Positions 1 through 14,161 of a DNA stretch of 14,161 nucleotides are shown here, piece by piece. Source of the DNA: a candidate division WOR-3 bacterium (GTDB lineage Bacteria > Hydrothermota > Tepidihabitantia > Tepidihabitantales > DTDR01); the NCBI GenBank assembly GCA_039801885.1, contig JBDRVN010000043.1:1-14161 (forward strand), read 5' to 3'. Every line of letters starts with the position of its first letter. The stretch's first letter is position 1. The position numbers were made by a program, and so were the translations under genes. The notes beneath the pieces were generated by a model that made no database searches, was not told where the DNA came from, and saw only the letters and a list, made by a program, of their open reading frames with translations.

Positions 1-1342
1 GAGGTTCAGGGGGTTCTCCACCTCCACTACCGCCGCCTCCTCCGCCGGGGTTAATCTCAAAAGAGATGGTTTTAATATCTTCTATCGGTGACTCATTTTT
101 TACACTTACAAATCTTGATTTGGCAGTAATTGTAGCTTGGTAGTTACCCATATTACTTTCGAAAAAGAGTTCATAAGAGCCGGGTTCTTTATATTCGTTA
201 TTAATTAATGTAGTTTCAGCGCGGTTGCTTGTATTTGTGACTTTTAAAGTTACATAAGCAAAATCGGTAAGTTTAAATTCAATTTTGACACTATAAGGAT
301 TAGAAGCACGAGAAGCCTTAAAATCTTTAACTTCTACTCCTAAACGATAAATTTGAATTCCACAATCCCATGTCCATCTTTCTTCACCAATAATCATTCT
401 GTCAAAATAAACCAACTTATTATTTTTTATTCCAATTGGAATAGTAATATGATTTATACCTTTGAATTGATTCCTGCCTGTTCCATAACTACCAAAAGTA
501 TAAATACTTTCACTTAAATCCTCTTTCAACCTCAAAAGTCTTGAATTAGAATTATCGGCAATCCATAAGGTTCCATCAAATTCAATGTCACTAATTTCAA
601 AATCAAAAGTTCTTTCGTTAACAAAAGTTGTCGTGTTATTATCCTTACGATGTTTTAATCTAACAATTCTTCGGCTATTACTATCTACGACATAAAGATA
701 ATATTCCTGATTATTTAAACTTCTTCCGCGGGCAATAATTCTTGGACTTTGTAGGCCCAAAAATTGTGCCTGAAAATTTCCATCATAATCAAATTTGATA
801 ATCCGATTATTAATTGAATCGCATACCCAAAAACTTCTTTCCGGACAAAGAGAATCGTTTGCCATTACTGTAATACCACAGGCACAAATTGAATAATCAT
901 ACTCTCGCACATAATCCAATTTGTCTCTATCCCAATTATATTGAAGCATAGTAATTTTTGTTTTAAAATCACCATAAGGAAGAGTGGGACTTCCCGAAGT
1001 AACAAAAAGAATCCCACCAGTATCAACAGATAAAGAATGAATTCTGAAATAATAACACCAATTAAGATTACCTGGGTAATAAAAAGCATCTATCTTCCAA
1101 TTTTTAGGGTTATTAAAATCTGTGCCAAATATTATAGGCATTCTTTTCCAATTTGGATCACCAATAATAGTCACAACTTTATTTAAATCTTTTCGACAGA
1201 CACTTGCTGAAGCCTTTGGCATACCCATAAAGAATGCTCGCCAATATTTAAGAGTAGTATCTCTTGTTGCTTTATAGGTTAAAGAAATTGTTTGAGAAAA
1301 AATAAAATTAAACAACAATAGAAATAAAGAGAAAAATCTCAT
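1..1342 (-). CDS. Secreted NHL-repeat beta-propeller protein with Ig/FlgD-like domain and Gly/Pro linker; 3'-partial (runs off window edge)
   Basis: Manually translated; absent from the ORF track because there is no stop in the window. ATG at 1342 overlaps the upstream TGA (ATGA). Open for 447 codons: signal peptide MRFFSLFLLLFNFIFSQ; NHL-like blades (FWVCDSINNRIIKFDYDGNF, LYVVDSNSRRIVRL, LWIADNSNSRLLRL, TFGSYGTGRNQF); FlgD/Ig-like segment (VKIEFKLTDFAYVTLKV...PGSYELFF); then NPGGGGGGSGGGEPPEP at the edge. Confidence 0.85.
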   Translation of the reverse strand, partial: MRFFSLFLLLFNFIFSQTISLTYKATRDTTLKYWRAFFMGMPKASASVCRKDLNKVVTIIGDPNWKRMPIIFGTDFNNPKNWKIDAFYYPGNLNWCYYFRIHSLSVDTGGILFVTSGSPTLPYGDFKTKITMLQYNWDRDKLDYVREYDYSICACGITVMANDSLCPERSFWVCDSINNRIIKFDYDGNFQAQFLGLQSPRIIARGRSLNNQEYYLYVVDSNSRRIVRLKHRKDNNTTTFVNERTFDFEISDIEFDGTLWIADNSNSRLLRLKEDLSESIYTFGSYGTGRNQFKGINHITIPIGIKNNKLVYFDRMIIGEERWTWDCGIQIYRLGVEVKDFKASRASNPYSVKIEFKLTDFAYVTLKVTNTSNRAETTLINNEYKEPGSYELFFESNMGNYQATITAKSRFVSVKNESPIEDIKTISFEINPGGGGGGSGGGEPPEP

Positions 1343-2229
1343 TTTCCTTCTAATTTCTTAATCTTCGCTTCAAACTGTTTAGTAATCATTTTTACTTCGT
1401 AATTGTAAGGATATTTTTTCTTCAATTTCTTATATAACTTGTACCCTTTTTTGGGGTCGCACATAAAATAATTTCCACAAATGTTAAATTCGTGATATTC
1501 TGTGAGAATATGATTTGGAAATTTTTTTCTCATCTTATTTAACATTTTCTCCCGTTCATAAACCCATCTCCACGGATTTTTTTTATCTTCCACATCAGTC
1601 TTTATAACTGATACCCAATTGATATAAGGAAGAAGGATAGTATCTTTATATTTTTCAATAAGTTTTTCAAGTTTTCTCCAATCGCCTCCAGACTCATAAT
1701 ATTTTATAAAATCAAAAAATTCTTTCTTTTTCTCATCTGTTGGCTCTTTAAAATAGAGAATAATACTATCCATATATCTAATAATACTGTCTCTGAATCC
1801 TTGCTTTTCTTTGATTACCAAAGGAGTCCAAATTTTAATAGGTGTATAAATAGTAAATTTTCCATATTTAAATGGTAAATATTCAAAATATGAAAATCCG
1901 GTTTTTTCCAGTAAACGAAAATCGCGATAAAAGAACGGTGGATTGATTATATAAAAAGAATCGCCCGGAAAAATAGTTATAGTTTCCCTCTTAACCCATC
2001 CTTCGATTACCAATCGGGGTATTTTATACTTCTTTCCTTCACAAATTATATAAAAATCAAAATAATCTGAGGGCCAATCCAAAATTTGCTGAAGAAAAGG
2101 TGTGTCATTTTTATAGCAGAAAATTGTAATAATGGGTTCACCAATAAAAAGGGTCTCCTTATACGCTACCCATTTGGCTTTTGAAAAGATTATATTAATC
2201 AAAAATAAAAACAAAATAATTTTTTTCAT
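1339..2229 (-). CDS. Hypothetical exported protein (signal peptide; beta-rich N-half, helical TPR-like C-half)
   Basis: 296-aa ORF; MKKIILFLFLINIIFS signal peptide; 17 nt after the upstream gene and coupled to the downstream gene by ATGA overlap. No family recognised. Confidence 0.8.
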   Translation of the reverse strand: MKKIILFLFLINIIFSKAKWVAYKETLFIGEPIITIFCYKNDTPFLQQILDWPSDYFDFYIICEGKKYKIPRLVIEGWVKRETITIFPGDSFYIINPPFFYRDFRLLEKTGFSYFEYLPFKYGKFTIYTPIKIWTPLVIKEKQGFRDSIIRYMDSIILYFKEPTDEKKKEFFDFIKYYESGGDWRKLEKLIEKYKDTILLPYINWVSVIKTDVEDKKNPWRWVYEREKMLNKMRKKFPNHILTEYHEFNICGNYFMCDPKKGYKLYKKLKKKYPYNYEVKMITKQFEAKIKKLEGK

Positions 2230-2246
2230 CTCTGTGCTTTTTAATT

Positions 2247-2987
2247 TTAAGGGTGATTACTTCCATATCTTTTAGGTAAATAATAATCACGAAACCTTTG
2301 TTTACAATTATCACAAAAGAATTGATATGTGTGGGGTTGTAAGTATGGATACATTATACATAACCACCAATCACAATGAGTAGTATCTTGTGGGTCAAAT
2401 ACATGACCTATCTCATGAGCAAGAGCCACTGCTTTTAAGTAGTCTACCTTCATGTTGTTTTGATAGAGAGCATAAATATAACCACCTGCTACTATTGAAA
2501 GAGGTGCCCAATATTCTTCTTTAACACAGAAAGTTATTCCTGCAGCATAACGACGAGTAGCAACATTATAAAGAGAATCCGCTATTAAAACATACAGACA
2601 CCAACTATCACCTTTCAAAAGCCAAGTGTCTCGATAGGTGTAATTTTGTATTAATAATCTTATTGTCTTCCTATTAATAGTATCATAATTTTCTTCAGTA
2701 GTATAGCGAAGTACAGACGGAATCACATTTTCTAAATTATTATTTTCCCCATACTCCTTTATTTCTTTTTTACCATAAATATTATTACTTTCTTTAATCG
2801 CATCAGAAATTATTCCCATAGAAACCCACTTTTCTATAGTATACTTTCTATAATCCACTTCTATACCAATTGTGGTATCCGGAATGTCTGGGATACTTCT
2901 ACTTCCACCGCCTCCGCCACCACCGCCACAATCTACCTTATAAAATAGCATAAATAATACACTTATTATTAGTAATATATATTTCAC
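2247..2987 (-). CDS. Exported/membrane-anchored zinc metalloprotease, archaemetzincin (M54)-like metzincin
   Basis: HEIGH-x8-H-C-x4-C-I-M-x12-C-x2-C motif. Start re-called to GTG 2987 (MKYILLIISVLFMLFYKVDC-G8), which gives a proper N-terminal hydrophobic signal; the track's TTG 3065 extension runs through the promoter. Confidence 0.75.
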   Translation of the reverse strand: MKYILLIISVLFMLFYKVDCGGGGGGGGSRSIPDIPDTTIGIEVDYRKYTIEKWVSMGIISDAIKESNNIYGKKEIKEYGENNNLENVIPSVLRYTTEENYDTINRKTIRLLIQNYTYRDTWLLKGDSWCLYVLIADSLYNVATRRYAAGITFCVKEEYWAPLSIVAGGYIYALYQNNMKVDYLKAVALAHEIGHVFDPQDTTHCDWWLCIMYPYLQPHTYQFFCDNCKQRFRDYYLPKRYGSNHP

Positions 2988-2993
2988 ATAAAA

Positions 2994-3019
2994 ATTATAA
3001 TCATGAAAAAAAAAGTCAA
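2994..3019 (-). promoter_or_regulatory. Sigma70-like promoter of the metalloprotease cluster (likely leaderless transcript)
   Basis: TTGACT (3019-3014), T-tract spacer, TATAAT (2999-2994), 6 nt, GTG; no SD. The spacer to TATAAT is only 14 nt (16 nt to the overlapping TAATTT). Confidence 0.55.
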
Positions 3020-3146
3020 TAAGAAAAATTAATTTTTTAATTTCAATTTCGTCCTTATTTTTCAAGGATTTTTTGAAATTATAAAAATTTATTTAACAAA
3101 ATACAATAAAAGGTATGTGAAATTATGGCAGGGAGAAATTATATTT

Positions 3147-5213
3147 TTATTTAATCTCTAAATAAGGAAAGATTTTTTTAATTTCTTCTTCCGGCAGAAT
3201 TTCATAATGGGAGAAATGCATTGAATAGGTTGCCCGACCAGAAGATAAGGAACGGATAGCAGTAGCATAGCCAAAAGTTTCTTTTAAAGGGACTATACCT
3301 GATAAGACACGATATTCTTTTATTACTTCTATATTTAACACTTTTCCCCTTCTTGCTATTAAATCATTGATAATTACACCAACATATTCTTCCGGTGTTA
3401 GAATTTCTATATTCATTATTGGTTCTAATATAGTGGGATTGGCATTTTTATAGGCTTCATTAAAGGCATTGTTAGCCGCCATTTGAAAAGCAAAATCAGA
3501 GGGGTTTTCTTTGTTATAATTACCATCAAGAATTTCAATTAAGATATTAGTTATTGGATAACCAATTAATAGACCACTATTAGCAACACCTATTAAAGTT
3601 TCTTCTATTTTCGGATAAAAAATTTCTGGAATTTTATCTTTATCAAGATTGAAAATAATATTAATTCCTCTATCTTTGGGTGATAATTTAATAGTTATTT
3701 CTGCTTGGTGTAATTTATTGTCAATTATCCGGGAGAATTTGCCAATACCGATACTCTCTTTTGTAATTGTTTCCCGATAAGATACCTGTGGTTTACCAAT
3801 ATGGCAAGGAACTTTATAGTCTCTTTGTAATCTATCGGTAATAATTTCTAAATGTAACTCACCCATTCCCATAATTATTCTTTGACCAGTTTCTTCATCG
3901 TATTTTATTTTGAATGTTGGGTCTTCAATAGAAAGAAGTTCTAAACTCTCTTGTAACTTTTTCTCATCTTTCCTTGTCTTTGGTTCAATAGTAGCAAATA
4001 TTACCGGCTCAGGAAAAGTTAAAGGTTCAAAAGCAATTGGTGCGTGTAAATCACAAAGAGTATAACCAGTTTTCACATTTTTCAATCCAACAATTGCTCC
4101 AATCTCACCGGCTTTTAACTCTTCTACTTCTTCTTGTTTATTAGCATGCATTAATAATATTTTATTTACTCTTATCTTTTCCATTGTTGGCACAACTAAG
4201 ATTTGTTTACCAATCCTAATCTTTCCGGAATATATTCGGAAATAAGAAAGCAAACCACGATTAAAATCGTTCTGGATTTTAAAAATCAGAGCAGATAAAG
4301 GCTGAGAAATATCGGCTTTTCTTTCTTCTACATTATTATTTTTTGGATGAAAACCAACTACCGGTGGTAGGTCAATTGGTGATGGCAAATAATCAACGAT
4401 TGCATCTAAAAGTGGTTGGATTCCTTTGTTTTTTAAGGCACTACCACATAATACCGGATAGAATTTCAAACTTAAAGTTCCTTTTCTTATTGCCTTTTTT
4501 ATTAAATCAATTTCTATTTCTTCTCCTTTAAGATATTTTTCTAATATCTCTTCATCTTCTTCTGATAAAATTTCTATCATTTTTTCTCTCATTAATTTTG
4601 TTTTCTCTTTATAATCATCCGGTATTGGTAATTTATCATATTTTGCTCCCAAGGTTTCTTCATACCAAATATATAAAACCTGTTCAACCAAATCGATCAC
4701 TCCTTGAAAGTATTCTTCTGCTCCATAAGGAATTTGAATAGGCAAAGGTTTTAAAGATAATCTCTCTTCCATCATTTTTATTACCCTTTCAAAGTCAGAG
4801 CCAATTCTATCAAGTTTATTAACAAAAGCAATCCTGGGAACTTTATATTTATCAGCCTGATGCCATACGGTCTCTGTTTGTGATTCTACTCCACCAACTC
4901 CACAAAAAACAATTACTGCTCCATCTAAAACTTTTAAACATCTTTCTACCTCAATTGTGAAGTCTACATGACCTGGTGTATCAATAATATTAATCTGATG
5001 GTCTTTCCAAAAACAAGTGGTGGCTGCAGAAGTAATGGTTATTCCCCTTTCCTTTTCCTGAATCATCCAGTCCATTGTAGCAGTTCCTTCATCTACTTCA
5101 CCCATTCGATAAATCTTTCCGGTATAATATAAAATCCTCTCGGTCGTTGTTGTCTTACCTGCATCAATATGAGCAGCAATCCCAATATTTCTTATTCTTT
5201 TTATATATTCCAT
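3147..5213 (-). CDS. fusA: Elongation factor G paralogue (stand-alone, divergent domain IV; EF-G2-like)
   Basis: [42 protein letters not shown] and LEPIM motifs. Start re-called to ATG 5213 ([11 protein letters not shown], 688 aa); the track's TTG 5252 is the -35 box. Confidence 0.95.
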
Positions 5214-5224
5214 ATATTTTATCA

Positions 5225-5252
5225 ATTTTAATAAAACCAAGTAATTAGTCAA
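5225..5252 (-). promoter_or_regulatory. Sigma70-like promoter of fusA paralogue
   Basis: TTGACT-16 nt-TAAAAT, then 11 nt to ATG 5213; no SD. Confidence 0.6.
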
Positions 5253-5414
5253 TTTAATTAACTATAAAATATTGTATCAGGAAGTTATCTTTATGTCTAT
5301 ACAAGTATTTGATTTATAAAAACTTATAAATATATTACCATTTTTGCTATTTTGTGAGGGGTTATATTTAGATAGCAATATTCCTACGGATTATTTAAGC
5401 CCTACAAAATTATG

Positions 5415-5510
5415 AAAAATAAGCTTAATATTAAAGTCATTAATAAGGCGAATATTATTAGCATTAATAAAGATATTATTATTCACATTAATAAAATTAT
5501 TATTATTCAT
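5415..5510. repeat. Degenerate 24-nt tandem repeat, 3-4 copies
   Basis: AAAAATAAGCTTAATATTAAAGTC / ATTAATAAGGCGAATATTATTAGC / ATTAATAAAGATATTATTATTCAC / ATTAATAAAATTATTATTATTCAT. Confidence 0.6.
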
Positions 5511-5798
5511 ATAAGGAAGACCTACCCTGTATCATTCTCTCCACGGGAATTTTTCTTCCCTATTAACAACACTTGAATAAAAGGCTCTACAGGTAAAATA
5601 TCGAATTTTATTCTAATTTGCAAATTTTCTATTAAATTAATAACCATTTTAATAATTATAGCAAAAATAAAAGATTTGTAAAGATAAAATTTGTTTCCAA
5701 TTGTAAATTTGTTAATAAAAGAAATCATACCATAATAAGAATGAAGTCTTTTTATTATTAATTTATAACCCTTATCTTAACACATTTACTTTTTTTCG

Positions 5799-5852
5799 TT
5801 GACTTTATAAAAAATATTATTAAAATATTAATGATGTATTCAAAATCGGAGG
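5799..5852 (+). promoter_or_regulatory. Promoter and RBS of the Omp28-like gene
   Basis: TTGACT (5799-5804)-16 nt-TAAAAT (5821-5826); GGAGG at 5848-5852, 5 nt before ATG 5858. Confidence 0.7.
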
Positions 5853-5857
5853 TTATT

Positions 5858-6874
5858 ATGAAAAAATACCTTCCTTTATTATTTACTTTAATTTTTATTT
5901 CTTCTCTCTATTCAGCAGAAAGGGTTGTTGTTGCTGAAGAAGCCTACCAAGAAGGTTGAGGTTCCTGTGCGACAGCCAGCAGTGTGCTGGATCAAGTAGT
6001 CTCAATATATCCAACAAGAATTGCTGCAATTGAAATGCATATCTCTTCGACTTATCCACTTTATTGTGCAGAGGCAAGAAGTAAAATGTATATGTATCCA
6101 CCTCCTTATTATTATAATGGTCAATGGTATTATGTAACTCCTTATATGTGGTACGATGGTAAAAAAGGTGGCACAAGTTATTATAATTGGCAATATCTTT
6201 TGGAACAAAGAATGGGAGTTACTTCTGATTTAAACTTTGAATTTTCCGGTTGGTATAATCCAAATACGAGAAATGGTCATATTGAATTGACAATTACTAA
6301 CGAATCTGCTAATCCAATTACTGGTCGGCTTCAATTTGTTATTACTGAAGATAGTATTTATTACTCAGCACCAAATGGCGATGTTTGGCATAATCATGTC
6401 GCAAGAGATTATCTACCCGACCATAATGGTGAAATAATTACCGTGCCAGCAAATGGTTCTATTTCCCGAAGTAGAGATTTTACTATTTCTACTAATTGGA
6501 ATCCTGATAAATGTAAAATAATTGCCTTTTTACAAGATGATAACCTTCAACCCGATTCAACAAAAGAGGTTTATCAAGGTGGAATGATTAATATTAGGGA
6601 ATTGACTGCTATTAGCGAAGTGACTAATATTTCTCCAAAACTTACTTTTATTTTCAATACCGGTAAATCAAAAATTAAATTAACCTGTGAAAACAAAGGT
6701 GAGTTTGTGCTTCAAATATTTTCTACTGACGGAAAAATTCTTCAGACAATCAAAGATTACTTTTCTGGCAAAGAGAAAGAACTTTCTCTTAATCTGAAAA
6801 CCAAAGGAATTTATTTCTACAAACTAAACTTTTCCGGTAAGGAATACCAAGGAAAACTTATTAATCTACAGTAA
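5858..6874 (+). CDS. Omp28-related thioredoxin-fold exported protein with T9SS-type C-terminal domain; candidate selenoprotein (UxxC, TGA at 5957-5959)
   Basis: MKKYLPLLFTLIFISSLYSA-ERVVVAEEAYQEG-U-GS-C-ATASSVLDQ..., in frame with the track ORF 5984..6874 (338 aa with readthrough). Omp28-like features: RVVxxEE before CxxC, IAAIEMH, TPxxxxDG (cis-Pro loop), ITEDSI, HNHVARD, IIAFLQD. CTD: IFSTDGKIL...GIYFYKLN...GKLINL. Confidence 0.85.
5960..5993 (+). promoter_or_regulatory. Putative bacterial SECIS element
   Basis: CCAGCA-GUG-UGCUGG hairpin (5976-5990) with a G-initiated apical loop 22 nt after the UGA; 20 of 31 nt in 5960-5990 are G/C in an otherwise very AT-rich gene. Confidence 0.65.
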
Positions 6875-6902
6875 TTAATTTTATTTTATTTATTTTATTT
6901 TT

Positions 6903-6937
6903 GGGCGGAGTTCTAAATTCTCCGCCCTTTTATTTTT
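6903..6937 (+). terminator. Rho-independent terminator after the Omp28-like gene
   Basis: GGGCGGAG-9 nt loop-CTCCGCCC followed by TTTTATTTTT. Confidence 0.9.
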
Positions 6938-6946
6938 ATTAAATTA

Positions 6947-6974
6947 TTGACAGATATTTATATTTAGTTATTAT
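6947..6974 (+). promoter_or_regulatory. Sigma70-like promoter of hutU (leaderless)
   Basis: TTGACA-16 nt-TATTAT, 6 nt, ATG 6981; no SD; lies directly after a terminator. Confidence 0.65.
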
Positions 6975-6980
6975 TTAATT

Positions 6981-8678
6981 ATGGGAGCAATTGAAACATT
7001 AAAAGAAAAAAAGATTAAAGCACCGCAGGGAAAAAGTTTATCTTGTAAAGGTTGGCATCAAGAGGCGGCATTAAGAATGCTTTGTAATAACTTAGACCCG
7101 GAAGTTGCCGAAAAGCCAGAAGAATTGATTGTTTATGGTGGTTGTGGAAAGGCAGCAAGAAATTGGGAATGTTTCTATGCGATTGTTGAAGCATTAAAAA
7201 ATTTAGAAAATGATGAAACCCTTTTAATCCAATCAGGAAAACCAGTAGGAATATTTAAAACCTTTCCTTATGCACCAAGAGTTTTGATTGCCAATTCTTT
7301 ATTAGTTCCGGCTTGGGCAACTTGGGATTATTTTAGAAAATTAGAAGCAATGGGACTAATAATGTATGGCCAAATGACCGCAGGTAGTTGGATTTATATT
7401 GGAACACAGGGAATTATTCAAGGAACTTATGAGACCTTTGCTAGTTGTGCCAAAAAACATTTTGGCACTTCTTTAAAAGGAAAATGGGTATTGACTGCGG
7501 GAATGGGCGGAATGTCTGGTGCCCAACCATTAGCAGTAACAATGAACGAAGGAGTAATTTTGGATGTGGAAGTTGACCCAAAAAAGATTGAAAGAAGAGT
7601 AAAACAAGGTTTCTGCGATATGATGGTTTTTGATTTGGATGAAGCATTAAGATTGGTCGATGAAGCAGTAAAAAAGAAAATTCCCCGTTCTATCGGTTTA
7701 GTTGGTAATGCGAGTGATATCCATCCAGAATTAGTAAAAAGGGGAATTATTCCTGATGTTTTAACTGACCAGACATCGGCTCACGATGAGTTAAACGGCT
7801 ATGTTCCGGGAAGGATGAGTTTAGAAGAAGCATTAGAATTAAGAAGAAAAAATCCCGAAGAATATATTAAAAGAAGTTATGAATCAATGGCAAGGCAAAT
7901 GGAAGCAATGCTTGAAATGCAAAAGAAAGGTGCGATTGCTTTTGATTACGGAAATAATATCCGTGGTCAAGCCTATAAAGGCGGAGTAAAAGAGGCTTTT
8001 AACATTCCTGGTTTTGTTTTAGAATATATTAGACCGCTCTTCTGCGAAGGAAGAGGTCCTTTTAGATGGGTCGCTTTATCAGGAAATAAACAAGATATCT
8101 ATCTTACTGATAAGCTTGTTTTGGAATTATTCAAAGATAATGAAATCTTAATTCGCTGGATTAAACTTGCCGAAGAAAAAATACCTTTCCAAGGTTTGCC
8201 AGCAAGAATCTGTTGGCTTGGCTATGGAGAGAGAGCAAGATTTGGATTAGAGATTAATAAATTAGTAAGAGATGGAAAGATTGAAGCACCAATTGTTATT
8301 GGCAGAGACCATTTAGATACTGGTTCAGTGGCTTCACCAAATAGAGAGACAGAAAAAATGAAAGATGGTTCAGATGCAATTGCTGACTGGCCTATTCTTA
8401 ATGCTTTATTAAATGCGGTATCAGGTGCTTCTTGGGTATCGGTTCATCATGGTGGCGGAGTTGGCATTGGTTATTCAATTCACGCGGGACAAGTTATTGT
8501 TGCTGACGGAACAAAAGAAATGGACGAAAGATTAGAAAGGGTATTAACCAATGACCCAGGAATTGGTATTGTTCGTCACGCTGATGCTGGATATGAAAAA
8601 GCCATTGAAGTTGCCCAAAAATATAATATCAAAATTCCAATGTTAAATTTTCAAAAAGAAGAGAAGAAGAGAAAATAA
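6981..8678 (+). CDS. hutU: Urocanate hydratase
   Basis: 565 aa with hallmark motifs [72 protein letters not shown]. Confidence 0.98.
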
Positions 8679-9170
8679 GATAAGAAAGAAAGTTCTTAAT
8701 TCCTTTAGACAATTCTTAAAAGAAGGTTTTCTTTCAATAATTTTAATATTTTTGCTTTTATTAAAAGCAATTTTCTCTTCATAATAAATAAATAGAGAAT
8801 ATTCAACTAAAAAGAAAATAATAATTCCCAAATAGAGAAGAATTGGCATTTTTAAAAGCTGGAGAAAACCTACTAAGATAAAAAAATTTCCTAAATAAAT
8901 GGGATGTCTAAAATAACGATAGATTCCATTTACAACCAAAAATTCATTTCTAAATTTTAAAGAATAGCCAATATCTCCTAAATATAGATAGCCAAGGATG
9001 CGGAAAAGAAAACCTAAAGATATTAAAAATAAGGCTAAATAGATTTTATTAAAACTTACTTCTGAAAAGAAATAGATAATTAAAAAAGCGATTACGCCGA
9101 TTATATCGCGATAAAAATATAATGTTTCTGTTATTCTATTAAGATTTTTTAATCTTATCCCAAATTTCAT
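8643..9170 (-). CDS. Isoprenylcysteine carboxylmethyltransferase / PEMT-family integral membrane methyltransferase
   Basis: Several hydrophobic helices; [17 protein letters not shown] and downstream YEE motif. Start overlaps the mazG end; exact start uncertain. Confidence 0.8.
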
Positions 9171-9882
9171 CCATCTCTTTTAGACTTGCTTCTTTTAAAT
9201 CTTTTCCCATTTTCTCAAACTCTTTTTCTAACTTCTTGAATCTCTTAATAAATTTCTGACAGGCTTTCTTTAAACTCTCTTCGGCAGAAAGATTTAGATG
9301 GCGAGAAAAATTAACTAAAGCAAATAAAATATCTCCTATTTCATTTTCTATTTCCTTTTTTTGTTTTTTTCTTATTGCCTCTTTCAACTCTTTTATCTCT
9401 TCTTCCACTTTATTTAAAACATCTTCTTTATTTTTCCAATCAAAACCAACTCTTTTAACTCTATCTTGAATTAATTCGGCATAATGTAAGGCGGGTAAAA
9501 TCTTTGGAATACCATCAACAATAGAAGTTTTTTTCTCTTTCTTTTTTAGACTCTCCCAATTTTTTAACACCTCTTTTACATCCTTTACTTTTTCATTTTT
9601 GAAAACATGGGGATGGCGATAGATAATCTTTTTCTTTAACCGGGTTAAAACCTTTAAAAAATTACTTTTCTTCTTCTCTTTTAAAAGTTGAGAAGCAAAA
9701 ACAATCAAAAGTAAAAGGTCACCAAGTTCCTCTTCAATTCCTTGAAAATTTTTCTTATTAATTTTATCAACCAATTCATAAACTTCATTGATAAATAATG
9801 GTTTAATTTTATTCAAAGTCTGTTTTCTATCCCAAGGACATCTCTTTCTTAATGTGGCAACAATTTTTAACAATTCCTTCAT
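9139..9882 (-). CDS. mazG: Nucleoside triphosphate pyrophosphohydrolase MazG (tandem domain)
   Basis: LRKRCPWDRKQT, EEELGDLL, RHPHVF, GIPKILPAL, GFDW, KVEEEIKE, EIGDILFALVN, KFIKRF motifs. Confidence 0.95.
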   Translation of the reverse strand: MKELLKIVATLRKRCPWDRKQTLNKIKPLFINEVYELVDKINKKNFQGIEEELGDLLLLIVFASQLLKEKKKSNFLKVLTRLKKKIIYRHPHVFKNEKVKDVKEVLKNWESLKKKEKKTSIVDGIPKILPALHYAELIQDRVKRVGFDWKNKEDVLNKVEEEIKELKEAIRKKQKKEIENEIGDILFALVNFSRHLNLSAEESLKKACQKFIKRFKKLEKEFEKMGKDLKEASLKEMDEIWDKIKKS

Positions 9883-9890
9883 AAATTAAA

Positions 9891-9918
9891 ATTTTAATAA
9901 ACATAATAGAAAATTCAA
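9891..9918 (-). promoter_or_regulatory. Sigma70-like promoter of mazG (near-leaderless)
   Basis: TTGAAT-16 nt-TAAAAT, 8 nt, ATG 9882; no SD. Confidence 0.55.
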
Positions 9919-9990
9919 TTGAAAAATAAACAAAATTCTGTTCTTTTAAATTGTTAGTTTAACTTATTGTTTGGCAATATAAATTTTTAA

Positions 9991-11334
9991 TTATTTAACA
10001 ACAATAAACTTTCTTTTTTCCTTATCAATTTTAACTACATAAATTCCTTTCTTTATTTTTCTTAAAGAAATCTTATCTCTTCTCTTTCTTAATACTAATT
10101 TTCCTGAAACATCATAAATTTCAATTTCCTCAAAATTTTTTAAAAGAGCCATATCCAAAAATGATTTTCTTATTCCCTGGGAAGTATCTATTTTATTCTT
10201 TTTGTATCCCTTTTCTTCTATAGCACTCATTGTGTCTCTTATTACGAAAAGAGAAGAATCTCGGGAATCTATTATATAAATTTGACGGGTATAAGGATTG
10301 CCAGTTATTCCGGGAGCTCCTTTTCCAAATCTTAACTGTGATATTATTGAATCATTCCGACAGTCTAAAACATAGAGAATATTATAACTATTTTTATTTT
10401 CATACCAGGAAAGAATATATAATCGGTTGCTCCATTCAGCAAAATATGTAGCAATAAAATCGGCATCGATAATTTCTATATTTTTTATTATTGAATCGGT
10501 CTCACAATCTATTATTTCTATGCAATAATTAGATGGTGAAAAACTAGGCCAATAGATTTTATTTTCATTTTTATTATAAATAATCGGTACCTCATCATTC
10601 CAGTATAAAGTGTCAAATATTTTAATTAATGTATCTCCACGGGTGCATATTACTGCTGATTTTGGTCCACCTCCTAACCACTCAGGCCCAACATATAATT
10701 TTCTGTAAAAAGAATTGTAACAAGCATTACCTGCGATTAATGGAAGGGATATTGTTTTAATCAGCGAATCACTTTCACAATCTATAACTCCCATAACATT
10801 AGCATACGCACACCCACAATAAACTTTATTACCAATTGAATCCCAACAAGTAAAATGAGAAAACCAATATTGGGGGTGGTTTATTATTTTAATTAATGAG
10901 TCAGTCTCACAATCTATTACACCAACATTTAATCCATCAACAGCATAAATTTTATCATTCATTGAATTATAACACTGTGTGGTTGGCCCACAGCTAACAA
11001 AATTAATCCATTTTATTATTGTATCTTTTTTGGTATCAATAACTAATATACTCTCAGGATTAGGATTAAAACCAAAATATATTTTATCTCTTTTTGGATT
11101 ATAGGTTCCATATGCAAAACTTGTTGGATAGTGGTGTGGAAGAGGAATAACCTTTTTTATTTCATAAGTTGAACAATCTACAACAAAAAATTGAGAACTG
11201 AATAAAACCTTTATATAAAGTTTATTTTCTTTGGAAATATAAAATAAACTTAATGGCCAATCATTAAGACGAACAACTGTATCAATTATTTGAGGAAAAA
11301 TAAAAAATGGAAAAAGGAAAATAAAATATCTCAT
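9991..11334 (-). CDS. Secreted YVTN/YncE-family beta-propeller protein with T9SS-type C-terminal domain
   Basis: About 7 repeats of YNxxxxKIY...VIDCETDSLIKxI; short signal-like N-terminus; C-terminal IEIYDVSGKLV...GIYVVKI...KFIVVK. Confidence 0.85.
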   Translation of the reverse strand: MRYFIFLFPFFIFPQIIDTVVRLNDWPLSLFYISKENKLYIKVLFSSQFFVVDCSTYEIKKVIPLPHHYPTSFAYGTYNPKRDKIYFGFNPNPESILVIDTKKDTIIKWINFVSCGPTTQCYNSMNDKIYAVDGLNVGVIDCETDSLIKIINHPQYWFSHFTCWDSIGNKVYCGCAYANVMGVIDCESDSLIKTISLPLIAGNACYNSFYRKLYVGPEWLGGGPKSAVICTRGDTLIKIFDTLYWNDEVPIIYNKNENKIYWPSFSPSNYCIEIIDCETDSIIKNIEIIDADFIATYFAEWSNRLYILSWYENKNSYNILYVLDCRNDSIISQLRFGKGAPGITGNPYTRQIYIIDSRDSSLFVIRDTMSAIEEKGYKKNKIDTSQGIRKSFLDMALLKNFEEIEIYDVSGKLVLRKRRDKISLRKIKKGIYVVKIDKEKRKFIVVK

Positions 11335-11336
11335 AA

Positions 11337-11364
11337 AATTTAAAGGGCGGGTTTTTACCCGCCC
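11337..11364 (-). terminator. GC hairpin / weak intrinsic terminator between the two propeller genes
   Basis: Minus strand GGGCGGGT-AAAA-ACCCGCCC followed by TTTAAATTTT, only 10 nt before the next ATG. Confidence 0.65.
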
Positions 11365-11377
11365 ATCCTTTTATGTG

Positions 11378-13006
11378 TTAGTTAATTATTACTTTGATCT
11401 TTTCTTGCTTTTCTTTCAAATTAATCATAATAAAATAAACACCGGAAGAAACGTTTCTTCCTTTTTCATTCTTTTTATTCCATATTAATTGGTGTTCTCC
11501 TTTTTCCATCTTCCCTTTAAAAATTGATTTCACTTTTTCACCATAAAAATTATAAACTGAGATTTCTACGTAAGATGGGATAGAAAGAAGATAAGAAATT
11601 TTAACACCTTTTTTATCTAAGAAGAATTTTTTCTTAATAGCTAAAATTGTATTTTGTAATTGCGAACTTTCGCTACCGCTTTCAATAGAGTCATCTTCTT
11701 CAAACCCCGGAGAAGGATTTACATAAAAACTGTTTCTATCTCTACCAATAATTAAATAAGCATCCTTATTAATTGGGTCAAAAGTAATAGAGGCTCCTGT
11801 ATCTAATATAGCTGGTAATTGGTCGCTATGCATAATCCATCTGCCAGCAGGTGCTCCCGGATAACGTGTCTTATATATATAATGATGGTTCCGCGAATTA
11901 CTGTGTCCAAATACTGCAAGAAGTTTTCGATAATATCCTGGTCCATCCTGATAACAAGATGTAAGTGAAGAACCAGCATTTTGTCTTAAAGGAGAAGTTG
12001 CGAGCGGTAAGAGCCTCCAATAATTGGAATGTATTGAGTAGCAATAAAAATTTTCTCTACCACCTCCTATAAGACAGTAAACACTTTCTGCTTTTGCCTC
12101 TTCTCCTTCTTTATGATAAGCAATTGAAGCACCTACTTTAACAGACTCAGGAATATCTGTTTTTCTAAGCCAATTATAATCAATAGTAAATTTTCTTATT
12201 TCGCTCCATAAAGAGTTGGATGAGCGGGTTCGCCAATAATAAATTCCTGGCGTAAAAATTATATTGGATGAAAAAATATTTTTATCACTTATAATATCTA
12301 TTATTGGAGAAGAAAAATCCAAATTATCATCTACTTGAAGTTGATAATAAGAAGCCATTGTGTCTCTTTTCCAACTGAATAATATTTCTATTGCATCTAA
12401 TATTGTATCGTTTGGTGGGAAAATGTCATCGCAAACCTGTTGAGCAAGTAATTTTTTAAAAGGAAGACAGTAAAACTCATTTTCTATTGCAAGATATAAC
12501 TCTCCAACAAGAACACTAATTATTATATTAGGAGGCGGTGGAGAAGAAGGTTCTACTGGTCTAAAGGTAATTCCTACAGCAGGATTACCTATCGGTATTT
12601 CTCTAGGAAGTAAGATCCCTCGCGACCATCTTCCGTTACAACCTGTATCATAAGTAAACGAATAAAGAAAAAGTGAATCTGGAAAATTTAAAAGTTGTAA
12701 AACAACGAATATTTTTTCAAAATCCAATCCACCTTTTCCATAAGTTATTGCATCTCCACAATAAATTTCATAACGGGATACTGGAAGAAAAGATAATTCC
12801 TGCCAATGTTCCCTTTTAATATTGTAAGCATAAAAATAGTCCCAATATCTTCCGCATATTAAAAAAATATATCCTCTACCATAAGTAACACCTGCGCCAG
12901 CCCTCGCAGTAGTAGGATAGGGAATAGGTGGCAAAGGTATCCAGTCTCCCAATAAAGTGGAAAAAAGAATTAATGAAATACATATTATTAAAAATATATT
13001 TTTCAT
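11378..13006 (-). CDS. Secreted Kelch-like repeat protein with internal Fn3/Ig-like domain and FlgD-Ig/T9SS C-terminal domain
   Basis: AGGAGG SD; signal peptide; Kelch-like blades (GAGVTY..IFLICG..FYAYNIKREHWQEL; GASIAY..VYCLIGGG..FYCYSIHSNYW); FSW...YQLQVDDNLDFSSP...YYWRTR...WSEIRKFTI; C-terminal VYNFYGEKVK...GEHQLIWN...GRNVSSGVYF. Confidence 0.85.
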   Translation of the reverse strand: MKNIFLIICISLILFSTLLGDWIPLPPIPYPTTARAGAGVTYGRGYIFLICGRYWDYFYAYNIKREHWQELSFLPVSRYEIYCGDAITYGKGGLDFEKIFVVLQLLNFPDSLFLYSFTYDTGCNGRWSRGILLPREIPIGNPAVGITFRPVEPSSPPPPNIIISVLVGELYLAIENEFYCLPFKKLLAQQVCDDIFPPNDTILDAIEILFSWKRDTMASYYQLQVDDNLDFSSPIIDIISDKNIFSSNIIFTPGIYYWRTRSSNSLWSEIRKFTIDYNWLRKTDIPESVKVGASIAYHKEGEEAKAESVYCLIGGGRENFYCYSIHSNYWRLLPLATSPLRQNAGSSLTSCYQDGPGYYRKLLAVFGHSNSRNHHYIYKTRYPGAPAGRWIMHSDQLPAILDTGASITFDPINKDAYLIIGRDRNSFYVNPSPGFEEDDSIESGSESSQLQNTILAIKKKFFLDKKGVKISYLLSIPSYVEISVYNFYGEKVKSIFKGKMEKGEHQLIWNKKNEKGRNVSSGVYFIMINLKEKQEKIKVIIN

Positions 13007-13068
13007 CTCTTCCTCCTTTTTATTTTAAAGATTTCTTTTTTTATTTTCAATAATTATCATCACCAAAA

Positions 13069-13093
13069 ATTATAACCATGAAAAAAAAGTCAA
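13069..13093 (-). promoter_or_regulatory. Promoter-like element of the Kelch gene, near-identical to the element at 2990-3021
   Basis: TTGACT-T tract-CATGGT-TATAAT; spacer 13 nt to TATAAT (15 nt to TAATTT). Confidence 0.5.
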
Positions 13094-13218
13094 TAGTTGA
13101 ATTTTAATTTATAAATTTGTTAAATATTTGAAAAATAAGAACTTATAAAATTAAGCAGAATTTTATTTTTGTGAGAATTAAAAGGTTTTGTTTTTTAAAT
13201 TATTATGTTTCATTTATG

Positions 13219-13271
13219 TTGACAAAAATATAAAATTTCAGTATATTAAAAGAAATAAAAGAAAAAGGAGG
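13219..13271 (+). promoter_or_regulatory. Promoter and RBS of the TM2-glyA unit
   Basis: TTGACA (13219-13224)-17 nt-TATATT (13242-13247); GGAGG at 13267-13271. Confidence 0.7.
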
Positions 13272-13276
13272 AAATT

Positions 13277-13672
13277 ATGTATTGCCGAAGTTGCGGAAAG
13301 GAAATAAGTGATGTTGCGGAGTTTTGTATTCATTGTGGTGCAAGACCTTTAAAAGGAAGAAAATATTGTCAAAATTGTGGAAGCGAAGTAAATCCAGAAG
13401 CAGAGATTTGTGTTAAATGTGGCGTGAGATTGTTAACAGAAAAGAAAAAAGAAAAAGAGGAAGGGCAAAAAGATTGGCTTGTTGCTTTGTTACTTTCCAT
13501 CTTCCTTGGTGGATTAGGGGTTGACCGATTTTATCTTGGTTATATTGGTTTAGGAATTTTGAAATTGTTAACTTGCGGTGGCTTTGGAATCTGGTGGTTG
13601 ATTGATTTAATTCTGATTGCCACAAATCGATTAAAGGATGCTGAAGGAAGAGAACTTTATAAAAGTGTCTAA
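13277..13672 (+). CDS. Double zinc-ribbon + TM2 domain membrane protein
   Basis: Four CxxCG knuckles (CRSCG, CIHCG, CQNCG, CVKCG) then [24 protein letters not shown]...[13 protein letters not shown]2 signature. Confidence 0.92.
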
Positions 13673-13683
13673 AAAGGAGTGAA

Positions 13684-14161
13684 ATGTTTCCCGAAAAATT
13701 ATTAAAAACCGATTTAGAAATATTTAAAGCAATCAAGGGAGAAACTGAAAGAGAACATTCTACCTTGGAACTTATTGCCTCAGAAAATTTCTGTTCAGAA
13801 GCAGTATTAGCAGCATTAGGTTCGGTCCTTACTAATAAATATGCCGAAGGATTACCAAAGAAAAGATATTATGGTGGTTGTGAATTTGTTGATATTGTTG
13901 AAAGTTTGGCAATTGAGAGATTAAAGAAATTGTTTAATGCTGAACATGCAAATGTCCAACCCCATTCCGGAACCCAAGCAAATATGATTGCCTATTTTGC
14001 CTTGGCTGAACCTGGTTCAGTAATCTTTGGATTGAATTTAACCCATGGCGGACATCTTTCCCATGGTCATCCGGTTAATTTTTCTGGTAAATATTTCCAA
14101 ATTGTTCATTATGGAGTTGACCCAAATACTGAGGTTATTGATTATGATAACTTATGGAAAA
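13684..14161 (+). CDS. glyA: Serine hydroxymethyltransferase, 3'-partial
   Basis: Manual translation from ATG 13684 (AGGAG SD): [46 protein letters not shown]. Runs off the right edge, so not in the ORF track. Confidence 0.97.

Follow-up and report, generated by a model that had tools for sequence, protein, structure and literature searches.

A predicted exported UxxC selenoprotein with an Omp28-type domain and a T9SS sorting domain, encoded across an in-frame UGA in a candidate division WOR-3 bacterium

The window (the whole 14,161-nt stretch of contig JBDRVN010000043.1 that was analysed) has a coding sequence on its forward strand (5858..6874) that is crossed by a single in-frame TGA (5957-5959). 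It begins with an ATG (5858-5860) placed 5 nt after the Shine-Dalgarno sequence GGAGG (5848-5852, +), and the 33 codons upstream of the TGA encode the N-terminus MKKYLPLLFTLIFISSLYSAERVVVAEEAYQEG. The TGA is followed by GGT TCC TGT (G-S-C), and the 304 codons on its 3′ side are intact, as the earlier note had stated, with the frame open to a TAA stop (6872-6874). With the TGA decoded as selenocysteine (Sec), as proposed here for residue 34, the product would be a selenoprotein precursor of 338 residues. Under translation table 11 the gene callers report a truncated ORF of 296 aa (5984..6874, +), whose GTG start lies on the loop and 3′ stem of an RNA hairpin.

Ahead of the gene there is a sigma-70-like promoter candidate (5799..5826, +; TTGACT, 16 nt, TAAAAT) with 10 of 12 matches. 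Such promoter-like sites are not enriched in the region (15 versus 12.2 ± 3.2 in shuffled sequences), and taken by itself the element is a weak candidate. The upstream reading made from the sequence earlier is thus borne out for the GGAGG, the ATG, the signal peptide (by eye) and the TGA-G-S-C motif. Downstream, folding predicts an intrinsic terminator (6903..6940, +) with an 8-bp G+C stem (6903-6910/6920-6927), a 9-nt loop and a T-rich tail (-16.6 kcal/mol, z -4.47; 1 of 200 shuffles equally stable), which is missed by a terminator scan with a loop limit of 8 because of the length of its loop.

The N-terminus resembles a signal peptide of about 20 residues (5858..5917, +), read by eye from the sequence, with a KK pair, a hydrophobic core and a final LYSA. 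It is present only if the TGA is read through, and equivalent N-termini are found in related loci. There is no Cys among residues 1-33, and hence no lipobox Cys. At the other end, residues ~265-336 (6650..6865, +) correspond to a T9SS type A C-terminal sorting domain (CTD), which passes the cut-off of TIGR04183 (26.4 bits versus 23) and lies just below that of PF18962 (24.4 bits versus 27). TIGR04183 is matched by 30 of 33 family members, and in a PDB profile search PorU and CTD chains match the C-terminal domain. In the structure model residues 265-336 form a beta-sandwich, with block pLDDT values of 82-92 from residue 271, and the preceding residues 254-264 are below 50. Elsewhere in the window the ORF at 9991-11334 also passes CTD cut-offs, an indirect hint of T9SS machinery in the genome, and the ORF at 11378-13006 has sub-threshold matches only, to CHU_C and the PorZ tail.

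Between these ends lie two further domains, of which the first (residues ~22-120; 5921..6217, +) is thioredoxin-like according to the model and to profile and structure matches. In the model (pLDDT 88.5), U34-x-x-C37 sits between strand 24-30 and helix 37-50 of the thioredoxin fold, the position at a helix N-terminus that had been anticipated for it. T94-P95 (6137-6142, +) is placed just ahead of strand 96-99 by both alignment and model, P95 being invariant and T94 at least 90% conserved, and the modelled domain thereby appears to have the arrangement of thioredoxin, namely strand 1, UxxC, helix 1 and a conserved Pro ahead of strand 3. Further invariant residues, regarded as one cluster, are H61, E164-D165-S166 and H178-N179-H180. 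The second domain (residues ~125-245; 6230..6592, +) is the beta-sandwich part of the Omp28 domain. Pfam PF11551 (Omp28) is matched over residues 93-234 with 64 bits, above its gathering cut-off of 34.9, and PDB 2r2c (Omp28) aligns to profile positions 91-243.

A profile search also identified PDB 2axo (E-value 1.7e-7), with its GCASC aligned to GCgsC. The top Foldseek match is HBP35 (5y1a; E-value 1.4e-14, TM-scores 0.54/0.58), for which an rmsd of 10.9 Å shows that the domain orientation differs, and the second is again 2axo (E-value 2.5e-9). When the N-terminal domain was searched against the PDB as a single sequence, E. coli thioredoxin was found at a non-significant E-value of 0.48, its WCGPC aligned with the leading Cys at U34; a significant thioredoxin-like PDB match needed the profile search.

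The TGA is present at the same column in all 32 related genome loci covering the site (33 of 33 genes with that of the window) and in all six tandem paralogues, and is therefore far beyond chance. No TAA or TAG was found at this column among the 39 genes. The outcome that would have spoken against recoding, a TGA unique to this strain with Cys in the orthologues, was thus not seen. Five MAGs have two or three family copies, each on different contigs, and Cys37 (TGT, 5966..5968, +), the putative resolving Cys of UxxC, is invariant in the family alignment. Sec would accordingly appear to be fixed in this WOR-3/'Stahlbacteria' branch, often in several paralogues per genome.

Cys forms of the protein occur further afield. 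Cys is found at the UGA column in two loci (L034 and L035) and in a paralogue that neighbours the family gene of L019. All 39 Marinimicrobia proteins have Cys at this column, as do 69 of the 73 representatives with a residue in that place. The proposal that the TGA falls on the N-terminal nucleophilic Cys agrees with these counts, as does the expectation of TGA/Cys pairs in related genomes, the close genes having TGA and the distant homologues Cys. Two full-length relatives have Q or V at the column, and the site is therefore not indispensable everywhere. A search with L034 returned only Cys-form Marinimicrobia proteins and no sequence named 'Omp28-related selenoprotein'. The Marinimicrobia Cys homologues carry a PF06764 tag.

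Downstream of the UGA there is a bacterial SECIS-like hairpin (5976..5990, +), with a stem of 6 bp (5976-5981/5985-5990) and an apical GUG loop (5982-5984). It begins 16 nt after the UGA, has a UGA-to-loop spacing of 22 nt and folds with -9.1 kcal/mol. Across the family its columns are paired in 85.7% of cells, against 17-43% when the structure is slid along the alignment. The pair 30-36 occurs as CG (17), UA (11) and UG (3) and the pair 31-35 as GC (15), AU (9) and GU (2), a covariation score matched by none of 500 shuffles. Both columns of the 30-36 pair fall on the third base of a codon, and the compensatory changes lie at synonymous sites. The window has a G+C content of 30.8%, and the hairpin codons GCC-AGC-AGT-GTG-CTG include several that are rare elsewhere in it (CTG 6/364 Leu, AGC 10/214 Ser, GTG 17/200 Val, GCC 33/179 Ala).

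The constraints given for bacterial SECIS elements in a review of 2026 (PMC13188914) are a loop of 3-9 nt with a G in its first two positions, a stem of 4-16 bp, a distance of 16-37 nt from the UGA and a minimum free energy of -7.5 kcal/mol or lower. In the form given there, all four hold for the window gene and for 37 of the 39 genes overall. The mean hairpin energy of 32 Sec forms is -9.55 kcal/mol; in two of the three Cys-form genes the corresponding stretch forms no hairpin (0.0 and -0.4 kcal/mol), and the Cys paralogue in L019 has one (-8.6 kcal/mol). In energy alone the window hairpin does not stand out: a 23-nt piece gives z -1.87, with equal stability reached in 12 of 200 shuffles, and longer pieces give z ~0. 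Since the energy by itself is not significant, the case rests on comparison. Conservation of the peptide A-S-x-x-L could explain part of the conservation of the hairpin. Rfam gave no SECIS match, either for the window at the gathering threshold or for 5900-6060 at E ≤ 10. Matches to GABA3 and ZFAT-AS1 were at chance level and were rejected.

Of the other explanations, the one that survives best, itself improbable, is that the UGA is decoded other than as Sec in organisms without Sec machinery, through hairpin-stimulated near-cognate read-through that inserts Trp, Cys or Arg, or through another form of recoding. It fits with the shortness and unremarkable thermodynamics of the hairpin, and with what was found of the machinery: the window has no selA, selB, selD or tRNA-Sec; ARAGORN found no tRNA-Sec in 35 loci with their flanks; and Pfam searches of 104 neighbouring ORFs (up to two on each side, from the 31 loci yielding any) found no sel genes. 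A literature search brought up nothing relevant on WOR-3 with selenocysteine or sel genes, and a Lost City paper ties SelA/SelB to glycine-reductase MAGs only, with no tie to WOR-3. Against such decoding, the UGA column is that of the nucleophilic Cys of CxxC in homologues, a classical Sec/Cys signature, and Trp or Arg there would destroy the motif. The agreement of nearly all the hairpins with published constraints likewise favours Sec, and selenoprotein catalogues already list a related UxxC family.

In the ARAGORN search of the 35 loci, the only hits were a tmRNA in L002 and a tRNA-Leu in L020. No partner gene was found to be conserved across the family in the 104 neighbouring ORFs. Synteny is limited to sub-clades: L001 shares hutU and a PEMT-like gene with the window, three loci have MoxR together with DUF58, and others have MFS and AICARFT genes.

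A second explanation, very unlikely in our view, takes the annotation as right, with translation starting at GTG 5984 and the upstream 33 codons being a separate short ORF or an untranslated leader. Database predictions do begin after the TGA: the best 120 of 160 homologues are all N-terminally short, lacking the signal peptide and active site, the same is true of 3 of 3 matches to the N-terminal region, which start beyond the TGA, and 45 of the 150 best representatives begin just after the UGA column. These internal starts, however, vary among homologues between M, V and L and in position, as is expected of gene-caller artefacts. GTG 5984 has no GGAGG ahead of it, and its product would keep a T9SS export domain without a signal peptide and would have a thioredoxin fold deprived of both strand 1 and the redox motif, so the shortcomings that the earlier note saw in this ORF are real. 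In-frame conservation of the peptide ERVVV-EE-Y-E upstream of the TGA extends over 32 loci, and this part is continuous with the Cys-form homologues. Ahead of the TGA, 28 of the 32 loci have an ATG and an N-terminus that resembles a signal peptide, mostly behind a GGAG-type stretch, and by eye a purine-rich GGAGG/GGAG-like stretch lies within 20 nt ahead of the upstream ATG in most of them. Four loci depart from this pattern: the start would be GTG in L009 and L017, there is a run of N in L022, and the ATG of L008 follows GGGGG.

A third explanation is that the TGA marks a pseudogene, or an error of sequencing or assembly, in the sense of a Cys codon turned recently into a stop. This is compatible with the window alone, where a single TGA stands one transition from TGT/TGC, but it is refuted by the presence of the TGA in all 39 genes, which come from independent assemblies and reach protein identities as low as 34%, and it fits poorly with the intact downstream codons and the conserved hairpin; on this sequence comparison the TGA is not a lesion. 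Genome-wide reassignment of TGA (NCBI tables 4 or 25), for which nothing speaks beyond the open frame, is likewise refuted, as the 11 other ORFs of the window (among them EF-G of 701 aa and urocanase of 565 aa) have 66 TGG Trp codons and no in-frame TGA, their nine complete ends are eight TAA and one TGA (1339-1341, minus strand, of ORF 1339-2229), and in L009, L015, L017, L031 and L032 the family genes themselves end with TGA. TGA recoding at this gene is thereby confirmed as site-specific, in line with the earlier claim.

The selenoprotein reading has a precedent. The earlier note had guardedly considered that an Omp28 selenoprotein might be new, which does not hold, as a family of this type is already in print. 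An Omp28-related UxxC selenoprotein was described in 2008 as 'hypothetical protein GOS_C', in that account by computation only (Zhang and Gladyshev; PMC2398784), and a table in the 2026 review equates it with NCBIfam NF045500, 'Omp28-related selenoprotein' (PMC13188914). NF045500 matches residues 20-250 of the window protein with an E-value of 8.6e-17, and 32 of the 33 family members (best E-value 3.8e-20). The score of 61.5 bits against a cut-off of 200 makes the protein a divergent WOR-3 branch and not an equivalog. As far as these sources describe it, GOS_C/NF045500 shares with the present family the relation to Omp28, a thioredoxin-like fold, a UxxC motif whose first residue is Sec, numerous homologues with Cys and, downstream of the UGA, a SECIS-like hairpin. 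It differs in its source, being from ocean-surface reads rather than WOR-3/'Stahlbacteria' MAGs. The Sec column is probably common to both, judging from the shared motif and fold.

In architecture the closest relative is HBP35 of P. gingivalis, the best structural match, which has the order of parts predicted here, a signal peptide, a thioredoxin-like domain bearing a dithiol motif and a C-terminal T9SS domain, but has Cys instead of Sec and only 14% sequence identity. The in vitro thioredoxin activity of HBP35 is reported to depend on its two Cys residues, its C-terminal domain has been proposed to serve in cell-surface attachment, and a modified form is described on the cell surface (PMC2907840). 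With Omp28 itself (PF11551, 2r2c) the protein shares the beta-sandwich region. It is distinct from the Omp28 lipoproteins of NF033782 (63.2 bits versus a cut-off of 150), which are lipid-anchored, in having the T9SS CTD in place of a lipobox Cys. The DUF1223 protein Atu2684 (PF06764, 2axo) shares the N-terminal thioredoxin-like part, with GCASC on U/C-x-x-C, and differs in being a Cys form without a CTD. The Trx-like, Prx-like and DsbA-like UxxC selenoproteins of the GOS catalogue also have Sec as the N-terminal residue of a CxxC-type motif, where helix 1 begins; unlike these general thioredoxin-fold selenoproteins, the window protein is multi-domain and is predicted to be exported and T9SS-tagged. 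The family is thus already known and the window protein is a new branch of it, what is new being the WOR-3/'Stahlbacteria' lineage, the divergence from NF045500 and the HBP35-like T9SS architecture. No description of a T9SS selenoprotein was found in the literature search.

The best explanation of 5858-6874, to which we give a probability of roughly 0.8, is a single exported 338-residue selenoprotein precursor with a UGA-encoded Sec34, a UxxC thioredoxin-like domain joined to an Omp28 beta-sandwich, and a T9SS CTD, much as the earlier note had concluded. It is supported by the conservation of the TGA, the homologues with Cys in its place, the covariation in the hairpin, the start sites upstream, the modelled fold and the matches to the CTD. 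Translation would start at ATG 5858, and the hairpin at 5976-5990 may recruit a SelB-type factor with Sec-tRNA(Sec) at the UGA, placing Sec at residue 34. The signal peptide would then take the protein across the inner membrane and the T9SS domain, judging from the domain matches, across the outer membrane, with release or surface anchoring as for HBP35. There U34-G-S-C37 could cycle between selenol/thiol and selenenylsulfide states, making the protein a putative extracytoplasmic oxidoreductase of the thiol-disulfide type, its thioredoxin-like domain fused to the Omp28-type beta-sandwich. It would represent the WOR-3/'Stahlbacteria' branch of the Omp28-related UxxC selenoproteins (GOS_C, NF045500).

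The finding reveals no new type of recoding and no new selenoprotein fold. It is a well-supported case of a selenoprotein gene truncated by automated annotation, and the correction turns what would be a fragment in the cytoplasm, bearing an orphan export tag, into a predicted exported redox enzyme. It adds to GOS_C/NF045500 both a new lineage at the level of a phylum and the architecture of a T9SS cargo, and the cut-off of NF045500 as now set misses the WOR-3 branch. The implication is that WOR-3 bacteria decode Sec. A broader and more tentative proposal, which we put at slightly under even odds, is that WOR-3/'Stahlbacteria' display an HBP35-like Sec oxidoreductase, exported by the T9SS, on or beyond the outer membrane, with Sec in every copy and invisible in public protein predictions. 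If true, this would be a T9SS-exported cell-surface selenoenzyme with possible roles in haem or metal acquisition or in the handling of extracellular disulfides or polysulfides, and would point to selenol chemistry being required outside the cell throughout the lineage.

The gene at 5858-6874 (+) of the window appears to encode an exported Omp28-like thioredoxin-fold selenoprotein of 338 residues, a reading to which a probability of about 0.8 is given. Its start codon, ATG 5858, follows a Shine-Dalgarno GGAGG (5848-5852, +), and the read-through protein (5858-6874 translated with TGA as a residue) has the N-terminus MKKYLPLLFTLIFISSLYSA-ERVVVAEEAYQEG. An in-frame TGA at 5957-5959 (+), residue 34, is directly followed by G-S-C, and the frame stays open for 304 further codons to TAA 6872-6874; in all of this, sequence reading and translation bear out the earlier note. 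With translation table 11 the longest ORF begins at GTG 5984 and has 296 aa. The internal starts predicted in homologues differ (M, V or L, at varying positions), as expected for artefacts. The gene lies between a promoter-like site (5799-5826, +; from a site scan, such sites not being enriched and the region being A+T-rich) and an intrinsic terminator hairpin (6903-6927, +) with an 8-bp G+C stem and a T tail (-16.6 kcal/mol, z -4.47), whose loop, at 9 nt, made the consensus scan miss it.

A search of the read-through protein against 5.8 billion protein clusters gave 160 matches, most of the named ones from candidate division WOR-3; the best 120 of these (alignment A1) are 198-309 aa long, cover at most 88% of the query and all lack the N-terminus. 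The underlying DNA, taken from one genome per species, yielded 35 loci (L001-L035). In all 32 loci covering the site, the first in-frame stop past the upstream start is a TGA in the same column, making 33/33 with the window and no TAA or TAG, and six loci have a second tandem copy, again with TGA at the column, for a total of 39/39. Upstream of the TGA, 28 of these 32 loci have an ATG and a signal-peptide-like N-terminus, usually preceded by a GGAG-type sequence; among the remaining four, L009 and L017 would start with GTG, L022 contains a series of Ns, and the ATG of L008 follows GGGGG. In L033 the match begins only at residue 106, with a stop just upstream. That the TGA is a lesion was rejected, the same column being TGA in 39 of 39 genes with upstream starts present; this also contradicts the case, raised by the earlier note, of a TGA unique to the strain among orthologues with Cys.

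The tandem Omp28-like genes lie directly downstream of the first (L011 5247; L012 5228; L013 2317; L015 1316; L016 5277; L020 3840), and each repeats both the TGA at that column and the GCCAGUGGGACACUGGC-type hairpin. Two or three copies are also found on separate contigs in each of five MAGs. In L024 (115-894), on a short contig of 2352 nt, a second TGA ends the copy after 259 residues and the C-terminal sorting domain (CTD) is absent; the gene is either truncated or recoded again.

Elsewhere in the window (G+C 30.8%), TGA is an ordinary stop, since the 11 other ORFs contain no in-frame TGA and one ends with it: they have 66 TGG codons, and their nine complete ends comprise eight TAA and one TGA. 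The site-specific recoding proposed earlier is therefore upheld. Family genes in L009, L015, L017, L031 and L032 also use TGA as their true stop. The sole TGA stop of the window belongs to 1339-2229 (-), which overlaps the next ORF by ATGA; this ORF and 2247-3065 (-), which has an eight-Gly run and a HEIGH zincin-like motif, lie downstream of EF-G, and neither has a Pfam or NCBIfam match.

The TGA/Cys pairs suggested as a check were found, with TGA in the 32 covering loci and Cys at the column in L034 (Neomarinimicrobiota) and L035 (Bacteroidia). In addition, a 618-aa Cys paralogue (motif WCPYC, with an InhA-like MAM domain) adjoins the Sec gene in L019 (1730-3535), and the Marinimicrobia relatives of L034 are all full length with Cys at both motif positions (39/39). 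Run against 1.84 billion representatives, a profile built from the read-through alignment (A3) gave 243,481 matches at E <= 1e-3 (many via the CTD alone), 11,555 at 1e-10 and 527 at 1e-30. By profile coordinates, 72 of the best 150 representatives span the column, 45 start just past it, 24 start further in and 9 are otherwise placed. Residue-level alignment of these 150 fills at least one of the two motif positions in 73 (CxxC 69, SxxS 1, QxxC 1, VxxC 1, second Cys only 1) and neither in 77. The SxxS protein is P0252; P0183 and P0223, both full length, are relatives that read Q or V in the column (x-D-S-C), and so would be without a nucleophile. Residues 1-75 as query found three proteins, each a truncated form, and none of the public predictions found for the WOR-3 branch contains the active site.

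A SECIS-like hairpin (CCAGCA/UGCUGG, loop GUG; 5976-5990, +) begins sixteen bases past the UGA. Across the 33 genes, aligned without gaps (A2), 85.7% of its cells are paired, compared with 17-43% after sliding the 3' side, and compensatory changes occur at two pairs (CG 17, UA 11, UG 3; GC 15, AU 9, GU 2). The covariation score was reached by 0 of 500 shuffles and RNAalifold recovered the same helix; columns 30 and 36, which covary, each fall on a third codon position. Codons of the hairpin are rare elsewhere in the window (CTG 6/364 Leu, AGC 10/214 Ser, GTG 17/200 Val, GCC 33/179 Ala). The consensus constraints on bacterial SECIS elements (loop 3-9 nt, stem 4-16 bp, G in the first two loop positions, spacing 16-37 nt, MFE <= -7.5), as quoted in a figure legend of a 2026 review (Fig. 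2; PMC13188914), are satisfied by the window hairpin (loop GUG, 6 bp, spacing 22 nt, -9.1 kcal/mol) and in 37 of the 39 genes, the minimum-energy folds of L015 and L024 failing. Its energy relative to shuffles is unremarkable, and the hairpin region has no Rfam match. At the equivalent place two of three Cys-form genes have no hairpin (0.0 and -0.4 kcal/mol); the L019 paralogue has one (-8.6 kcal/mol), perhaps left over from a change of Sec to Cys, or there by chance. The GTG chosen by the gene caller (5984-5986) overlaps the window hairpin, at its apical loop and 3' stem.

The protein matches Pfam Omp28 (PF11551; residues 93-234, 64 bits, cut-off 34.9) and the type IX secretion system (T9SS) type A sorting domain TIGR04183 (residues 273-335, 26.4 bits, cut-off 23). 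Matches below cut-off were to PF18962 (272-335, 24.4 bits, cut-off 27), the Omp28 lipoprotein model NF033782 (19-229, 63.2 bits, cut-off 150) and NF045500 (20-250, 61.5 bits, cut-off 200). An AlphaFold model on A3 (pLDDT 88.5, pTM 0.70) places the U34-G-S-C37 loop between strand 24-30 and helix 37-50, the arrangement anticipated for a UxxC at a helix N-terminus, followed by more thioredoxin-like elements; the invariant T94-P95 immediately precedes strand 96-99. A beta-sandwich (125-245), a low-confidence linker (254-264) and a C-terminal beta-sandwich (265-336) follow. The last of these, the TIGR04183 score and matches to PorU and CTD chains in the PDB agree with the T9SS-type CTD proposed before. 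The PDB profile search also found 2axo (Atu2684, DUF1223; E 1.7e-7), whose GCASC aligns with the motif, 2r2c Omp28 (profile positions 91-243) and, weakly, thioredoxins. Foldseek ranked Porphyromonas gingivalis HBP35 (5y1a, E 1.4e-14) first and 2axo second. Besides a thioredoxin-like motif, HBP35 carries a C-terminal domain; it shows in vitro thioredoxin activity requiring its two Cys, binds hemin and occurs in modified form on the cell surface (PMC2907840). Beyond the redox motif, H61, E164-D165-S166, W177-H178-N179-H180 and R183 (nt about 6038-6406; ITEDS and WHNHVARD blocks) are invariant or near-invariant polar residues and may form a second functional site, e.g. for metal or haem.

No sel gene or tRNA-Sec was identified within the window or the fetched flanks of the related loci. 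No partner gene common to the whole family occurs in those flanks, so the gene's neighbours do not point to a substrate. Synteny is seen within sub-clades only: a MoxR-type AAA ATPase and DUF58 lie downstream of the gene in L003, L005 and L008, and L007, L009, L010, L014, L018, L022 and L032 have an MFS transporter upstream of it, AICARFT/IMPCHase downstream, or both. In L002 a tmRNA gene (3623-3972, tag ANSGYRLAA) ends about 30 nt ahead of the selenoprotein gene start. The window also encodes a double zinc-ribbon and TM2 protein (13277-13672, +) without in-frame TGA, which weakly matches NF049953, 'zinc ribbon-containing (seleno)protein DG' (24 bits versus 130). Two neighbouring ORFs have T9SS-type C-terminal tails, 9991-11334 (-) above cut-offs and 11378-13006 (-) with only sub-threshold CHU_C and PorZ-tail matches; judged from sequence, these tails are consistent with a T9SS in the organism.

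The earlier note supposed that Omp28 might be new among selenoprotein families; it is preceded by 'hypothetical protein GOS_C', described in 2008 from GOS data as a new family with a Trx-like fold. It counted 74 sequences with Sec and 312 homologues with Cys, showed the motif UxxC and SECIS-like elements, and came with no functional evidence (PMC2398784). A 2026 review table places GOS_C, motif UxxC, under NF045500 (PMC13188914), named 'Omp28-related selenoprotein' in NCBIfam, and the kind is thus already known. Compared by HMM score and description, the WOR-3/'Stahlbacteria' branch differs in being divergent and well below the cut-off, and is new as such, but the GOS datasets could already hold it among GOS_C reads. 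Also new are a Sec that seems fixed in every copy (39/39 TGA), with paralogues in several genomes, a predicted HBP35-like architecture with a T9SS tag, and the truncation, in public annotation, of every member encountered. The literature search found no paper joining Omp28 with a selenoprotein and, in the text available, neither a T9SS selenoprotein nor a tie of WOR-3 to selenocysteine.

The exported selenoprotein with Sec at UxxC read by the earlier note is supported by the TGA in 39/39 genes, the Cys pairs, the hairpin, the upstream starts, the fold and the CTD. A single mRNA would start from a promoter of the gene's own and end at the 6903-6927 terminator, with translation beginning at ATG 5858 and SelB, on the hairpin at 5976-5990, inserting Sec at UGA 5957. 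The product would be exported by the Sec pathway, its signal peptide being cut near residue 20, and residues about 265-336 would direct T9SS-dependent passage of the outer membrane. The mature protein would then be a surface or secreted thioredoxin-fold enzyme that cycles U34/C37. The main use of the finding lies in correcting the annotation and the model coverage of the family, and it hints at what may be a surface selenoenzyme exported by the T9SS.

Follow-up and report, generated by a model that had tools for sequence, protein, structure and literature searches.

An in-frame TGA almost certainly places selenocysteine (Sec) at the catalytic site of a thioredoxin-like, exported enzyme. The gene that carries it is genuine and occurs widely among bacteria of an uncultured group, candidate division WOR-3. 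We analyzed it in a 14,161-nucleotide stretch of DNA, hereafter the window, to which all positions refer unless a contig or locus is named. As a stand-alone gene, it probably specifies an exported thiol/disulfide oxidoreductase that is built like HBP35 of P. gingivalis, with Sec replacing the first Cys of CxxC and with routing by a pathway like the secretion system of type IX (T9SS).

Reading frame and gene organization

The reading frame extends from ATG 5858 to TAA 6872–6874 and yields 338 amino acids with one TGA read through. This TGA, the only one in frame, is codon 34 at 5957–5959, and all 304 codons after it are open. The surrounding motif is ERVVVAEEAYQEG-U-GS-C, giving the active site UGSC, and its second Cys (Cys37) is encoded at 5966–5968. 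The features of the gene and its flanks are summarized in Table 1.

Table 1 Features of the Omp28-type selenoprotein gene and its flanks in the window.
Feature	Position	Strand	Evidence
sigma70-like promoter match, TTGACT-16-TAAAAT	5799..5826	+	10/12 matches; weak evidence
Shine-Dalgarno sequence GGAGG	5848..5852	+	5 nt before ATG; most orthologues listed have a GGAG-type site ahead of the corresponding ATG
Full gene, HBP35/Omp28-type selenoprotein	5858..6874	+	Reading frame, orthologues, predicted structure, fold matches
Predicted cleavable signal peptide, about aa 1–20	5858..5917	+	Read from sequence; similar N-termini in orthologues
Thioredoxin-type domain, aa 21 to about 122	5918..6223	+	Model; fold matches to 5Y1A and 2AXO
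In-frame UGA, almost certainly read as selenocysteine 34	5957..5959	+	UxxC; 30/30 orthologue loci; Sec machinery present
Bacterial SECIS hairpin, CCAGC-AGUGU-GCUGG	5976..5990	+	Pairing across orthologues; consensus fit
T94-P95, candidate thioredoxin cis-proline loop	6137..6142	+	Pro in at least 90% of 51 rows; precedes a strand in the model
Ig-like Omp28 domain with conserved W-H-N-H-V-x-R	6224..6607	+	PF11551; superposition with 2R2C; H178 at 6389
Probable T9SS type A C-terminal sorting domain	6638..6871	+	Over TIGR04183 cut-off, under PF18962 cut-off; structural matches to T9SS C-terminal domains
G+C-rich hairpin followed by U-rich run, likely intrinsic terminator	6903..6927	+	8 bp stem, 9 nt loop, −16.6 kcal/mol
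Flank: elongation factor G-like (fusA-like) gene, divergent	3147..5252	−	Profile matches; adjoins hutU in G003
Flank: urocanate hydratase gene hutU	6981..8678	+	Own promoter-like site; profile matches

The ribosome-binding site, start codon, single TGA, intact downstream codons and protein length given by the original prediction were all confirmed in the sequence. It had also placed the start of the annotated ORF downstream of the true start, and we found the same: under translation table 11 the ORF begins at GTG 5984 and has 296 aa, and this GTG falls inside the SECIS hairpin. The signal peptide of 20 residues that it proposed is likewise predicted here, with a basic N-terminus, a hydrophobic core and no lipobox Cys. 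Its promoter was upheld in part. The TTGACT/TAAAAT site is present, but the region contains 16 sites of that quality, and shuffled sequences give 12.3 ± 3.6; because there is no excess over the shuffles, the site is no evidence by itself. The likely terminator was not listed by the terminator scan, which allowed loops of up to 8 nt. A search of Rfam over 5200–7100 gave seven matches, none at the gathering score.

The neighbourhood with the fusA-like gene and hutU is kept within the genus only, and a functional link of the selenoprotein gene to either neighbour was rejected on this ground. Elsewhere in the window, two genes on the minus strand (9991–11334 and 11378–13006) encode exported proteins whose tails are T9SS-like or of the FlgD-Ig type; the protein of the first gene is a beta-propeller. 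An ORF at 2247–3065, also on the minus strand, contains a poly-Gly run and an HExxH motif and gave a weak archaemetzincin match (E 0.009).

SECIS hairpin downstream of the UGA

The loop of the hairpin begins 21 nt after the UGA, its second base is G, and the folding energy is −8.4 kcal/mol. The hairpin lies within 16–37 nt downstream of the UGA, has an apical G and is conserved with covariation; it agrees with the bacterial SECIS consensus given in section 5 of PMC13188914 (accessible part). Compared with the bacterial SelB/SECIS model of the same source, it shares a loop of 3–5 nt, a stem of 5–6 bp, a spacing of 21–22 nt and a G within the first two loop positions. We found no notable difference from this model, and the element is an ordinary bacterial SECIS.

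Among 29 distinct orthologue rows, 89.7% of 174 cells were paired, compared with 9–41% for slid controls; the hairpin was drawn from the same related rows that were used for counting, and the controls thus lean its way. One stem pair covaries, being C-G in 18 rows, U-A in 10 and U-G in one. RNAfold preferred other folds for several orthologues. The Ser codon within the stem is AGY in 30/30 loci and the codon before it ends in C in 29/30, and the stem has lost synonymous freedom.

Conservation and co-occurrence with sel genes

A match to the gene was detected in 37 of the 41 genomes of the order. We compared 30 orthologue loci, which are the best matches of 30 genomes including the focal one (G000), the others having 36–95% identity; TGA at codon 34 and Cys at position 37 (+3) were present in all 30. 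In a second collection of 31 loci, of which nine repeat genomes of the first set and one is cut before the Sec column, TGA was found in 36 of 37 scored matches, and the exception is a distant paralogue with TGC. Across 201 genomes of the phylum, with up to five matches per genome, 79 best matches each contained exactly one TGA, the Sec column being confirmed in the fetched loci rather than in all 79. All 13 further domains checked in 11 fetched regions read UxxC. The same column is CxxC in paralogues and distant homologues. Thus, as originally proposed, the TGA falls on the position of the redox Cys.

A database homologue with 83% identity is labelled candidate division WOR-3. The Sec-bearing N-terminus is absent from all 120 database homologues listed, among 160 found. 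Restoring it corrects a systematic annotation error, in which a multi-copy family is recorded without its signal peptide and active site in every one of these 120 records. In two members of the focal clade (P0141 and P0177) the first motif position is occupied by a residue other than Sec or Cys, and the second Cys is kept; the UxxC motif can therefore be lost.

selA was found in 50 of the 51 genomes that have a TGA-bearing match, and was not found in 18 of the 20 genomes having stop-free matches only; these counts are given without a statistic, since related genomes are not independent. The exception, G172 (96% complete, 300 contigs), has the TGA gene and no selA match. G031 (76% complete) also has the TGA gene and gave no sel matches. 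Conversely, seven genomes (G001, G007, G013, G017, G018, G032 and G037) contain selA and no orthologue. G003, which belongs to the same genus and is 98% complete, is without selA, selB and tRNA-Sec. In this genome the fusA-like gene and hutU are about 110 bp apart with the selenoprotein gene absent, and the same gap in the window is about 1670 bp. About 550 bp of AT-rich intergenic DNA 5' of the gene (5253–5800) is likewise missing from G003. G035 also has neither the gene nor sel genes.

In some genomes the gene lies beside the Sec genes themselves: it is divergent from tRNA-Sec in G019, G021 and G029, and directly upstream of selA-selB in G170. Clusters of exported candidate selenoprotein genes by tRNA-Sec or selA-selB were observed at G029:C151:4715-8819, G021:C59:75237-85479 and G170:C10:32764-36500.

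Decoding of the TGA codon

Profile searches of the focal genome, which is 91% complete, identified selA (564.8 bits), selB (366.8 bits) and selD (320 bits), all above their cut-offs, and a tRNA-Sec(UCA) was found with 72.7 bits. The selD gene itself contains one TGA, with a hairpin like that of the Omp28-type gene. On this genomic evidence, we hold it as nearly certain that SelB with Sec-tRNA would bind the hairpin at 5976–5990 and recode UGA34.

Two contigs from RNA libraries span 5957–5959 and show no change at the TGA; such contigs indicate presence, and neither expression level nor strand. The gene was not covered in run X5, and run X1 was left out of the count. A single contig of run X16 (5924–6517) has a joint that jumps back 594 bases, which is probably an artefact of assembly or library preparation.

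Two other readings of the codon were weighed. The TGA might be a real stop, in a pseudogene or after a recent nonsense mutation or assembly error, in which case an internal start could yield no more than a truncated product. Gene callers treat it as a stop in all 120 homologues listed, and HBP35 has internal starts and makes shorter cytoplasmic forms. However, the TGA is identical across five families at 36–95% identity, the downstream hairpin covaries, signal peptides are intact, the RNA-library contigs carry the TGA, and absence of the Sec genes goes with absence of this gene. The conservation in 30/30 loci and the unchanged contigs led us to reject both an assembly error and a nonsense mutation of recent date. 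A true stop is very improbable and, because the TGA is conserved, cannot be the only reading; some truncated protein may be made as a minor form when selenium is low. The other reading, reassignment of TGA to Trp or Gly throughout the genome, has a negligible probability. TGA ends 257 of the 1006 open frames of at least 200 codons; under table 11, these frames account for 83% of the genome. The stop at 1339–1341 on the minus strand of the window is also TGA. The only tRNA-Trp found reads CCA, tRNA-Sec is the sole tRNA with a UCA anticodon, and the motif column is Cys, not Trp or Gly, in paralogues. Global recoding is refuted by the stops and the tRNAs.

Site-specific decoding as Sec is thus the reading that we retain, in agreement with the original prediction. 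That prediction had named three findings that would speak against it, and the opposite was observed for each: selA, selB, selD and tRNA-Sec(UCA) are present, the reads assembled from RNA libraries keep the TGA, and close orthologues have TGA rather than Cys, so that the codon is not unique to one strain.

Predicted fold and catalytic role

The mature chain was modelled with Cys in place of Sec from a 51-row alignment (pLDDT 90.9). In the model, the motif lies in the loop after the first strand of a thioredoxin-type domain and C37 opens the first helix; the predicted structure therefore places UxxC at the start of a helix, as had been anticipated. The best structural match in both searches was HBP35 of P. 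gingivalis (5Y1A; Foldseek E 4.3e-14). The superposition on 5Y1A gave Z 24.1 and rmsd 12.5 over 281 aligned residues with 12% identity, the domains being oriented differently. The next match was 2AXO (Z 19.4). The middle domain superposed on Omp28 (2R2C) with Z 9.4 and rmsd 2.0 over 104 residues, and the tail matched the T9SS C-terminal domains 8GLK, 8GL6, 8GL8 and 8QB1 with Z 8.1–9.0. At the sequence level, the PF11551 match (64 bits) passed the gathering cut-off of 34.9. A single-sequence search of the PDB gave no matches, and a profile search gave weak matches to Omp28 and C-terminal domains only.

From the fold and the activity of HBP35, it is likely that the U34 selenolate would attack disulfides of envelope or surface proteins, that C37 would resolve the mixed bond, and that the selenenylsulfide would then be re-reduced by some donor. 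HBP35 has Cys-dependent thioredoxin activity and binds hemin (PMC2907840, accessible part).

Export and sorting tail

Export across the inner membrane is well supported; judging from its sequence, the signal peptide would very likely take the chain across this membrane. Beyond it, the tail would route the protein through a T9SS-like pathway to the cell surface, where the protein would lose the tail and become anchored, following what has been shown for HBP35; we consider this course, and with it surface display, somewhat more probable than the alternatives. The T9SS-type tail proposed originally scored over the cut-off of TIGR04183 (26.4 bits; cut-off 23) but under that of Pfam PF18962 (24.4 bits; cut-off 27). 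Similarly, the part of the original prediction that concerned secretion held for export, but T9SS translocon and motor genes were not found in our searches and surface display is a deduction.

The focal genome contains 56 matches to T9SS tails, 54 of them above the cut-off, and seven PorV-family matches, three of them above it. PorU-like genes scored 260.7 and 256 bits against a cut-off of 420, and one lies directly before a PorV-family gene (G000:C8:2039-9397). For SprA, the search of this genome returned a 26-bit match only. The 989-aa ORF under this match (G000:C13:9922-12888) has no NCBIfam or Pfam match and is a candidate divergent translocon part. SprA_N, GldM and GldN were not found in the 91%-complete genome; the control genomes were silent too, so that this does not show absence.

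Two other views of the protein accept the Sec codon and differ in place or task. It may be a true selenoprotein oxidoreductase that stays in the periplasm, its tail being only an Ig-like module or being handled by an incomplete T9SS-like system. The lack of a convincing SprA, GldM or GldN in the focal genome, the sub-threshold PorU-like genes and the marginal tail scores favour this, as does the fact that we found no paper on T9SS in WOR-3 in a literature search without most subscription journals. We nevertheless regard it as rather unlikely, since 54 tails exceed the cut-off, PorV-family genes and a PorU-like/PorV pair exist, the tail superposes on those of T9SS cargo, and the same architecture is surface-displayed in HBP35 (PMC3120885, accessible part). 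Alternatively, the main job might be binding of a ligand such as haem or a metal by the H-N-H-V of the Ig-like domain, and UxxC would then adjust the redox state of that ligand or of a partner. H178, N179, V181 and R183 are invariant across the 51 aligned rows; according to the available text of PMC2907840, hemin binding by the C-terminal part of HBP35 does not depend on CxxC, and the authors proposed that this part contains an H-x-H pair. However, no haem-uptake neighbourhood recurs in the 61 loci clustered, and the retained Sec and SECIS argue for catalysis at UxxC. Ligand binding as the main function seems distinctly improbable.

Relationship to known families

The original prediction had raised possible novelty for Omp28 as a selenoprotein family. 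This does not hold: an Omp28-related UxxC selenoprotein family, GOS_C, had already been proposed in 2008 on the basis of 74 marine reads (PMC2398784, accessible part) and corresponds to NCBIfam NF045500, 'Omp28-related selenoprotein', with UxxC (Table 1 of PMC13188914, a 2026 review, accessible part). The core idea is already in print and in NCBIfam; the new elements are a separate WOR-3 subfamily and its HBP35-like architecture. Because the core idea has been published, a specialist would find the result solid rather than surprising.

The focal protein shares with GOS_C/NF045500 a thioredoxin-like fold, one Sec in UxxC, a downstream SECIS and an Omp28-related domain. Two entries in the supplement of PMC2398784, as far as accessible, start with a signal-peptide-like stretch, and the first of them has the same motif spacing, RVV-x-x-ED-x5-U-x-x-C. 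The motif differs, being EAYQEG-U-GSC in the focal protein and DFTGLN-U-PYC in GOS_C, and so does the source, WOR-3 as opposed to marine reads. Against NF045500 the focal protein scored 61.5 bits and did not reach the cut-off of 200. None of the 41 genomes of the order has a match that exceeds this threshold, and the scores of Cys paralogues, reaching 80.8 bits, are above that of the focal protein. Because of these scores, the protein falls outside the NF045500 model; as judged by sequence, it works like GOS_C yet apparently belongs to a separate WOR-3 clade.

With HBP35 (5Y1A) the protein shares the signal peptide, thioredoxin domain, Ig-like domain and T9SS tail; HBP35 is secreted by the T9SS (PMC3120885, accessible part). 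It differs in having UxxC instead of CxxC, and the two show 12–14% identity with no sequence-level match. Hemin binding, LPS attachment and internal starts are features on the HBP35 side. The Omp28 outer membrane lipoprotein family (NF033782, PF11551, 2R2C) has in common with it the PF11551 match and the Ig-like domain (rmsd 2.0). In contrast, the focal protein scored 63.2 bits against NF033782 (cut-off 150), has no lipobox, and would carry Sec in addition to a T9SS-type tail.

We constructed a quick tree of 116 rows and a careful tree of 41 rows, both unrooted and with GOS_C sequences left out. The focal clade had a support of 100 and stood apart from two other WOR-3 Sec groups, one of lipoproteins and one a pair nested among Cys proteins. 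A single clade for all WOR-3 Sec forms was rejected by the AU test (p 4e-5), performed on 41 of the 116 rows chosen by the analyst and unrooted, so that gains and losses are indistinguishable. The nested pair, L060 (G033) and L061 (G039), are Omp28-type UPYC proteins of about 600 aa among Cys paralogues; either Cys was replaced by Sec recently, or Sec is ancestral and was kept.

Our literature search, with most subscription journals outside its reach, gave no relevant paper that connects Omp28, WOR-3 or type IX secretion to selenoproteins. The main texts of BSepDB and deep-Sep do not contain the words 'Omp28', 'WOR-3' and 'T9SS'. The present result adds to the Omp28-type selenoproteins of marine reads a separate WOR-3 subfamily that has a secretion tail. 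The tie to HBP35, a biochemically studied Cys counterpart, makes a direct comparison of Sec and Cys outside the cytoplasm possible.

Linked candidate selenoproteins

A scan of the focal genome for TGA followed by a hairpin gave nine candidates, of which four were convincing: selD, the focal gene, a lipoprotein gene on contig C29 and a gene for a 746-aa protein on contig C1. The C1 protein (G000:C1:24999-27239, plus strand; L111:1000-3240) is predicted to be exported. It has G-C-U-A-G-H-C within a CBM-like jelly-roll domain (fold match Z 15.4, rmsd 2.1, 139 aligned) and a T9SS-like tail; its Sec domain has no Pfam or NCBIfam match. All 28 loci of its family that cover the site, among 30, have TGA and a covarying hairpin; the TGA is in the aligned column in 15 of them and within four codons of it in 13.

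A C1-type gene lies directly downstream of the Omp28-type gene in 9/9 gene-bearing genomes of family f5 and in eight of the 31 loci of the second collection, two of which are repeats. The adjacency was found in none of the 23 loci of the other four families and is absent in the focal genome. A partnership of the Omp28-type and CBM-fold proteins is our hypothesis from these gene orders. The association with sel genes and with another exported candidate selenoprotein suggests that some of this lineage's selenium is used for redox chemistry in the envelope or at the surface. A more speculative picture is a selenium redox module at the WOR-3 surface. The UxxC enzyme would serve in it as dedicated reductant or isomerase for the CBM-like selenoprotein, which is apparently uncatalogued and whose gene, where the two adjoin, sometimes lies by tRNA-Sec or selAB. 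Sec would have arisen on three or more occasions at this Omp28 column within WOR-3, separately from the marine GOS_C, and selenoenzymes would leave the cell through a type IX-like system in bacteria for which the papers searched describe none. We think this picture unlikely to be correct as a whole.

The C29 gene (L057:1560-2288, plus strand) encodes a second Omp28-type candidate selenoprotein of the focal genome, a lipoprotein with UPFC and a hairpin. It sits between genes for a NifS-like cysteine desulfurase and a ResA/TlpA-like redoxin, possibly forming an operon for electron supply.
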